Assembly: GCA_938009905.1 (NCBI GenBank)
Contig: CALLGK010000021.1
Span: 1-62,159 of the forward strand
From: an uncultured Acidimicrobiales bacterium
GTDB lineage: Bacteria; Actinomycetota; Acidimicrobiia; Acidimicrobiales; SZUA-35
Length of the DNA: 62,159 bases
Direction of reading: 5' to 3'
The position numbers and the translations under genes were made by a program. Under the pieces are notes generated by a model, which was not told the origin of the DNA, did not search any database, and saw nothing but the letters and a program-made list of their open reading frames with translations. Numbering within the stretch: position 1 is the stretch's first letter; every line of letters begins with the position of its first letter. This document shows positions 1 to 62,159 of the stretch, piece by piece.

Positions 1-1
1 C

Positions 2-745
2 GGCGGCAACTCGCACTATCCGCTCGACATTGAGCGATCGGACGTCCTTGCCGAGCGCGACATTCACTACGTCGACGTCGGCACAAGCGGCGGTGTCTTC
101 GGCCTCGAGCGGGGCTACTGCCTCATGATCGGCGGCGACGACGAGACGGTCGGTCGGCTCGATCCCATCTTCAAGGCACTGGCTCCCGGCGTTGAAGCCG
201 CCGGCCGCACGCCGGGTCGAGATGGCGATCTTGCTCAGTCAGAGCAGGGCTATCTGCACTGTGGCCCTGCTGGCGCTGGGCACTTCGTCAAGATGGTTCA
301 CAACGGCATCGAATACGCCATCATGCAGGCCTACGCCGAGGGCTTTGGGCTGCTCGACCGGGCAAACATCGGCGATCAGAGCCGTGAGATCGACGCTGAA
401 ACGGCCCCGCTCGGCGATCCTCGCCTGTTCCAATACGACATCGACGTGCCCGAGGTGGCCGAAGTGTGGCGCCGTGGCAGCGTGATCGGCTCGTGGTTGC
501 TCGATCTCACCGCGATCGCGATGAACCGAGATCCGCAGCTCGACGCGTTTGAGGGTCGGGTGTCTGACTCGGGCGAAGGACGATGGACCGTCCTGGCGGC
601 CGTCGAATCGGGCTCGCCGGTGCCAACGATCGCCGATGCGTTGTTCAGCCGCTTCTCCTCGCGTGACAACGCCACCTACGGCAACAAGGTGTTGTCAGCG
701 ATGCGATCAGAGTTCGGCGGTCACCACGAGAAGAAGGCCGACTGA
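2..745 (+). CDS. gnd: 6-phosphogluconate dehydrogenase (decarboxylating, short type), 5'-truncated by window edge
   Basis: Frame open from base 2 (GGNSHY...DVGTSGGVFGLERGYCLMIGG); motifs GAGHFVKMVHNGIEY, VSDSGEGRWT, MRSEFGGH. Confidence 0.93.
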   Translation, partial: GGNSHYPLDIERSDVLAERDIHYVDVGTSGGVFGLERGYCLMIGGDDETVGRLDPIFKALAPGVEAAGRTPGRDGDLAQSEQGYLHCGPAGAGHFVKMVHNGIEYAIMQAYAEGFGLLDRANIGDQSREIDAETAPLGDPRLFQYDIDVPEVAEVWRRGSVIGSWLLDLTAIAMNRDPQLDAFEGRVSDSGEGRWTVLAAVESGSPVPTIADALFSRFSSRDNATYGNKVLSAMRSEFGGHHEKKAD

Positions 746-2106
746 TGGGCACGCCCGTTCAAGCCGATGCGCTCGTGATGTTTGGGATCACGGGCGACCT
801 CGCCCGCAAGAAGCTCTTTAGCTCGCTCTACAAGCTTGAACTCGACGAGATGCTGCACTGCCCGGTCATCGGCGTCGCATCATCTGACTGGACAACAGAA
901 GAGCTCGTCGAGAACGCCAGAACAGCACTCGAAACCGCAGGGCTCGACATCGACGACGAGGTGTTCGGTCGGCTTGCGGCCCGGTTCGACTACGTGTCTG
1001 GCAACTACAAAGAGCCGGCCACGTTTGAGCGAGTCGCCGCCAAGGTTGGCGACGCCAAGATGCCGGTGTGTTACCTGGCGATCCCGCCATTCTTGTTCTC
1101 GACCGTGACCGACGGGCTTGGGGCCACGGGGCTTAACCGCGGTCGGGTCGTGCTCGAAAAGCCATTCGGACGAGACCTCGAGTCGAGTCGAGAGCTCGAC
1201 ACCGCGGTGCGGGCTCACTACCCAGAAGATCGTGTCTACCGGATCGATCACTTTCTGGGGAAGGAGCCGGTGCTCAACATCTTGGTGTTCCGGTTCGCCA
1301 ACTCGATCCTCGAGCCCCTCTGGAATCGGCGCCACATCGCGTCGGTCACCATCAACATGTACGAAGACTTCGGTCTCGAGGGGCGGGGCAAGTTCTACGA
1401 CGAGGTCGGTGCGCTGCGCGACGTGGTGCAAAACCACCTGTTGCAGATCCTGGCACTTTTGGCGATGGAACCACCGGTGTCTGACGATGCCGACTCGATG
1501 AGTGACGAGGTCGTCAAGGTGTTGCGGTCGATCAAGCCGATCGATCCGAGCACGGTCTATCGGGCTCAGTACAACGGGTATCGAGATGAAGAAGGCGTCG
1601 CAGACGACTCGGATGCCGAAACCTATGTCTCGCTCGAATGTGAAATCGACTCGTGGCGCTGGGCCGGTGTGCCGTGGCGGATCCGAGCCGGCAAGGCACT
1701 CGACCAGACCATGACCGAAGCGGTTGTCGAGTTCACCTGCCCACCTCGTCTCATGTTCAGCGATGCCGAGCACCGGCCCGAGCCGAATCGCTTGCGGTTC
1801 TTGCTGAAGCCAAACGACGTGATTGAGTTTGAGATGCAGGCGAAGAAGCCCGGCGAGAATCTCGTCAGTGAGCGGGTCGACCTGCAGGTTGACCATCACG
1901 GGATGGAGTTCGGACCGAGCCCGTATCACCGCCTGCTCGGTGACGCGATCGAGGGCGATCGTCGGCTGTTTGCACGTGGTGATCAAGTTGACGTTGCGTG
2001 GGAGATCGTGCAGCCGGTGCTCGACAGCCCCAACCCAGTTGCGATGTACGACTACGGAAGCCCTGCTCCCGACCTGCCTGCCGCTGATGGCACCGGTCGT
2101 CTCTGA
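745..2106 (+). CDS. zwf: Glucose-6-phosphate 1-dehydrogenase
   Basis: GITGDLARKK, EKPFG, RIDHFLGKE, RDVVQNHLLQ; TGATG overlap with gnd. Confidence 0.95.
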   Translation: MGTPVQADALVMFGITGDLARKKLFSSLYKLELDEMLHCPVIGVASSDWTTEELVENARTALETAGLDIDDEVFGRLAARFDYVSGNYKEPATFERVAAKVGDAKMPVCYLAIPPFLFSTVTDGLGATGLNRGRVVLEKPFGRDLESSRELDTAVRAHYPEDRVYRIDHFLGKEPVLNILVFRFANSILEPLWNRRHIASVTINMYEDFGLEGRGKFYDEVGALRDVVQNHLLQILALLAMEPPVSDDADSMSDEVVKVLRSIKPIDPSTVYRAQYNGYRDEEGVADDSDAETYVSLECEIDSWRWAGVPWRIRAGKALDQTMTEAVVEFTCPPRLMFSDAEHRPEPNRLRFLLKPNDVIEFEMQAKKPGENLVSERVDLQVDHHGMEFGPSPYHRLLGDAIEGDRRLFARGDQVDVAWEIVQPVLDSPNPVAMYDYGSPAPDLPAADGTGRL

Positions 2107-2993
2107 TGGCGCATCGCGTTGTCGCCATCGATCTTGGTGGCACCAACATTCGAGCTGCGCTTGTTGAGGCAGACGGCGACATTGTCAAGCGTGAGCGTCG
2201 ACCGACGCCACGCGGCGATGCCACCCCGATGGCCCTCGTCGAGATGGTCCGAGAGATGGCGGAGGACACAGACGTCGACAAGGCGGTCATCGGGCTGCCG
2301 GGAGTGATCGACCACGAGAAAGAAACGTTGGTGAGTGCACCGAATCTGGTGCAGGAGTGGGTGCCGCTACTGAGCGATGCGTGGCTCACCCGCCAGACCG
2401 GTCTTGCCGTGAGCCTCGCCAACGATGCTGACCTTGCCGCTGTTGGCGAAGCAACGTTTGGCGCCGGCAGCGATGCTCGAGACGTCGTCTACGTCACCAT
2501 CTCGACCGGCATTGGTGCCGGAATCGTCTTGGGTAACCGGCTCATGCGTGGCCGCTACTCGGGAGGCGAAATCGGCCACACCGTGGTCGACCGAGCGCTC
2601 ACGCTTGGCGGCGCAGACGGCACCGTGGAGGGGCTCGGTTCTGGAACCGCCATCGGCCGAGCCGCGACGGGCGCTGGTATTGACGCGCAGGGCGCTGAGC
2701 TCACCGAACTCGTGCGAAGCGGCGATCCTCAAACAGTTGCGGTGTTTCGTGAGGCGATCCAGAGCGCCGCGCTCGGCGTCGTCAACCTGTGCTGGTTGGT
2801 GTCTCCCCAAACCGTCGTGATCGGCGGAGGGGTCGGCATGAATGGCGACCTCGTGCTGCCGATCGTGCGGGAACTCGTTGAACGTGAGGGGCCGGCGATC
2901 GAACCGATCAAGGTTGTGAACGCTGCGCTCGGTGACGACGCAGGGTTGGTCGGCGCCGCTGCCTGGTGGGAGGCTGTTGGCCGAAGTGGCTGA
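2106..2993 (+). CDS. ROK-family sugar kinase (glucokinase-like)
   Basis: DLGGTN, NDADLAAVGE, STGIGAG, GEIGH; translationally coupled to zwf. Confidence 0.88.
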   Translation: MAHRVVAIDLGGTNIRAALVEADGDIVKRERRPTPRGDATPMALVEMVREMAEDTDVDKAVIGLPGVIDHEKETLVSAPNLVQEWVPLLSDAWLTRQTGLAVSLANDADLAAVGEATFGAGSDARDVVYVTISTGIGAGIVLGNRLMRGRYSGGEIGHTVVDRALTLGGADGTVEGLGSGTAIGRAATGAGIDAQGAELTELVRSGDPQTVAVFREAIQSAALGVVNLCWLVSPQTVVIGGGVGMNGDLVLPIVRELVEREGPAIEPIKVVNAALGDDAGLVGAAAWWEAVGRSG

Positions 2994-3681
2994 CCAATCC
3001 CGTCCCCGAGCTGAATTTCTCGAGCCTCATCGGTGGGCCAGGCGCGCCGCCGACCTTCTGGCGATGGGCATCACCACCGCGGTGCAAAACCGAGGCACAT
3101 GCGTTGTGGCCCTCAGCGGTGGGTCGACACCAGCACCGGTCTTTCAGGAGCTGTCGAAGCGAGCGTTGCCATGGACCGATGTGGTGTTCACCCAAGTCGA
3201 CGAACGCTTGGCTCCTCTGGGAACATCGGAACGAAACCTGACGGCCCAGCTCGATGCACTGGGCGATCTGCCTTCGCGTTGGATCCCGTTGCCGGTCAGT
3301 GAGCCCATCGGCACGCCCGAGCCGGCCGACCTCACGACGTTCGTTGACGAACTCGAGAGCGTTTCGGGTCGGCCGTTTGCCATCGATGTCATGCATCTCG
3401 GCCTTGGTGATGACGGCCATACCGCCTCGCTCGTGCCCGGTGATCCCATCGTTGATGAGGTCACCGCCAGCGTCGGTGTCACGGCTGACTACCGCGGTAC
3501 CCGTCGGCTCACGATGACCCGCCCCGCCATCGACCGTGCCGGGTTAGTGGTGTGGCTCGTGGCTGGCGAGAACAAGGCTGGCCCTATCGCCCAGCTCCTC
3601 GCCGGCGATCCTGCGATTCCCGCCGGTCTCGTCCGACCCTACGAATCGGTCATCATCGCCGACACAGCCGCCCGCCCCTGA
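2986..3681 (+). CDS. pgl: 6-phosphogluconolactonase
   Basis: LSGGSTP, QVDER, LGLGDDGHTASL, RRLTMT; GTG start at 2986 overlapping the ROK stop; operon context. Confidence 0.85.
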   Translation: MADQSRPRAEFLEPHRWARRAADLLAMGITTAVQNRGTCVVALSGGSTPAPVFQELSKRALPWTDVVFTQVDERLAPLGTSERNLTAQLDALGDLPSRWIPLPVSEPIGTPEPADLTTFVDELESVSGRPFAIDVMHLGLGDDGHTASLVPGDPIVDEVTASVGVTADYRGTRRLTMTRPAIDRAGLVVWLVAGENKAGPIAQLLAGDPAIPAGLVRPYESVIIADTAARP

Positions 3682-3696
3682 CAGCCGCCCGCGCCG

Positions 3697-3926
3697 GAAG
3701 TTGCGTGCATGAGGCCGTCTGGGAATGGTTTGGTGCACGCAAGTTCGTGCGAGCCGTGAAGTTGCGTGCGTTAGGCCATCTGGGGACGGTTTGGTGCACG
3801 CAAGTTCGGACCTGTGAAGTTGCGTGCATGAGGCCGTCTGGGAATGGTTTGGTGCACGCAGGTTCGTGCGAGCCGTGAAGTTGCGTGCGTTGGGCAATGT
3901 GGGGACGGTTTGGTGCACGCATGTTC
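3697..3926. repeat. Tandem array of four ~50-bp imperfect palindromes (A-B-A-B, 119-bp higher-order period), REP/BIME-like
   Basis: Units start at 3697, 3758, 3816, 3877; arms GAAGTTGCGTGC(A/G)...TGCACGCA(A/G/T)GTTC; between convergent genes. Confidence 0.9.
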
Positions 3927-3962
3927 GGGGGAGTGGTGAGGGAGCGTGTGCCGGGGCGAGGG

Positions 3963-4538
3963 TTATGGGCGGTTGCGGATGGCGGCGTGTCGGTCCCAGA
4001 ACGCTGCCGCTGCGTCGTAGGCCGCCGGGTCAAGGTCGAACCCTGAGCCTCCCTGGTCGCGGCCAAGGGCGTTGCGCATCTGGGTGATCGGTGGCATGGG
4101 TGGCTCCACCGGCTCGAGGGTGCCGATGATCGAGACGATGCCCCAGTCGCACTCTGGTACGTCTTGCTCGCCCTCGAAGTCTGCCGCTTCGGCAACGAGC
4201 TGTTCGTAGCTGTAGAGGATGACGTCAAGCCATGCTGCGTGCGGAGCGTTGATGCCTTCGAACCAGCGTTCAAGCACCGGACGTTCGCCTTCACGCCTCG
4301 CTACGTAGCCAGACCGAAGAGCAGCAGCATTGTCGTCGGTGATGCCCGCGAACGCCGCCCGTGTCGGGGTGTCGTTGGCGATGAACAGGTGCTTGCAGAA
4401 CGGCGCATAGCCATCGACGAGCGGACCACCGGCTGCGTTGCAGCGGGCGACTAGCTCGTCAGGGGAGAGGCCTTCAACGCGGGTGCTGGCATCGGGTTCC
4501 CAGTTGCGTAGAGCAAAGGTCGTCATGGCAATGCGCAT
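3963..4538 (-). CDS. DUF3228-family protein
   Basis: LVDGYAPFCKHLF, LRSGYVARR..ERPVLERWF, LDVILYS.EQL, PMPPITQMRNALG...GGSG; start chosen at the ATG after TACGTT-N6. Confidence 0.75.
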   Translation of the reverse strand: MRIAMTTFALRNWEPDASTRVEGLSPDELVARCNAAGGPLVDGYAPFCKHLFIANDTPTRAAFAGITDDNAAALRSGYVARREGERPVLERWFEGINAPHAAWLDVILYSYEQLVAEAADFEGEQDVPECDWGIVSIIGTLEPVEPPMPPITQMRNALGRDQGGSGFDLDPAAYDAAAAFWDRHAAIRNRP

Positions 4539-4618
4539 CAGCAGAACGTACCGGGCGGCTGTGAGCAGGCGAACGACTGGTTCGTGGGGCGAGCAAGCGC
4601 CATACACTCGTCATCACT

Positions 4619-6040
4619 GTGTCTGAGCCGAAGAAATACCGCATCACCACCCACGGGTGTCAGATGAACGAGCACGACTCCGAGCGCATCGCCGGGCTGC
4701 TCGAGGCCGATGGGTATGTCCCAACCGACTCAGACGACGATGCCGATGTGATCGTGCTGAACACCTGCTGCATTCGAGAGAACGCCGACAACAAGCTCTA
4801 CGGCGCCCTCGGCAATCTGAAGGCTCGCAAGACCGAGAACCCAGACGTGCAACTTGTCGTCGGTGGCTGCCTGGCTCAGAAGGATCGCGAGATGATCCAG
4901 CAGCGGGCCGGCCACGTCGACGTGGTCTTCGGCACCCACAATGTGCATCGCGCAACCGAACTCATGAAGCTGGCCAAAGAAGGCGGGCCGGTCACCGAGA
5001 TTTGGGAAGAGGCTGCGCTTGATGAAGCGGAGGCATTCCCGTCAGCCCTCCCCGCCAAGCGAGACACCGACTACGGGGCCTGGCTCACGATTCAAATCGG
5101 CTGCGACAACTCCTGCGCCTTCTGCATCGTGCCATCGGTGCGGGGCAAGGAAATCTCTCGGCCAGTCGACGACATCGTGGCCGAAGCGCAGGGCCTGGCC
5201 GACCAGGGCGTGGTCGAGATCACGCTGCTCGGCCAAAACGTCAACTCGTATGGACGCGACCTCGCCATTGCCGCTCGGGCCGCCGGTGATGCCGATGTGC
5301 GCCTTCGCCCGATGTTCGGCGACCTGCTTCGCCAGATCGGCGACATCGATGGCATCCGACGAGTTCGCTACACCAGCCCTCACCCCAAAGACATGACGCC
5401 AGACGTGTTTGCGGCCATGGCCGAAACACCGACGGTTGTGCCTCACCTGCACTTCCCATTGCAGTCTGGGTCCGACAACGTCTTGAAGGCGATGCACCGG
5501 GGTTACACCGGCGAGCGCTACCTCGAGAAGCTGGCGCAGGCTCGTGAGACGATCGATGACCTGGCGGTCACCACCGACATCATCGTTGGCTTCCCGGGCG
5601 AAACAGAAGACGACTTCGAACGCACGCTCGAAGTGGCGGCCGCCGCCGAGTTCGACAACGCGTACACCTTCGTGTTCTCGCCCCGGGGAGGAACCGAGGC
5701 AGCCGAGATGGTCGACCAGTTCTGCGACCCTGAACAAGTCAAAGATCGCTTCGCTCGCCTTCGCACCGTCATCGAACGTTCGGCGATTGCTAAGCATCGC
5801 GCTCGGGTCGGTCGGGTTGAGGAAGTCGTCGTTGAGGGCCCGTCGAAGAAGAACCCAGACGTGCTCACCGGCCGCACCCAACAAAACAAGCTGGTCCACT
5901 TTGCGAGCGAACCGCTGCGCATCGGCACGTTTGCCAACGTCAGAGTGACCGACTCGGCCATGCAGTACCTGTTGGGCGAATTGGTCGAGGTCACCGCCAA
6001 GCCAAGGCACAAGACAAAGATCCCGCTGCTCAACGGGTGA
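4619..6040 (+). CDS. miaB: tRNA-2-methylthio-N6-dimethylallyladenosine synthase (radical SAM)
   Basis: GCQMNEHDSE, NTCCIRENA, CDNSCAFC, LGQNVNSYG, C-terminal TRAM domain. Confidence 0.96.
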   Translation: MSEPKKYRITTHGCQMNEHDSERIAGLLEADGYVPTDSDDDADVIVLNTCCIRENADNKLYGALGNLKARKTENPDVQLVVGGCLAQKDREMIQQRAGHVDVVFGTHNVHRATELMKLAKEGGPVTEIWEEAALDEAEAFPSALPAKRDTDYGAWLTIQIGCDNSCAFCIVPSVRGKEISRPVDDIVAEAQGLADQGVVEITLLGQNVNSYGRDLAIAARAAGDADVRLRPMFGDLLRQIGDIDGIRRVRYTSPHPKDMTPDVFAAMAETPTVVPHLHFPLQSGSDNVLKAMHRGYTGERYLEKLAQARETIDDLAVTTDIIVGFPGETEDDFERTLEVAAAAEFDNAYTFVFSPRGGTEAAEMVDQFCDPEQVKDRFARLRTVIERSAIAKHRARVGRVEEVVVEGPSKKNPDVLTGRTQQNKLVHFASEPLRIGTFANVRVTDSAMQYLLGELVEVTAKPRHKTKIPLLNG

Positions 6041-6046
6041 CATCGG

Positions 6047-6829
6047 ATGAGTGGGCGCACGATCACACGGGCCGCCCTCCCTGCCATCCTCGTGATCCTC
6101 ACCGGTTGCACAGCGGGTCAGGGCGAGCCTGAGCGAGCGGCTACAACGACCTCTGTTTCCAGTCGAACCGTTGAAGGCTCCGCAACCTCGACTCCCGTCG
6201 TTGAGTCATCGGCTCCGGCCGAAGAGCGGGTGGAGGCCATCGAAATCAGTTCGCCACCACAGATCGTCGCGAACTACCCGTATGCGGGAACCATCGACGT
6301 CGTCGACGAGTGCTTGGTGTTCCGAACGCTCGATGGCGTCAACACCTATGCCATTGGACTGTCCTCGTTGCACAACCGCCTCGTCGAGAACGGCGAGATC
6401 CTGATACCGCTTCACCGCGTCACGCCAGGTGCTCAGGTGAAGTTTCGTGTTGCCGGCCACGTGGTGCCGCCGAGCGAGATTGTGTCGGACCCGCCGACGG
6501 GTTGTCCCGATGCGGTGCTCGCCATCAGCCAGGTCGCATTGCATGAAGATCAACCACTCGTGCCGACGCAGTTCGCCCGCATTGAAAAATGTGCGCACGT
6601 CCTGACCGGTGATGGCGACGGATGTGTGCTGACGGTTGTCTACCGAGGGTCTCGCTGGCTCGCCGATGAGGCTGCAGAGGTGGAACAGACCGACCTTGTC
6701 ATGGGTGCTGATCGGGTTGACGGTGTGCCCGCGGGCTGGGCGATCTGGGAAACCGATCGATCCAATGCAGTGGTACTGCAATTCGAGTCAGACCCAGCGA
6801 CGCGAATCGTCCTCGAGCGTCAGCCCTGA
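6047..6829 (+). CDS. Putative lipoprotein of unknown function
   Basis: Signal peptide with lipobox LTGC, Thr/Ser-rich linker, several Cys. Confidence 0.6.
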   Translation: MSGRTITRAALPAILVILTGCTAGQGEPERAATTTSVSSRTVEGSATSTPVVESSAPAEERVEAIEISSPPQIVANYPYAGTIDVVDECLVFRTLDGVNTYAIGLSSLHNRLVENGEILIPLHRVTPGAQVKFRVAGHVVPPSEIVSDPPTGCPDAVLAISQVALHEDQPLVPTQFARIEKCAHVLTGDGDGCVLTVVYRGSRWLADEAAEVEQTDLVMGADRVDGVPAGWAIWETDRSNAVVLQFESDPATRIVLERQP

Positions 6830-6847
6830 CGTCGTAAGCTCGGTCGC

Positions 6848-7669
6848 ATGGCCGACGCCGATGCAGCAGCGACCGACACCTACACCCACGGACATCACGA
6901 GAGCGTGCTTCGCAGCCACTCGTGGCGTACGGCGGAGAACTCGGCCGGCTACGTGCTCGGCCACCTCAAGCCGGGCCTCAGCATTCTCGACGTCGGCTGC
7001 GGCCCAGGCACCATCACGATCGACCTGGCCAAGCTCGTCGCCCCTGGCGAGGTGATCGGCATCGACGTTGGTGCTGACGTCATCGAACAGGCAAGGGCCA
7101 ATCAAGCAGAAGACGGCCAAACCAACGTGTTGTTCACCACCGGGAGCGGCTACGAGTTGGGGTACGCCGACAACAGCTTCGATGTGGTGCACGCCCATCA
7201 GGTTCTGCAACACGTTTCTGATCCCGTGGCGATGCTTCGTGAAATGGGCCGGGTGTGTCGGCCCGGTGGCATCGTCGCCGTTCGCGACGCCGACTATCTG
7301 GCCATGGCGTGGTGGCCAGCAGACCCCCGTCTCGATCGGTGGATGGAGATCTACCAGGCCGTGGCCAAGGGCAACGACGCAGAGCCAAACGCGGCTCGCC
7401 ATCTTGTCGACTGGGCCACCCAGGCGGGCTACACCGACATCACACCTTCAGCTGACACTTGGGTGTTCGCGACGCCAGAAGACCGACAGTGGTGGGGTGG
7501 GCTATGGGCCGAACGGGTTGTCTCGTCGTCGTTGGCCGAACAAGCCGTTGATCGCGGCGTTGCCTCTATGGAAGAGCTTCACCATGTGGGGGAGGGGTTC
7601 CGCGAGTGGGCCGTGCACCCCACAAGCTGGTTTGCCGTCGTGAATGGCGAACTGCTCATCCGTCCGTAG
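6848..7669 (+). CDS. Class I SAM-dependent methyltransferase (UbiE-like)
   Basis: YTHGHHESVLRSHSWRTAENSA, LDVGCGPG, FDVVHAHQVLQH. Confidence 0.88.
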   Translation: MADADAAATDTYTHGHHESVLRSHSWRTAENSAGYVLGHLKPGLSILDVGCGPGTITIDLAKLVAPGEVIGIDVGADVIEQARANQAEDGQTNVLFTTGSGYELGYADNSFDVVHAHQVLQHVSDPVAMLREMGRVCRPGGIVAVRDADYLAMAWWPADPRLDRWMEIYQAVAKGNDAEPNAARHLVDWATQAGYTDITPSADTWVFATPEDRQWWGGLWAERVVSSSLAEQAVDRGVASMEELHHVGEGFREWAVHPTSWFAVVNGELLIRP

Positions 7670-7709
7670 CCGCCTACTCACACGCCAACGGCCGATCTAG
7701 CCTTCAGCC

Positions 7710-8900
7710 GTGGAGGTTCGGCAAGAATCGGGGATTCAACACCGCTTGAGCCGGCGGTGGCTCGCGTGCATCGGCGCTGTGTTCGGCGCACTTGGCCTGT
7801 GGCTGGTTACGCAGGGGCCCGAGCCGACGGACGAAGCCGATTCTGAATCCGCCGCCGCTGAGGCTGCTGCCGAACCGTCAGATGCGCCGCGCCTGCGACC
7901 GGACATCGAGACCAATGCTGGCCCCACTCCACAGGTCAACATCTTGTGGCAACTCGGGTCGACCTCGCTGTACCCGACGCGTTCGGCCGACGACTCGACG
8001 ATCGGAATCGCAGACGGCCCCATCGATTCGTCCAACGTCGTGCTGGCCACGGGCAATCCGCTCACATTCCTCGACGTCTCAACCGGCGACACGGTGCCGA
8101 CGACCCTTCTTGCCTTCTGGCCGGTGATGCAGCACGACGACAAGCTCGTCGTCTACTCCACGAGAAACGGTCGTTTGGCGACCGTCGAGCTGGGAGAACC
8201 CTTCGGCTTCGTCACCCCGCTCAACAACGACGGCGCATTCTTGTTTCGGGCCGAACCGGGCCGGGAGCCAGGCACGGTCGTTGCCCTCTCCATCGACGAC
8301 AACGACGTGATGACCGCCCACACATTCGACATTGCGACGGGTGCGGAGCTGTCGCAGGAAGTTTCCGATTCGACGTTTCCGCTGGAAGATCGAATCGCGC
8401 TCGGGGGCGAGTTCCAAACTCCACGAACGGGTGGCGTCTTCCGATTCGAGGGCTCGGCGTCTATGAGGGTTGGCGACGGAGCCCTCGTGGCGCAGGGGGA
8501 TGGGTTCTTGCTCGTCGAGAGGTGCGACGACGCCCTGGTCTGCGATCTGTTCTGGCATGACTCAACAACGTTCGACGTGCTCGATCTGCCCATTCCTGAT
8601 GGAATCTCCGACGGCCGGGTCATCGGTGACGGCCAGTATCTGGTGTTCCGCTCCGACGACTCGTCGCGTGAGTCGCTCTTTGATCTGGAACGAGGCGGTG
8701 TGCTCGTGGAAGACGTCGACTATCAGAGCGTGTCGCTTGGGCCAGACGGGCGGCTCGCAACGTTCTCCGTTGGAGGATCACCTTTCATCATCGAACTCGA
8801 CACCCTTGTGCGCCACGACGTCGATGGCATCAACCTGCCAGAAGACGAGTGGCTCGTGCGCTTTCACCGCCCGTTGCTGATCGACATGCCCAATCGCTGA
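7710..8900 (+). CDS. Membrane-anchored beta-propeller-like protein, paralog 1 of 4
   Basis: N-terminal TM, low-complexity linker, shared motif FQTPRTGGVF...GALVAQG...ERCDDALVC...W. Confidence 0.7.
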   Translation: MEVRQESGIQHRLSRRWLACIGAVFGALGLWLVTQGPEPTDEADSESAAAEAAAEPSDAPRLRPDIETNAGPTPQVNILWQLGSTSLYPTRSADDSTIGIADGPIDSSNVVLATGNPLTFLDVSTGDTVPTTLLAFWPVMQHDDKLVVYSTRNGRLATVELGEPFGFVTPLNNDGAFLFRAEPGREPGTVVALSIDDNDVMTAHTFDIATGAELSQEVSDSTFPLEDRIALGGEFQTPRTGGVFRFEGSASMRVGDGALVAQGDGFLLVERCDDALVCDLFWHDSTTFDVLDLPIPDGISDGRVIGDGQYLVFRSDDSSRESLFDLERGGVLVEDVDYQSVSLGPDGRLATFSVGGSPFIIELDTLVRHDVDGINLPEDEWLVRFHRPLLIDMPNR

Positions 8901-8962
8901 CGATCACCGGCTCGACTTGGCCTTGCGATCGCCAAGATGAGGTTCGATCTAGCCTCGATGGC

Positions 8963-10111
8963 GTGGACGTGCGGCAAGAGACTGGAATTCGTCACCGTCT
9001 GAACTGGCGCTGGCTTGTGCTGGCGGCGGTTGCCATTGGCGGCCTCGTTGCGTGGTCGATCGCAAGCTCGCAGCGGTCGTCGCCAGACAACGCCGTGCCG
9101 CCAACCACTGCCACGGAGACTACGACGAGCTCGAGTGCACCAACGTCAATCACGACGCCAACCTCATCGACCGTGGCAGAAGCATCGACGACGCAACCCG
9201 CCCCCTCCGAGTTGCGGCTTCGCGGTGGCCTGTTCGACGCAACAAACGTGTGGCTCGCATCTGGCGACCCGTTGACGTTCCTCGATATCGGCACGGGCGC
9301 CGTCGTCGCGACCGAGCTAAAGGGGTGGATCCCACTCATGCAGGTGGGCGACAGGCTGGCACTGTTTCATGCGCTTGACGGGTCGATGGGCACGATCGAC
9401 CTGAGCGCCGACCCGATCGCGGAGAGCCTCGTGGTGCTGCGACCGCCCGGTGTTTCGCTCTTTCGCCCCGAGCCAGTCCTGCGAGACGGCACCGTCGTGG
9501 TGCTGGGCAGTCGCCAACCAGACGACATCATCGAATTCACCTTCGACGTGGCAACCAGCTCGTTGATCAACGAAGAAGCCTCTGATCTCGGCATTCCATG
9601 GTTCGATCGGGTCGAGATCACCGGTGAGTTCCAGACGCCGGTTGCCGGCGGCGTCTACCAACTCGTTGACGGTTCATATCGTCAGGTCGGCCCGGGCGCT
9701 GTTGTCGCCCAAGGCGAGGGCCTACTGCTCGTACAGGAGTGCGACACGGAGTTGCGGTGCGAACTTGAGTGGCGAGACGCTGCAACACAACGTGTGCGGT
9801 CCCTGCCGATTCCCGAACCGATCTCTGATGGTCGAGTGCTACTCGGAGGAGACCTGCTGGCGTACCGGTCAACCGATCTGTGGAGCGAGTCGCTGTGGGA
9901 TCTGAGCAACGACTCGCTGCTGGTGGCGTCCGCTGACTACCTCACCATCACGGTGGAAGCCGACCAGCGCTTCGTTGCCTACGCAGACGATGGGATGCCC
10001 TATGTGTTTGATCGAGTCACGGGCGTCCGAAGTGGAGTCGAAGGAGGTGAGCCTCGGCTTCCCGACAGGTTCAACCGTCGACCACTTCTTGTGTCGATGC
10101 CCGACAGATAG
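8963..10111 (+). CDS. Membrane-anchored beta-propeller-like protein, paralog 2 of 4
   Basis: Start MDVRQETGIRHRL parallels paralog 1 (MEVRQESGIQHRL); FQTPVAGGVY...VVAQG...ECDTELRC. Confidence 0.7.
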   Translation: MDVRQETGIRHRLNWRWLVLAAVAIGGLVAWSIASSQRSSPDNAVPPTTATETTTSSSAPTSITTPTSSTVAEASTTQPAPSELRLRGGLFDATNVWLASGDPLTFLDIGTGAVVATELKGWIPLMQVGDRLALFHALDGSMGTIDLSADPIAESLVVLRPPGVSLFRPEPVLRDGTVVVLGSRQPDDIIEFTFDVATSSLINEEASDLGIPWFDRVEITGEFQTPVAGGVYQLVDGSYRQVGPGAVVAQGEGLLLVQECDTELRCELEWRDAATQRVRSLPIPEPISDGRVLLGGDLLAYRSTDLWSESLWDLSNDSLLVASADYLTITVEADQRFVAYADDGMPYVFDRVTGVRSGVEGGEPRLPDRFNRRPLLVSMPDR

Positions 10112-10143
10112 CGGCCAGACAGGTGCCCTAGGCTTGGGGAGCG

Positions 10144-11448
10144 ATGGCAACGTGTTCAACATGCGATGAGCCGCTGGATCTCGAACAGCGCTTCTGCTCG
10201 GCGTGTGGAGCCGGGGTGCAACAGATCGAGTTGATGGACGCAAGCGCGGCCCCAACCGTGTCGAAGCAAACCGTGAGCCGGGGCGGCGGACTCGACTCGA
10301 AGTGGTATCCGGCAATCGGGTTGGTGCTCGCAGCAATCGTTGGTTGGTCAATCTTGTCGTCTGGCGCCTCAGACGAGTTGGCCGATGACGGTGAAACCGA
10401 ACTGGCCGACCCCACCACAAGCGAGGCCGAGACAACAACGACCGAAGCGCCCACAACCAATGCTGATGATGATTCCACGACAGAACGCCCGACCAGAACC
10501 GAGGAGGTCGGCGACTCGTCAACAGACGACGAGGAAGATCCGCCCGCAGTGTTCATTACAAACGGGCCGATCGGCGACACCGGGCTCACGCTTGTCACCT
10601 CAAACCCCATTCGCTTTCTCGATCTCGACACCGGCGAAGTTGTCGAGACGGGGCTCCGAAATCTCAACCCCGTTGCCGTTGTGGGAGACCGGCTGATCGT
10701 CAACTCCGAAAGCTCGGGGAACAACTTGAAGGCGCTCGATCTCAACGACCTTGAAGCTCCGGCCGAGGACTTCGACTCGCCGAACGGCTACCTCTTCAGC
10801 TTCACCGTGGGCGATGACCCAAGCACCATCGTGGCCATCGGCGACAACTACAGCAGCGGCCCCGAGTTGAGTCGCTACGTCTTTGATGCCGAAACAGGAG
10901 CGATCATCGACGAGAGCACGGTCGAGATCAACATTGGCTTCTTCGGAGGCTGGATCACCGACGGTGATTTCACGACACCTCGCTCCGGTGGGGTCTACCG
11001 CTCCGTTGGATCTGGGTTTGAGCTCGTCGGACCTGGTCGAGTGGTCGCCCAAGGGGCAGGCCTTGTGTTGATCGAGGAATGCGATGAGTCGCTTGATTGC
11101 GATTTCTCGTGGCGCGATGCGGATACCTATGACGAGGTCGCGTTGCCGACACCACCAGACGTCGAAGATGGACTCGTGCTGGCTGCTGGCCGCCTGCTGG
11201 CATTCCGATCGAGCTCCAGCTGGCAGGCGTCGCTCTTCGATCTTGAGACCGGCGAAGTGATCGAGACCGAACTTGAACAATCAGAGAATCTTGGAATCGC
11301 CGTCAGCCCCGACAACCGCCTCGTTGCCTTTGTGGGCCACGGAAACACGCAAATACTCGACCTCGAGACCGGCAAGCAGCACCTGGTGCAATTCGAAGCG
11401 GGTAGCGGGTTCTACGGATCGTCCTTGTTGCTGATTCCTTCCCGTTGA
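10144..11448 (+). CDS. Membrane-anchored beta-propeller-like protein with N-terminal zinc ribbon, paralog 3 of 4
   Basis: CSTC-x9-FCSACG zinc ribbon, TM, Thr/acidic linker, FTTPRSGGVY...VVAQG...ECDESLDC. Confidence 0.72.
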   Translation: MATCSTCDEPLDLEQRFCSACGAGVQQIELMDASAAPTVSKQTVSRGGGLDSKWYPAIGLVLAAIVGWSILSSGASDELADDGETELADPTTSEAETTTTEAPTTNADDDSTTERPTRTEEVGDSSTDDEEDPPAVFITNGPIGDTGLTLVTSNPIRFLDLDTGEVVETGLRNLNPVAVVGDRLIVNSESSGNNLKALDLNDLEAPAEDFDSPNGYLFSFTVGDDPSTIVAIGDNYSSGPELSRYVFDAETGAIIDESTVEINIGFFGGWITDGDFTTPRSGGVYRSVGSGFELVGPGRVVAQGAGLVLIEECDESLDCDFSWRDADTYDEVALPTPPDVEDGLVLAAGRLLAFRSSSSWQASLFDLETGEVIETELEQSENLGIAVSPDNRLVAFVGHGNTQILDLETGKQHLVQFEAGSGFYGSSLLLIPSR

Positions 11449-12665
11449 CCGACTCGTCAGCGACGTCGAGCACGCAAACGGTCTCACGAGGGTCTCGGCC
11501 AGGGTGGCTGCTTCTTGTCGCAGGCCTTGTTGTTGCCGTTCTGGCGTGGTCAGCAACGCGCAGCGGCGACAGCGATTCTGCTGACAGCGGCGAAGAAGTG
11601 CCACGCCAGGCAACGACGCAACCGGAGTCGGCCGAAGAGCTCGAAGCCGAACTGGTCATCGAAGAACAAACGGCCACCCTCGAGAGCGACGCAGCCCAGG
11701 CCGACAGTGTCTCGTCCGACGCTGCCCAGCCCGACCAAGCTGTTGAACCTTTCGATGCCACGGCTCGAGTCGAATTGGTAGACGGCCCCGTCGTTGGGAG
11801 TGGTCTCACGCTGGTGTTCGGCAGCCCCTTACGTTTCGTCGACCTCGAGACTGGCGAAGCGATCGAGACGTCGCTCACCAACCGACTACCGGTTGCTCGC
11901 GTTGATGACGTGGTGATTCTTGCCAATCTCAACTCGGGTGGGTTGGAATCGATCGATCTCGACGACCTGGGTGCCCCACCGGTTGGCATTGGCGTTGGCG
12001 AGGTCGGGCCCCGAGCGGTCGCTCCCGGCAACGCGTCGGGGACAATCGTGGTTGTCGGATATGGCATTCAGGGAGAGATCGGCGAGCGTCGCTACACCTT
12101 CGATACTGCAACTGGCGAGGTACTTGAAAGCGTTGCCGTCGACGCAGCGGCGGGATTCGGAAACCAGTTTGGGTTGGCTGAGTTCTTTTCTCCTCGCACC
12201 GGTGGGGTGTATCTCACCGATGTTGATGGGCTGTCGTCGCGGGTGGCCCCAGGCCGACTCGTTGCTCAGGGTTCAGGCCTTCTTCTTGTTGACGTCTGCG
12301 ACGAGCTGCTTGTTTGCGAGACCACGTGGTTCAACGCCGAGACGCTCGCTCCTGTCGACCGTTTCGTTCCGGACGACATTCTCTCCGGTCAGGTTCTGGC
12401 CAACGGCCGATTGCTCGCCTACGAGCCCAAAGGAGTCTCCCGGCTCGATTTGATGGATCTTGAGACGGGTGAGCTGCTGTTGGTCGATTTCGGCAACCCG
12501 GGCACCGCAATCAACGGTGTCTCGGTGAGTCCTGATGACCGCTACCTGGCGTACAGCGGCCGAGGCGGTGCCATCGTGGTTGATCTCGACTCAGGAAACG
12601 AGTTTGAGATCAGGATTGCCGGTACGGGTGGCCCCGGCGCCTTGCTGATGTCGACGGCCAGCTGA
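11445..12665 (+). CDS. Membrane-anchored beta-propeller-like protein, paralog 4 of 4
   Basis: TTGA overlap with paralog 3; FFSPRTGGVY...LVAQG...VCDELLVC; WD40/TolB-like VSPDDRYLAY. Confidence 0.7.
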   Translation: MTDSSATSSTQTVSRGSRPGWLLLVAGLVVAVLAWSATRSGDSDSADSGEEVPRQATTQPESAEELEAELVIEEQTATLESDAAQADSVSSDAAQPDQAVEPFDATARVELVDGPVVGSGLTLVFGSPLRFVDLETGEAIETSLTNRLPVARVDDVVILANLNSGGLESIDLDDLGAPPVGIGVGEVGPRAVAPGNASGTIVVVGYGIQGEIGERRYTFDTATGEVLESVAVDAAAGFGNQFGLAEFFSPRTGGVYLTDVDGLSSRVAPGRLVAQGSGLLLVDVCDELLVCETTWFNAETLAPVDRFVPDDILSGQVLANGRLLAYEPKGVSRLDLMDLETGELLLVDFGNPGTAINGVSVSPDDRYLAYSGRGGAIVVDLDSGNEFEIRIAGTGGPGALLMSTAS

Positions 12666-12990
12666 ACAGCGCTCGAGCAACTGAACAGCGCGCCAGCGCT
12701 AGGTGCGATGGATCATCTGGTCGCGACCTGTGAGCCCGTTTCCGCGACGTCGAGTGGCCTGACAGCCGCGGCGCCGAGGCGACGCGACGCCTAGCGGCCT
12801 TGCTGTTCCGTAGGGAAAAGTCGGGTTGCGAGCCACAAGGTGTGTCATGACAGCGACATGGTGCTTGCTCTAAGTAGATGCACCTATAAACATCCTCAAG
12901 ACTGAGGAAGTCCATGTCGATAGATGCATCGACAAGCATTAGATCCGGGTCTGGACTCTCGAACGTGAGTTCAGGAGGGAACAACAGTGA

Positions 12991-15900
12991 ATGATGAGGA
13001 CAAGCGCGATGACTCTTAGTCCGAATGGCGAACGAGGTCGGACACGACCACTACTCCGGGGTCTCGCGGCCTTGTGCCTGCTGGTTCCGTTACTCGGAGC
13101 CGATCCCGCGTCGGCGGCTGACGGGGATGCCGCCATCACTGGATCATTCTTCGTGGATCTCGATCGAGACGGAACGATCGACGAGGGCGAGTCGATGTCG
13201 GACAGCGACTCGCTCTTCCCACCGAGCGGTATCAGCGTTACGGCGTATGACGCCCGCGGAAACAGCGCTCCAGGCACCGTGACGCCGGGGTCGCCCCCAA
13301 CGTATTCGATCGACGTGACCGGTCTGGTCGCAAGCAACTTCCGGGTTGAATTCGACGTTGTTGACGCCGGGTTTGCGCCGACCGTGGTTGGCGCCGACTC
13401 AGCGTCGGCCGTGCAATTTGTCGCCGCAGGCGCGGTGGCCAACTTTGGTGTCGTCCCGCCATCGAACTGTCGTGACGGCGAAGGTGCACTCTTTCTCACG
13501 TGCTACACGGTCGCTGATCTTGTCGACACGGTCGTGACGCTGGACTACGAAGTCGACCCGGCTTCGAAAACAGCCAACGCAGCGGGCGCCGACACCGGTG
13601 CTGTTTGGGGGCTGGCCTACGACGAGTGGACGGACACGATCTGGACCTCCGCCACGTTGCGGCGCACCTTTGCGATGGGGCCAGCGGGTCTGTCCGGGCT
13701 CTATGCCCAAACCACCGCGGACGGTGCTTGGCAAGCCTTCGATCTCGGCCCCGACTTCACAGGCGGCTTTGACGTCGCATCTGCCAACGAAGAGACGATT
13801 GCGGCGAACGTCGCTCGGGTCGGCATTGGTGACATCGATCTTTCTCCGGATGGGCGGCGGCTCTTTGCTTCGAACCTGGCGAACAACTCCGTCTACGTGT
13901 ACGACGTGTCAAGCGGCTCGCCCGTGCTCGAGACGACCATCGCCATTCCCAACCCCGGGTGTGCCGATGGCGACTCGCATCAGATCTGGGCCCTCAGTGC
14001 GACCGGCAACACCACGGCGCTCGTTGGTGCTGTGTGTACGGCGGAAGCAACACAAGATGGCGCAAACCTGACCGCATCTGTCATCGAGATCGACACGACC
14101 GGCACGGTCACGAATGTGCCCGGTCTCACCACATTCCCGCTCGACTACGAGCGCGGCTGTTCAACCGATACTCCTGATTGTTCGAACGTCTCGCATCCAT
14201 GGACCAACTCTTCTGCGTACCTCTGGGACAACCACGCCAACCCGACGTGGGGCGGAGCGTGGAACGATGTTCGCCAGCCCGTGCTCACGGACATCGAGGT
14301 AGCCGACAACGGCGAGCTCGTGCTCGGGTTCCTCGACCGCACATCGTTCCAGCACACGGCGCAGACCACGTGGGATGACTCCTCAACGCCTGACGTGAAT
14401 GAGGCTGCCCTTGGCTGGCTTCACATGGGAAGTGGCGGCGAACTGCTTCACGTCGCCAACACCGGAACCGAAGCGTCTCCCGTCTACGTCCTAGACCCGG
14501 CCATCACCGTTGGCGGCGGGGCCGAGCATTTCAACGACCAGTCAGTCTGGAACGCCCACCAGGAGATCGCATCGGGATCGGTCTGGCACCACCCGAGAAC
14601 AAACGATGTGGTTGCGACGGTGATGGACCCGATCGAACTCAACAGTCTCGGTCTTCGAATCAGCGACGTCGCCAGTGGCGAAACGGTGACGGGATACGAG
14701 CTGGGTGGCGGAAACGCCCAGTACAAAGCGGGCGGCCTCGGTGATGTCGAGGGCTGCTTCATTCCGATCGAAATCGGCAATCGCGTCTGGCTCGACTTGG
14801 ATGGAGATGGTCTGCAAGGCCCCGGTGAGACACCGCTCGCTGGTGTCACCATCACGGTGGAGGGCCCCGGTCTGCCTGAGGGCGGCGTGTCCGTCGTCAC
14901 CGACGAAAACGGCAATTGGACGATTGACTCCACCGACGGGCTGACACACAACGGGTCCTACACGGTGACCGTTGATCCATCTACCAACACCACGCCGCTC
15001 CCCGGTCAGTTCACCAATGCGGACCTAACCCCAACGACCACCGAGGCCGCCGCCACAGCGACCGCTGGTTCGAACATGCTGCCCGACGGCACCTTCGTCG
15101 CCGACACCGGGAACCCCGGCCAGAACGATCACAGCTTCGACGCTGGCTTCGTGCTCCCGCACGACCTGGCCCTCGAAACGACGCTGACCTCGTTCGACAT
15201 CGACACTCGCACTGCCGTCTTTGCAGTCGAGGTCATGAACCAGGGCACGCAGGTCGAGGACTTCACGGTCGCCAACTATCTCGACACCCCGACCGCCGAC
15301 GTCTGGGCCGACTTCTCCACCGCGGCAAACCCTGATGGTCTGACAGCTGAGGTCGATCTCGACCATGACGGCACCACCGACCCGGAAACCGCGCTGGTCT
15401 ACTCGTGGGATGCAGCGTCTGCGCAACAGCCCACAATTGAATTCGACGGCATTCTGCCAACCGGTCAATCGGTCACTGTCCCCGTGACGCTCACGTGGAA
15501 CAGCCCGGTTCCCGTTGGTGGCGACATCGACCTTTGGGCCGAGATTTCGTCGTTCGACTCCGACGGTGATCCGGCCACGGCCGCGCCGGTTGACGCCGAC
15601 TCGACGCCCGACGCCGAACAGGCCAATGACAATCAACCGGACGCTGCTGGCGACCCCACCGATGGTGAGACAGGCGAGGATGCCCTCAACGACGGAGGCG
15701 ACGAAGACGATCACGACGTCGCTGGAGTCAGCTGGTGGGATCTCACCCTGATCAACGAGCGTTCGCCGGAACAATCCTTCATCGTTGACTACTCCGCTGC
15801 GCCGCCGACCATCGCCTTCGACATCACGGTTGGCAATCAGGGCTCAGAGCCAGCAGCAGACATCGTCGTCACCGACTACGTGCCGGCTGGTACCACCTAT

Positions 15901-18900
15901 TCGGAGCGCAGCGCGCCGGACATGCCAACGGTCACCGAACTCGGCGCCTCGTTGGACGTCACTGACAACGGCGACGGCACCTTCGCCCTTTCCGCCCTTG
16001 ACGTGGGTGACTCAGCGACGTTCAGCATCGTGGTTGACGTCGTCGACACTTCGTACGACGAGTTTGTCAATGGGGCAGAGATCTCGGCGTTCACCGACGC
16101 CAACGGGAACGTTCAGGTCGATATCGACTCCACGCCAGACGCAATCAATGACGACGCTGTAGGGGCCGACTCGGTCAACGTCGACGATCCCCGCAACTCT
16201 CACAACGATCTGAACTTTGACCCGGATGGCGACGGCAACGTCAACGAGGCGACGCCAGGTGATGAGGATGATCACGACGTCGAGTTGGTTGTCGCTCCCT
16301 ACGACCTTGCACTGCGCAATGTGGTCGATACGGAAGCCACAGACTTCCCGCTCGCCCCCGGCGATCAGGTGACATTCAGTCTCGAGGTCACGAACCAGGG
16401 CAGGAGCGTCGCAGAGATTGATCTCACCGACACGATCGACCTTGCGGTCTGGGAACCCTTCGAGGCCGAATACAACCCAGAGGGTGTGACAGCAGGCGAC
16501 CAAGCGTTGCCGTTCACGTGGGTCTCAGACCCGGCCGCCCCGGTGGTGACGATTGTCGGAACTCTGCCGCCAGGAGAAACGATCGCGGTGCCAATCACGT
16601 TGACCATTCCGGCGACGTACTCCGACACAGCTGGTCCGCTCGAGAACGTTGCTGAAATCTCGCGATTCGACAACGACAACGATCCGTTGAACGACGACCC
16701 AACCGACATCGATTCGACTCCAGACCAAATTCCCGATGACCCGACGACTGACGATGAGATCAACGAGAACCCCACCTCGGGCGACACGAGTGGCGACGGG
16801 ATTGTTGATGAAGACGATCACGACATCGCGCTGGTTTCCGTGCTCGACGTCGCGCTTCGCAAGACGTTGGCTCGTTCAACTGCGACGCCAGTCCAACCAA
16901 GCCAAGATGTCACGTTCGATGTCTTGGTCATCAACCAGGGAAGTGTCGACGCCACCGACATCGACGTAACAAACTACGTGGATCTCGACATGTGGCTTCC
17001 GTTCGACGTGGCCAGCAACCCGGAGGCGAAGACCACAGGCGACGTGGCGCTTGACTACATCTGGAGGACGAACGAAACCGATGGTTTCGTACGGCTGAAC
17101 GGCACGATTGCACCCGGTGAATCAGTTGTGGTGCCGGTGACGTTGACCATCGCCCCCGATGCCGATTTGACCGAGCTGGCGAGCATCGCCGAAATCAGCG
17201 GTGTGACTGCCACCGTCGATGATGACGGTGATCCCGACACCGAGCCGACGGAGCTGTTCAACGCGGATGGATCTCCAGTTACCGACATTGATTCAACGCC
17301 AGACGCCATCAACGACGAGTTCGATCCGACCGACGAGGAAAACGACGCCCTCGTGGATGATGAAGTGGCCAATGCCTTTGGTGATGAGGACGACCACGAC
17401 ATTGCTGTGGTGCCACCATCGACGTGGAGCCTCGGCAACCAGGTCTGGCTTGACGCAGACAACGACGGCACCCCCGACGTAGGAGAAACACCGATCGCCG
17501 GAGTGGCACTGGAGCTGTACGCCGATGCCGACAACAACGGCGAGCCTGACCTCGATGAAACTGGTGTTCCCAACGTTCTGGCGACGGCGGAGACCGGCGC
17601 CGACGGTGCGTACCTCTTCAGCGAGCTCCCGGCTGGCACGTACATCGTGGGGATCCCCGAGGAGAACTTCCTCGACGCTGGTCCTCTCGAGGCGACGACG
17701 CCGTCGACCCCGGTCGAAGCCAACCCCGACACCGACATCGACGATGACTCCAACGGTGTGCTCGACGGAGACGGCGCAGTCGTGTCTGGGCCGGTTGTGC
17801 TCGGTGACGGCGAACCGATGGCAGAGCCTGGGATTGACAACGATCTCGAGACCGCAGATGGCAACGAGAACCTGACCGTCGACTTCGGATTCTGGATGCC
17901 TGAACCCGATCTTGCTCTTCGAGTCATTCTTGACCCGACCACGGACCTGCCGGTGACGCCAGAGACATCCGTGACGTTCTTGATCGACGTCATGAACCAG
18001 GGCAACGTAGATGTCGCCGATCTGACCGTTGCGAACTACATCGACCCAGCAGCATGGGCGGCGTTCGACGAAGCGCTGAATCCTGAGGGGTCCACGACGG
18101 GCGACGCATCGCTGCCGTTCACGGTTTCCCCCTCAAAGACCGCTGGAGCGACTGCAACGTTTGACGGTGTACTCGAGCCCGGCCAAACGATGACCGTGCC
18201 GATTACTCTTGTCGTTGCCAGCGAGGCATCGCTCGATCAACTGGCCGCCCTCGCAGAGATCTCAGCGTTCACGCCGGTGATTGACGATGACGCCGATGAC
18301 GTCACCCCGCCAGTGGCAGTCGTGATGCCTGACGGCGCAACGCCTGGCGATGTCGACTCCACGCCAGACGACATCAACGATGACCCTCTCGTGGACAACG
18401 TGATCGACAACACAGATGGTGATGAAGACGACCATGACATCGCAGAGGTCGCACCGCCCACGTACAACCTGGGCAATCAGGTGTGGCTCGATGCCGACAA
18501 CGATGGTGTGCTCGAAGCTGATGAAGAGCTTGTTCCTGACGTCGTCATGCATCTCTTCACTGACGTTGATGGCGACGGGCTCCCCGACGATCTCAACGCA
18601 GATGGCGTGATCGACACCGCAGATGCGGTGCAGGTCACGACCACCGGAGCAGATGGTGCGTACCTCTTCGAGGGCCTCGCGTCCGGCGACTACGTGGTGG
18701 GTGCGAGCCCGGACAACTTCGTTGCTGGTGGGCCACTTGCCGGCGCGATTTCTTCAGATCCCACTTCGGACGACCCAGATGGGTTTGGCGACGCTGACGT
18801 AGACAGCGACGATGACGGCGTTGCCTGCGGTTGTCCTGATGGATACGTCTTGTCGGCGCCTGTGACCCTTCTCGACATCGAGCCGGTGGATGAGGTCGGG

Positions 18901-19530
18901 CACAACAACAACGATCCGAACCACCCCGATGCTCTTTCGAATCTGACCGTCGACATGGGTTTCTGGGTGCCAAACTTCGACCTGTCACTTGTTGCAGAGC
19001 GAGCTACAGGCACACCAGACACCGTGACCGTTGGGGATCAGGTGACGTTCAAGGTCACCGTTTCCAACGAGGGGGACGTGACGGCCGGTGACATCGAACT
19101 CGTAGCGTTCTTGCCACCGTCGGTGTCGCTGGTTGACGGCGACTGGGCCGTAGCTGGCGAGGGAACGTTCTCTGCCTCGATGCCTGGCACGCTCGAGCCG
19201 GGGGAAACAATGACCGTTGAGTTGAATGGCAGGGTCAACTCGGGTGGGGCTGTTGGATTCGACGCAGACGTGGCTGGTGCCGTTGCTCTCAATCCTTCCG
19301 GCCTGCCATATCTGATGGCAGATGGCTCCCCGCTGGCTGATGTGGATGGTGCGTTCAACGTTGGCGCCGGCGACACGTTCTCGAGCGCTCAGGTCACTGC
19401 AGTTCCGCCTCCGTTGGCGTTCACCGGACAAAATTCCGGTGTGTTCGTGCGCACCGCGGCGCTGCTCATGCTCGTCGGTGGAGCGATGGTTCTTGGAGTT
19501 CGACGGCGCACGTCAGTCGCGGTTCGCTGA
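12991..19530 (+). CDS. Giant cell-wall-anchored surface protein (SdrD B-like and DUF11 repeats, N-terminal propeller-like region, LAFTG sorting signal)
   Basis: Signal peptide; three (I/L)GNxVWLDxxxDG modules; repeated DLAL...VxNQG...AEIS...D(I/V/A)DSTPD...DEDDHD modules; C-terminal LAFTG + TM + RRR. Confidence 0.85.
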   Translation: MMRTSAMTLSPNGERGRTRPLLRGLAALCLLVPLLGADPASAADGDAAITGSFFVDLDRDGTIDEGESMSDSDSLFPPSGISVTAYDARGNSAPGTVTPGSPPTYSIDVTGLVASNFRVEFDVVDAGFAPTVVGADSASAVQFVAAGAVANFGVVPPSNCRDGEGALFLTCYTVADLVDTVVTLDYEVDPASKTANAAGADTGAVWGLAYDEWTDTIWTSATLRRTFAMGPAGLSGLYAQTTADGAWQAFDLGPDFTGGFDVASANEETIAANVARVGIGDIDLSPDGRRLFASNLANNSVYVYDVSSGSPVLETTIAIPNPGCADGDSHQIWALSATGNTTALVGAVCTAEATQDGANLTASVIEIDTTGTVTNVPGLTTFPLDYERGCSTDTPDCSNVSHPWTNSSAYLWDNHANPTWGGAWNDVRQPVLTDIEVADNGELVLGFLDRTSFQHTAQTTWDDSSTPDVNEAALGWLHMGSGGELLHVANTGTEASPVYVLDPAITVGGGAEHFNDQSVWNAHQEIASGSVWHHPRTNDVVATVMDPIELNSLGLRISDVASGETVTGYELGGGNAQYKAGGLGDVEGCFIPIEIGNRVWLDLDGDGLQGPGETPLAGVTITVEGPGLPEGGVSVVTDENGNWTIDSTDGLTHNGSYTVTVDPSTNTTPLPGQFTNADLTPTTTEAAATATAGSNMLPDGTFVADTGNPGQNDHSFDAGFVLPHDLALETTLTSFDIDTRTAVFAVEVMNQGTQVEDFTVANYLDTPTADVWADFSTAANPDGLTAEVDLDHDGTTDPETALVYSWDAASAQQPTIEFDGILPTGQSVTVPVTLTWNSPVPVGGDIDLWAEISSFDSDGDPATAAPVDADSTPDAEQANDNQPDAAGDPTDGETGEDALNDGGDEDDHDVAGVSWWDLTLINERSPEQSFIVDYSAAPPTIAFDITVGNQGSEPAADIVVTDYVPAGTTYSERSAPDMPTVTELGASLDVTDNGDGTFALSALDVGDSATFSIVVDVVDTSYDEFVNGAEISAFTDANGNVQVDIDSTPDAINDDAVGADSVNVDDPRNSHNDLNFDPDGDGNVNEATPGDEDDHDVELVVAPYDLALRNVVDTEATDFPLAPGDQVTFSLEVTNQGRSVAEIDLTDTIDLAVWEPFEAEYNPEGVTAGDQALPFTWVSDPAAPVVTIVGTLPPGETIAVPITLTIPATYSDTAGPLENVAEISRFDNDNDPLNDDPTDIDSTPDQIPDDPTTDDEINENPTSGDTSGDGIVDEDDHDIALVSVLDVALRKTLARSTATPVQPSQDVTFDVLVINQGSVDATDIDVTNYVDLDMWLPFDVASNPEAKTTGDVALDYIWRTNETDGFVRLNGTIAPGESVVVPVTLTIAPDADLTELASIAEISGVTATVDDDGDPDTEPTELFNADGSPVTDIDSTPDAINDEFDPTDEENDALVDDEVANAFGDEDDHDIAVVPPSTWSLGNQVWLDADNDGTPDVGETPIAGVALELYADADNNGEPDLDETGVPNVLATAETGADGAYLFSELPAGTYIVGIPEENFLDAGPLEATTPSTPVEANPDTDIDDDSNGVLDGDGAVVSGPVVLGDGEPMAEPGIDNDLETADGNENLTVDFGFWMPEPDLALRVILDPTTDLPVTPETSVTFLIDVMNQGNVDVADLTVANYIDPAAWAAFDEALNPEGSTTGDASLPFTVSPSKTAGATATFDGVLEPGQTMTVPITLVVASEASLDQLAALAEISAFTPVIDDDADDVTPPVAVVMPDGATPGDVDSTPDDINDDPLVDNVIDNTDGDEDDHDIAEVAPPTYNLGNQVWLDADNDGVLEADEELVPDVVMHLFTDVDGDGLPDDLNADGVIDTADAVQVTTTGADGAYLFEGLASGDYVVGASPDNFVAGGPLAGAISSDPTSDDPDGFGDADVDSDDDGVACGCPDGYVLSAPVTLLDIEPVDEVGHNNNDPNHPDALSNLTVDMGFWVPNFDLSLVAERATGTPDTVTVGDQVTFKVTVSNEGDVTAGDIELVAFLPPSVSLVDGDWAVAGEGTFSASMPGTLEPGETMTVELNGRVNSGGAVGFDADVAGAVALNPSGLPYLMADGSPLADVDGAFNVGAGDTFSSAQVTAVPPPLAFTGQNSGVFVRTAALLMLVGGAMVLGVRRRTSVAVR

Positions 19531-19593
19531 TGTCGACCGGTGACCGCAAGCCGATCGAACGGCCTCGATCGAAAGGGACGCAATCGAAGAGAC

Positions 19594-20028
19594 TCAGCTG
19601 AGGCCGTGCATCTGGATGAAGCCATTGATGGCGACGGCACCCAGATCGTTGAGGTTGCGGTACCCGAGCGACTCGTAGAAGGCGAGCTGCCGGGGCTCGT
19701 CGTCTGTCAGCAGAACCTTCTGATGCACGTGGTCGTACGTCGAAAGGCAGCGTTGCACGAGGATGGCCCCAACTCCCTTGCGCTGGTGACTCGGCCTGAC
19801 GAGTACGTCTTGGAGATACATGATCGAGACGTCATCGCTCAGCACCCGAGCGAGCCCAACCAGTTGTCCTTCGGCGTCGCGGGCCGTGACCACGTATGTC
19901 GAGCGGTCGACGGCTCGAGCCAATCCATCAGGATCGGCGGCGTACCGCATCCAGCCCACTGACTCATAGAGATCGACGAGTTCTTTGATAGGGACGACTT
20001 CTTCGTCGGAAAAGTCCAGCTGTTCCAC
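19594..20028 (-). CDS. GNAT-family N-acetyltransferase
   Basis: LVGLARV, QDVLVRPSHQRKGVG, FYESLGY. Confidence 0.88.
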   Translation of the reverse strand: MEQLDFSDEEVVPIKELVDLYESVGWMRYAADPDGLARAVDRSTYVVTARDAEGQLVGLARVLSDDVSIMYLQDVLVRPSHQRKGVGAILVQRCLSTYDHVHQKVLLTDDEPRQLAFYESLGYRNLNDLGAVAINGFIQMHGLS

Positions 20029-20085
20029 ACCTCAACCCTAGAAGGTGGGTTCGGCGAGCGAGCGGTCCGGCTTGTGAACTATCGA

Positions 20086-20961
20086 TCAGTTCGATGATGG
20101 GAGGAGCCGTTCGATCAGAAGGTCGACGAGCGGGTTGGGAAGTGCGCCGTCGCGGGTAGCGGCAACCAGTTGGCGAGTAGCGATCGGTTTGCGGCGAATC
20201 GGTTCGAGACCGTCCGGACCTCGCTCGGCCTGGCCTGTTGGCAGGATCGTCCACCCCAGCCCGAGCCGAACCATTTCCTTCAGAACTTCGGGCTGGTGGG
20301 ACTCGGCCGAAACGTCAACGGTGGCTCCGGCATCGCGCAGCACCCGTTCGGCGAGCGCGCGTGTGTGAGAGCCAGACGGAAACAGCACCCACGGGCCCCA
20401 CGTGGCCGGGTTGGTCGTCGTTGCGCCCGCCGGGGCATAGATGGCGAGGTCTTCCGTGATGAGCTCGTGCGTGTGGACGCCAATGGGCTCAACCAACGGT
20501 CGGACAACGACCACCACGTCGAGCTGCGCGGCCAGCAGTTGTTCGAGTAATCCACCCGATGGGCCGACGGTGAGATGGAAGTCGACGTCTGGGTGCTCAG
20601 TGCGAAAGTCGCTGAGCTGCGACGAGAAGTGATCGATCGCCGCGGCGTCGATCATGCCGATGCGGATCTCGCCACCGGCACCCGTCTCGCGTCGATCGAG
20701 CCACTGGCCGAGATCGCTCGTTTGCGCGATGACGGAACGGGCGTAATCGAGCACCGGCATGGCCTGAGGAGCAACGACGCGCCGTCGTCCTTGACGTTCG
20801 AACAGCTTCTGGCCGAGGCGTCGCTCGAGCTCGGCCAGCCCTTGCGAAAGCGCCGAGGGTGTCACGCCCCGGGACGCTGCCGCGTCGGCCCACGTGTCTG
20901 CCGTGGCGACCGCAACGAGGTAGTCGAGCTGCTGAACGGTCACTTGGGGGAGCTGGCGCAC
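20086..20961 (-). CDS. LysR-family transcriptional regulator
   Basis: HTH QQLDYLVAVA...VTPSALSQGLAELERRLGQKLFER; C-terminal VRLGLGWTILP; GTG start at 20961. Confidence 0.9.
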   Translation of the reverse strand: MRQLPQVTVQQLDYLVAVATADTWADAAASRGVTPSALSQGLAELERRLGQKLFERQGRRRVVAPQAMPVLDYARSVIAQTSDLGQWLDRRETGAGGEIRIGMIDAAAIDHFSSQLSDFRTEHPDVDFHLTVGPSGGLLEQLLAAQLDVVVVVRPLVEPIGVHTHELITEDLAIYAPAGATTTNPATWGPWVLFPSGSHTRALAERVLRDAGATVDVSAESHQPEVLKEMVRLGLGWTILPTGQAERGPDGLEPIRRKPIATRQLVAATRDGALPNPLVDLLIERLLPSSN

Positions 20962-20967
20962 AATAGA

Positions 20968-20980
20968 TAAGTATTGCTTA
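20968..20980. promoter_or_regulatory. Putative LysR binding site (T-N11-A dyad) between divergent lysR and ino1
   Basis: TAAG-TATTG-CTTA inverted repeat in a 60-bp AT-rich divergent spacer. Confidence 0.5.
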
Positions 20981-21021
20981 ACTACATGAGAACCGGACGC
21001 GTACTTGCTTATCTTTGAGTC

Positions 21022-22338
21022 ATGAGCTCTTCTGCACCTGACGCACTCGACATCAAGCCCGCCTCCGGCAAGCTGGGCGTGTTGACCCCCGGGATGGGAG
21101 CCGTGGCGTCCACGTTCATCGCTGGTGTCTTGCAAGCACGAGCAGAAGGAACACCGCCGCTGGGGTCGGTCAGCCAGATGGCCCACATCCGCCTCGGCAA
21201 GAAGGAAGACAACCGCGCCCCGCTCATCAAGGACTTCGCGCCGCTTGCGACCCTCGACGACATCGTGTTTGGAGGCTGGGACCCCATCTCGGCCAACGCG
21301 CTCGAAGCAGCCCGTACGTGCGGCGTGCTCGAAGAGAAGGACCTTGCCCCGATCTCCTCAGAGATGGAAGGCATCGTGGCGATGGAGGCGGTGTTCGACC
21401 AGAAGTGGGTGAGCCGTCTTGAGGGAACCCGCGTCAAGAAGATCGACAACAAGTGGGACCAGGCCATGGCGCTCATGGCCGACATCGAGAACTTCCGCAC
21501 CGAAAACGGCTGCGACCGCCTCGTGATGGTGTGGTGCGGATCAACTGAGGCCTTCCAAGAGCCGTCCGCTGTGCACGAGACCGTTGCTGCATTCGAACAA
21601 GGTCTCAAAGACAACGACGACAACATCTCGCCGAGCCAGATCTACGTGTATGCGGCGTTGCAGTCTGACGTGCCGTTCGCCAACGGTGCGCCGAACCTGT
21701 CGACCGACCTTCCCTGCATGATCGAACTGTCTGAGACTCGCGGCGTGCCGATTGCCGGCAAGGACTTCAAGACGGGCCAGACCCTCATGAAGACCCTGAT
21801 CGCTCCTGGCCTCAAGGCCCGCATGCTTGGGCTCCGTGGTTGGTACTCAACCAACATCCTCGGCAATCGCGACGGTGAGGTGCTTGACGCCCCCGAGAAC
21901 TTCAAGACCAAGGAAGAATCCAAGCTCGGCGTGCTGCACACGATCCTGCAGCCAGATACCTATCCAGACCTCTACGGCAACGTCGACCACGTCGTGCGGA
22001 TCAACTACTACCCGCCTCGTGGTGACAACAAAGAGGGTTGGGATGCCATCGATATCTTCGGCTGGATGGGGTACCCCATGCAGATCAAGATCGACTTCCT
22101 GTGTCGTGACTCGATCCTGGCTGCGCCGATCGTGCTCGACCTTGCGCTGTTCATGGACCTGGCCCACCGCGCCGGCCAGTCGGGCGTGCAGGAATGGCTG
22201 AGCTTCTATCTGAAGGCGCCACAGGCACGGGGCGAAGCAGATCCAGAGCAAGACCTCTTCATTCAGCAGACAAAGCTGAAAAACACGCTGCGTGAGTGGA
22301 TGGGCGAGTCACCGGTCACCCACAGCGAGGCGGGCTGA
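21022..22338 (+). CDS. ino1: Inositol-3-phosphate synthase
   Basis: GMGAVAST, FGGWD, GKDFKTGQT, NILGNRDG, PRGDNKE, RDSILAAP. Confidence 0.93.
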   Translation: MSSSAPDALDIKPASGKLGVLTPGMGAVASTFIAGVLQARAEGTPPLGSVSQMAHIRLGKKEDNRAPLIKDFAPLATLDDIVFGGWDPISANALEAARTCGVLEEKDLAPISSEMEGIVAMEAVFDQKWVSRLEGTRVKKIDNKWDQAMALMADIENFRTENGCDRLVMVWCGSTEAFQEPSAVHETVAAFEQGLKDNDDNISPSQIYVYAALQSDVPFANGAPNLSTDLPCMIELSETRGVPIAGKDFKTGQTLMKTLIAPGLKARMLGLRGWYSTNILGNRDGEVLDAPENFKTKEESKLGVLHTILQPDTYPDLYGNVDHVVRINYYPPRGDNKEGWDAIDIFGWMGYPMQIKIDFLCRDSILAAPIVLDLALFMDLAHRAGQSGVQEWLSFYLKAPQARGEADPEQDLFIQQTKLKNTLREWMGESPVTHSEAG

Positions 22339-22424
22339 CCCGAAGGGTCTGCCCGGCGAGCGAGCGCCAATGCGGAGCATTGGTGAGCAGCCCGGAGGGC
22401 TGCCCGAGGCCGGATAGCGCCGGC
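22337..22424. repeat. Cluster of C-GNA-G triloop mini-hairpins (MIRU/REP-like element)
   Basis: gaccc-GAA-gggtc, ccaatgc-GGA-gcattgg, gcagccc-GGA-gggctgc in series after the ino1 stop. Confidence 0.6.
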
Positions 22425-22555
22425 TAGGTCGTCTCACCCAACGACGTTACCGGGGGACGGTTTCCCAGGTCAGACCCGCGACTCAACGTCGACCTTCGGC
22501 GTCTGACCACTACAAGCGTGACAACTCGCGCTTGAAACAAGGGGAAAGGTTCACC

Positions 22556-23290
22556 ATGAATCCCAAAGCACTTGGTGCCGAATTCATCGGCACGTTCTGG
22601 CTCGTTCTCGGAGGGTGCGGCGCTGCCGTACTCGCTGCAGACTTTGGAACCGGCGGCAACGGCACAAGCCTCGGCCTCGGGTTCCTTGGCGTCAGCTTGG
22701 CGTTCGGTCTCACCGTCGTCACCGGCGCATATGCACTCGGCCCGATCTCGGGCGGACACTTCAACCCGGCCGTCACACTCGGCCTCGTGGCTGGCGGACG
22801 CTTCGAAGCGGCCAAGGCCGTTGGTTACATCGTCGCCCAGGTGCTCGGCGGTCTCGCTGCAGCGGCTGTGCTCTACGCCATTGCTTCCGGCAAGGCCGGT
22901 TGGGAAATCGGCGAAGGCGCCGGTGCCTTTGCGTCCAACGGCTACGGCGACTTCTCACCCGGTGGCTACTCGCTTGCTTCTGCCTTCCTGACCGAGGTCG
23001 TCATGACCGCCATGTTCCTCATCATCATCCTTGGGGCAACCGCCAAGAAGGCATCGCCCGCCATGGGTGGCCTGGCCATTGGCTTGGGTCTCGTTCTGAT
23101 CCACCTCATCTCGATTCCGGTGACGAACACCTCGGTCAACCCTGCTCGATCAACAAGCCAGGCGATCTTCGCCGGTACAGATCAGATCGGTCAGCTGTGG
23201 CTGTTCTGGGTGGCTCCGATCGTCGGTGGCATCATCGGTGCGCTCATCTACCGCGGTGTGCTGGGCGACAACGAAGACGTCGTCGTCTGA
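22556..23290 (+). CDS. aqpZ: Aquaporin Z
   Basis: [36 protein letters not shown] (two NPA motifs). Confidence 0.95.
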
Positions 23291-23411
23291 GCTGTCGTTT
23301 GACACTCCATTGCAAATTGCTCGGCCGGTCAGCCCTCTGAGTCGCCCCCTCTGACCGAAGCCGAGATCGTGTTTGGTGCATCCATGGGTTTGTGACTACC
23401 GTCACAAGCTC

Positions 23412-24167
23412 ATGGATGTTCCCGTTTTCTCGGAGGTTGACAAGGCCACCAGCCCCCGTACATGGCTTCTCGTTCCAAGCTTTTTGCTTGGGCCAGAGAC
23501 CTGGCGTGATGTGGGCAAGGTGCTTGAGATGCTCAAGCAATCCTGCGTGATACCGCATCCTTCCCCTACGACGCCTCGCCACGATGATCACATCGCTCCA
23601 TGGCTTGTCGAAGTCCTCGATGCGGTGCCAGAACCAGACCCTGATCGTCCGATCGTTGCGGTGGGGCATTCGGCCAGCTGTCCTCGGATGCCACTCGTGG
23701 TCGACGCACTGCTCGAGGTCGGCCATCAAGTTGAAACCATGATTTTGGTGAACGGGCGATTCCCTGAAGACCAAGTGGTGCCAACCGATCGCGACTTCCC
23801 GCTGCGTGACACCCTCGATCAGCTCGTTCGCCCAGACGACTATCTGCCACCTTGGCATCGCTGGTGGGGCCCAATGGTCGAAGACATGCTGCCAGACGAC
23901 GAGGCCCGCAGCCGGGTGCTGTGCGAGGCCCGTCCTGTGCCGCGAGCAATCTTTGAGCAACCCATTCCGGCCCCGAAACTGCCGTCCGAGGTCGGCGTCG
24001 GGTTTCTCGCGATGGGCGAGATGTATCAGCCGTCCTACGACGAAGCTCGCAGCCAAGGTTGGGCGATCGCTCAGATCGACGGCGAGCACTTGCACATGGT
24101 CGTCGACCCTGTGTTGGTCGCCGGCACCCTGATGTCGCTCGTCAGTCAGGCCAGACGAAAAACCTGA
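23412..24167 (+). CDS. Alpha/beta-hydrolase fold protein
   Basis: PSFLLGPETW, VGHSAS nucleophile-elbow-like motif, GEHLHMVVDP; start uncertain. Confidence 0.65.
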   Translation: MDVPVFSEVDKATSPRTWLLVPSFLLGPETWRDVGKVLEMLKQSCVIPHPSPTTPRHDDHIAPWLVEVLDAVPEPDPDRPIVAVGHSASCPRMPLVVDALLEVGHQVETMILVNGRFPEDQVVPTDRDFPLRDTLDQLVRPDDYLPPWHRWWGPMVEDMLPDDEARSRVLCEARPVPRAIFEQPIPAPKLPSEVGVGFLAMGEMYQPSYDEARSQGWAIAQIDGEHLHMVVDPVLVAGTLMSLVSQARRKT

Positions 24168-24206
24168 GCCGTCCAAACGCTGCCGCTCCTTCCCTACGCT
24201 GACCCC

Positions 24207-24986
24207 GTGGCAGCAGAACGATTCCCCGATGCAGTGCGCGACGCACTCGCTGCCGACGTTGCGTCTGGCGACGAACTAACCGTTCAACAACTCGACAACG
24301 GCCGGGGTCAGCAGTGGATGCTCGACACCCACTGCATTTCGCTGGCGTCTGCCGATGACGAACGACTCGACGGACGAGCGTCTCGCTTGCGATGGCTCGA
24401 CGGTCGGTTTGCTGCTCCACGGCTGTTGCTCGACCACACAGACGAGCAGGGCCGCTGGCTCGTCACCTCGCGTCTCGCCGGTGAACCCGCTGACCGGTTT
24501 GAAGCGCTCGGCGACATCCAAGGTTTGGTTGAGCTGCTCGGTCGATCGCTGCGGGCCCTCCATGATCTCGATACAGACGGCTTCCCGTTTGCAGCCGGCT
24601 GGGAGGCGGTTCGCGCCGACGTGGAACGTCGACGCGACCGAGGCGACATCGACCCAACGACGCTGCCTGAGCCCTACTGCCGCTACGACGCCGATCGGCT
24701 CGTTGAGCTCTGGAGCGAAGGTCGGCCAACCGCATCGGAAGACCTCGTGGTCTGCCACGGTGCGCCCACGATGACGAACTTCATCGTCGATGGGCCGAAC
24801 CTGTCTGGGCTTGCCAACGTCGACGATCTCAGGCTTGCTGATCGGCATCTCGATTTGGCGGTGATTCATCGCAGTCTGCACGAGACGCTTGGTGGTGAGT
24901 CACCGTTGATCTTCTTTGACGCCTACGGGCTCGACCCTGGCCTGGTACAGCTCGATCATTACGTGCTCGCCGACATGTTGCGATGA
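24207..24986 (+). CDS. APH(3')-like phosphotransferase-fold protein with degenerate active site
   Basis: RLRWL, WLVTSRLAG, LRALHDL, DLVVCHGAPTMTNF, ADRHLDLA; HGD replaced by HGA. Confidence 0.75.
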   Translation: MAAERFPDAVRDALAADVASGDELTVQQLDNGRGQQWMLDTHCISLASADDERLDGRASRLRWLDGRFAAPRLLLDHTDEQGRWLVTSRLAGEPADRFEALGDIQGLVELLGRSLRALHDLDTDGFPFAAGWEAVRADVERRRDRGDIDPTTLPEPYCRYDADRLVELWSEGRPTASEDLVVCHGAPTMTNFIVDGPNLSGLANVDDLRLADRHLDLAVIHRSLHETLGGESPLIFFDAYGLDPGLVQLDHYVLADMLR

Positions 24987-25927
24987 CGGCACAACACTTC
25001 GAAACACCGCTCGTCGTGATCGGGCCAACGGCGTCCGGCAAGTCGGCGCTCGCGCTTGCTGTCGCTCAGCAAACCAACGCCGAGATCGTTTCGGCCGATG
25101 CGATGGCGGTCTACCGGGGCATGGACATCGGTACGGCCAAGCCGTCAATCGAAGAACGCCGCTTGGTGCCTCATCACCTCGTCGACGTCGCTGAGCCAGC
25201 TGACGACTTCACGGTCTCGCTGTTCAAAGAGCTGGTCGATGAAGCCTTGGCTGACATCGCTGCTCGAGGTCGGCCCGCGGTTCTTGTTGGCGGCACGGGC
25301 CTCTACGTGCGCGCCATCATCGATGACTTGACCTTGCCAGGGCAGTTTCCCGAGGCCGCGGCCGAGATCGAGAAAGAACCAGACACCCACGCTCTGTGGC
25401 GACGACTTGAAGGACTCGACCCCGCGGCCGCAACGAAGATGGAGCCCACGAATCGTCGTCGCATCGTCCGTGCCCTGGAAGTGTGTGTTGGGTCTGGCAA
25501 GCCGTTCTCGTCGTTCGGGCCGGGCCTCGAGGCCTACCCAACGGTGCCGTTCGTGCAGGTAGGTATCGAGATCGACCGCACGGTGATGGACGAGCGCATC
25601 AATGCTCGGTACGACGCGCAGATGGTGGCTGGTTTTCTCGACGAGGTTCGGCAGGTGAACGCCCATCCGGTCGGGCGCACGGCGTCGCAGGCGTTGGGAT
25701 ACCGGGAGCTGATGGCCCACCTGGCCGGTGAGGTCGACCTGGCAACCGCGCTCGATGAGGCGAAAACCAGAACCCGCCGATTCGCCCGCCGGCAACAGCG
25801 CTGGTTTCGGCGTGACCCTCGCATCACCTGGTTTCCAAACGATGCGGACGATCTGGTCGAGCAGGTCGTTGATCATTGGAAAAACGGGGGGACTGTGGCT
25901 CAAGAGGTGCGAGACTCGTCATCTTGA
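24983..25927 (+). CDS. miaA: tRNA dimethylallyltransferase
   Basis: GPTASGKS, SADAMAVYRGMDIGTAKP, VGGTGLY, TRRFARRQ. Confidence 0.96.
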   Translation: MTAQHFETPLVVIGPTASGKSALALAVAQQTNAEIVSADAMAVYRGMDIGTAKPSIEERRLVPHHLVDVAEPADDFTVSLFKELVDEALADIAARGRPAVLVGGTGLYVRAIIDDLTLPGQFPEAAAEIEKEPDTHALWRRLEGLDPAAATKMEPTNRRRIVRALEVCVGSGKPFSSFGPGLEAYPTVPFVQVGIEIDRTVMDERINARYDAQMVAGFLDEVRQVNAHPVGRTASQALGYRELMAHLAGEVDLATALDEAKTRTRRFARRQQRWFRRDPRITWFPNDADDLVEQVVDHWKNGGTVAQEVRDSSS

Positions 25928-26730
25928 TCTCTCTCACCAAGCACCACGGGCTGGGCAACGACTTTCTGATTGCGATCGACCCGCCACGTCCGCTGACGGC
26001 CGACGACGCCATCGCCTGGTGCGATCGTCGTCGTGGCATGGGCGCCGACGGCCTCATCGAAGTCACATCGAACAACGACAACGATGACGCCGCACAGTTG
26101 TGGTCCATGACGTTGTTCAACGCCGACGGATCGAAGGCGGAAATCTCCGGCAACGGCATCCGCTGTGTCGGTCAGGCCATTGCTGATTCGCTCGGGGTCG
26201 CTGGCGAACACAGCGCGTTGATTCGAACCGACGCGGGGCTCCGCACGGTCCACGTGCGGGCGAGCGACGGAGGAACCACTCGCCAAGTGCGGGTCGACAT
26301 GGGCTCGGCCGGCGAAGGCCCAGCGCACTCTGACGCCTGGGCCACGCTCGGTGTGTGGGTCGACAATCAAGCCGGTCTCGATCTCGGCAACCCACACCTC
26401 GTTGCGCTTGTCGACGATCCGATGGCCATCGACATGGGCCGAATCGGGCCGGTGGTTGAAGCCGACTATCCCGACGGCCTCAATGTTCACGTGGTTCGGG
26501 TCGACAATCCGAGCACCGTGACGATGAACATTTGGGAACGAGGAGTCGGACTGACCGAGGCCTGTGGATCGGGTGCATGCGCAGCCGCTGCCGCCACGCA
26601 CAGCTGGGGCCTGACCGAATCGATTGTGAAGGTCAACATGCCTGGCGGCTCTGCCGAAGTCGAGGTTGGCGACACGATCTTTCTCACCGGCCCGGCGACG
26701 CTCGTCGGCGAGGTGGTCATTCGTGGGTGA
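25924..26730 (+). CDS. dapF: Diaminopimelate epimerase
   Basis: KHHGLGNDF, GADG, NADGS.AEISGNGIRC, GNPH, WERGVGLTEACGSGAC; TTG start overlapping the miaA stop. Confidence 0.92.
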   Translation: MISLTKHHGLGNDFLIAIDPPRPLTADDAIAWCDRRRGMGADGLIEVTSNNDNDDAAQLWSMTLFNADGSKAEISGNGIRCVGQAIADSLGVAGEHSALIRTDAGLRTVHVRASDGGTTRQVRVDMGSAGEGPAHSDAWATLGVWVDNQAGLDLGNPHLVALVDDPMAIDMGRIGPVVEADYPDGLNVHVVRVDNPSTVTMNIWERGVGLTEACGSGACAAAAATHSWGLTESIVKVNMPGGSAEVEVGDTIFLTGPATLVGEVVIRG

Positions 26731-28150
26731 ACGGCTCGACCTGTGGACCGACCCAGAGGAACTCGACCCCGAAAACGGCAAGAGCGCCGCAGCGACGGAA
26801 GAAGAAGACTCCCACCGCGGTGCGTTTGGCGAGTTCGGTGGCCGCGACGCCTTTGATGGCGAGGCCGGCTTTCTTGACCGGAGCTTCCGGGAACGCATCG
26901 TTCTTGTTGGCATGACACGCGACGGCAACACCGAAGCAGCCACCCAAGCCTCGCTTGACGAACTCGAACTGCTCGTAGACACCGCCGGTGCCGACTCGCT
27001 CATTCGCATCACCCAAAGGCGTGATCGCCCCGACCCGGCCACATTTGTTGGCAAGGGCAAGGTCGATGAGATTCTGCGAGCGGCGAAAGCCATCGACGCC
27101 GACACCGTGGTGTTCGACGACGAACTCACCCCGGCCCAGCAGTTCAACCTCGAGCGGTTGCTCGGGCGCACCGCACTCGACCGCACCGCCGTCATTCTCG
27201 ACATCTTCGCTCAGCACGCCACCTCAACCGAGGGTAAGACTCAGGTCGAGCTGGCTCAGCTTCGCTACAACCTGCCCCGTCTGCGCGGCAAGAAGAACTT
27301 CAGCCAGCAGGGCGGTGGTATCGGTACTCGAGGCCCTGGTGAAACCCAGCTCGAAGTTGACCGACGCCGTCTCGTCCGCCGGATGCACAAGCTCGAGCAC
27401 GAGCTCAAAGGCATCTCGGCTCGGCGTTCAAACCAACGCAAGGCCCGTCACCGGTCGCCGTACAAGACCGTGTCGATCGTGGGCTACACAAACGCCGGCA
27501 AGTCGACGCTGCTTCGAGCGATGACCGGCGCCGAGGTGTTGGTCGAGGATCGCCTCTTCGCCACGCTCGACCCGACAACCCGCAAGTTCCAGCTTCCCGG
27601 CGGCGAGCAGATTCTGCTCACCGACACCGTCGGCTTCGTGAAGAAGTTGCCCCATCAGCTGGTTGAGGCGTTCAAGTCGACGCTCGAGGTTGCCGCCGCG
27701 GCCGATCTGTTGATCCACGTGGTCGATGGAGCTGGGCATGATCCGGATGCTCACGTGATGGCCGTTCGCGAGGTGCTTCGCGAGATCGGTGCAGACGAAG
27801 TTCCCGAGCTCATTGTGTTCAACAAGGCCGACCTGCCTGGGCCGGAAGGCGATCCCAATCCCGTGCCTCGGCTGGTAAAGCTCAATCCCGGTTCGGTTGG
27901 TGTGTCTGCTCATACCGGCGCAGGCATCGACGACTTGCAGCAGGCCATCACCGACGCCCTCCATGAGTTGTCGAGCCCCTACGAGCTCTTCGTGCCCTGG
28001 GCCCGAGGCGATGCGTTGGCCGCCGTACATCGCGAGGGCGACGTGACCGAGGAGCACCCGGGTGACGACGGAATGAAGCTCATTGCTCGTCTCGAGGATG
28101 CGTCGGCCAAACGCCTCTCTGAGTTCATCGTGGCCCGCATTCAGACCTGA
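26723..28150 (+). CDS. hflX: Ribosome-splitting GTPase HflX
   Basis: GGGIGTRGPGETQLE, VGYTNAGKST, LFATLDPT, DTVGF, NKAD. Confidence 0.96.
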   Translation: MGERLDLWTDPEELDPENGKSAAATEEEDSHRGAFGEFGGRDAFDGEAGFLDRSFRERIVLVGMTRDGNTEAATQASLDELELLVDTAGADSLIRITQRRDRPDPATFVGKGKVDEILRAAKAIDADTVVFDDELTPAQQFNLERLLGRTALDRTAVILDIFAQHATSTEGKTQVELAQLRYNLPRLRGKKNFSQQGGGIGTRGPGETQLEVDRRRLVRRMHKLEHELKGISARRSNQRKARHRSPYKTVSIVGYTNAGKSTLLRAMTGAEVLVEDRLFATLDPTTRKFQLPGGEQILLTDTVGFVKKLPHQLVEAFKSTLEVAAAADLLIHVVDGAGHDPDAHVMAVREVLREIGADEVPELIVFNKADLPGPEGDPNPVPRLVKLNPGSVGVSAHTGAGIDDLQQAITDALHELSSPYELFVPWARGDALAAVHREGDVTEEHPGDDGMKLIARLEDASAKRLSEFIVARIQT

Positions 28151-28197
28151 TTCGCCGTTTGTTCTGACCGGGCACTTGTTCTGCCACACTGTCGGGC

Positions 28198-29373
28198 GTG
28201 TCAACTGAGCTTCCAGCCCCATACGTTCCGCCGCCCTACCCCTACGACCGGCTGATACCGATGCGCGAGCTGGCTGCGTCGCACGATGGCGGCGCCGTTG
28301 ATCTCTCGATCGGTTCGCCATCAGACCCGCCACCGGCTTCAATCATTCGGGCCCTGAGCGAATCGAACGCTGAGCGGGGCTATCCGCCATCGATCGGCAC
28401 CCCTGAGTTTCGTGAGGCGGCAGCTACCTGGCTCAACTCGGTGGCCGGAACGTCCATCGAAGCGGCAGATGTGGCTGCCACGGTTGGATCAAAAGAAGTT
28501 GTGGCTGGCATGCCTCACTGGTTGAAGCTGCGCCGCCCAGACCTCGACACAATTCTGTTTCCCGCCATCAGTTATCCCAGCTACGAGATGGGTGCCGACC
28601 TCGCCAACTGCCGGGCCGTACCCGTGCCGGTCGACGACCAGTGGCGAATCAACCTCGATGCCATCGACCCGGCGGACGCCGCCCGAGCACTCTGCTTGTG
28701 GGTGAACACGCCAGGCAATCCGGCCGGTGGTATTGACGACCTGGAAGCAGCTGCGGCGTGGGGTCGGGCCAACGGCGTTCCGGTGCTGTCAGACGAGTGC
28801 TACATCGAGTTCACGTGGCAAGGAAAGCCGCGCTCGATCCTCGAACACGGCAACGACGGGGTGCTTGCGGTCCATTCACTCTCGAAGCGTTCGAACCTTG
28901 CCGGAGCCCGAGCCGGGTTCTTCGCTGGCGACGCCGACCTCGTCTACTACCTGAGCGAGGTGCGAAAGCACAGCGGCATGATCCCGGCTGGTCCGGTGCA
29001 GTCAGCTTCCGTTGTGGCCTTCCAGGACCAGACGCATGTCGATGATCAGCGAGAGCTCTACCGGCGGCGGCTCACCCGCATGATCGACATTCTCGCCAAC
29101 ATCGGTGTGGAGGCTCCCATGCCAGGTGGTGGCTTCTATCTCTGGGCACCCGCGCCAGACGGTGATGCTTGGGCCCTCACCGAGCGCCTCGCCCGCGATG
29201 GCGGCGCCGTCGTGAGCCCCGGTGAGTTCTACGGAGTTCAAGGTGCAGGACATGTCCGCATCGCGGTGGTTCAGTCAGACGCCGCGCTTGATCTCGTGGC
29301 CGAACGTCTAGCTGCTACGCAGCGGAGCAGTGTCAGAGGGTTGCGTAGCGGAGCGGAGCAGCGGCTTGCTTGA
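28198..29373 (+). CDS. dapC: Succinyldiaminopimelate transaminase (class I/II PLP aminotransferase)
   Basis: DLSIGSP.DP, GSKE, NTPGNPAG, SDECY, HSLSKRSNLAGARAG; near dapF/dapE. Confidence 0.85.
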   Translation: MSTELPAPYVPPPYPYDRLIPMRELAASHDGGAVDLSIGSPSDPPPASIIRALSESNAERGYPPSIGTPEFREAAATWLNSVAGTSIEAADVAATVGSKEVVAGMPHWLKLRRPDLDTILFPAISYPSYEMGADLANCRAVPVPVDDQWRINLDAIDPADAARALCLWVNTPGNPAGGIDDLEAAAAWGRANGVPVLSDECYIEFTWQGKPRSILEHGNDGVLAVHSLSKRSNLAGARAGFFAGDADLVYYLSEVRKHSGMIPAGPVQSASVVAFQDQTHVDDQRELYRRRLTRMIDILANIGVEAPMPGGGFYLWAPAPDGDAWALTERLARDGGAVVSPGEFYGVQGAGHVRIAVVQSDAALDLVAERLAATQRSSVRGLRSGAEQRLA

Positions 29374-29411
29374 GACCCGGATGGGCGAAGCCTGACCTGC
29401 GGAGCAGGTCA
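29313..29411. repeat. Second cluster of C-GNA-G mini-hairpins and inverted repeats, overlapping the dapC 3' end
   Basis: gctacgcagc...gttgcgtagc arms, repeated GCGGAGC, ggc-GAA-gcc, tgacctgc-GGA-gcaggtca. Confidence 0.55.
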
Positions 29412-29416
29412 CAGTG

Positions 29417-31213
29417 TTATGGCGTGAGCCTGATGATTGAGTCGCTTCCGGTGCTGGTGCTCACGTAGATCGATCCGTCGGCGGCTTGATGCACGGCACG
29501 AAGACGGCCGAACTCGCCGTCGAGAATGGTGCGCTGACCGAGATACAGATTCTCGTCGTTGAAGAACAGCAATCGAAGGGTTTGATTCTTCAGTGCAGCC
29601 ACGCCAAGCCCGCCATTGAGCGAGCCCCAAGCTGGGTCGTCAAACCACTCACCTCCGGACAGCGCCAACGTGAACCCGCCGGTTGACCACTCGGCTGCCT
29701 TGGCGTTGGGGAGCGACAGGTTGGTCATGGGAACCGACTCGTTGTAACCCGGCACGGGGTTCCATCCCGCGTTGGCCCCCGGCACCAGGCGGTTGACCTC
29801 GTCGTTCACGCGGGGTCCGTGTTCGACCGCCCACATCTCGCCGGTGGTGGGGCGAGGCGAGAGGCCCTGCACGTTGCGGTGCCCGTAGGAGTAGACGAGT
29901 TGCGCCGCCGGGTTCAGGTCGGACGCGAACGGATTGTCGAAGACCGGACCGCCGGTTGCCGGGTCGATCCGAAGCACCTTGCCGCCAAGCGAGGTGATGT
30001 TCTGGGGGAGCGAGCCAACCGCTGAGTCGCCGGTCCCGACGAACAGGTGACCAGCCGGGTCGAACTCGAGTTGGCAACCACCGTGTCGGCCAGATGCGAT
30101 CGGCAGGCCCCCAACCAGAGGGTCTTGTGCTCGCATGGCCGACGTGCGGTCGGCCGACAATGTCCATGCCAACACCTGAATCTCGCGAGGGCTGCTGTGT
30201 CCCTGGCAGGTATAGAACCGGCGGTTCTCGGCGAAGTTTGGATCAACGGCAAGCCCCATGAGGCCCGTCTCTGAGTTGACGAACAAATCGCTGAAGTCGG
30301 CCGTGATCGATGTGATTGTGCCGTCTGGCGCAATCAGCTCAAGGCCGCCGGGGCGCTCGGTGACAAGCAACGACCCGTCCGGCAGCGACTCGATGTCCCA
30401 CGGGATCACCAAGCCCGTTGCGACGACTTCGGTCCGGATCGTTGGCGGAGTCGGGAAACGACCCTGGTATTCGGGGAGGGCCATGACGGCGCCTGCAAAC
30501 TCTCGCAACGGCAGGCCACGGTCGACCTCGCCAATCCAGAATGCGAGCCCCTCGGGCTCGGGCAACCGTTTGAGAAGCCCGAGGAAGACGAGTGTGGTGA
30601 TCACCTCGCCGTTGGTGATGGCTCGGTGCTCGGGCGACTCAGAAACGGTTGCGATGAACTCACCAAGGGTGAGTCGTCCACTGTCGATCTCTTCAGTCCA
30701 AAACGCCAGACCTTCGGCATCGGGTGCTCGTCCGAGTGATCGTCCGTAGATCGCAGCCACGACCTCTTCCGTCGTCTGAGCTGCCGCGAGCTCGGCGAAC
30801 TCTGCTCCCTCGAGAAACTGATCGGCGATGGAGCTCAGCGGTTGGCCAGTTCGAAAGCGGCCGACCCAAAAGTCGAGCCCGCCTGGGTCGGGGCGACGAT
30901 CGAAGACGGAGCGATACAGACGAAAGATTGGTGCGATCGACCCGTCAAACTCAGGCGACGAGATCAGATCTTCGATGAGCACTTCTGGCGCTTGTCCTGC
31001 TCGCATGCGATCGGCCCAGAACTGAAGACCGGCTGCGTCTGGACCACGAGACAAGATGTCGCGATAGGCCTGGTCGACGAACGACTCTTCGGTGGGGAAC
31101 CGCCCTTCGTTCACGGTGCCAGCGGCTGCCGGGGGTGCCACAAGGTGAACCGGTGCGGTTACCGCAGCAAGTAAGGCGATGACGATGGCGAATCCGAGCG
31201 CGACTCGTTTCAT
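29417..31213 (-). CDS. Secreted PQQ-dependent sugar dehydrogenase (GSDH family) with N-terminal DUF4214-like repeats
   Basis: Signal peptide; three Y...L.R.PD..GL.FW repeats; PWDI, TERPG, HGGCQLEF, LGGKVLRI, YGHRNVQG, EHGP..NDEVN. Confidence 0.85.
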   Translation of the reverse strand: MKRVALGFAIVIALLAAVTAPVHLVAPPAAAGTVNEGRFPTEESFVDQAYRDILSRGPDAAGLQFWADRMRAGQAPEVLIEDLISSPEFDGSIAPIFRLYRSVFDRRPDPGGLDFWVGRFRTGQPLSSIADQFLEGAEFAELAAAQTTEEVVAAIYGRSLGRAPDAEGLAFWTEEIDSGRLTLGEFIATVSESPEHRAITNGEVITTLVFLGLLKRLPEPEGLAFWIGEVDRGLPLREFAGAVMALPEYQGRFPTPPTIRTEVVATGLVIPWDIESLPDGSLLVTERPGGLELIAPDGTITSITADFSDLFVNSETGLMGLAVDPNFAENRRFYTCQGHSSPREIQVLAWTLSADRTSAMRAQDPLVGGLPIASGRHGGCQLEFDPAGHLFVGTGDSAVGSLPQNITSLGGKVLRIDPATGGPVFDNPFASDLNPAAQLVYSYGHRNVQGLSPRPTTGEMWAVEHGPRVNDEVNRLVPGANAGWNPVPGYNESVPMTNLSLPNAKAAEWSTGGFTLALSGGEWFDDPAWGSLNGGLGVAALKNQTLRLLFFNDENLYLGQRTILDGEFGRLRAVHQAADGSIYVSTSTGSDSIIRLTP

Positions 31214-31331
31214 GGGCCTCAAGGTAGCGACCACGAATTTGCTGATGGGGTCGACTGCCAAGAGTTCAGAAGTCGGACCATCGCTCGGTTGGGCTGGACG
31301 TCGTGATTGAGGCGACGGATAGGGTCGTGGC

Positions 31332-32438
31332 ATGACCGATCTGTTCGCGCTGACCGCTGAGTTGGTGGACCGGCCTTCTGTGTCGTTCGAAGAAGGCCCG
31401 TTCGTCGACTGGCTCGAGACCGAGCTGCGGGCGTGCAGCCACCTTGAGGTTGATCGCATCGGAGACAACCTGATTGCGCGCACCAATTTGGGACTCAGCC
31501 AGCGGCTGATTCTTGCTGGCCACACCGACACGGTGCCGGTGGCCACGAGCGATGACCTTCCCGGCGGGTCCAACGCCGCGGCTCGCATCGAGGGCGACAC
31601 CCTGTGGGGCGTCGGATCGTCCGACATGAAGGGCGGCCTTGCGGTGTTTCTCGACATCGCCCGAACGGTTCCCGACCCGGCGATGGACCTCACGTTTGTG
31701 TTCTACGCCCGGGAAGAGGTCGCGCAGGAGCACAACGGCCTCATCGAGATCGCGGCAACTCGCCCTGATCTGCTCGAAGCCGACTGTGCGATTCTCGGCG
31801 AACCAACTGACGGCGTGATCGAGGCCGGGTGTCAGGGCGCCATGCGGATCGAAGTGGAGCTGGCGGGAGCGCGGGCCCACACCGCCCGCCCCTGGATGGG
31901 ACGCAACGCCATTCACCGGCTTGGTGACCTTCTGGCCACCCTCGCCTCCTACGAGTCGCGCAAACCAACGATCGACGGCTGCACCTATGGCGAAACGGTT
32001 CAGGCGGTGCACGTAGAAGGGGGAGTGGCGGGCAACGTGGTGCCCGACCGGGCCATGGTGCGGATTCACCATCGCTACGCCCCAGACCGATCGGCTGCGG
32101 AAGCCGAGACCTTCCTTCGCGAACTGCTCGCCCCGCATCTTGACGATGGCGATTCCATCACGGTTGTCGACTCGAGTGCGGCGTGCCCGCCCTCGCTCCG
32201 TCACCCACTGCTCGAACAGCTACGAGACGGCGGGGGCGAGTTCGACCCAGTTGAGGTGCGAGCAAAGCTCGGCTGGACAGACGTCGCTCGGTTTGCCGAG
32301 CTGGGGGTTCCCGCCACCAACTTCGGATCTGGCGATCCAACCATCGCCCACACCGCCCACGAGCATCTGATGCGAGACTCCATCGAACGAACAGGTGCTG
32401 CCATCCGGTCGCTGGTCACCGGAAACCGGCAGGTTTAG
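31332..32438 (+). CDS. dapE: Succinyl-diaminopimelate desuccinylase
   Basis: LAGHTDTVP, DMKGG, REEV, GEPT, AHTARPWMGRNAIH, GWTDVARF. Confidence 0.9.
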   Translation: MTDLFALTAELVDRPSVSFEEGPFVDWLETELRACSHLEVDRIGDNLIARTNLGLSQRLILAGHTDTVPVATSDDLPGGSNAAARIEGDTLWGVGSSDMKGGLAVFLDIARTVPDPAMDLTFVFYAREEVAQEHNGLIEIAATRPDLLEADCAILGEPTDGVIEAGCQGAMRIEVELAGARAHTARPWMGRNAIHRLGDLLATLASYESRKPTIDGCTYGETVQAVHVEGGVAGNVVPDRAMVRIHHRYAPDRSAAEAETFLRELLAPHLDDGDSITVVDSSAACPPSLRHPLLEQLRDGGGEFDPVEVRAKLGWTDVARFAELGVPATNFGSGDPTIAHTAHEHLMRDSIERTGAAIRSLVTGNRQV

Positions 32439-32556
32439 TCCGCCGGGTCTAGCGCCGATGTAAAGAACAGAGCTACAGTTCTCTGAAACAAATAGTACGA
32501 GCTTCAAACAATTCGGCGCCGCCGAGCGGACGCCGACCTTCGGGAAGGGGATCCCC

Positions 32557-33363
32557 GTGCGCAAGAACATTGAACCCTCGAGCCTGGCTCGAGACGATCG
32601 TTTCCAACGCCAGACCACTGAAGAACGTTTCAAAGATCTGCGCGACACCATGGAGGTCGGCAAGGTCGATCCCAAGGCTGAAGACGTGGCTGACCGTGCC
32701 CGTCGTCGCATGCACGGCATCTTTGTGGGCGAGATCCAGGCTCTCGAAGGTGCTGGACGTACGGCGTTCGACTTCGGCACAGACGAGGTGCCTTACGAGC
32801 TCAAGCTCGACATGGCCCGTCAGTGCTGGGACGAGGCTCGCCACTGCGAGATCTCGATCAAGCTGGCCGAGCACATGGGTGGCGAGCTCGGCGAATACGT
32901 CGAATCAACCACATTGTTCGAAGCCGCGTGCCACGACGATCCTGTGTTCCGCCTCGCCGGTGTGAACCGTGCGCTCGAAGGCCTCGCCATCGACGTGTTC
33001 ACCCAGATGCGTGACTTCGGTCAAGAGATGGGCGATCCGGTGCTCGAGTACTGCGAGGACTACATGCTCGCCGACGAGGTCACCCACGTGCGCATGGGCT
33101 CGAAGTGGCTGCGAGCAGTCACCGAAGACGATCCAGAGCGCCGCAAGGCCGCCATCGAGTTCCAGCGCGTTGTCGATGGACTGTTCAACTTCCGTGGTCA
33201 GCGTGGCGAAGAGCGCGACGCTCCGATTCGCCTTGCTCGTCAGTTCCGCAAGATGGCCGGGTTCACCGACGGCGAGGTCGACGAGATTCTCGAGACGTCG
33301 ATGAAGCAGCGGGCTGAGGTCGACGCCGAGCGTATGGCTCGCTCGATCATGTCCGAGGACTAG
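32557..33363 (+). CDS. Ferritin-like di-iron protein (DUF455-like)
   Basis: GEIQALE, WDEARH, LEGLAID, ADEVTHVRMGSKW (two ExxH motifs). Confidence 0.72.
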   Translation: MRKNIEPSSLARDDRFQRQTTEERFKDLRDTMEVGKVDPKAEDVADRARRRMHGIFVGEIQALEGAGRTAFDFGTDEVPYELKLDMARQCWDEARHCEISIKLAEHMGGELGEYVESTTLFEAACHDDPVFRLAGVNRALEGLAIDVFTQMRDFGQEMGDPVLEYCEDYMLADEVTHVRMGSKWLRAVTEDDPERRKAAIEFQRVVDGLFNFRGQRGEERDAPIRLARQFRKMAGFTDGEVDEILETSMKQRAEVDAERMARSIMSED

Positions 33364-33410
33364 CTCGAACCTCGGTTCGTAGAACCAACACAAGATCCCA
33401 AAACGAGTGA

Positions 33411-33446
33411 GGCCCCCACCACACGGCGGGGGCCCCACTCGTTTTC
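33411..33446. terminator. Intrinsic terminator-like hairpin between convergent genes
   Basis: ggcccccacc-acac-ggcggggggcc, then a short T run. Confidence 0.5.
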
Positions 33447-33474
33447 GTTCACGCTTGTCCGGCGTTGGTTTCGT

Positions 33475-34116
33475 CTACATGCGGCGCATAACGGTGACGA
33501 CTCGTCCGTAGATCTCGACCTCGTCTGGTGCGAAGCGCATCGGCTCAAGGCGCTCGTTGTGAGGCTCGAGCACGACCTGCTTGGCCTTGGCGTCCTTGCG
33601 ATAGGTCTTGACCGTCGCCTCTTCGCCCGGGATCCCGGCAACGACGATGTCGCCGTTACTTGCCGTCGACTGCATGCGAGCGACCACATAGTCGCCGTCG
33701 AGAATGCCAGCGTCGATCATCGAGTCGCCTCGGACGGTCAGCATGAACAAGTCGCCGTCGCCGGTGAGGTCGGCCGGAACAGGAAGCGTCTCTTCGATGT
33801 GTTCCTGAGCGAGCACGTCTGTACCGGCTGCGACGTTGCCGACGAGGGGTACGTGGCGGACCGGACGTCGTTCAATATCTGAAGCACCAGAGTTTGGATC
33901 CCATCGGACTTCGATAGCCCGCGGCTTCGTTGGGTCTCGATGGAGGTACCCCTCGCGCTGCAGCGTGGCTAGGTGGCTGTGCACCGTGGAAGGGGAGGTG
34001 AGGCCGACAGCCTCACCGATCTCGCGGACCGACGGCGGGAAGCCCCGGTTGCGCATTTGTTCCGTAATGAACTCGAGGATCGAACGCTGTCGATCGGTGA
34101 GCTGATGATCTCCCAT
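33475..34116 (-). CDS. lexA: SOS repressor LexA
   Basis: LTDRQRSIL, PPSVREIG, VAAG cleavage site, GDSM, EATVK; GGAGG RBS before the ATG at 34116. Confidence 0.97.
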   Translation of the reverse strand: MGDHQLTDRQRSILEFITEQMRNRGFPPSVREIGEAVGLTSPSTVHSHLATLQREGYLHRDPTKPRAIEVRWDPNSGASDIERRPVRHVPLVGNVAAGTDVLAQEHIEETLPVPADLTGDGDLFMLTVRGDSMIDAGILDGDYVVARMQSTASNGDIVVAGIPGEEATVKTYRKDAKAKQVVLEPHNERLEPMRFAPDEVEIYGRVVTVMRRM

Positions 34117-34128
34117 AGGAGCCTCCAG

Positions 34129-34328
34129 TCGAACAGGTGTTTGGGGAGTATGCCATGAACGGGGGTACAAGTGTTCGATATCGCAAGAAGTTCTGCTGGT
34201 CAGTTGCGTGCGTGGTCGGCTCCGTCCGCTGCCGATGCCGAGCCTGGCAAACATTTGTTCGATTGAGGGGTTGCAATCGAACGCCCGTTCGTGTTGACTG
34301 TCGAACAGAGCAGCGAACACGTGTTCGT
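34129..34328. promoter_or_regulatory. Cluster of five LexA (SOS) boxes
   Basis: Matches to TCGAAC-N4-GTTCGA: 34129 TCGAACAGGTGTTTGG, 34163 GGGTACAAGTGTTCGA, 34247 GCAAACATTTGTTCGA, 34277 TCGAACGCCCGTTCGT, 34313 GCGAACACGTGTTCGT. Confidence 0.85.
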
Positions 34329-34334
34329 TGCAAC

Positions 34335-34565
34335 TTCCTCGGGCGGAACACGCTTGCGGGGTCTCACCACCCCCAAGCGTGCCGTGGAGCAGAGAACCGT
34401 CGAGTCGAACCTCGATGCACCGGCAGATTCGGTCCTGTGATTCCGCAGTCCTGATGTGTTGAGGCACCGAGGACCCGGGCAGAACCGTCCCTAGCGGGAC
34501 GAGCGGGTACGGCTCGGGGTGGGCACCGGACGCGGCGGATCCGGTGCCCACCCAGTTGGTTTCTT
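34335..34565 (+). ncRNA. Candidate LexA-controlled structured ncRNA
   Basis: Consecutive hairpins, no convincing ORF, ends in a perfect 14-bp stem (34517-34553); directly downstream of SOS boxes. Confidence 0.4.
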
Positions 34566-34602
34566 CAGCACCCCGCACAGTTCACCCGCACCGACAGTTC
34601 AC

Positions 34603-34624
34603 TGTCACACCCCATCAGGAGAAT
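34603..34624 (+). promoter_or_regulatory. PafBC/RecA-NDp-like promoter
   Basis: TGTCAC-N10-GAGAAT, then ATG 7 nt later (consensus TGTCGG-N10-TANNNT). Confidence 0.5.
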
Positions 34625-34631
34625 GGAATCC

Positions 34632-35162
34632 ATGGTCGCTCTCATCAGCCCACAGCCCGGCATCATCAACCAGCCTCGATTCCGTCCTGCACCGCACCAA
34701 AACCAGTACGGCCCTGCTCAGCACGGACTGCATCGTCCCGCTCGATCGGGTGCTCGTCACTTGCACGCCGTGCCCGCGTTCGGTGAGCTGCCCGAGATTG
34801 CGCTCCCTGAGATCGCACTGCCTGAGATCGCACTGCCTGAGATCGCACTGCCTGAGATCGCCCTGCCTGATTTCGAGCTCGGTCGGCGCCTGGCCGCAGC
34901 GGTTCCCCCGTTGCGTCCAATGCTGCTGTGGCTCGACGACGTTGTTGACCTGCTTCGGTGGGGTGGCTCGGCCGCCGTTCGGTTCGCCATCCTCGCCATT
35001 GCGCTGTGTGTTGCGGTCGTGTCGGTCCGTCTCTCGCAGGGCGTGCCGCCCGCTGATGTCTCGACACCGTTCACGCCAACCGGCGTGCAAGTATCCCCAA
35101 CTTCCGGGGGATCAGCGGCGGCGAATGGCGACGTCGTGCTGAGTTTTTCGACCACGGGTTAG
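34632..35162 (+). CDS. Membrane protein in the ChiZ/YneA position (between lexA and nrdR), no LysM domain visible
   Basis: Single hydrophobic helix AVRFAILAIALCVAVVSV; (LPEIA)5 repeat; synteny. Confidence 0.55.
   Translation: MVALISPQPGIINQPRFRPAPHQNQYGPAQHGLHRPARSGARHLHAVPAFGELPEIALPEIALPEIALPEIALPEIALPDFELGRRLAAAVPPLRPMLLWLDDVVDLLRWGGSAAVRFAILAIALCVAVVSVRLSQGVPPADVSTPFTPTGVQVSPTSGGSAAANGDVVLSFSTTG
34788..34871 (+). repeat. 15-bp coding tandem repeat (LPEIA x5)
   Basis: ctgcctgagatcgca-like units. Confidence 0.9.
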
Positions 35163-35245
35163 CCCGTTTCGTTGCCATTCGGTGACATCTCATTGTCGTC
35201 GCGCTGAGAGCACCTCGAACGCGCGTCGGGCGGTACGGTGGGACA

Positions 35246-35695
35246 ATGCGTTGCGCAACGTGTGGAGGGTCTGAATCGAAGGTCATCGACTCGCGCTCCG
35301 CCGACGACGACACCACGATTCGGCGTCGCCGGCAATGCATGGCGTGTGACCATCGGTTCACCACCTTCGAGCGTCTCGAAGAGGTGCCTGTCTTTGTCGT
35401 GAAGCGCAACGGTGATCGAGAGCCCTTCGACAGGCGCAACATCGTGGCCGGGCTGCAAGCCTCCGCGGTCGGTCGCCCCTTTGAATCGGCTGATTTCGAT
35501 CGCATTGCGTGCGCCGTAGAAGACGAGGCCCGGCTCATCGGCAGTGAGGTGTCGTCCGAGTGGGTCGGAATTGCGGTGCTCGAACAGCTGAGAACGGTCG
35601 ACATCGTGGCTGCGTTGCGGTTTGCGAGTGTCTACAAAGGCTTCACTGAAGCCGCCGACTTCGAGCGAGAACTTCGGCTGATTAAGCGGGACTAG
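35246..35695 (+). CDS. nrdR: Transcriptional repressor NrdR
   Basis: CATC, KVIDSR, IRRRRQCMACDHRFTTFE, ATP-cone, LRFASVYK. Confidence 0.96.
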   Translation: MRCATCGGSESKVIDSRSADDDTTIRRRRQCMACDHRFTTFERLEEVPVFVVKRNGDREPFDRRNIVAGLQASAVGRPFESADFDRIACAVEDEARLIGSEVSSEWVGIAVLEQLRTVDIVAALRFASVYKGFTEAADFERELRLIKRD

Positions 35696-35772
35696 AGCCT
35701 GTTGACGCCCCTTCGTCCAGGGCGTCCCGATTGGAACCTCATTGCCGGGGTCGCGATGCCGATTGATGCTGG

Positions 35773-37221
35773 ATGGGCGAACGCCAACTTCTCGCGCCAA
35801 CGCCGGCCCAACGATCGCGCCGCTCGCCTCTTCTGAGGCGACGTGGGCGCAGCGCGTTCGGTGTGTTGGCATTGCTGAGTGGTTTGCTGGTGCTGCCAGC
35901 CGACAGTGCGTTGTCCCAAGAGGGTCCAGATCAGGGGCAACAGGAGGAAGCTCCAGAGGGCGAAACCCCCGCTGAAGAGGAGCTGCCAGAAATCGAGCTC
36001 GATCTGCCTGATTCGGTTGACGACCTCGACGTTGGACCAGGTGGCCCTCCACCTCGAGTGTTGCCATCGGGTGATCTGTCCAACGTGCGCCTTGCTGATC
36101 TCATCCCGAACCCAGAGCTCATTCACCCCGATCTTCCTGGCGGGATCACTGTCAACCCGTCGTCGCTCGGTCCGCTGGCGTCTGACCTAAATCAAGCTCG
36201 CGCCGATTTGATTGATGCTCGTGACCGGCTGGCCGAATCTCGCACGAACTTCGACCTTGCCTCGCTGCGCGTTTCGGCGATCGACGCTGAGCTCGACATC
36301 GCCATTGAGGCGAGCCAGTCAACGTCTGTCGCAGAGATTGAGGCAACAGACGACTTGCGAGGATTCGCAGTGAGCGCATTCGTGGGATCAGAAGAGCTGG
36401 GTGAATTGGCCTTCGCAAACGACCTCGACTCGATGAGCCTGACGACGCTGGCCGAGGAAGCAGAGACCTTCCTGAGCACCACGATGCTCGACGCGGTCGA
36501 CGACGCGAGCAGCGCTGATTCGACGATGGCTGAGCTTCGGCTCGAACGGTTGTTGCAAGAGGCCGAGCGAAATGCAGCAGCCAACAACCGAGAAGTTGCC
36601 CTTGCCGACATCGCATCGGCAGAAGAGCGCATTGACACGCTTGGGCCAGAGCTCGAAGCAAGCATCTTGCAGCTCCAGGTTGAGGGCACTGACATGCCGC
36701 TCGTTGTGCTCGATGCGTATTACACCGCAGCAGACAACTTCCGCCGTGACCGACCCTCATGTCGGGTGAGTTGGCATCAACTCGCCGGCATTGGTCGAGT
36801 CGAGAGCGGACACGGGACCTTCGGAGGGAGCGTCGTTGGTCGAGATGGTCGAACCAGCGACGAAATCCTTGGCCCCGTGCTCGACGGTGACCCGTGGCTT
36901 GCGATCCCCGACACCGATGGTGGCAAGTACGACCTCGACACCGTCTGGGATCGAGCTGTCGGTCCGATGCAGTTCATCCCCGGCAGTTGGGCTCGTCACG
37001 GTCAGGATGGCAACGGCGACGGTGTGGTCGACCCGCACAACCTCTATGACGCCGCGATGGCGGCGGCCAGCCATCTGTGTGCCTCATCCGGCAATCTCGA
37101 TCAGCGAGCCAACTACCAACGGGCCCTTCTTGGCTACAACCGTTCGACGGCCTATGGCTTGCTGGTGATGGGATATGCGGACGAGTACCTGGAAGCGCTC
37201 GATCTCGCTCCTAACTACTGA
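35773..37221 (+). CDS. Secreted coiled-coil + lytic transglycosylase protein
   Basis: Signal peptide, long coiled coil, LAGIGRVESGHG, DRAVGPMQFIPGSW, YNRS. Confidence 0.85.
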   Translation: MGERQLLAPTPAQRSRRSPLLRRRGRSAFGVLALLSGLLVLPADSALSQEGPDQGQQEEAPEGETPAEEELPEIELDLPDSVDDLDVGPGGPPPRVLPSGDLSNVRLADLIPNPELIHPDLPGGITVNPSSLGPLASDLNQARADLIDARDRLAESRTNFDLASLRVSAIDAELDIAIEASQSTSVAEIEATDDLRGFAVSAFVGSEELGELAFANDLDSMSLTTLAEEAETFLSTTMLDAVDDASSADSTMAELRLERLLQEAERNAAANNREVALADIASAEERIDTLGPELEASILQLQVEGTDMPLVVLDAYYTAADNFRRDRPSCRVSWHQLAGIGRVESGHGTFGGSVVGRDGRTSDEILGPVLDGDPWLAIPDTDGGKYDLDTVWDRAVGPMQFIPGSWARHGQDGNGDGVVDPHNLYDAAMAAASHLCASSGNLDQRANYQRALLGYNRSTAYGLLVMGYADEYLEALDLAPNY

Positions 37222-37235
37222 TCGACGGCTGGCAG

Positions 37236-37982
37236 CTACTGACGTCGGGTCCAGCGGCCAAACAGCATGTGGTCGTCGAGCCAGAGGCGTGACAACTCGA
37301 ATCGATCAACCGTGGCAGGTGTCGGCCCCACTGCAGGTCTGGCTGATTCGCCCGCGACAAGCGTGGGGGAGAGGGTCATGTTCCACTCGTCGATGAGGTC
37401 GTCGGCCACCAGCTGACCGTTGACACGGGGCCCGCCTTCAGCCAACACAATGGTGTGGCCTCGCTCGCCAAGAAGACGGATGGCCTCTCGCAGATCGACC
37501 CGTTCGTCTCCTGACTCGATGATGTCGACCTTGTCGGCGAGCTGGTTGCGCTTGGCGATTGGGGCATTCGCCGAGGTGAGCACGATGGGGCGATAGCCGG
37601 GCTCGTGAAGCAACGGGAGCGTTGGGTCGAGCTGCAAGCTCGACGACACGATGGCAATCGTCGCTCGTGCTGGCAGGCCACGATCGAGCCGCCGCCGCTG
37701 CGACTCCGGATTGGGATTGGCCGCCCGATACTCCTCGGCGTTCACCGTGGCCGCACCGACGAGGATCACCGACGGGACCTCGCGGAGCGCCCCGAACATC
37801 TGCTGATCGGCAGGCCCGCCGAGCGGCCCGGAGAGCCCTTCGACAGCCGTGCCTCCGTCAAGGCTCGAAACCATGTTGGTCATGACCCACGGACGGGCCG
37901 TGGTGCCAGGCCGATGTTCGTGGTGGATGTCGACGCGCGGGTGAACCGTGCGGTGCTCGTTGCCGGGAGTGAGGTCGATCAC
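37236..37982 (-). CDS. RibD C-terminal (pyrimidine reductase / DHFR-like) domain protein
   Basis: NMVSSLDG, ILVGAATV..E.Y, VLAEGGP, DLIDE. Confidence 0.85.
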   Translation of the reverse strand: MIDLTPGNEHRTVHPRVDIHHEHRPGTTARPWVMTNMVSSLDGGTAVEGLSGPLGGPADQQMFGALREVPSVILVGAATVNAEEYRAANPNPESQRRRLDRGLPARATIAIVSSSLQLDPTLPLLHEPGYRPIVLTSANAPIAKRNQLADKVDIIESGDERVDLREAIRLLGERGHTIVLAEGGPRVNGQLVADDLIDEWNMTLSPTLVAGESARPAVGPTPATVDRFELSRLWLDDHMLFGRWTRRQ

Positions 37983-37997
37983 CCCGCCAGTATGGGC

Positions 37998-39245
37998 TTA
38001 ACCCTTTGGTGTTTCGTTCCAGGGCCCGCTGTCCATGCGGGGTTCCTTGGGAAGGCCGAGGACTCGCTCGCCGATGATGTTCTTCTGGACCTGGCTTGTG
38101 CCGGCGTAGATCGTGCCGGATCGGGCCATGAAGGCGCTGTGCTGAAGCGTGGCGGGAGTGTTGGGCACGCCAATGTCTGGTGCGCCCAGACCAGACGCGG
38201 TGGTGTCTCCGAACCCGATCATGGCGTCGGGGCCAATCACATTCATCAGCTCGTTGGTGACGTCGGAGTGGTAACTGCTCCAGAGCAGCTTGAACAAGGA
38301 AGACTCTGGCCCCGGTGGCTGATCGTTGAGGAACCGGGTGAGCGTTCGCATCCCGGCATAGCGCAGCAGCTCGACCCTGGTGTGGGCCTTGGCCAGCGTT
38401 TGGCGCACGAGAGGGTCATCGGTGAGCTCTCGCTTCACGCAGAGCTCTGTGAGTCGGTCGAGCTCCGCCCGGTAGCGGATGGGCGTGACGGTGGCGCCAA
38501 CGCCGCGCTCGAAGGCGAGGAGCTTGTTGGCCACGGCCCAGCCGTTGTTGACGTCGCCCACCACGTGATCTTTCGGGCAACGAGCATCTGAGAAGAACAC
38601 TTCGTTGAAGTGGTTGTCGCCTGCGATGTTCCTGATCGGCCGGAGTTCGACTCCTGGCTGGTCCATCGGCACAAGGAGGAACGTGATGCCCTGGTGCTTG
38701 GGGGAGTCGGGTGCGGTGCGAGCCAACACGAAGATCCAGTTTGCGTGCTGGCCTCCGGAGGTCCAGATCTTCTGGCCGTTGATGATCCACTCGTCGCCGT
38801 CGAGTTCGGCCCGGGTGCCGAGTCCGGCAAGGTCAGAGCCGGCACCGGGTTCGGAGTAGCCCTGACACCACACATGTTCGCCAGACAAGATCTTGGGGAT
38901 GAACGCTGCCTTCTGCTCGTCTGTGCCCATCGCGAGGATGGTGTTGCCGAGCATGCCGATGCTGAAGCCGTCGTTGCTGCCACCGGTTGGAGCTCCCCGT
39001 CGAGCGAACTCTTCGTGCAGGATCACGGTCTCGAGCGCCGTGAGACCCGCGCCGCCCACATCGGTTGGCCAGTTGAGCGCCAGCAGGTTGTTCTCCGACA
39101 AGATTGCTCGCCATCGAGTCTGGAACTCGTCGCGCTCGGCGCCCTCCATCGAGCCGATTCCGGCGAAGTCGTCAGGTAGGTGCTCGTTCAAGAACGTGCG
39201 GATGCGAGTCCGGAATTCAGAGGCCTCAGCTGGTCGAAGATCCAT
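37998..39245 (-). CDS. Acyl-CoA dehydrogenase
   Basis: WCQGYSEPGAGSDLA, INGQKIWTS, FNEVFF, IYAGTSQVQKNIIGERVLGLP. Confidence 0.93.
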   Translation of the reverse strand: MDLRPAEASEFRTRIRTFLNEHLPDDFAGIGSMEGAERDEFQTRWRAILSENNLLALNWPTDVGGAGLTALETVILHEEFARRGAPTGGSNDGFSIGMLGNTILAMGTDEQKAAFIPKILSGEHVWCQGYSEPGAGSDLAGLGTRAELDGDEWIINGQKIWTSGGQHANWIFVLARTAPDSPKHQGITFLLVPMDQPGVELRPIRNIAGDNHFNEVFFSDARCPKDHVVGDVNNGWAVANKLLAFERGVGATVTPIRYRAELDRLTELCVKRELTDDPLVRQTLAKAHTRVELLRYAGMRTLTRFLNDQPPGPESSLFKLLWSSYHSDVTNELMNVIGPDAMIGFGDTTASGLGAPDIGVPNTPATLQHSAFMARSGTIYAGTSQVQKNIIGERVLGLPKEPRMDSGPWNETPKG

Positions 39246-39332
39246 GAGGTGGAAGTTAGTTGACCAAAAGCGGGAAGAACATTTCGGGTCAGATTCAGCT
39301 TGATCAGGTGGTCTGCGGCCGTCGTCCCCTGC

Positions 39333-39408
39333 TTGTGCACAGCATCTCTTCTAAATCCACAGCCCATCCTCTTTTGATCCACAAGGGGGTGTCTCTAGGT
39401 TGTCCTCA
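39333..39408 (+). promoter_or_regulatory. Four co-oriented degenerate DnaA-box-like 9-mers
   Basis: TTGTGCACA 39333, AAATCCACA 39353, TGATCCACA 39375, TTGTCCTCA 39400 (1-2 mismatches to TTRTCCACA). Confidence 0.45.
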
Positions 39409-39741
39409 GCAGGTCAGCCCGGTCGGAGTCGGGGGCATGTTCGGGGCCAACGGCCCTTTAAGGATGTGAGCTGAGCGGCGGGGCGACCCGAGGTGACGCT
39501 TTCCCTCAACCCCTCGTTTCCGGCCGGCTGGCCCACCCCCGCAGCGCGTGGTCTCACGTGACGTTCAGTGCACGCCTTCGGGTGGTCGTTGGCGTATCCA
39601 AACGGGGTGTGCAGGCGCGAGAATTTGGTTGTTGCTGCATGTTGTGTAATTCGCGTCACGTGTTTTAGGGGCGGGGAGTGCACTTGTAGAGCCGATCTTG
39701 GAGAATCATTGACATCGGCGTAATTACGATGGTGTAATACC

Positions 39742-39798
39742 CGTCCACATCTTGTGCTCCGAACCCCATCCGGGGGACGGCGACACAACATCTTGTGG
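39742..39798. promoter_or_regulatory. Tandem NrdR boxes upstream of nrdJ
   Basis: cgtccACATCTTGTGc (39742) and acacaACATCTTGTGg (39783), 41 bp apart, just after TTGACA (39709). Confidence 0.75.
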
Positions 39799-40125
39799 TC
39801 GCCCACATATTGTCAGCACGGCTCGCCAGTTCGACTGGATGCGGCGGTGGCGACGAATATCGGGTGATGCAGGGGGTTGCGTTGGTACGACATCACAGGG
39901 AAAAGCACCGCTATCTCGGATGAATTCCGGTGAATGCGGCGTTGTACCTAGTGGCACGTACAGGTTCTCGATGTGTGGGGCGTCAGACGGTTTCTCGAGC
40001 GGCACACAGCCCTGTTCTTCGTGAGCAGGCTGCGGTGGCGAGCGAGACGCAAGGGGGGTTCAGTGAACACACCACGTCTGACTCGCACGCCCCACGTTGC
40101 TCACAACGCAACGAGCTAGCAAGGC

Positions 40126-40161
40126 AACGCAATCAACTCGAATAACGCAATCAACTCGAAT
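40126..40161 (+). repeat. Perfect 18-bp tandem duplication in the nrdJ leader
   Basis: AACGCAATCAACTCGAAT x2. Confidence 0.85.
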
Positions 40162-40266
40162 ACAGAAACCACCCGCTACAGAAATTTCTGACCGGCACAT
40201 CCTCTTGGAGAACGCCAAGCCACCGGCGGCGGCGCAACCGATCAGATCCCTCAACAGGAGAACTCA

Positions 40267-43119
40267 ATGGCTTTGGCCCCCGAGACGATCGACCTCACTT
40301 CCGGAACGCCCGGAATCGGTCTTCGTCGCACGTTCACGACACCCGGCACTCATCCGTTCGACACCGTGACGTGGGAAAAGCGCGACGCTCGCATCAGTAA
40401 CTGGAAGACCGGCGAAGTCGCCTTCGAACAACTCGGTGTCGAAGTGCCGAGTACCTGGTCAGTCAACGCCACCAACATTTTGGCGCAGAAGTACTTCCGA
40501 GGAACGCTCAACACTAACGAGCGCGAAACCTCGCTCAAGCAGGTCGTGAACCGCGTGGTCGACACCATCACCACCTGGGGCACCGAGGGTGGCTACTTCG
40601 TGTCAGACGAAGAAGCAGCGATCTTCTCCGATGAGCTCAAATACCTCATCATCCACCAGAAGGGTGCGTTCAACTCACCGGTGTGGTTCAACATCGGTGT
40701 GAAGGGCGTGCCTCAGCAGGCATCGGCCTGCTTCATCCTGTCGGTCGAAGACAAGATGGACGCCATCCTCAACTGGTACGTCGAAGAGGGCACCATCTTC
40801 AAGGGCGGATCCGGCGCCGGTATCAACCTCTCTCGCATCCGCTCGTCAGCCGAGCTGCTCAAGGGCGGCGGCACCGCTTCCGGTCCCGTCAGCTTCATGC
40901 GTGGCGCCGACTCCTCAGCGGGCACCATCAAGTCGGGCGGCAAGACCCGCCGGGCCGCCAAGATGGTCATGCTCGACATCGATCACCCCGACATCGAAGA
41001 GTTCATCTGGTGCAAGTCCGTCGAAGAGCGCAAGGCTCGTGTGCTTCGCGAAGCTGGCTTCGACATGGACCTCGACGGCGCAGACAGCCACTCGATCCAG
41101 TACCAGAACGCCAACAATTCGGTCCGTGTCACCGACGAGTTCATGACCGCCGTCGAAAACGACGACGACTGGGACCTCGTGGCTCGCACCACCGGCGAGG
41201 TTGTGCGCACCGTCAAGGCCCGCGACCTGATGCGTCAGTTCGCCCAGTCCACCTGGGAGTGCGCCGACCCCGGCATGCAGTACGACTCCACGATCAACCG
41301 CTGGCACACCTCGGCGAACACCGGCAAGATCAACGGCTCGAACCCCTGCTCGGAATACATGCACCTCGACAACTCGGCGTGCAACCTGGCGAGCCTCAAC
41401 CTGCTCACCTTCCTCAACGACGACGACACCTTCGACGTTGACGGCTTCATGTCCGGTGTCGAGGCCTTCTTCACCGCTCAAGAGATTCTCGTCGGCCGGG
41501 CCGACTACCCAACCGATCCCATCGGTGAGACCTCACGCAACTTCCGCCAGCTCGGTCTCGGCTACGCCAACATCGGCGCTCTGCTGATGAACCTCGGCCT
41601 TCCCTACGACTCAGACGAAGGTCGGGCCTATGCCGCCGCCATCACCTCGCTGATGACCGGCCACGCCTACTACACCTCGGCCAAGACCTCGGCCCGTATG
41701 GGTCCGCACGCTGGCTACGCCGAAAACGAAGAGCACATGCTCCGAGTGCTCCGTCAGCATCAAGAGGCAAACGCGTCGATCGACGAAGAGCTGGCTCCGA
41801 CCGATCTGCTCACCGCAGCTCAGGAATCGTGGGACCGCACCGTCGAGCTGGCACCGGTCGTGGGTGTTCGTAACGCGCAGGCCACCGTGCTGGCGCCAAC
41901 GGGCACCATCGGCCTGCTGATGGACTGTGACACCACGGGCATCGAGCCAGACCTTGGTCTGTGCAAGATGAAGAAGCTGGTGGGCGGCGGCACGATGATG
42001 ATCGTCAACCAGTCGGTGCCACGGGCTCTTCGTCGTCTCGGCTATGACGAGACCGCCGTCGAGGCCATCACCGCCTACATCGACGAGAACAAGACCATCC
42101 TCGGCGCCCCCGGTCTCCACCCAGACCACGTCGCCGTGTTTGCGTGCTCGATGGGCGACAACCCCATCCACTACCTCGGCCACGTCAAGATGATGGCGGC
42201 CGTCCAGCCGTTCATCTCGGGCGCCATCTCCAAGACCGTCAACATGCCAGAAGACGTCTCGGTCGAAGATGTGGAGCAGCTCCACATCGACGCCTGGAAG
42301 ATGGGCGTAAAGGCCATCGCCATCTACCGCGATAACTGCAAGGTGGCCCAGCCGCTCAGCATGGCCAAGAAGGACGACGACTCCGCAGACGACGATGCTG
42401 TTGATGCAACCGTCGCAGCAGCCGTCGCCCCGGTCACCGAGATTGTCGAGAAGGTTGTCTACAAGCCGGTCCGCGAGAAGCTTCCTCGTAACCGCCGTAG
42501 CCGCACCTTCGACTTCCGGGTTGCCGACTGCAAGGGCTTCGTCACCGTCGGCGAGTACGACGATGGCCGTCCTGGCGAGGTGTTCCTCCGGGTGTCAAAG
42601 CAGGGCTCGACCCTCGCCGGCATCATGGATGCGCTCGCCATCAGCATCAGCCACGGTCTGCAGTACGGCGTGCCGCTGCGCACCTACGTAGAGACCTTCA
42701 CCGGAATGCGCTTCGAGCCAGCCGGCATGACCGACGATCCCGACATCCGGATCTCCACCTCGATCATGGACTATCTCTTCCGCAAGCTTGCCGTGCTCTA
42801 TATGGAGCCAGCCGAGCGGTCGCAAATGGGCATCTTCACCACCGGTGAGCGCACCCAGCAGACGCTGCCTGGTGTCGACGAGACCGTCACCGTGCAGGGC
42901 CAAGAGATGGCGTCTGATCCTCCTTCGGTCGATTCGGCCGACGAGATCGTTGCCAAGATCGAAGCTGCTGAGGCTGCACCGGCTCAGGCCGCTGCTCCTG
43001 TCGAGCAGGCCATGACCGATCCAGACGCTCCGCTCTGTATGCAGTGCGGTGTCACGATGAATCGTTCTGGCAGCTGCCACGCCTGCCCAAGCTGTGGCAA
43101 CACGAGCGGCTGTAGCTAG
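40267..43119 (+). CDS. nrdJ: Vitamin B12-dependent (class II) ribonucleotide reductase
   Basis: FNSPVWFN, SACFIL, KSGGKTRRAAKM, NPCSEY, APTGTI, TSCPD domain, C-terminal CxxC..CxxCxxC; AGGAG RBS. Confidence 0.96.
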   Translation: MALAPETIDLTSGTPGIGLRRTFTTPGTHPFDTVTWEKRDARISNWKTGEVAFEQLGVEVPSTWSVNATNILAQKYFRGTLNTNERETSLKQVVNRVVDTITTWGTEGGYFVSDEEAAIFSDELKYLIIHQKGAFNSPVWFNIGVKGVPQQASACFILSVEDKMDAILNWYVEEGTIFKGGSGAGINLSRIRSSAELLKGGGTASGPVSFMRGADSSAGTIKSGGKTRRAAKMVMLDIDHPDIEEFIWCKSVEERKARVLREAGFDMDLDGADSHSIQYQNANNSVRVTDEFMTAVENDDDWDLVARTTGEVVRTVKARDLMRQFAQSTWECADPGMQYDSTINRWHTSANTGKINGSNPCSEYMHLDNSACNLASLNLLTFLNDDDTFDVDGFMSGVEAFFTAQEILVGRADYPTDPIGETSRNFRQLGLGYANIGALLMNLGLPYDSDEGRAYAAAITSLMTGHAYYTSAKTSARMGPHAGYAENEEHMLRVLRQHQEANASIDEELAPTDLLTAAQESWDRTVELAPVVGVRNAQATVLAPTGTIGLLMDCDTTGIEPDLGLCKMKKLVGGGTMMIVNQSVPRALRRLGYDETAVEAITAYIDENKTILGAPGLHPDHVAVFACSMGDNPIHYLGHVKMMAAVQPFISGAISKTVNMPEDVSVEDVEQLHIDAWKMGVKAIAIYRDNCKVAQPLSMAKKDDDSADDDAVDATVAAAVAPVTEIVEKVVYKPVREKLPRNRRSRTFDFRVADCKGFVTVGEYDDGRPGEVFLRVSKQGSTLAGIMDALAISISHGLQYGVPLRTYVETFTGMRFEPAGMTDDPDIRISTSIMDYLFRKLAVLYMEPAERSQMGIFTTGERTQQTLPGVDETVTVQGQEMASDPPSVDSADEIVAKIEAAEAAPAQAAAPVEQAMTDPDAPLCMQCGVTMNRSGSCHACPSCGNTSGCS

Positions 43120-43147
43120 CTAACAAGACAGCACAGGTACGCAAGAG

Positions 43148-43184
43148 CCCCGGCACCAACAGGTGCCGGGGTTTCTGCTTTTTG
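43148..43184 (+). terminator. Intrinsic terminator after nrdJ
   Basis: ccccggcacc-aaca-ggtgccgggg followed by tttctgcttttt. Confidence 0.8.
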
Positions 43185-43192
43185 CGTGCGGC

Positions 43193-43846
43193 TTACCAGC
43201 CGTTCCAGTGCACGAAGTCGTCCATGGGTTTGCGGGCTCCACGTTTGAAGTCGGTGCCGATGGTGTGGGCCACGGGGATGAGCGCCACTTGCTGGATGTC
43301 GGCAAACGGGATGCCAAGGATGTCCGCCACCTCTTCCTCAGCGGTGAGGTGCACCGTCGTCCAGCACGTGCCGAGGCCGCGGACGCGCCCAGCCAGCATG
43401 AAACTCCACGTCGCTTGAATCACCGAGCCCCATCGCAGCGCTTGCATGGTTGCCGGTGCACCATCAAGCCGGCCGCTGATGCAGGGCACAAGCACTGCCG
43501 GGATCTCGGGAAAGTTGTCGGCAAGGTGCCGGGCCGACTCCATCATGCGGAGCCACGCAGCCCGCGCCGTCGGGTCTGGCTCGTTGGCTGCAGCCGCATC
43601 GAGATAGTCGTCGGTCACTAGCCCGTTCCACACTCGCTTGTACACCTCGCCAACGCGGCCGCATTGCTCTCGGTCGGTCGACACCACGAAGTGCCAATCT
43701 TGTCGGAGCGATCCGGTTGGCGCTTGCAACGACAACTCCAGACACTGGTTGAGCAGCTCAGGATCGACCTCGCGCTCGAAGTCGAGTCGGCGGCGAACGG
43801 ATCTGGTTGTGGCGAGCATCTCGTCTGGCGTCATGTCGAGCAGCAT
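43193..43846 (-). CDS. Nitroreductase-family protein
   Basis: TTRSVRRRLD, QAPTGSLRQDWHF, SFMLAGRVRGLGTCWTT. Confidence 0.88.
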   Translation of the reverse strand: MLLDMTPDEMLATTRSVRRRLDFEREVDPELLNQCLELSLQAPTGSLRQDWHFVVSTDREQCGRVGEVYKRVWNGLVTDDYLDAAAANEPDPTARAAWLRMMESARHLADNFPEIPAVLVPCISGRLDGAPATMQALRWGSVIQATWSFMLAGRVRGLGTCWTTVHLTAEEEVADILGIPFADIQQVALIPVAHTIGTDFKRGARKPMDDFVHWNGW

Positions 43847-44142
43847 TCGCCGAGTCTGGCACGGAGCCGTGGTGGTGTGTCGACCGCCACAATCTGACGG
43901 CGGTCGTTCGATTTGTGGGTTAGGGATGTTCGTTTCCCGCGGGTAACTCTCAAGATTCTTTTGCGCACCGATCGGGCGACGATTCCCGGCAGTAGAGGGA
44001 TGTAAGCGTTTTCACGATCCCACAGGTCATGTTTCGATTCTCGGTCGACCGTTGTTCGGTTGAGGACAGCCCTTTGTGCCCCGCTAGCGTGATGGTTCAG
44101 CTCGTCGTGAGTCCCACGTCGAGACAAAGAAGGAAAAGCGCA

Positions 44143-44343
44143 ATGCCTACAGGTTCAGTCAAGTTCTTCAACAGTGAGAAGGGCTACGGCTTCATCTCCC
44201 AGCCCGAAGGTGATGACATCTTCGTGCACTACAGCAACATCGAGGGCAGCGGCTACCGCTCGCTTGATGAGGGAAACACCGTCGAGTTTGAGATCGCTCC
44301 CGGACGTAAGGGCCCAGAGGCCGTCAACGTCCGCGTCGTCTGA
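44143..44343 (+). CDS. Cold-shock protein (CspA family)
   Basis: [22 protein letters not shown]; AAGGA RBS. Confidence 0.95.
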
Positions 44344-44387
44344 TTAATTGCTCGGGCTTCACGGCCTGATCAACATTGACGTGACAA

Positions 44388-44426
44388 TGGGCTGAGCCGC
44401 GGCGGGCTCAGCCCCCGTCTCGTTTC
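44388..44426 (+). terminator. Terminator hairpin after csp
   Basis: gggctgagcc-gcggcg-ggctcagccc. Confidence 0.65.
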
Positions 44427-44557
44427 CTCACGAGGGAACGGTCGACGGTAACGAGGGCGCCGATCCCGGGCGTCCAAGCTCCGCCTCCAGGCCTACGCCT
44501 GACATGTGGCTGCGCCCCGCTGTGCCTCATCCGGCCGGGCAGCAGGTGCGAGAAGCG

Positions 44558-45784
44558 CTACTCGGCGAGTGAATCAGCCGAACGAGAATCAGTTGCTGGT
44601 GCAGGTCCGATGCCTGCGCCTTCGTCGTTTTGGGCCTCGACCAGAACAGCCTCGTCAACGAAGGCTTTGTCCTCGACCAGCGCAGGTTCTTCAGACGGCG
44701 TTGTCTCGTCATCAACTGCTGTCTCTTCAACGGCCACGGTGTCTTCAACAACCACGGTGTCGGCCAGGACGTCGTCAGCGACCGGGTCTGTCACGTCTGT
44801 GTCTGTCAGCTCTGTGTCTGTCAGTTCTGTGTCTGTCAGCTCTGTGTCTGCCAGCCCTGCGTCAGCGATCGACGCCTCTGACTCGAACACGTCGCTGAGG
44901 TCGACCGAGTCGCTCACGGCGCCGCTGCTCTGGGCGTCGTCGGCTCCTCCGGCTGATCCGGCGAAGCCCGAACTCGTGTCGGTGTCTGGCTCTTCGGTCG
45001 TTGTCCCCTCAACCTGCGTTGTTGGAGTGGAGGTCGTCTCGGCTTCGGTGGTGACCGCATCTGGATCAGAGGTCGCAACCACGGTTGTGCTCGTGGCGTC
45101 GGTGGTATCGACGTCGACGGTTGTGCTCTCAGATGTTGATGTTTCGCTGCCAGTGACTTCGGGTTGCGTGGTAGTTGGCCCGTCGCTGGATGGTGCCGCT
45201 ACTTCGCCTTCGATCGTCGTGGTGGCTTGTTCTTCGGTGGCCGTGGACTCGACAGGCTGTGATGAGGCAACGATCGTCGGTTCCACCGTGGTGACATCGG
45301 GCGTCGACGGTGTGGTTTCTTCGGAGTCTGGATCGTCGCCGGTGTCGCTCACGGTTGTGGCAGACGAGTCGGAACCGTCGACCGCCTCGCTGTCGGCAAC
45401 GGTTGTTTCCGAGGACGGAGTCGTCGTTGCTGGGGTGGTCGGTGCTTCGGCGTCGACCTGCGAGCTTGTGGCGCTGCCGGCTCGAGCGCCTTCTGACCCA
45501 GTCGCGCCCGTGTCTGCCTCTGTGGTGGGTGCTGATTGGCCAACCACAATCGTTGGGTTCGGGGCGTCGGACGGTGCCGGTGTCTGGGCGTCGTCACCGC
45601 TTGCGACTTCGTCGCCAGGCTGCACGGTGGTTGACGCCGCGAGCGGACTGAGATCGCCGTTCGCCCGAACCTCCATCGCCCGGTAGGCGAGCGGGCCAGC
45701 AACGAGGGCGGCCGAGACGGTCGAGAGTGCGAGCGCGAGAAGCAGTCTCGGCGACTTCACAAGATCGAAGAACGACGTCAACAT
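44558..45784 (-). CDS. Membrane-anchored/secreted Thr/Ser/acidic low-complexity protein
   Basis: N-terminal hydrophobic helix, then mucin-like T/S/D/E sequence; 15-bp repeat (TELTD) at 44786-44850. Confidence 0.6.
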   Translation of the reverse strand: MLTSFFDLVKSPRLLLALALSTVSAALVAGPLAYRAMEVRANGDLSPLAASTTVQPGDEVASGDDAQTPAPSDAPNPTIVVGQSAPTTEADTGATGSEGARAGSATSSQVDAEAPTTPATTTPSSETTVADSEAVDGSDSSATTVSDTGDDPDSEETTPSTPDVTTVEPTIVASSQPVESTATEEQATTTIEGEVAAPSSDGPTTTQPEVTGSETSTSESTTVDVDTTDATSTTVVATSDPDAVTTEAETTSTPTTQVEGTTTEEPDTDTSSGFAGSAGGADDAQSSGAVSDSVDLSDVFESEASIADAGLADTELTDTELTDTELTDTDVTDPVADDVLADTVVVEDTVAVEETAVDDETTPSEEPALVEDKAFVDEAVLVEAQNDEGAGIGPAPATDSRSADSLAE

Positions 45785-46077
45785 CTACCCCTGCCCACGA
45801 ACGAGAAACCCGTGCGCTCCCACAGCTGTTTCTAGTCAAAAACCGCTGCTATTGAGGGCAAACGGGTGGTTTCACCCACCGAGATTGGAGCGACGGCAGA
45901 ACGATCCGCACGCTGCGTGCTCAGGCGGTGACGGGCCGGGTTGAAACTGCCGGAATCAGTGAGATATCTCACTGTGGAATGAGGTAGTCGCATGCGCCAA
46001 CGTGATAGAACGTCAGCGTTTCCCCGGTCTGGGTCCGGCGCGGGCACTGGCCGGGGAAACGTCCCAATTCGTGGGCG

Positions 46078-47223
46078 TTACGGGCGCAGCAGCTTGCGGT
46101 ACACGTCGGCCGCCCGACCAAGCTCGGCGATGTCGACCCACTCGACCGCCTTGTGAGCCTGGTCGATTGAGCCGGGACCAAACAGCGTTTTCTCGGCTGG
46201 CATCTCGATGTAGGCGAGCGCATTCGATCCGTACGTTGCGGTTTCGGGCTGCGAATCAGCGAGCTGGCTGAGTTCGTTGATGAGCGCGCCTGCTGGGTCT
46301 TCATAGAACGCGGCGGACCCTCGGCCATAGGCCAGGTCGACCACAACGTCGACCGGCGCGGCCGCTGCCTCAACGATCTCTTTCAAGGCAACAAACAGCT
46401 CGGCCGGGTCTTCCCCAGGGGCCGTTCGACGACCGGCGTAGAGCGTGCAGCAATCAGGAATGATGTTGCGAGCGACACCACCCTTGATCTCGGTGATCGA
46501 CAAGGTGCCGGGCCCCACCGCAGTGGTGCCACCAAGATCTTGCAGACGCTGATGCTCAGCATCGAGCGCATCGATGATTCGCCCCGCAGCTGAAATGGCA
46601 TTGGCCCCAAGGTGCGGTTTCGATGAGTGGGCGGCAACACCGTTCACGGTGATCTCAAGGCCAAGCGCTCCCTTGTGGCCGTGCACGGCAGCACACAGTG
46701 TCGGCTCGGCGATGATGAGCTGGTCAATGCCGAGACCGGTTTCTCCCACCCAGCGCCGGAAGGCATTGGCACCGATCAAACCTCCGACTTCCTCGGAGAT
46801 GGTGCCGACCAGCCAGACGTTTGGCCCTGGCCCGTTGTCGGCCAACAGTTCTTCGAGCACTGCCATCACGACCGCAAAGGTGGCCTTGGTATCGACCGAG
46901 CCGCGCCCGTACACCCGGTCGTCTTCGATCCGCCCGTCGAACGGGTCATCGGTCATGTGTTCGACCGAGACGGTGTCGAGGTGGGCGTCGATCACGATGG
47001 TCTTGTCGTGTTGACCTTCGAAGTGGGCGTACACGTTGGGGCGACCCGGCAAGGCTTCGTCGAGCACGACCGAGGCTCCAAGCGCTTCTGTCCGGTCGGC
47101 CAAGAAGTGGGCCAGTTCGGTTTCGCCGTCATCCCCGGACATTGGCCCAGCCTGAAGCGGGTTCACGCTTGGGATGCGGACAAGTTCGCTGACTCGCTTG
47201 GCAATATCGAGTGTCGTGACCAT
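46078..47223 (-). CDS. M20-family metallopeptidase (ArgE/DapE-like)
   Basis: AHLDTV, GRGSVDTK, SEE, AEPT, AHSSKP, GPGSIDQAH. Confidence 0.88.
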   Translation of the reverse strand: MVTTLDIAKRVSELVRIPSVNPLQAGPMSGDDGETELAHFLADRTEALGASVVLDEALPGRPNVYAHFEGQHDKTIVIDAHLDTVSVEHMTDDPFDGRIEDDRVYGRGSVDTKATFAVVMAVLEELLADNGPGPNVWLVGTISEEVGGLIGANAFRRWVGETGLGIDQLIIAEPTLCAAVHGHKGALGLEITVNGVAAHSSKPHLGANAISAAGRIIDALDAEHQRLQDLGGTTAVGPGTLSITEIKGGVARNIIPDCCTLYAGRRTAPGEDPAELFVALKEIVEAAAAPVDVVVDLAYGRGSAAFYEDPAGALINELSQLADSQPETATYGSNALAYIEMPAEKTLFGPGSIDQAHKAVEWVDIAELGRAADVYRKLLRP

Positions 47224-47277
47224 CTGCTGACGTTAGATCGCAGGAGCAACGGGCGCCCGTTGACCTACGCTTCCTGC

Positions 47278-47850
47278 ATGACGAGCTCGGGTGATGTCGC
47301 ATCTAAAAAGGACGCTCTCCGAGCGCGAGCGAAGAGAAACAGAGCCGACCTGCAGATCGATCATCGTCGGATCCAAGTGGGACTTGCCCGGTTCCTTGCC
47401 ACGGCGCCAGCCGGTTGGATCGTCGGATTTTCGGCGCTGGCAGGCGAGCCGGATCTTGCACCGGTGTTGGCCGGAACGGTCGATGACGATCTCGGTCCCT
47501 TTGCACTCACGCGCACGCCCGAATCGGGCTTCGATCTCACGGTGCACCCTGCTGACTCCGAAAGCGAAACGCACCGATACGGGTTTCAGCAGCCGGTTGC
47601 CGACAGTGCGCGAGTCGCCGATGTCGAGATCTCGGTCGTGCTCGTGCCCGGCTTGGCGTTCGATCGCTCGGGCGGCCGGCTTGGTTTTGGGGCCGGCTAC
47701 TACGACCGCTTCCTGGGCCGACTCGATCGGTCGGTCTTGCGCATTGGAGTGTCCGACGGGTTTGTTGTCGACAACGTTCCAACCGATGAACACGACGTGC
47801 CTATGACGCACCTGGCGACAGAGATCGGCGTCGTAGCGCTGCCGCTCTGA
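47278..47850 (+). CDS. 5-formyltetrahydrofolate cyclo-ligase
   Basis: KDALR, VLVPGLAFDRSGGRLGFGAGYYDRFL, EHDVPM. Confidence 0.9.
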   Translation: MTSSGDVASKKDALRARAKRNRADLQIDHRRIQVGLARFLATAPAGWIVGFSALAGEPDLAPVLAGTVDDDLGPFALTRTPESGFDLTVHPADSESETHRYGFQQPVADSARVADVEISVVLVPGLAFDRSGGRLGFGAGYYDRFLGRLDRSVLRIGVSDGFVVDNVPTDEHDVPMTHLATEIGVVALPL

Positions 47851-47873
47851 CGTTCGCAGCGTCTGCCCCAGTG

Positions 47874-48602
47874 CTATTCGATCGGTAGCCGCTCCATGTT
47901 TGGGCCGTTCTCGTTGGTGTCTCCCCAGTAGTGCGGCAGGCGCAGGTAGCCGACGCGGGGGAGTGACTGTGCGGGTTCGAGGCCCTGGTGAATCTTGAGC
48001 CGCTGGATGGTTCGGATGTGCGTAAGCATCTCGTAGAACACCATCCAGAGCGAGGCTTCGAGTGTGTAGCGAAGATGCCCCGGACGGTCGGGATCTGGGC
48101 CGGCACCTCGAGGTAGCGTGGTGATGGCGTAGGCCCAGAAGGCGGTTCCTCGCACGCTGGTGACGTCAGCCCGCAGGGTCTCGATTGTTTGTTCGCTGAC
48201 CACTCGTTCGAGCCAACTGATGCCTACGTCGATCTTGGCGATCAGATCTGGGAGCTTCCAGTAGAGATTCTCGTCGAGCACGCGGTCCCAACGGGCGCCA
48301 CCCTTCTTCATCAGGTGGTCGTCCCAAACGATGGTGTCGGGAATCGTGCCGTCCGGCCAGAGCAGTGGGCCGCATCGTCTGCTGGTGAAGACAAGGGCGT
48401 CCCACCCGATGTGCGACACCTGTCGACGAATCGACCACCACATCCATTCCTTGTCTGGCGACAAGTCATCAAGGTCGAGTTGGGCATCGGTGAGGCCCGC
48501 AACTTCTGTCTCGATCCACGTGATCAAACGTCGATACGGCGGCATCACGCCAATCGATTCGCTCTCGGGCATTTCAACGATGTTGTGATCAACCAGAGCC
48601 AT
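47874..48602 (-). CDS. DinB-like protein
   Basis: GLTDAQL...WWSIRRQVSHI; C-terminal EMLTHIRTI. Confidence 0.55.
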   Translation of the reverse strand: MALVDHNIVEMPESESIGVMPPYRRLITWIETEVAGLTDAQLDLDDLSPDKEWMWWSIRRQVSHIGWDALVFTSRRCGPLLWPDGTIPDTIVWDDHLMKKGGARWDRVLDENLYWKLPDLIAKIDVGISWLERVVSEQTIETLRADVTSVRGTAFWAYAITTLPRGAGPDPDRPGHLRYTLEASLWMVFYEMLTHIRTIQRLKIHQGLEPAQSLPRVGYLRLPHYWGDTNENGPNMERLPIE

Positions 48603-48781
48603 CTGACGTTGTTAGTCGCCGAGCGACGTAAGGGCTAGTTCGATGAGTCGGATGTCCGCTGCTAGGGCACAACGTCTGAACAGCGGACCCGTTGGTTGGC
48701 CCCCAAGGTGCGGGGGATGTTCGGTGGGTGATTGCCCACGGACAGTGGTTTGCGCGACAAGCGTTGCGTACTTTTGGGCAG

Positions 48782-49771
48782 ATGGTGAGCGAGCGCGTGG
48801 TGAGTCCAGAGATCCAACCGATCGTCGACTTGGTGAACGCGGCCGCCGTTGACGCGCCATCGATCTGGGATCAGTCGGTTGCTGATCGACGCGACGGCTA
48901 TCACGCCCTCGTCGCTGCTGTGCAGCCTGGGCCGGAAGTGGCCAAGGTGACGCACTACGCCATTGATGGACCGGACGGCACCGTGACGATGCGCTGCTAC
49001 CAGTCCACCATGGACCCACCACTCGGCATCATCGTGTTCTTTCACGGCGGCGGTTGGGTGATCGGCGACCTCGATACCCACGATCACGTTTGTCGCGAAC
49101 TCACCGTGAAATCAGATGCCCTCGTGATCTCCGTCGACTACCGGCTCGCACCTGAGACACCCTTTCCTGGGGCTGTCGTCGACTCGTGGGCTGCCCTTCA
49201 GTGGATCGCGCAGAATCGCGGCGGGTTGTCTGGCGACTTGCGGGCCCCGATTGCGGTTTGTGGCGACTCCGCGGGCGGGAACCTTGCCGCGGTGATGGCA
49301 TTGCTCGCTCGTGACACCGGGCTCGATCTTGCCGCCCAACTTCTGGTGTACCCCGCCGTCGATTCTCGAATGAACGGCTCGGGTTCGCTCGTCGAAAACG
49401 GTGAAGGCTACGTGCTGACCCGCGAGACCATGTTGTGGTTCCGCAACAACTACCTCGGTACCGGCGTGCGCAACGAGCTCATCGCCGATCAGCGGTTGCA
49501 CGATTGGCGAGCCAGCCCGTTGCTGGCTGAATCGCTTGCTGGTGTCGCACCGGCTCACATCATCACGGCCGAGTTTGATCCGTTGCGAGACGAGGGGACC
49601 GCCTACGCCAACGCGCTTCGAAGTGCGGGAGTTGACGTTGCCCACACCGATTATCCGGGCATGGTGCACATCTTCTTTCAGCTCAGCCCAATCGTGCCGA
49701 TGGCGACAACAGCCATCAACGAGATAGCAGCAGCTTCAAGAGAAGCGTTCATCGTCGACACACCCGGCTAG
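48782..49771 (+). CDS. HSL-family esterase/lipase (alpha/beta hydrolase)
   Basis: HGGGW, DYRLAPE, GDSAGG, DPLRDEG, HIF. Confidence 0.92.
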   Translation: MVSERVVSPEIQPIVDLVNAAAVDAPSIWDQSVADRRDGYHALVAAVQPGPEVAKVTHYAIDGPDGTVTMRCYQSTMDPPLGIIVFFHGGGWVIGDLDTHDHVCRELTVKSDALVISVDYRLAPETPFPGAVVDSWAALQWIAQNRGGLSGDLRAPIAVCGDSAGGNLAAVMALLARDTGLDLAAQLLVYPAVDSRMNGSGSLVENGEGYVLTRETMLWFRNNYLGTGVRNELIADQRLHDWRASPLLAESLAGVAPAHIITAEFDPLRDEGTAYANALRSAGVDVAHTDYPGMVHIFFQLSPIVPMATTAINEIAAASREAFIVDTPG

Positions 49772-49844
49772 ATCCATACTGAATAGTGCGGTATGGGATG
49801 CCTGGCGTCCCTCAAATGCGACGACCCACTGCCGATGAATCGGT

Positions 49845-51107
49845 ATGGACCCCTCTGTCCTCAGTGCGACCGTTGCGCCCCTCGCGGGCCTCATCGACGA
49901 CGCGACAACCATGGTCGACGTCGGTTCCTTGCTTGACCGCGTCAGGCAAGAGCTCGACCGCTTCGAGCCGGTCGAACGCTCGATCGTCGTCCTCCTCGAG
50001 GGCGAAATTGCGCAGCAATGGACCCTGTCGAACGTAGCGAGGACAGTTGTTGCCGGGGAGTGGCTGATCCGGCCAGACGAGACCGTCGAGGGGCACTGTG
50101 CGCTTGAGGCTCTTGAATGTCGAATCCCGGCAGATCAGATTCGCCGACCGGCCTCCGACGGTGAGCCGTGGACACATGATCGACCGCTGGTGTCTGAGAT
50201 CGGCGACGAGTGCCACGAGTTGCTTGTCTTCCCGCTCTGCTCATCGAGAGGTGCGGTCGGGTCGTTCACGGTGCAGACCACCGCTCCACTGGCCGACTCA
50301 ATCGTTGCGGAGCTTCGCGCCATCGCCGCGATTGTCACGATGGTGCTCGAAAAGACAACAGCGTTGCGTGAGCTCGACGAACGTCAAGCGGCGCAGAGCC
50401 GGGTGAACACCGACCTCGCGGCAACGAACAGCGAACTGGAAACCGTGGCTCGGATGGCCTCGAGCGAACTGCATCAACCGCTTGGCCAGATTCGCAACTA
50501 CGCCAATCGCCTTGGCAACCTCGATGACGGTCTGACAGAGCGAGAGGCTGACTATCTCCAGCGGATCGTTGGTGCCAGCTCCCGCATGCAAACGCTCGTT
50601 GGCGACCTGCTCACGTTCTCGCGAGTCTCGACCGTCGACGACCCATCTGCAGCCGTCAGCTTGAACCAGGTCGTTGGCGAAGCGCTGATGGACCTCGAGT
50701 TGCTGATCTCTGACGCCGGTGGCGTCGTGACCGTTGACGAGTTGCCTGTTGTGGACGGAAACGCCACGCAGCTCCGCCAGCTCTTCCAGAACTTGATCGG
50801 TAACGCCATCAAGTATCGACGCAGTGACGTCGCCCCACGGGTCGCCGTCCGGTGCGTCGAGGCCGGTCCCGGTCTGGTCACGATTGAAGTCGAGGACAAT
50901 GGCATCGGCTTCGAGCAACGGTTTGTCGATCGCATCTTCAAGCCCTTCCAACGGCTGCACGGCCGCGGCGAGTTTGACGGCTCCGGCATCGGCCTTGCGG
51001 TCTGCCGTCGGATCGTTGAGCGCCACGGCGGCTCAATGGCGGCCCGATCAGTTCCCGGTGAAGGTTCGGTGTTCATCGTGACGTTCGAGACAGGGAGCAA
51101 CGCATGA
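49845..51107 (+). CDS. GAF-like + histidine-kinase-fold protein lacking the H-box His
   Basis: N, G1, F, G2 boxes intact (QNLIGNAIKY, EDNGIG, FQRLH, GSGIGLA); H-box reads ASSELHQPL. Confidence 0.85.
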   Translation: MDPSVLSATVAPLAGLIDDATTMVDVGSLLDRVRQELDRFEPVERSIVVLLEGEIAQQWTLSNVARTVVAGEWLIRPDETVEGHCALEALECRIPADQIRRPASDGEPWTHDRPLVSEIGDECHELLVFPLCSSRGAVGSFTVQTTAPLADSIVAELRAIAAIVTMVLEKTTALRELDERQAAQSRVNTDLAATNSELETVARMASSELHQPLGQIRNYANRLGNLDDGLTEREADYLQRIVGASSRMQTLVGDLLTFSRVSTVDDPSAAVSLNQVVGEALMDLELLISDAGGVVTVDELPVVDGNATQLRQLFQNLIGNAIKYRRSDVAPRVAVRCVEAGPGLVTIEVEDNGIGFEQRFVDRIFKPFQRLHGRGEFDGSGIGLAVCRRIVERHGGSMAARSVPGEGSVFIVTFETGSNA

Positions 51108-52378
51108 GCACGACCGAAAGCGACTTGGCTGCAAACGATCTGCGCGAGCTCAAAGACGTGACCGACATCGTCGAGATCGTCAACTCGCACACCGACGAGG
51201 ACGCACTCATTCACGCGGTGCTCGACAAGCTGCTCGACTATCAGATGGCTGCAACGGTCGTATTCCGGAGGCTCTCCGCCGATGGCGACTCGCTTGTGCC
51301 GGTGAGCTCTGTTGTTGGAGGGTCGAAGCTCGACGAGTTGCTGCAAACAACAGCGGTGCCCCTCGATTCCTTTGAAGGGCATGCCATCCGTGAGGATCAT
51401 GTGGTCTTGATTGACATCGAGACGTTTCCCCATATCAAACTCGACCGCACGTACCGGGAACTCGTGCTGCACTGCGCCGAGAATGGGTGCCGCGGGGCAC
51501 TCTTCTATCCGGTCCGATCGTCCGAGGCCCTTGGAACGTTGACGTTCTACGCCCTCGAAGACATCTCGCTCGACGAGCGCGGACTCGACATGTTCCACCG
51601 CGCCGCAAAACTCATGGCGTTCGGCATCGAGAAGTGCAGGCGAATCGCCTCGAAGCAGCACGTCGAGGAAGACCTGCGCTTGGCGAACGTGCGCCTCGAA
51701 AGCTCCAACAGAGATCTTCAGGACTTCGCCCATGTGGCATCGCACGATCTGCAGGAACCGCTGCGCAAGATCCGGACGTTCAGCGACCGCCTCAATGGTT
51801 CGGCCGCCGATCGGCTGTCGGACCAGAGCGCTGACGATCTCGACAAGATCCAGGCGGCTGCCGTTCGTATGCAGACGCTGATCGACGATCTGCTTGTGTA
51901 CTCACGAGTCGGCAACAGAATCGGAGACATGGTCGCGCTCGGACTGAACGCCGTCGTTGAAGAGGCGATGGTCGAGCGTCGAGCAGATCTCCGTCGACTG
52001 AATGGAACGTTTGAGGTTGAAGACCTTCCGGCGGCGATGGTTGATCAGCGCCAGATGGTGCAGTTCTTCTCGGCACTCATCTCGAACGCCGTGAAGTTCG
52101 CGTCTCCTGATCGGCCGCTCCATGTGCGCATCTCCGGCAAGCTCGAAGACGGTTGGGTCTCGATTGATGTCGAGGACAACGGCATCGGCTTTGAAGACAA
52201 GCACGCAGAACGGATCTTTGAGCCGTTTCGACGTCTGCACTCTCGGGCCGAGTACGAAGGCACCGGCATGGGTCTGGCCGTCGCGAAGCGCATCGCCACA
52301 CGCCACCACGGGGCCGTTCGTGCTCGTAGCGAGCTAGGGGTTGGTTCGACCTTCACGCTGTTGTTTCCAGCAACGTGA
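51104..52378 (+). CDS. GAF-like sensor histidine kinase
   Basis: ASHDLQEPLRKI, SNAVKF, EDNGIG, GTGMGLA; ATGA overlap with the upstream kinase-like gene. Confidence 0.92.
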   Translation: MSTTESDLAANDLRELKDVTDIVEIVNSHTDEDALIHAVLDKLLDYQMAATVVFRRLSADGDSLVPVSSVVGGSKLDELLQTTAVPLDSFEGHAIREDHVVLIDIETFPHIKLDRTYRELVLHCAENGCRGALFYPVRSSEALGTLTFYALEDISLDERGLDMFHRAAKLMAFGIEKCRRIASKQHVEEDLRLANVRLESSNRDLQDFAHVASHDLQEPLRKIRTFSDRLNGSAADRLSDQSADDLDKIQAAAVRMQTLIDDLLVYSRVGNRIGDMVALGLNAVVEEAMVERRADLRRLNGTFEVEDLPAAMVDQRQMVQFFSALISNAVKFASPDRPLHVRISGKLEDGWVSIDVEDNGIGFEDKHAERIFEPFRRLHSRAEYEGTGMGLAVAKRIATRHHGAVRARSELGVGSTFTLLFPAT

Positions 52379-52391
52379 GCTTCTGGAGTTG

Positions 52392-52853
52392 CTAGCGCTG
52401 CTCGGCGGCGAGATCAACAAGCACGGCAGCCGCATGGCCCGCAGGGTCGTCAACTTCGTAGACCTTGGCCACGACCCCATCCGGGTTGATGAGAAAGCTG
52501 ACTCTCTTCGGGAAGTCTGAGAACGGGTCGTCGGCATCGCGCAGAACGCCATAGGCAGTGCCAACCGCTTTGTCTTCGTCGGAAAGCAAGGGGAACGGAA
52601 ACTCGACCGTTTCCTTGAATGCGGCGTTGTCGGCAGGGGAGTCAAACGACGCTCCGAGCACCTGACATCCGGCATCGATGAACTGCTGGGCCTGATCACG
52701 CAGGCCCTCTGCTTGCAGCGTTCAACCAGGCGTACTGGCTTTCGGATACCACCAGAACAGCACCCAGCTGCCTGCGTGGTCGCCGAGCGAGACGGTATTG
52801 CCCGCTTCATCGGAGAGCGAGAATGGTGCGGCCGGGCTGCCTTGTTCAATCAT
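52392..52853 (-). CDS. bcp: BCP/PrxQ peroxiredoxin with in-frame TGA at the peroxidatic position (probable selenoprotein)
   Basis: MIEQGSPAAPFSLSDEAG...WWYPKASTPG-TGA-TLQAEGLRD...VLGASFD...FPFPLLSD...RVSFLINPDG; TGA at 52724-52722, codon 44. Confidence 0.85.
52683..52718 (-). promoter_or_regulatory. Putative bacterial SECIS hairpin
   Basis: On the coding strand GGGCCTG-cgtgat-CAGGCCC begins 14 nt after the TGA; lower CTGC/GCAG pairing. Confidence 0.55.
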
Positions 52854-52927
52854 CACGAACGAATCTAGCTCAGCGCCGCAACCGCTGGGTGTGCAAATGC
52901 GACGGTGATTCGAGGCATCATTTCACC

Positions 52928-53446
52928 GTGACGTTGTTCTTCGCCCTGCTGGCGTTCGGTGGCGCTGCGGTTGTCGTGCTGGCTCCCGTCGTGTCGTTTG
53001 CCATGCCAGGTTCGAGCACGGCCCGAGACATTCGGTCGTTCGGGTTAATCGGCGGGTTCGTTGCTGCGCTCGTGGCCACGCTCGGCAGCTTGTATCTCTC
53101 CGAAATCGTGGGCTACGCGCCGTGCCGCTTCTGCTGGTATCAGCGCTTCTTCATGTATCCGTCCGCCCTCGTGCTTGGCCTCTCGCTCTTGATGAAGAAG
53201 CCCAAGCTGGCGTGGCTCGCGGTGGCCATGTCGGTGATTGGGTTCTGCATCTCGGTCTACCACCGGCTCGAGCAGCAGTATCCAGACACGGTCGGCAGCT
53301 CATGTGCCGTCGATAATCCGTGTTGGGGCCGGTATGTCAACGAGTTCGGTTGGGTGACGATCCCAACAATGGCCGCGGTTGCGTTCGCTCTTGTGTTTAC
53401 TCTTGTGCCGTTGAGCCTTCGAGGCATGGCCGGCGAGAGCGAATAG
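52928..53446 (+). CDS. Disulfide bond formation protein DsbB/BdbC family
   Basis: GSLYLSE, PCRFCWYQR, second Cys pair (SCAVDNPC), TIPTMA; multiple TM; start uncertain. Confidence 0.88.
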   Translation: MTLFFALLAFGGAAVVVLAPVVSFAMPGSSTARDIRSFGLIGGFVAALVATLGSLYLSEIVGYAPCRFCWYQRFFMYPSALVLGLSLLMKKPKLAWLAVAMSVIGFCISVYHRLEQQYPDTVGSSCAVDNPCWGRYVNEFGWVTIPTMAAVAFALVFTLVPLSLRGMAGESE

Positions 53447-53511
53447 GCGTTTCTCTTGGCTTTATGTCTCACTCTTGAAGCTCCCCCCTTCACGTCGAAA
53501 GAAGAAGTTGC

Positions 53512-54204
53512 ATGCCCCAGGCGCAGGTTCAAAAGATCAATGACGGCTCGGACTCCGGCGGCCGCTGGTTTCTGTTCGGCATCTTGGCGATTTTCGTCTT
53601 GGGTGCTGGTGCAATTGCCTTTGTTGCGACCAATCGCGAGTCGGCCACAAACATCACCAACATTCCGCGTGGTGGCGACGTTGAGGTCTCGGCCGACGTG
53701 TCGATCGATGGCACCCCGCTCCCGCCCATGCCGGGTAGCGGTGTGCTCGCCGACCCATCAACTGACCCAGCGGTGGGCACGATCGCACCGACTCTTGTCG
53801 GAACCGACTTCAACGGCGATCCGATCAGTATCGAGCCTGACGGTCGCCCGAAGGCCGTGTACTTCTTGGCCCACTGGTGCCCGGCCTGCCAGGCCGAGGT
53901 GCCATCTGTTGTCGAACTCATCGAGGCCGGAGCGGTACCGGCAGACATTGACTTGTACGGCGTGTCGACGTCGGCCGACGCGACTCGCGGCAACTACCCG
54001 CCCAACAACTGGCTTGCTCGAGAAGGCTGGACCCCGGCCATTATGCGGGATACCGCCGGCAGCGAGGCATTGCTCTCCTACGGCGCAGGCCCGTTCCCGT
54101 TCGTGGTCTACCTCGACGGTGAGAACCGCGTGCTTGCTCGTTCGTCCGGTGTGCTCGGGGAAGATCAGATCACGACGATCTGGGAAACCCTCGCCGCGGG
54201 CTGA
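53512..54204 (+). CDS. Membrane-anchored TlpA/DsbE-like thioredoxin
   Basis: N-terminal TM, FLAHWCPACQAE, cis-Pro FP motif. Confidence 0.85.
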   Translation: MPQAQVQKINDGSDSGGRWFLFGILAIFVLGAGAIAFVATNRESATNITNIPRGGDVEVSADVSIDGTPLPPMPGSGVLADPSTDPAVGTIAPTLVGTDFNGDPISIEPDGRPKAVYFLAHWCPACQAEVPSVVELIEAGAVPADIDLYGVSTSADATRGNYPPNNWLAREGWTPAIMRDTAGSEALLSYGAGPFPFVVYLDGENRVLARSSGVLGEDQITTIWETLAAG

Positions 54205-54259
54205 CACGCCAGCTGCTCCGTAAGAACCGCGACAACAGCAGAGCCGGTAGATTCGCGTC

Positions 54260-54496
54260 ATGTCCGATCTCGACACCGATGTCATCGTTGAGGAGCGGGT
54301 TACCCCGGTAACAAACGACGGTGGTGACCACGAGCGGTTTGCTCACTACGTCAAGAAGTCGGCCATTCTTCCCAGCACGGTTGAGGGCACACCGCTTGAA
54401 GCCCTCTGCGGCAAGAAGTGGATTCCTACGCGCGACCCGTCGAAGTTTCCGGTTTGCCCCGAGTGCAAAGAGATCTACGAAGCGTTGATGACGTGA
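54260..54496 (+). CDS. DUF3039-family protein
   Basis: GDHERFAHYVKK, ALCGKKW, PVCPECKEIY. Confidence 0.88.
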   Translation: MSDLDTDVIVEERVTPVTNDGGDHERFAHYVKKSAILPSTVEGTPLEALCGKKWIPTRDPSKFPVCPECKEIYEALMT

Positions 54497-55434
54497 GCGC
54501 TCAAGACTCCACCGCCGACATCGTGGTGGTGGGGAGCTTGAACCTCGATGTCTCCGTTGTGGTCGATCACCTCCCGACAGCGGGCGAGACAGTCCTCGGT
54601 GGCGACGCCTTGTGGTCGCCGGGAGGCAAGGGCGCAAACCAGGCCGTTGGTGCTCGCAGACTGGGGCGAGACGTCAGCATGGTTGGCTGCGTTGGCGACG
54701 ACGACCCTGGCCGTCAGCTACTGGCGAACCTGGAGAGCGACGGCGTTGGTCATCAGCATGTCGCCGTGATTCCCGACGCCAGCACGGGGTTCGCGGCTAT
54801 CGCCGTCGGATCTGATGGTGACAATCAGATCGTGGTGAGTCCGGGAGCCAACGGCCGGGTCGACGCCGACCACATTGACGCGGCAGCCGACGAGATACGC
54901 AACGCCACAGTGGTGTTGGCCCAATTCGAGTTGCCGTTGCCGACGGTGCTGGCGGCGGCCCGGCTTGCATCCGGCACCTTTGTGTTGAACCCGGCCCCGG
55001 CTCCGACCGTCATCAACGGCGAAACTCGAGCGGAGCTCGATGGACTGTTGAGCCTGGTCAGTGTGGTGGTGCCCAACCAGGGTGAGCTTGCCGCGTTGCT
55101 CGGGGAGGATCGTGCTGCGTCACTCGACGAGGTTGCCGCACAGGCGGCCCGCCTTGCCGAACGTGGGCCTCGCGTGGTCGTCACGCTTGGCGAGCAGGGT
55201 GCCCTCGTCCTCGAAGATGGCGAGCCGTCACACGTGCCAGCCCTGCAGGTCGATGCGATCGACGCCACGGCGGCGGGCGATTCGTTTTGCGGTGCGCTTG
55301 GTGATCGGCTGTGCGATGGCGCCACGTTGACCGAGGCTGCCGAGTGGGCAGTGCAGGTCGCCGCCGTGACTGTCACCCGCCGGGGAGCGCAAGCATCGCT
55401 GCCAACGCGTGACGAGGTCAGTCAGGTTCGTTGA
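54493..55434 (+). CDS. rbsK: Ribokinase (PfkB family)
   Basis: VVGSLNLD, GGKGANQAV, LNPAPA, DATAAGDSF; GTGA overlap with DUF3039. Confidence 0.85.
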   Translation: MSAQDSTADIVVVGSLNLDVSVVVDHLPTAGETVLGGDALWSPGGKGANQAVGARRLGRDVSMVGCVGDDDPGRQLLANLESDGVGHQHVAVIPDASTGFAAIAVGSDGDNQIVVSPGANGRVDADHIDAAADEIRNATVVLAQFELPLPTVLAAARLASGTFVLNPAPAPTVINGETRAELDGLLSLVSVVVPNQGELAALLGEDRAASLDEVAAQAARLAERGPRVVVTLGEQGALVLEDGEPSHVPALQVDAIDATAAGDSFCGALGDRLCDGATLTEAAEWAVQVAAVTVTRRGAQASLPTRDEVSQVR

Positions 55435-56431
55435 ACCCGTTGGGGTTCTTTTCTTGCCAACGCCATGCGTCGCTGAGCATGAGTTCGAGACCGCGGTCAG
55501 CCCGCCATTCGAGTTCGGTCTGAGCTTTGGTTGGGTCGGCAAGTGATGTGGCGATGTCGCCCGGTCGGCGATCGGTGATCTCGTGGGGGATCTCTTGTCC
55601 GCTCACGTCTCGTGCCGTCTCGATGATGTCCAACACGGACGCTCCGTTGCCGGTGCCGAGGTTGTAGACGTCGCACCCTTTCGGAAGATGATCGAGTGCG
55701 GCCAGGTGGCCGAGCGCCAAGTCGACCACGTGGATGTAGTCGCGCACTCCCGTGCCGTCTGCAGTGTCGTAGTCGTCGCCGAAAACGCTCACCTTGTCGC
55801 GCCGTCCAACGGCGACTTGCATCACGTAGGGCACGAGGTTGTTAGGCGGTCCGTTTGGATCTTCGCCGATGTTGCCGCTCGGGTGCGCGCCAACCGGATT
55901 GAAGTAGCGCAGAAGGCTGATGCGCCAACGAGGATCGCTCGCCGCAACGTCGCGGCAGATGTCTTCGATCATGAGCTTGGTCTGGCCGTAGGGGTTCGTG
56001 GCCCCGGTGGGCGCAGTCTCTGGAATCGGAAGAATCTCGGGATCGCCGTAGACCGTGGCCGACGACGAGAAGACGAGGTCCCAGCAGTCGTGATCGGCCA
56101 TCGCCCCAAGCAGATTCATCGAGGAGACCAAGTTGTTCTGGTAGTAGCGCAGCGGCTCAGCTACCGATTCGCCAACGGCCTTCAGGCCGGCAAAGTGGAT
56201 GACCGACTCAATGGTGTGCGATTCGAAGACCGCATCGAGCGCAGAACGGTCAGTGATGTCGGCCTTGACGAAGGTGACATCTCGCCCTGTGAGCTCCCGC
56301 ACGCGATTGAGCGATTCTTCGCTCGAGTTCGAGAGGTCATCAACAACAACGACGTCTCGACCGCGCTCAAGAAGAGCGACGACGGTATGACTGCCGATGT
56401 AGCCGGCGCCGCCGGTGACGAGAATGGACAT
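55418..56431 (-). CDS. galE: UDP-glucose 4-epimerase
   Basis: VTGGAGYIGSH, KAVGES, SSSATVYG, YGQTK, LRYFNPVGAH, RDYIHV. Confidence 0.96.
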   Translation of the reverse strand: MSILVTGGAGYIGSHTVVALLERGRDVVVVDDLSNSSEESLNRVRELTGRDVTFVKADITDRSALDAVFESHTIESVIHFAGLKAVGESVAEPLRYYQNNLVSSMNLLGAMADHDCWDLVFSSSATVYGDPEILPIPETAPTGATNPYGQTKLMIEDICRDVAASDPRWRISLLRYFNPVGAHPSGNIGEDPNGPPNNLVPYVMQVAVGRRDKVSVFGDDYDTADGTGVRDYIHVVDLALGHLAALDHLPKGCDVYNLGTGNGASVLDIIETARDVSGQEIPHEITDRRPGDIATSLADPTKAQTELEWRADRGLELMLSDAWRWQEKNPNGFNEPD

Positions 56432-56577
56432 GGTGCTCCATCGGTCGATTTCGAGCTTGACCAAAGCAGGTTTGCTGAATTGCGGGGCTGATGTCGCCCA
56501 GAGAAGCGGAACTTTGAACCAGACGGCGACGTTGTACGTCAAACACTACTGTGACAGCGACTGAGGGATCGACGACG

Positions 56578-57306
56578 TTGAGCAATGAAAGCAACTCACT
56601 TCCGGCCGGCTGGTACTACGCGCAAGGCGATCCTGCGGGAACCCAGCGGTACTGGGATGGAGCACAGTGGATCGGCAGTCCCCAGGCTGCGCTGACCGCG
56701 CCCGGGGCGCCCGGTGCGTACGGCGCGTACGGCGCGCCTGGCGCGTACGGTGCCCCGGCCGGGCAGTACGCAGGCGGCCAGCAGTATGCGGGCGGTCATC
56801 AGTATGCGGGCGGTCATCAGTACGGCCCGGGTGCCAAGTTTGCGACCGGTCCCGGCGTGCCACCAGGTGTGTTGGTGCAACATGCGGCGCGGTATCGAAG
56901 CGACCGGGCCAACTACGCCCAGCGGGCTGTCGCCTGGATCATCGATGCACTCGTGTGGTGGGTTCCGTTCGTCGGGTTCGCGATGCTTAGCGGCGCCACT
57001 GGTAGTGACGGCTTTGCCCTCATCGCGTTGGTGGCCCTCTTCGCTGGAGTCGGCAACAGCCTGATTCTGCAGGGGCTGACGTCGAGATCTCTTGGCAAGC
57101 GCGTCATGGGCACCAAGATCGTGCGTCTCGAAAACAACGACGATCCCGGCATCGGCATGGTGCTGTTGAGGTTCCTCATCCCGTGGGCGTTCTCGATCTT
57201 CAGTTGCTACGTCTACTGGATCTTCGACTTCCTCTGGCCACTCTGGGATGAGGGCGATGAGCGCATTACTGACAAAATTCTGAAGGTCGCCGTCGTACGT
57301 GCCTAG
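56578..57306 (+). CDS. DUF2510 + RDD-family membrane protein (1 of 3)
   Basis: AGWYYAQGDPAGTQRYWDG, Gly/Tyr repeats, RAVAWIID, SLGKRVMG, RITDKI. Confidence 0.8.
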   Translation: MSNESNSLPAGWYYAQGDPAGTQRYWDGAQWIGSPQAALTAPGAPGAYGAYGAPGAYGAPAGQYAGGQQYAGGHQYAGGHQYGPGAKFATGPGVPPGVLVQHAARYRSDRANYAQRAVAWIIDALVWWVPFVGFAMLSGATGSDGFALIALVALFAGVGNSLILQGLTSRSLGKRVMGTKIVRLENNDDPGIGMVLLRFLIPWAFSIFSCYVYWIFDFLWPLWDEGDERITDKILKVAVVRA

Positions 57307-57447
57307 GAGTCATCTCGGTTCTCGCGGCTCGGGCGATCCGGTGCAAATCCCGCACAGCGAGCGCGAGCCGACTACATTCGCCCACGAACGGGGGTGCTCC
57401 GACTCAGTGTCGGGCCGGAACTCCGTCTTTCTTCAGGAGGAGCAATA

Positions 57448-58005
57448 ATGTCAGACACGCCATCACAGGCCCCAGGCTGGTACTACGCACAGGGCGATCC
57501 GCCCGGCACCCAGCGCTACTGGGACGGCTCGAGCTGGCAGGGTGGACCTCAGCCAGTTGCGGGTGCTGGTGGAGCCGCAGGTGGGGCTGGAGCCATGAAG
57601 GCCGAGAACGGTGACCGTTTCGTTGCGTTCCTCATCGACGTTGGCATCATCATCGCCGCGTACATCGTGATGCTGATTCTGATCGCCATCGCGTCAGCCA
57701 TTAGCGACACGCTCGGAGGCATCTTGAGCCTCATCGCTGGCCTCGCGTATCTCGGCTACTACATCTACAACTACATCTATCTGCAGGGCACGACGGGTCA
57801 GACCATCGGCAAGAAGATGCGCAACATCAAGCTCGTCGACAAGACCACGGGTCAGCCCCTCGGCATGCTCATGGTGTTTGTGCGCGGTCTCGTCAGCGCC
57901 ATCTTCGCCATTCCGTGTTACCTGGACCACTGGTGGATCCTGGTTGATGAGAACAATCAGCGTCTTTCCGACAACGTTCTCGGAAACCACGTCATTCCAG
58001 CCTGA
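57448..58005 (+). CDS. DUF2510 + RDD-family membrane protein (2 of 3)
   Basis: PGWYYAQGDPPGTQRYWDG, RFVAFLID, GQTIGKK, QRLSD; AGGAGG RBS. Confidence 0.85.
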   Translation: MSDTPSQAPGWYYAQGDPPGTQRYWDGSSWQGGPQPVAGAGGAAGGAGAMKAENGDRFVAFLIDVGIIIAAYIVMLILIAIASAISDTLGGILSLIAGLAYLGYYIYNYIYLQGTTGQTIGKKMRNIKLVDKTTGQPLGMLMVFVRGLVSAIFAIPCYLDHWWILVDENNQRLSDNVLGNHVIPA

Positions 58006-58023
58006 TCTACTGAGCTAGCGACT

Positions 58024-58052
58024 CGCCGGCGGGGCACGAGCCCCGCCGGTCG
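58024..58052 (+). terminator. GC-rich hairpin between RDD genes 2 and 3
   Basis: ccggcgggg-cacgag-ccccgccgg. Confidence 0.5.
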
Positions 58053-58087
58053 TGTCGAGATCGTTGTATTCCCACGAGGTATCTGTC

Positions 58088-58660
58088 ATGACAGACATTC
58101 CGTCATCCCAGCCCCCTGGCTGGTACTACGCCCAGGGCGACCCCGTCGGAACACAGCGCTACTGGGATGGGTCGACCTGGCAAGGTGGTCCGCAACCTGT
58201 TGGCGGTGGCTACGGAGCCACGAGCCAGCTCGCAGACGCGGGCAGTCGCATCGGCGCCTGGTTTGTTGACCTGCTTGTCTTGATCATTCCCATCTTCATC
58301 ATTTCGTTTGCGGTGGCTGGCGGTGAGCAGCAGAGCGTGTTCGGTGCTTCGGCGCGACAAATCGTGGCTGGGCTCCTCACCACCGCTGTGTGGTTCGGCT
58401 ACCACGTTTTGATGAACAGCAACGGCGGGCAAACGCTTGGTCGCAGGGCGGTAAGCATCAAGATCGTCAACATGGACGGATCTGAGGCGGGAACCGATTC
58501 GCTCGTAAAGCGATTCGGTGTCGGACTTCTCAACATCATTCCGTTCGTCAACCTGGTGCTCTGGATCGTTGGGTTGGCCTCACTCGTCTTGATCTTCATC
58601 GACGACGACAATCAGGCGCTCTGGGACAAAGTGGCGAACACCAAGACCATCAAGGCGTGA
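58088..58660 (+). CDS. DUF2510 + RDD-family membrane protein (3 of 3)
   Basis: PGWYYAQGDPVGTQRYWDG, RIGAWFVD, GQTLGRR, QALWDK. Confidence 0.85.
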   Translation: MTDIPSSQPPGWYYAQGDPVGTQRYWDGSTWQGGPQPVGGGYGATSQLADAGSRIGAWFVDLLVLIIPIFIISFAVAGGEQQSVFGASARQIVAGLLTTAVWFGYHVLMNSNGGQTLGRRAVSIKIVNMDGSEAGTDSLVKRFGVGLLNIIPFVNLVLWIVGLASLVLIFIDDDNQALWDKVANTKTIKA

Positions 58661-58682
58661 CGGCGGAGACAGCGAGCAGTCG

Positions 58683-58865
58683 ATGACACGACAAGACGGC
58701 AAAAAGGCTGGCAGAGTCACAGCGCCCCAAGATGAAGAGGCGCTGGAGCGCGAACTGCCGTCGTTTCGACGACGCAAGCCCATCACGTTTTGGGTCGTGA
58801 TCATCGCCGTGCTGGCCATGGTGCTCAGCGTTGTTGCCGTGCCACTCGCCATCTTGTTGTCGTAA
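58683..58865 (+). CDS. Small single-pass membrane protein
   Basis: 60 aa, basic patch followed by a C-terminal hydrophobic helix; GGAG upstream. Confidence 0.5.
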   Translation: MTRQDGKKAGRVTAPQDEEALERELPSFRRRKPITFWVVIIAVLAMVLSVVAVPLAILLS

Positions 58866-58992
58866 AAGTCTCAGGCACTGGTTGGGAATCCGGTACCGCG
58901 TGCGCCATCCTGGGTAGTCCGGCCTTGTGGGCCGGTTTCAGTTCCCCGGTACAGGCCACTTTTCGGCGCTGTGTCGGCCCAGAAGGAGTTCG

Positions 58993-59472
58993 ATGTCGTT
59001 CAAAGCCGGTGATCGCGTGGTCTACCCCCACCATGGGGCAGCCATCATCGAGAAGACTGAGATGGTCGAACTCAATGGTGAGAAGAAGAAGTACTTCGTC
59101 CTGAAGACTGCTCACGATGAGCTCACGGTGCGAGTACCCGTCGACAAGGTCGACGAAGTGGGCATGCGTCCGCCGATCTCGCTTGAAGACGTCGAAGACC
59201 TCTTCGTGCTGCTCGCCAAGAAAGACGTGCGTGAGCCGGCCAACTGGAGCCGTCGCTTCAAGAACCACCAAGAGAAGCTCAAGTCCGGCGACGTCTATCA
59301 GGTTGCCGAAGTGGTGCGAAACCTTGCCTTGCGTGAGGCCGCCAAGGGCCTGTCTGCTGGCGAGAAGAACATGTACTCCAAGGCTCGCAAGGTGCTCGTG
59401 TCTGAGCTTTCCTTTGCCCTCGACGTGTCCGAGGACGACGCCATGGACAAGGTCGAAGAGCAGCTCGTCTAG
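58993..59472 (+). CDS. carD: RNA polymerase-binding transcription factor CarD
   Basis: FKAGDRVVYPHHGAA, NWSRRFK, LSAGEK; AAGGAG RBS. Confidence 0.95.
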   Translation: MSFKAGDRVVYPHHGAAIIEKTEMVELNGEKKKYFVLKTAHDELTVRVPVDKVDEVGMRPPISLEDVEDLFVLLAKKDVREPANWSRRFKNHQEKLKSGDVYQVAEVVRNLALREAAKGLSAGEKNMYSKARKVLVSELSFALDVSEDDAMDKVEEQLV

Positions 59473-59483
59473 GCGCTGGCCGC

Positions 59484-60311
59484 TTAGGCCAGACCAAGCA
59501 GCTCAAACATGGCATGCGGCGGGTCGTTGTCGCCGCGTGCGAGGCGTGCCGCTCGCTCAACGTTGACGGCGTCGAAGTGTCGATCCGTCCACGTGTCCCA
59601 CGGGCCGGGCGGCAGCGCGCCCACATCGCCATCAACCTCGACGCACGCTCGTAGGTAGTCGCGCAACGAGGCAAGGTCGCCGGCGCCACCGGGTGGCCCG
59701 TGGCCGGGCACAAACGTGTTGCCGAGCTCGGCGATCTGATCGAGGCTGTCGGCCCATGCGGCGGGGTCGCCGTCGAACGCAAGTGGAGTCGTGCCGAAGG
59801 CACCGAGCGCACCGGTGTAGACAACGCCAGCCTGAGGCACCTGCACGACGAGGTTCATGGGTGACTCACCCGGCAGCGGAACGGCGACGGCGGCCGGTGT
59901 GATCCAGACGTTTTCCGCGATTGTGTGCGTAATCGGACGAGTCTCGAACTCCTCGTGATACGCCTCAGCAAACTCGGGAAGCAGACGGCCGATGGCATCG
60001 AGGTTGAGTGGTGCGTCCAGCTGTCCACTCGTGGCTTCCGAGCCGTAGAACGCGGCTTTCCAGAAGGCCCAGCTTCCACCCGCGAACGGGATGCGGCTTG
60101 ACGTCAGAACCACTCGCTTGATCGGCAACTCGAGCTCGGCCGTCAGCTCGAGGATTTCTCGTCGAGCTCGGTGGGCCACCTCTGGCGTTGGTCCAGCATC
60201 GATCATGGTCAGCCCATCACCGTCGATGACGAGTCCAAGGTTGGAGTGACCAAACCCCTGCTCGGCGCTCGCAAACGCAAACACGCCCTGTCCAAGCTCG
60301 ACCTGATGCAT
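59484..60311 (-). CDS. Metallo-beta-lactamase-fold (cyclase-like) protein with degenerate metal site
   Basis: SNLGLVI, MIDAG, VVLTSSRIPFAGG in place of THxHxDHxxG, FVPGHG retained. Confidence 0.7.
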   Translation of the reverse strand: MHQVELGQGVFAFASAEQGFGHSNLGLVIDGDGLTMIDAGPTPEVAHRARREILELTAELELPIKRVVLTSSRIPFAGGSWAFWKAAFYGSEATSGQLDAPLNLDAIGRLLPEFAEAYHEEFETRPITHTIAENVWITPAAVAVPLPGESPMNLVVQVPQAGVVYTGALGAFGTTPLAFDGDPAAWADSLDQIAELGNTFVPGHGPPGGAGDLASLRDYLRACVEVDGDVGALPPGPWDTWTDRHFDAVNVERAARLARGDNDPPHAMFELLGLA

Positions 60312-60341
60312 CCCCCAAACCTACCGCCCAACCCTTCCCCC

Positions 60342-60389
60342 GATTGGTGTGTTGAGGTGACCAGTTACGGCCGTCTCAGCACACCAATC
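60342..60389. repeat. 48-bp palindromic repeat, copy 1 (upstream of the DUF559 gene)
   Basis: GATTGGTGTGTTGAG-gtgaccagttacggccgt-CTCAGCACACCAATC. Confidence 0.92.
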
Positions 60390-60406
60390 CAGTGAGGGCG
60401 TGGGAA

Positions 60407-60428
60407 TGTCACTAGGCGTGGACATGAT
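60407..60428 (+). promoter_or_regulatory. PafBC/RecA-NDp-like promoter of the DUF559 gene
   Basis: TGTCAC-N10-CATGAT, then ATG 6 nt later. Confidence 0.45.
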
Positions 60429-60434
60429 GTGGGT

Positions 60435-61358
60435 ATGCGAGTAGACGACGCCATGAGCGCCGTACTCGAGCTCGCGGCCTCTCAGTACGGGACGTTCAAC
60501 AGACGACAGGCCGCCGATCGCACATTCTCTGCCCGCCGACTCCGTCGGGCCGAACTCAACGGGCATCTTCTTCGTCCGTTGCCGGATGTGTTTGTGTTAC
60601 CCGGTTCGCCAGACTCCTGGCGACAGCGGTTGATGATCCAGACCTTGCAGGGAGGCGCTGTTGCGAGCCATCGAGCTGCAGCCGCGCTCCACGGGTTCGA
60701 CGGGTTCCGTCCGGGGACAGTCGAGGTATGCGTGCCCCGAAACCTGGAGTCAAACGACCGCAACGCCATCGTGCATGGGTGGCGTCGCTCCGACGAGGCC
60801 GACGTGGTCGTGATCGACGGGATTAGGGCGACCTCCGTCGAGAGGACGCTCGCTCAGCTCGGTGCGGTTGTGGAACGCCGCAAGGTTGAACAAGCCCTCG
60901 ACGGCGCCCTGCGCGACGGGTTGTCTCCCGTCGCGCTCGAGCAAACACTCGAACGGCTTTGGCGACCAGGTCGCACCGGCGTGGGCACCCTGCGTAGGCT
61001 GATCGATGACCCGCGGCGAACGGGGATGCTTCCCGACTCGTGGTTTGAGCGGCTCGTGCAGCATGTGGCGAACGCTGCTGGTCTGCCGCCTGTGGTGTTG
61101 CAACACGAAGTGCGTGTGGCGTCGGGGCGCCGTCGTCTCGACTTGGCGTATCCCGATGTCAAGCTCGGCATCGAAGCGCACTCTCGCCGGTTTCACTTTG
61201 GCCCCACGCGCACAGAGGCCGACAACATTCGCGACCTCGAGCTAGCGGCAATCGGCTGGGAGGTGGTGTACGTAACCTGGGGTATGGCGCACGAGCCAGT
61301 CGAACTCGTCCGTCATCTTCAGGCGATCTACCGCGCCAGATCCCGATTGGTGTCCTGA
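60435..61358 (+). CDS. AbiEi-like N-terminal domain + DUF559/Vsr-like endonuclease domain protein
   Basis: AASQYGTFNRRQA, ASHRAAAALHG, DGIRATSVERTL, SWFER, GLPPVVLQHEV, RLDLAYP..KLGIEAH...H, D..RD..L...GWEV..VTW. Confidence 0.85.
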   Translation: MRVDDAMSAVLELAASQYGTFNRRQAADRTFSARRLRRAELNGHLLRPLPDVFVLPGSPDSWRQRLMIQTLQGGAVASHRAAAALHGFDGFRPGTVEVCVPRNLESNDRNAIVHGWRRSDEADVVVIDGIRATSVERTLAQLGAVVERRKVEQALDGALRDGLSPVALEQTLERLWRPGRTGVGTLRRLIDDPRRTGMLPDSWFERLVQHVANAAGLPPVVLQHEVRVASGRRRLDLAYPDVKLGIEAHSRRFHFGPTRTEADNIRDLELAAIGWEVVYVTWGMAHEPVELVRHLQAIYRARSRLVS

Positions 61359-61392
61359 GGTGACCACTTACGACCGTCTCAGCACACCATTG
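61345..61392. repeat. 48-bp palindromic repeat, copy 2 (contains the gene's stop codon)
   Basis: GATTGGTGTCCTGAG-gtgaccacttacgaccgt-CTCAGCACACCATTG. Confidence 0.9.
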
Positions 61393-61406
61393 CGGTGGGG
61401 TGGGGT

Positions 61407-61454
61407 GATTGGTGTGTTGAGGTGACCAGTTGCGACCGTCTCAGCACACCAATC
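61407..61454. repeat. 48-bp palindromic repeat, copy 3
   Basis: GATTGGTGTGTTGAG-gtgaccagttgcgaccgt-CTCAGCACACCAATC. Confidence 0.92.
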
Positions 61455-61474
61455 CGGTTGAGGAGGGGAGTGAG

Positions 61475-62159
61475 TTAGGGGCGGGTGATGCCCATGGGGG
61501 TGGCGGGGGGCGTGAAGGTCGGGAAGATGTTGCCGATGCCGACACGGTTCGACAGGATCTCGGTGATTGGCTGACGGAAGTCGGTCAGCACCGTGAGGTC
61601 ACCTTCGTCGGGATCATCTTCGATGACGTCTGGGAAGTCGTTGCCGAAGACGCCGCCTTGGATGCCGCCACCCATGGCCATGATCGAGGTTGCTCGACCG
61701 TGGTCGGTACCGCCTGATCCGTTCTCGTTGATGGTGCGACCGAATTCGGTGACCACGAGAATCGTCGTCTCGTTGATCGTGCCGTCTGACGCAAGGTCGT
61801 CGGTGAAGGAGCGAAGTGCGCCAGCAAGCTCTGAGGCCCGTCGCATGAACCGACCTTCAGGGTCACCCGGTGCACCGAGGTCGTCGTGATGGTCCCAGCC
61901 GCCATATTCAATGGCTGCGGCATACAGGCCGAGGCCCGAGCGCAACATGATGGCAACCTGCGCCAGGTCACGAGACAGCTTGTTGTTCGCATACGAGCCA
62001 GGAGCGTCGCCCGGCATGGCTTCGAGCGTGTCGACAACCGACAGCAAGTCGGCACCTGTTGAGGTGACGGCGCCGTTCGGGCTTGAGTACATCGAGGCGA
62101 GTACGCCACGGGCTCGACCGCGGTTGCGGAACCCGTCGATGCCGAAGTTGCGAAGGTCT
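61475..62159 (-). CDS. DUF1501-family protein, 5'-truncated by window edge
   Basis: GGWDHH, VVTEFGRT, ENGSGGTDHG, GGGIQGG, TDFR. Confidence 0.85.
   Translation of the reverse strand, partial: DLRNFGIDGFRNRGRARGVLASMYSSPNGAVTSTGADLLSVVDTLEAMPGDAPGSYANNKLSRDLAQVAIMLRSGLGLYAAAIEYGGWDHHDDLGAPGDPEGRFMRRASELAGALRSFTDDLASDGTINETTILVVTEFGRTINENGSGGTDHGRATSIMAMGGGIQGGVFGNDFPDVIEDDPDEGDLTVLTDFRQPITEILSNRVGIGNIFPTFTPPATPMGITRP

Follow-up and report, generated by a model that had tools for sequence, protein, structure and literature searches.

A predicted selenocysteine-containing BCP/PrxQ peroxiredoxin gene with a conserved UGA codon and downstream hairpin in an uncultured Acidimicrobiales genome

The 62,159-nucleotide stretch of DNA analysed here (the window) carries, at 52392..52853 on the minus strand, a gene (prx) whose product is very probably a cytoplasmic thiol peroxidase of the BCP/PrxQ type with selenocysteine (Sec) as its peroxidatic residue, such that an in-frame UGA is decoded by way of a SECIS-like hairpin. 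The initial annotation had proposed a Sec-containing peroxiredoxin (Prx) at this place, and that reading is supported by the presence of sel genes in the genome, by a TGA that recurs at this codon in each of the 19 orthologous loci of related genomes, by a hairpin that is kept in the relatives, and by homologues that carry Cys in place of Sec. The features that the argument relies on are the following.

52392..52853, minus strand: coding sequence of the predicted Sec-containing BCP/PrxQ peroxiredoxin, 153 codons plus a TAG stop (52392-52394), start ATG at 52853
52722..52724, minus strand: UGA codon 44, predicted Sec at the peroxidatic position (TPG-U-T), from the frame translated with TGA=U and comparative conservation
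52688..52707, minus strand: SECIS-like hairpin, from RNA folding and orthologue comparison
52698..52700, minus strand: CGU codon of Arg52 inside the hairpin loop, third base constrained, from codon counts

Reading frame and genomic setting

In the list of open reading frames the prx frame is represented by two pieces only, one of 89 aa (52392..52661, minus strand) and one of 44 aa (52722..52856, minus strand). The initial annotation had recognized the first piece as a 3' half and had extended the frame through a single TGA (52724-52722) to the ATG at 52853. Translation with TGA=U reproduces this extension, yielding 153 residues with exactly one U, at residue 44. The sequence surrounding the codon reads WWYPKASTPG-U-TLQAEGLRD. 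The rationale for assigning U to the peroxidatic position is that this context corresponds to the PxxxTxxC motif with U in place of C; both this placement and the lack of a Cys at +5, where Glu49 is found, agree with what had been described. Moreover, the N-terminus conforms to M-[IL]-x-x-G, aligned at the same position across the 19 orthologues.

Public protein sets present the locus differently. The database entry for it (P0005) is the 89-aa 3' half, and 34 of the 120 best protein-database matches are likewise fragments of 86-112 aa that span only the C-terminal 50-71% of the query. Such annotation could be taken to indicate two separate small genes, one for a 44-aa peptide and one for an 89-aa C-terminal Prx fragment. 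However, the fragment would be missing the active site together with half of the fold, the structural model described below needs residues 1-153, and the fragments P0018, P0040 and P0042 start at arbitrary internal Met codons just past the Sec codon, which leaves the two-gene interpretation with a negligible probability. A single gene of 153 codons is therefore the interpretation that we carry forward.

The prx gene converges on two tandem histidine-kinase genes on the plus strand (49845-51107 and 51104-52378, 420 and 424 aa, overlapping by 4 nt), each with HisKA and HATPase_c domains. Divergent from prx, a gene for a DsbB-family membrane protein (PF02600, 2e-12) lies within 52823-53446 on the plus strand, its true start probably being downstream of 52853, and 3' of it is an ORF (53512-54204, plus strand) with a weak Redoxin/thioredoxin-like match (E 3e-6). 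Among the neighbours at the 19 orthologous loci, a DsbB-like gene occurs at 7, a histidine kinase at 3 and PfkB at 2 other loci. A conserved operon partner was considered and set aside: the DsbB-like gene accompanies prx at only 7 of 19 loci, so no functional link is claimed.

A consensus scan of 52300-53100 detected no sigma-70-like promoter, and the one terminator-like site in the same interval lies inside the gene and is matched by shuffled sequences, which give no fewer. No Shine-Dalgarno-like sequence precedes the window prx; a -10-like TAGATT is located at 52867-52862, 8 nt before the ATG (52851-52867, minus strand). Relatives carry GAGGA or AGGAG 6-10 nt before the start and TAGATT, TAGCTT or TAGGTT about 30 nt further upstream. 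Judging from these motifs, the window prx mRNA may be leaderless, starting at the ATG (52853) or at a GTG (52856).

Conservation of the UGA codon and the selenocysteine machinery

How is a TGA inside this frame to be interpreted? Among 41 related genomes, TGA stands at codon 44 in 19 of 19 orthologous loci, which share 46-99% identity, represent three families of the order and several genera, and carry the motif TPGUT or TGGUT; these include four genomes of the same genus and 14 other genomes. A further 11 TGA orthologues were found among 201 genomes of the class. Pattern scans extended the sample to species-representative genomes, with 76 TGA versus 3 TGC forms (79 classified of 80 loci), and to metagenome contigs, with 79 TGA versus 1 TGC among 80 loci. 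Two patterns were used, one indifferent to Sec or Cys and the other requiring Cys, and the scans are therefore without bias towards TGA. In total, the DNA sets comprise 185 TGA loci and 4 TGC loci, counts that refer to kin and not to independent events. The alternation of TGA with Cys codons that the initial annotation had suggested looking for is thus observed, in that all 19 close orthologues have TGA and full-length Cys homologues (TPGCT) reach up to 58% identity to the window protein, with a Cys aligned to U44 in P0002-P0017. The canonical 2-Cys BCP paralogues (L052-L063) have TGC at this position plus a Cys at +5. The next-best match after the 19 orthologues, L040 (G012:C39), has 43% identity and an EPGSR motif. 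It is a degenerate paralogue within the clade, with Ser where the orthologues have Sec and without the active-site Thr, and probably no longer acts as a peroxidase.

One explanation for the TGA is that a nonsense mutation from TGC or TGT inactivated an ordinary Cys peroxiredoxin in this lineage. The fact that gene callers stop at the TGA, leaving the 89-aa 3' half as the database protein, would be consistent with such a pseudogene. However, the same TGA occurs in 185 loci that span many genera and several phyla; frame, length and catalytic residues are kept on both sides of it over 153 codons, codons 1-43 are not neutral, and a dead gene would not hold an open frame at 46-83% amino-acid identity. 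A pseudogene is, for these reasons, extremely improbable. An alternative explanation is a sequencing or assembly error in which the true codon is TGC, and this has to be weighed since the window derives from a metagenome assembly. In one marine-metagenome study, the contigs assembled from three runs show no difference across the TGA (52722-52724); the comparison uses contigs and not raw reads, and one of them (X1) may be the window source, whereas the other two (X2, depth 19.4; X3, depth 4.1) are unlikely to be. Together with the TGA at the same codon in four same-genus genomes and 14 others, this agreement reduces the chance of an error to almost nothing. Finally, of the 42 long frames in the window 28 end in TGA, as do 6 of the 19 orthologues. 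Since TGA is an ordinary stop in the window and in the orthologues, genome-wide TGA reassignment is excluded. A UGA that is specifically decoded at codon 44 remains the preferred interpretation.

Such decoding would depend on the selenocysteine pathway, and the genome to which the window belongs (G000, a binned metagenome assembly of 343 contigs, 85% complete, with 1.1% contamination) holds all four components, each above its cut-off.

selD: contig C135, 362 bits, with an in-frame TGA of its own in SHGAG-U-ACK
selA: contig C186, 412 bits, adjoining selB
selB: contig C186, 274 bits, adjoining selA
tRNA-Sec: contig C188, 70 bits, anticodon TCA

All four lie on other contigs than prx, a caveat given the binned assembly, and ARAGORN detected no tRNA within the window. 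The initial annotation had proposed a search for these genes and had offered, should they be absent, an unexplained UGA read-through; with selA, selB, selD and tRNA-Sec present, that alternative no longer applies. Nor does this gene belong to the kind of case, namely TGC or TGT in all close orthologues and no Sec machinery, that would have spoken against a selenoprotein: the orthologues have TGA in 19 of 19 loci and the sel genes are there. The distribution of selA parallels that of the gene. Among the 41 related genomes, selA is above cut-off in 19 of 19 genomes with a TGA-form prx, the 10 genomes in which the search found no selA all lack a TGA-form prx, and 12 genomes have selA and no TGA-prx orthologue.

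Other candidate selenoprotein genes were observed in the same assembly. The SelD of G000 appears itself to be a selenoprotein (L001, C135:15378-16301, minus strand), the TGA in SHGAG-U-ACK falling within a 344-codon frame. A second Sec-containing BCP-type peroxiredoxin is predicted at C18:6589-7041 on the minus strand (L224, 150 codons, KTPG-U-TLESQHFRD), with an in-frame TGA at C18:6909-6907. A simple hairpin like that of the window prx is missing from the equivalent place; a 13-bp long-range helix (CACUUCCGUGAUC ... GAUCGUGGGAGUG) begins 16 nt after its UGA and encloses a smaller hairpin. On contig C263, at ~4644-4949 of the minus strand, a Prx-like ORF with a thioredoxin fold (L225) contains a UxxC motif, HIH-U-LPC, whose U is an in-frame TGA, and by its sequence is likely a third redox selenoprotein of G000, of the 'Prx-like thiol:disulfide oxidoreductase' type.

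The hairpin and its loop codon

The initial annotation had described a 7-bp stem-loop starting 14 nt 3' of the TGA, and both its coordinates and its fold agree with our analysis. The arms are GGGCCUG (52707-52701) and CAGGCCC (52694-52688), and they enclose the loop CGUGAU (52700-52695). The UGA-to-stem distance is 14 nt and the UGA-to-loop distance 21 nt, the latter being inside the range of 16-37 nt of the bSECISearch model. We use the term SECIS-like with reference to the general definition of bacterial SECIS elements given in PMC9312934 and PMC1088965.

On the window sequence alone the hairpin is not beyond chance, and its excess over chance is comparative. A single-sequence fold of 71 nt has z = -0.81, with 44 of 200 shuffles folding as well, and synonymous resamples that keep GLRDQA and the genes' codon usage yield an equal stem in a median of 16% of cases (range 0.3-25%). 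The peptide GLRDQA predisposes to a hairpin because GGC/GCC and CUG/CAG codons are complementary, and this peptide is kept for protein reasons, Cys forms included. The lower helix of the fold takes in the UGA (GAAC...GUUC); its 3' half is a Phe/Tyr codon, so that its conservation could be at the protein level. Across the alignment of 19 orthologues, 90.2% of cells are paired, versus 13-59% when the 3' arm is slid. In the same alignment, 7 sequences show a two-sided change from C-G to U-A, Leu CUG having become UUG and Gln CAG having become CAA; both new codons are rare here, and they appear together, forming the U-A pair, in 7 of 7 cases. The 30 genome orthologues contain 19 distinct stem/loop variants, and every one of the 30 has at least 6 pairs.

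The larger sample behaves similarly. Of the 185 Sec sequences 166 are distinct, and in these at least 6 contiguous pairs are present in 141 and 91.4% of 1162 cells are paired, with the register chosen per sequence, a procedure that favours pairing. Five of the seven stem pairs show two-sided changes in the 166 sequences, e.g. GC 117 / CG 41 and CG 109 / UA 48. The other 25 distinct Sec sequences are without 6 contiguous pairs in the anchored register, and some of them have a one-base bulge. The anchored stem is missing in Myxococcota-type Sec forms (L185, L187, L202, L204 and L220, with GHGFREQK), in which the conserved CGUG apparently belongs to another short helix, CACGG-GUU-CCGUG, as its 3' arm; SECIS geometry may thus differ in this subgroup. 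Minimum free energies point in the same direction, with 30 of 30 genes below the mean of their synonymous resamples, a measure that is weak by itself because the mean z is only -1.25. A scan of 52300-52950 against Rfam, with E up to 10, returned no SECIS family and only a chance match to HIV-1_SD (E 5.6). This blank is expected because bacterial SECIS elements are barely represented in Rfam, which according to bioRxiv 10.64898/2026.04.03.716425 has hardly any of them.

The loop is more constrained than its peptide requires. Whether of 5, 6 or 7 nt, it begins with CGUGA in 156 of the 166 sequences and with CGGGA in 8. The Arg52 codon within it is CGT in 29 of the 30 genome orthologues, in 71 of 79 metagenome Sec forms and in 75 of 76 Sec forms from species-representative genomes. 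Outside this codon, the 30 genes use CGT for only 19 of 201 Arg residues, and at this codon just 1 of 12 canonical Cys BCP paralogues has it. This bias therefore indicates a constraint on a synonymous site, for which a requirement of the RNA is the best explanation. The four Cys forms available at the DNA level have the Arg codons CGC, CGG, CGT and CGC, and the stem is kept in L178 only. This TGC form, from an Acidimicrobiales MAG, retains a 7-pair hairpin together with the CGT codon and nests among Sec forms; it resembles a Sec form recently converted to Cys, the SECIS surviving as a fossil.

By analogy with known bacterial selenoprotein synthesis, UGA codon 44 would be decoded and would not act as a stop: SelB carrying Sec-tRNA(Sec) would bind the hairpin that starts 14 nt downstream, with its apical loop CGUGAU, and would deliver Sec to the ribosome, the Sec-tRNA being supplied by SelD, SelA and tRNA-Sec of the same genome. 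One hypothesis that competes with this model is that the UGA is read through without selenium, either by a near-cognate tRNA inserting Trp, Cys or Arg, or by Cys carried on tRNA-Sec when selenium is scarce. Other systems are known to insert Cys by way of the Sec pathway, Cys forms are evidently viable (19 Cys rows lie inside the clade described below), and the identity of the inserted residue is deduced from sequence, all of which lend this hypothesis some credit. However, the genome has the full Sec machinery, the TGA form accompanies selA in 19 of 19 genomes versus 0 of 10 in which selA was not found, and plain read-through needs neither a SECIS-type hairpin with a constrained loop nor its placement at the right distance. 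We consider selenium-free read-through very unlikely and retain Sec insertion as the probable outcome.

Active site, clade history and relation to known systems

The prx product is a BCP/PrxQ-subfamily peroxiredoxin of the AhpC/TSA family. It matches PF00578 (AhpC-TSA) with 112.3 bits against a cut-off of 26 (E 1.9e-32) over residues 5-130 and profile positions 2-123 of 124, and the Redoxin profile more weakly. An AlphaFold model computed from a 44-sequence alignment has pLDDT 97 and pTM 0.92, and the top Foldseek matches of this model are BCP/PrxQ chains (TM 0.86-0.93). By sequence, the closest solved relatives are BCP/PrxQ of Xanthomonas campestris (E ~1e-22, 34-36% identity). The protein stays below the equivalog level of the NCBIfam models for Bcp thiol peroxidase (NF006960, 110.3 versus a cut-off of 140), PrxQ (NF053650, 88.4 versus 260) and PrxU (NF040737, 51.8 versus 270), and none of the three covers the prx clade. 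A widespread, predicted antioxidant selenoprotein is systematically truncated in public protein sets, since gene callers routinely split such genes; given this truncation and the lack of an NCBIfam equivalog, counts of peroxide-defence capacity and selenium dependence in Acidimicrobiia from the sea and from soil come out too low.

The active site consists of P37, T41, U44 and R117. Among 118 distinct clade members P37 is present in 116, and T41, U/C44 and R117 in all 118. Neither of the usual resolving Cys residues, at +5 in helix alpha2 or in helix alpha3, was found in the window protein: residue +5 is Glu49, and Lys80 is aligned with X. campestris Cys84 in the comparison with PDB entries. 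Cys columns shared by at least 3 of the 118 members are limited to 63, 91 and 104. Cys63, the sole other Cys of the window protein, was considered as a resolving Cys at a new position. Only 64 of the 100 distinct Sec forms and 10 of the 18 Cys forms have it, and in the model it lies at the start of strand 63-69, which by the usual beta-alpha-beta geometry would place it at the sheet end away from residue 44; on both counts such a role is unlikely. With no Cys at +5 or at the Cys84-equivalent position, and with the Cys columns limited as above, we infer a 1-Cys-type ('1-Sec') PrxQ. In the proposed mechanism, the selenolate would attack the peroxide with the aid of the conserved Pro37, Thr41 and Arg117, and a selenenic acid would form. 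Given the lack of a Cys at the usual resolving positions, the oxidised enzyme would most likely be recycled directly by an external thiol reductant, thioredoxin-type or mycothiol-linked, as 1-Cys peroxiredoxins are.

The history of the clade was approached with a quick maximum-likelihood tree (138 rows, 130 of them different; LG+G4, SH-aLRT) in which canonical BCP paralogues served as the outgroup. It contains a clade of 126 rows with support 99, comprising 106 Sec, 19 Cys and 1 Ser forms, a Cys share that overstates the true frequency because Cys rows were picked from a protein search, where Sec forms are truncated. The Cys rows are scattered through the clade such that at least 12 changes are needed, 4-5 of which are forced by well-supported branches. 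According to record titles, most members come from Acidimicrobiales or Acidimicrobiia; the others are from Myxococcota, Gammaproteobacteria (including Thioalkalivibrio sp. HK1), SAR324 and Latescibacterota, with one bin each labelled Spirochaetaceae and Alphaproteobacteria. We tentatively suggest, with somewhat less than even confidence, that Sec was ancestral and near-universal in a clade without a resolving Cys and that its Cys members are secondary Sec-to-Cys reversions. If true, such reversions would run against the 2006 tally of Prx conversions, in which Table 1 of PMC1794560 lists five changes from Cys to Sec and none from Sec to Cys, and an ancestral Sec would suggest that Sec lets PrxQ work without a resolving Cys. 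The data hint, in any case, that Sec goes along with loss of the resolving Cys.

How does this gene relate to what is already known? The initial annotation had called it a hidden selenoprotein. The selenoprotein part of that description stands; the implied novelty does not, as TxxU peroxiredoxins (COG1225/PF00578) rank with the most abundant selenoprotein families known from bacteria (PMC1088965, PMC2398784). The 'Prx (TxxU)' family has been known from marine metagenomes since 2005, when the Sargasso Sea selenoproteome listed 43 such genes (PMC1088965), and was later represented by 253 selenoproteins in 34 samples of the GOS data (PMC2398784) and by 12 in the survey of sequenced bacteria (PMC1794560). 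A table in a 2026 review places Prx (PF00578, TxxU) ahead of the families 'predicted with high confidence' and cites PrxU of Eubacterium acidaminophilum as the experimentally supported Sec-peroxiredoxin (PMC13188914, with reference to Sohling et al. 2001). A 2026 preprint reports that Actinomarina has Sec machinery and predicts about 5 selenoproteins for each genome; the word peroxiredoxin does not appear in it. The window gene is accordingly of a known kind and represents neither a new mechanism nor a new family. Mildly new, as far as the sequences indicate, would be a clade that is almost entirely Sec, lacks the usual resolving Cys and is centred on Acidimicrobiia, one of its few Cys members having kept the hairpin; a limited literature search found no published description of this clade as such, and paper supplements may list such sequences. 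The biological value is modest and consists of a well-sampled Sec/Cys alternation and a SECIS that can be traced through many compensatory changes.

The window gene resembles the Prx (TxxU) family in its Pfam family, in Sec at the peroxidatic TxxU, in its widespread Cys homologues, in its marine origin and in a small stem-loop that follows the UGA directly and has a G in its apical loop. It differs in that, going by the descriptions in those papers, they do not resolve a nearly all-Sec clade made up mostly of Acidimicrobiia. PrxU of E. acidaminophilum is likewise a peroxiredoxin with Sec at the peroxidatic position, and its NCBIfam name marks it as thioredoxin-dependent; it belongs to another Prx subfamily, and its 233-position profile (NF040737) is matched over residues 14-138 only. 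The partial match and the score of 51.8 bits versus 270 therefore indicate that the window protein is not the PrxU equivalog.

X. campestris BCP/PrxQ (PDB 3GKK, 3GKM, 3GKN and 5IIZ, among others) shares the fold and the PxxxTxxC/Arg active site, as do Sulfolobus Bcp1 (3DRN) and M. tuberculosis BcpB (5EPF), all with Cys rather than Sec. The X. campestris enzyme differs further in Cys84 (Ser in the C84S entry 5IPH), which we take to be its resolving Cys and which is replaced by Lys80 here; in the canonical BCP paralogues the corresponding difference is the +5 Cys, which is Glu49 in the window protein. For the hairpin, the closest point of reference is the E. coli fdhF-type bacterial SECIS, a stem-loop directly 3' of the UGA and inside the coding sequence. 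The window hairpin shares this placement and the small G-containing loop, here C-G-U-G-A, while its sequence is unrelated and the bulged U of the fdhF-type element is not evident in it.

What the first reader, a model, noticed from the sequence alone, without database searches (positions are those of the whole stretch)
60342..61454. AbiEi/DUF559 nuclease gene bracketed by its own palindromic repeats: a REP-RAYT-like system with a non-HUH nuclease
Seen: three direct copies of a 48-bp palindrome (15-bp arms GATTGGTGTGTTGAG/CTCAGCACACCAATC, conserved asymmetric 18-nt core). One lies 45 bp upstream of the gene and two lie directly downstream; the stop codon is inside copy 2. I see no other copy in the window, no transposase and no AbiEii toxin. 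Known: REP palindromes cluster around the RAYT HUH nucleases that process them; DUF559 is a Vsr-like PD-(D/E)XK-type fold; AbiEi N-terminal domains bind DNA inverted repeats. Inference: gene plus repeats form a selfish or domesticated unit in which the protein recognises and cuts its cognate hairpin and seeds copies round the genome. The usual ExDG motif reads EAHS here, so activity needs testing.
Basis: partly seen in the sequence, partly recalled or inferred. Interest (0 to 1): 0.86.

Follow-up and report, generated by a model that had tools for sequence, protein, structure and literature searches.

The report
Nuclease gene bracketed by cognate palindromes
A small gene for a DNA-binding nuclease sits between copies of a 48-base palindrome that has also spread to dozens of other sites in the genome, and the same pairing recurs with different palindromes in many related bacteria, which points to a previously undescribed kind of self-spreading DNA element.

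Summary
In detail: three copies of a 48-bp palindrome bracket a 307–309-aa gene (1 upstream, 2 downstream, stop codon inside copy 2). The repeat is not private. The genome holds 41 copies in 25 intergenic clusters.

All five paralogs in this genome (four lineages) are flanked only by their own palindrome family (41, 43, 76 and 113 copies). The same-genus ortholog sits in the same slot, bracketed 2+2 by a species-specific variant with compensatory arm changes. Two congeners have empty sites.

Two palindrome families each occur only in the two of 41 genomes that carry the matching nuclease lineage, which is a double dissociation.

Homologs share a flank word of ≥13 nt in 22 of 38 Acidimicrobiales loci and 12 of 20 phylum-wide loci, against 24 of 1256 control genes.

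The protein models as a whole AbiEi-like inverted-repeat binder fused to a Vsr-like nuclease. The "EAHS" histidine aligns with Vsr His64, so the catalytic set is probably intact.

Best reading: a REP/RAYT-like system built on a non-HUH nuclease. The association is strongly supported. Binding, cutting and mobilisation are inferred. Eight full-text literature searches found no description.

The parts
60342..61454 (+). Whole unit: palindrome, 45-nt spacer, nuclease gene, palindrome, 14-nt spacer, palindrome (1113 bp). It sits in what is a 44-195-bp DUF1501-MBL spacer in two congeners.
   Evidence: About 30 nt and 20 nt of native spacer remain outside the outer palindromes.
60342..60389 (+). Palindrome copy 1 (upstream), 15-nt arms and an 18-nt asymmetric core. 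It may act as an operator or element end.
   Evidence: In most other lineages the equivalent upstream palindrome ends 28-56 nt before the start of the protein alignment.
60390..60434 (+). 45-nt spacer between copy 1 and the likely ATG start. No sigma-70-like promoter was found by the simple scan.
60435..61358 (+). Nuclease gene, 307 aa from ATG 60435 (309 aa from GTG 60429; residue numbers in this report count from 60429).
   Evidence: AlphaFold2 model: pLDDT 93.9, pTM 0.88.
60435..61034 (+). N-terminal ~200 residues: AbiEi-like two-domain DNA-binding module (winged helix plus second domain).
   Evidence: Foldseek: 6y8q AbiEi E 2.7e-6, TM (target) 0.62-0.68 over ~196 columns; 1zel Rv2827c. Pfam AbiEi_4 is weak.
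61035..61355 (+). C-terminal ~105 residues: Vsr-like (DUF559 / EDxHD-type) nuclease domain. Candidate catalytic residues: D238 (61140-61142), E249 (61173-61175), H251 (61179-61181), H256 (61194-61196), D265 (61221-61223).
   Evidence: Foldseek: 3r3p TM (target) 0.78, rmsd 3.0, 99 columns; 1cw0 and 1vsr. Profile hits to 3r3p and 3hrl. Conservation. Residue mapping through.
61345..61392 (+). Palindrome copy 2. It overlaps the last four codons and the stop codon of the gene.
   Evidence: In many other lineages the stop codon also lies inside or within 25 nt of the downstream palindrome.
61407..61454 (+). Palindrome copy 3. With copy 2 it forms a direct doublet of 62-nt period, the commonest form of the dispersed family (16 doublets, 9 singles).

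Best explanation
The 1.1-kb segment is one member of a widespread class of compact units in Actinomycetota. Each unit is a single gene for an AbiEi-like DNA-binding module fused to a Vsr-like nuclease, bracketed by copies of a lineage-specific ~48-nt palindrome. In this genome the palindrome has multiplied into a REP-like family of 41 intergenic copies, mostly direct doublets. I propose that the protein binds the two arms of its cognate palindrome through the AbiEi-like module, as AbiEi binds inverted repeats. The Vsr-like domain would then nick or cut at or near the palindrome. That activity would mobilise or copy the palindromes, with doublets as minimal non-autonomous derivatives that keep both ends, and originally the gene-bearing unit itself. 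The upstream copy probably doubles as an operator for autoregulation. Shown here: the anatomy, the gene-to-family specificity, the co-occurrence and co-divergence, the insertion polymorphism, the fold and the conserved catalytic residues. Inferred: binding, cleavage, and that the nuclease drives the spread.
For: (1) Specificity within one genome. Five paralogs in four lineages are each flanked only by their own family: C21 1+2, C48 2+4, C27 2+4, C126 1 upstream, C89 2 downstream. The families have 41, 43, 76 and 113 copies. The chance of a given family cluster lying within 400 bp of a given point is 0.4-1.7%. A random 930-bp segment has any high-copy repeat near both ends in 0.046% of trials. 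(2) Double dissociation across 41 genomes. GATTGGTG..CACCAATC palindromes occur only in G000 (25) and G004 (18; 33 with mismatches), apart from one unrelated chance match in G001. Those are the two genomes with the window-type gene (G004 69% identity). GAAyTGGCAC..GTGCCArTTC palindromes occur only in G000 (19) and G002 (11), the two with the C48-type gene (G002 78%). G004 lacks the C48 type and G002 lacks the window type. (3) The G004 ortholog is in the same MBL/DUF1501 slot, bracketed 2+2 by its species' variant, whose inner arms changed on both sides (TGC..GCA to GAG..CTC). (4) Empty sites occur in G001 and G003. Two of four mappable G004 repeat sites lack the family in G000 and one is shared, so there has been turnover since the species split. 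(5) Generality. A flank word of >=13 nt is shared in 22/38 named Acidimicrobiales loci and 12/20 distant phylum loci, against 24/1256 control genes (Fisher p 6e-25 and 4e-15). For >=15 nt the figures are 15/38 and 9/20 against 6/1256. The layout is uniform. (6) Protein clades track arm types. (7) The flanking palindromes are dispersed and genome-specific in 5 of 7 other genomes tested: G004, G002, G041, G121, G098. (8) The fold is a whole AbiEi plus a Vsr/I-Bth0305I-like nuclease. D238 and D265 are invariant and E249 and H256 are >=90% conserved in 59 sequences. H251/H256/D265 align with the Vsr H64/H69/D97 positions. (9) As an internal positive control, the genome's RAYT-like gene on C44 is flanked by its own, different family.
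Against: No biochemical or direct transposition evidence exists. No target-site duplication was seen at filled/empty comparisons. Public runs are contigs only and show no excision joint. In 2 of 7 other genomes (G042, G043) only the two gene-flanking copies exist, so proliferation is not obligatory. Within G000 the inner half of the left arm varies without compensation: pair 12/37 is C-A in 16 of 41 copies, 13/36 is C-C in 8, and 9/40 is G-A in 8. So many copies are imperfect hairpins, and either recognition does not need full pairing or many copies are decaying. The core is inverted relative to the gene in G004 compared with G000. The C27 paralog has an internal TAG, yet its family is the second largest at 76 copies. 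The C126/C89 gene exists as two 95%-identical copies, unlike typical single-copy RAYTs. Pfam hits to the window protein are below the curated cut-offs. Related genomes are not independent samples, and the control genes come from G000 alone with a crude ORF filter.
Confidence: 0.6

Rival explanations
1. Homing into palindromes. The nuclease gene is a selfish homing-type gene that cuts a pre-existing palindrome family and is copied into repeat clusters by repair, using the flanking repeats as homology. The palindromes themselves spread by some other agent, for example the RAYT or host processes.
For: The best structural match of the catalytic domain is a homing endonuclease (3r3p; abstract and passages of PMC3239194). 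The gene sits inside what looks like a repeat cluster, and a degenerate start of another copy follows the 14-nt spacer after copy 1. The C126/C89 duplicate shows the gene itself can multiply. Intergenic sites are re-used by different families.
Against: No genome in 41 has either palindrome family without the matching gene, which is not expected if the palindromes were independent of it. In G042 and G043 the gene has flanking palindromes but there is no dispersed family to home into. The gene is mostly single-copy per lineage and syntenic between species. The only RAYT-like gene has its own, different family.
Confidence: 0.17
2. Regulatory or chromosomal binding sites. The protein is a domesticated sequence-specific binder, and the palindromes are its operator sites (autoregulation upstream, other sites genome-wide, for example for nucleoid organisation or transcript-end functions). 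They are maintained by selection rather than spread by the nuclease.
For: AbiEi proteins autoregulate through inverted repeats in their promoters (abstract of PMC7319586). The upstream palindrome keeps a fairly constant distance from the start, mostly 28-56 nt. Orthologous doublets at the C9 site conform to each species' own variant, as if kept matched to the protein.
Against: A regulator does not need an intact, conserved nuclease active site. The same palindrome also lies at the stop codon and in tandem doublets. Copies sit in non-orthologous sites in sister species. Copy orientation shows no clear bias relative to neighbouring genes (roughly 7 against 6 by my reading of the crude gene calls). 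Many copies carry uncompensated arm changes.
Confidence: 0.13
3. Coincidence or shared ancestry. An ordinary REP-like family, mobilised by something else, happens to occupy the two intergenic spaces beside this gene, as it does beside an unrelated acetyltransferase-like gene on C9.
For: Only 3 of 41 copies are at this gene. Unrelated genes are also bracketed: the C9 AAC(3)-like gene, the C4 acyl-CoA dehydrogenase, the C284 RIO-type kinase and the G004 lipoprotein-like gene.
Against: All five paralogs have their own family. 22/38 and 12/20 homolog loci share flank words against 1.9% of controls. There is a double dissociation across congeners.
Confidence: 0.03
4. Orphan AbiEi antitoxin of a type IV toxin-antitoxin or abortive-infection system, with the palindromes as its promoter operators.
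For: The AbiEi-like fold of residues 1-200, and the names given by sources.
Against: There is no AbiEii (PF08843) anywhere in the 85%-complete genome. The C-terminus is a nuclease, not an antitoxin-only protein. The palindromes also lie downstream and genome-wide.
Confidence: 0.03

Closest known systems
REP / REPIN - RAYT systems (REP-associated tyrosine transposases; Proteobacteria)
   Same: A mostly single-copy gene is flanked by its cognate extragenic palindromes. The palindromes are dispersed in tens to hundreds of copies in intergenic DNA. Several gene/repeat pairs with separate specificities share one genome. Inheritance is vertical with synteny between species. The repeat family was not found where the gene was not found. 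I saw abstracts only of PMC3116915, PMC3337134 and bioRxiv 10.1101/2022.05.22.493013. The rest is recalled.
   Different: The enzyme is unrelated: an AbiEi-like binder plus a Vsr-like PD-(D/E)XK-type nuclease, not an HUH/Y1 transposase. Doublets are direct tandems of whole palindromes, not inverted REP pairs. Recognition is probably of duplex DNA. The host group is Actinomycetota. Some genomes have only the two flanking copies.
AbiEi antitoxin (type IV AbiE system; 6y8q, Rv2827c 1zel)
   Same: The whole two-domain fold matches the first ~200 residues. AbiEi binds inverted repeats (abstract of PMC7319586).
   Different: There is no AbiEii toxin partner. A nuclease domain is fused at the C-terminus. 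The repeats lie on both sides of the gene and genome-wide.
Vsr endonuclease and the EDxHD homing endonuclease I-Bth0305I (3r3p)
   Same: The catalytic-domain fold matches (TM 0.78 to 3r3p). The aligned residues correspond to Vsr H64, H69 and D97, with D238 placed at D51 by spacing.
   Different: It is not in an intron or intein, has no NUMOD motifs and no Vsr zinc site was looked for. The target would be a long palindrome rather than a T:G mismatch or an intron-less allele.
MITEs and their parent insertion sequences; IS200/IS605 with subterminal hairpins
   Same: A compact unit of about 1.1 kb with structured ends, plus short non-autonomous derivatives that outnumber it. Filled and empty sites occur between species.
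   Different: No transposase of a known IS family is present. The ends are complete palindromes rather than half-site terminal inverted repeats. No target-site duplication was seen.

Membership tests
REP-RAYT system | The enzyme is an HUH / Y1 tyrosine transposase (Pfam PF01797) | tested here: not met
   Pfam finds only weak AbiEi_4 and MTES_1575. The fold is AbiEi plus Vsr-like. The genome's one PF01797 gene is elsewhere, on C44.
REP-RAYT system | The gene is flanked by its cognate palindromic repeats | tested here: met
   1+2 copies at the window gene. This holds for all 5 paralogs and for the G004 ortholog.
REP-RAYT system | The repeat family is dispersed in extragenic space, in tens to hundreds of copies | tested here: met
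   41 copies in 25 clusters, close against gene ends.
REP-RAYT system | The repeat family is present only with its cognate gene | tested here: met
   Two families, each found only in the 2 of 41 genomes with the matching gene lineage. Several of these genomes are incomplete (66-100%).
REP-RAYT system | REPIN form: two REPs in inverted orientation | tested here: not met
   Doublets are direct, with the same core orientation and a 60-63-nt period.
AbiE type IV toxin-antitoxin (AbiEi) | AbiEi fold / family | tested here: met
   Foldseek 6y8q E 2.7e-6 over ~196 columns. Pfam AbiEi_4 scores 23.6 bits, just under the 25-bit cut-off.
AbiE type IV toxin-antitoxin (AbiEi) | Adjacent AbiEii (DUF1814) nucleotidyltransferase toxin | tested here: not met
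   The neighbours are MBL-fold and DUF1501 genes. PF08843 has no match in the 85%-complete genome.
Vsr-like / DUF559 nuclease | Vsr-like catalytic fold | tested here: met
   3r3p TM (target) 0.78, rmsd 3.0 over 99 columns; 1cw0 and 1vsr listed. Profile hits to 3r3p (E 0.008) and 3hrl (E 0.014).
Vsr-like / DUF559 nuclease | Catalytic residues equivalent to Vsr D51, H64, H69, D97 | tested here: met
   D238 and D265 are invariant, H256 is >=90% conserved, and H251 is invariant among the 15 close homologs. The alignment to 3r3p was read against the paper's residue table. The D238 equivalence rests on spacing and was not aligned.
Vsr-like / DUF559 nuclease | Pfam PF04480 (DUF559) match above the cut-off | tested here: not met
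   PF04480 was not hit for the window protein. More distant homologs carry PF04480 and PF18741 in precomputed annotation.
EDxHD homing endonuclease | Encoded in a group I intron or intein of a host gene | tested here: not met
   The gene is free-standing in an intergenic spacer between two genes.
Insertion sequence / MITE | Target-site duplication and terminal inverted repeats of a known IS family | tested here: inconclusive
   No duplication is visible in three filled/empty or shared-site alignments, but the flanks are diverged, about 70-80% identical. Actual transposition is not testable with these tools.

The most novel reading that the evidence does not exclude
This is a new class of prokaryotic mobile DNA, widespread in Actinomycetota. 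It consists of autonomous ~1.1-kb units whose only protein is an AbiEi-like/Vsr-like nuclease acting as the mobilising enzyme for its own terminal ~48-nt palindromes and for their non-autonomous doublet derivatives. That would be a second, mechanistically independent invention of the REP/RAYT lifestyle, with no HUH, DDE, serine or tyrosine recombinase involved.
Probability: 0.4. Interest if true: 0.93.

Novelty: new variant of a known kind. Interest (0 to 1): 0.88.

Why it matters
For most bacterial phyla, where REP-like repeats come from and what spreads them is unexplained outside the RAYT paradigm. Here a very common but uncharacterised actinobacterial protein architecture gets a concrete, testable role. 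Sources name it 'very-short-patch-repair endonuclease' or 'AbiEi antitoxin domain protein', and it was found in 63 of 150 sampled genomes of the phylum, with up to 15 copies each. Each lineage comes with its own cognate palindrome, so the system offers natural pairs of protein and ~48-bp DNA site for studying how specificity co-evolves. It is also a candidate new mobilisation chemistry based on a Vsr-type nuclease. In practice, these genes are probably mis-annotated as repair or antitoxin genes, and their palindromes break metagenome assemblies: several copies here lie at contig ends.

Tried and rejected
The idea that the repeat is private to this gene is rejected: there are 41 copies genome-wide.

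I dropped that view when the G004 ortholog and the other paralogs each turned out to be bracketed by repeats of their own family.

Rfam (E <= 1) found nothing on 60200-61600. NCBIfam found nothing for the protein. A PDB sequence search with the single protein gave only chance hits.

The conserved 21-mer was not found in 40 relatives. That was misleading, because the G004 variant differs in the inner arms. The generic outer-arm pattern found it.

The simple scan found no sigma-70-like promoter and no terminator at the palindromes.

Public runs: 3 DNA runs from one study, kept as contigs only. The apparent 'skip 1019' joint carries 16 other letters that match the spacer of the C271 doublet, so it is another locus and not an excision. 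No RNA holder is listed. This is no evidence either way.

tblastn against PLSDB plasmids found no match at E <= 1e-8.

Homodimer prediction gave no verdict: score 0.17 against a mark of 0.42. It is not evidence either way.

Literature: eight full-text searches found no paper that links DUF559/Vsr-like or AbiEi-like proteins with dispersed palindromic repeats. I saw only listings and abstracts, plus passages of PMC3239194. Subscription journals and supplements were not searched.

Six genomes are unpublished (G190, G164, G112, G046, G063, G093). They enter only the tally (63 of 150; 57 of 144 without them). No sequence of theirs was fetched.
Full report
**1. The observation**

Window 60342-61454 holds three direct copies of a 48-bp palindrome at 60342-60389, 61345-61392 and 61407-61454. 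Each has 15-nt arms and an asymmetric 18-nt core, and all three have the same core orientation. A relaxed arm pattern matches 3 times in the window and 0 times in 100 shuffles. There is no other copy in the 62-kb window. A single unit folds as single-stranded DNA with z about -4 on either strand.

The ORF runs 60429-61358. The ortholog's start aligns with the ATG at 60435, which is 45 nt after copy 1. The TGA stop lies inside copy 2. The neighbours are a metallo-beta-lactamase-fold gene and a DUF1501 gene, both on the minus strand.

**2. The repeat is a genome-wide family**

In the window's own 4.38-Mb, 343-contig, 85%-complete genome, iterative nhmmer finds 41 copies. They form 25 clusters on 22 contigs: 16 direct doublets with a period of 60-63 nt and 9 singles. 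They fill short intergenic gaps, often within 5-20 nt of gene ends (crude gene calls).

The outer arms (ATTGGTG / CACCAAT) are invariant, and the right arm plus core is well conserved. The inner left arm varies without compensation. Flanks extend the symmetry to CCG|unit|CGG. Rfam knows nothing like it.

**3. Every paralog has its own family**

The genome encodes five relatives of the protein, on C21, C48 (50% identity), C126, C89 and C27. A k-mer census shows at least six REP-like families. Each paralog is flanked by high-copy repeats of a different family.

nhmmer censuses give these family sizes:

| Family | Copies | Clusters |
|---|---|---|
| GATTGGTG | 41 | 25 |
| GAACTGGCAC | 43 | 21 |
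| TGCGTGCAC | 76 | 34 |
| TTCTGGAGG | 113 | 92 |

Each gene is flanked only by its own family:

| Gene | Upstream copies | Downstream copies |
|---|---|---|
| C21 | 1 | 2 |
| C48 | 2 | 4 |
| C27 | 2 | 4 |
| C126 | 1 | contig ends |
| C89 | contig ends | 2 |

C126 and C89 are 95.4% identical mirror copies at contig ends.

For scale, a cluster of a given family lies within 400 bp of a given point with probability 0.4-1.7%. A random 930-bp segment has any high-copy repeat near both ends in 0.046% of trials.

The genome's single Y1/RAYT-like gene (C44; NCBIfam REP_Tyr_transpos 58.9 bits, below the cut-off of 80) is flanked by yet another family. This is an internal positive control: 'gene flanked by its own repeats' does pick out the known kind of system.

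**4. Sister species**

The conserved 21-mer was not found in 40 relatives. The generic outer-arm pattern is found in G000 (25 sites) and G004 (18). There is also one unrelated chance match in G001. G004 has at least 33 copies of a variant with inner arms GAG/CTC instead of TGC/GCA, a change on both sides.

G004 is the one relative with a close ortholog (69% identity). That ortholog sits in the same slot next to the MBL gene and the end of DUF1501, and is bracketed 2+2 by the G004 variant.

In G001 and G003, DUF1501 and MBL are adjacent (195-bp and 44-bp spacers) with no gene between them. In G002 the locus is rearranged. In G000 about 30 nt and 20 nt of spacer remain outside the outer palindromes, so the inserted unit is bounded by the palindromes.

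Of the four G004 repeat sites whose two flanks map to one G000 contig:
- one (C9) is shared;
- two lack the family in G000 (one has a 13-nt remnant, the other holds a palindrome of another family);
- one is unclear.

So the family has turned over since the species split, while the gene locus stayed bracketed.

**5. A double dissociation**

The palindrome of the C48-type gene (GAAyTGGCAC..GTGCCArTTC) occurs only in G000 (19 sites) and G002 (11) among the same 41 genomes. Only G002 has a C48-type ortholog (78% identity).

| Genome | Window-type gene | GATTGGTG family | C48-type gene | GAAyTGGCAC family |
|---|---|---|---|---|
| G000 | yes | 25 | yes | 19 |
| G004 | yes (69%) | 18 | not found | 0 |
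| G002 | not found | 0 | yes (78%) | 11 |
| G001, G003 | not found | 0 (G001: 1 chance match) | not found | 0 |

The MBL gene and a 20-kb DNA comparison suggest G002 is at least as close to G000 as G004 is. One shared ancestry cannot explain both patterns. These genomes are 76-91% complete, so 'not found' is not 'absent'.

**6. Generality**

Among homologs from other genera fetched with the first search, 7 of 9 evaluable loci share a word of 13 nt or more between the two flanks.

| Set | Shared word >=13 nt | Shared word >=15 nt |
|---|---|---|
| 39 named Acidimicrobiales/Ilumatobacteraceae loci, 38 evaluable | 22 | 15 |
| Same set without two loci identical to ones already held (36) | 20 | 14 |
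| 1256 control ORFs of 230-430 aa in G000 | 24 | 6 |
| 20 more distant loci from 10 coded families, taken from the phylum sample | 12 | 9 |

The six control ORFs at 15 nt or more include the window gene itself. Fisher's test against controls gives p = 6e-25 (>=13 nt) and 2e-20 (>=15 nt) for the named loci, and 4e-15 and 3e-14 for the distant loci.

The layout is uniform. A 40-55-nt palindrome ends mostly 28-56 nt before the start of the protein alignment. A copy of it begins between 38 nt before and 25 nt after the stop codon. Many arms start with a related CC(G)GAAyTG motif.

On a maximum-likelihood tree of 44 proteins (8 short ones and 2 duplicates left out), clades track arm types. This shows long companionship with maintained symmetry. 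Linked DNA would also co-diverge, so it is not by itself proof of recognition.

The flanking palindromes are dispersed and genome-specific in G004, G002, G041, G121 and G098. In G042 and G043 only the two flanking copies were found.

The protein family occurs in 63 of 150 other sampled genomes of the phylum at E <= 1e-12, or 57 of 144 without the six unpublished genomes, with up to 15 copies each.

**7. The protein**

The AlphaFold2 model built on 59 sequences has pLDDT 93.9 and pTM 0.88.

Foldseek matches the first ~200 residues to the whole AbiEi antitoxin (6y8q, E 2.7e-6, TM to target 0.62-0.68) and to Rv2827c. It matches the last ~100 residues to Vsr-like nucleases: best is the I-Bth0305I homing endonuclease catalytic domain (3r3p, TM 0.78, rmsd 3.0 over 99 columns), followed by Vsr itself. 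A profile search also reaches 3r3p and the DUF559-like 3hrl.

D238 and D265 are invariant, and E249 and H256 are at least 90% conserved. H251 and S252 are invariant among the 15 close homologs.

I read the alignment against the residue equivalences given in PMC3239194 (passages: Vsr D51/H64/H69/D97 = I-Bth0305I D196/N208/H213/D222). This gives H251 = H64, H256 = H69 and D265 = D97. D238 is placed at D51 by spacing, which is inference. The 'EAHS' motif is therefore the Vsr-type form, not a degenerate one.

AbiEi binds inverted repeats cooperatively (abstract of PMC7319586). No AbiEii toxin is found in the genome.

**8. How it most likely works**

Shown here:
- a compact unit with palindromic ends;
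- strict gene-to-family specificity;
- co-occurrence;
- insertion polymorphism;
- turnover of dispersed copies;
- an intact-looking nuclease fused to an inverted-repeat binder.

Inferred:
- the protein binds both arms of its duplex palindrome;
- it nicks or cuts there;
- this mobilises or copies the palindromes (doublets as minimal two-ended derivatives) and once moved the gene-bearing unit;
- the upstream copy also serves autoregulation.

I put this at 0.6. The main rival at 0.17 is a homing-type gene that targets palindromes spread by another agent. A purely regulatory or binding role gets 0.13. Coincidence and orphan antitoxin are each about 0.03.

Points against my reading are listed in the Against line. 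The main ones are the lack of any direct sign of transposition, the uncompensated arm variation, two genomes without dispersal, the C27 gene with an internal stop beside a 76-copy family, and the non-independence of related genomes.

**9. Comparison and novelty**

Functionally this resembles REP/REPIN-RAYT, but it fails that family's defining feature, the HUH Y1 transposase, and the REPIN geometry. It is not an AbiE toxin-antitoxin pair, not an intron or intein homing endonuclease, and not a recognisable insertion sequence.

Eight full-text searches found no description. Subscription journals and supplementary files were not seen.

I rate it a new variant of a known kind. The bolder reading is a new class of mobile element driven by a Vsr-type nuclease, at probability about 0.4.

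Noticed in passing
G000 contig C44:3858-4811 (L001 1468-2421): A 317-aa RAYT-like Y1 transposase gene (PF01797 46 bits; NCBIfam REP_Tyr_transpos 58.9 bits, below the 80 cut-off). It is flanked in inverted orientation by its own repeat (GGGGTCAGGTACAAAACGTTACGC type, about 28 copies by k-mer count). So a classical REP-RAYT pair coexists with the nuclease-palindrome pairs.
   Followed up: partly
G000 contig C9:4510-5598 (L002): An AAC(3)-family-like acetyltransferase gene (NCBIfam AAC_3 210.8 bits, below the 270 cut-off) is bracketed by two doublets of the window's palindrome family in mutually inverted orientation. One of the two doublet sites is shared with G004, and at that site each species' copies conform to its own variant, which hints at concerted evolution or re-insertion.
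   Followed up: partly
L022 1300-1494 (G001 empty site): The DUF1501-MBL spacer of G001 holds a different 48-bp palindrome (GTTCTGGAG...CTCCAGAAC type). It appears nested inside another palindrome with TTCTGGAGATCC / GGATCTCCAGAA arms. The same intergenic slot hosts different families in different species.
   Followed up: no
G000 contig C27:5372-6193: The C27 paralog matches only positions 38-309 of the profile and has an internal TAG, so it may be a pseudogene. Yet its palindrome family is the second largest in the genome, with 76 copies.
   Followed up: no
G000 contigs C126:1-913 and C89:1-912: Two 95.4%-identical copies of one nuclease paralog sit at contig ends in mirror orientation. This suggests a recent duplication of the gene-bearing unit, or strain variation, that broke the assembly.
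   Followed up: partly
G000 contig C139:1177-1220: At a site where G004 has a doublet, G000 has only a 13-nt piece resembling the right end of the palindrome (CTCAACCAATCGG). It could be a deletion footprint.
   Followed up: no
window 57394-58660: Two adjacent plus-strand ORFs of 203 and 202 aa share an N-terminal GWYYAQGDP.GTQRYWDGS.WQGGPQP motif followed by hydrophobic segments. They look like tandem paralogous membrane proteins.
   Followed up: no
Phylum sample, coded family f55 / genus g97 (G113, G155, G181, G194): These genomes carry 12-15 copies of the nuclease family each, and several listed copies have internal stop codons. That suggests bursts and decay, as with insertion sequences.
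   Followed up: no
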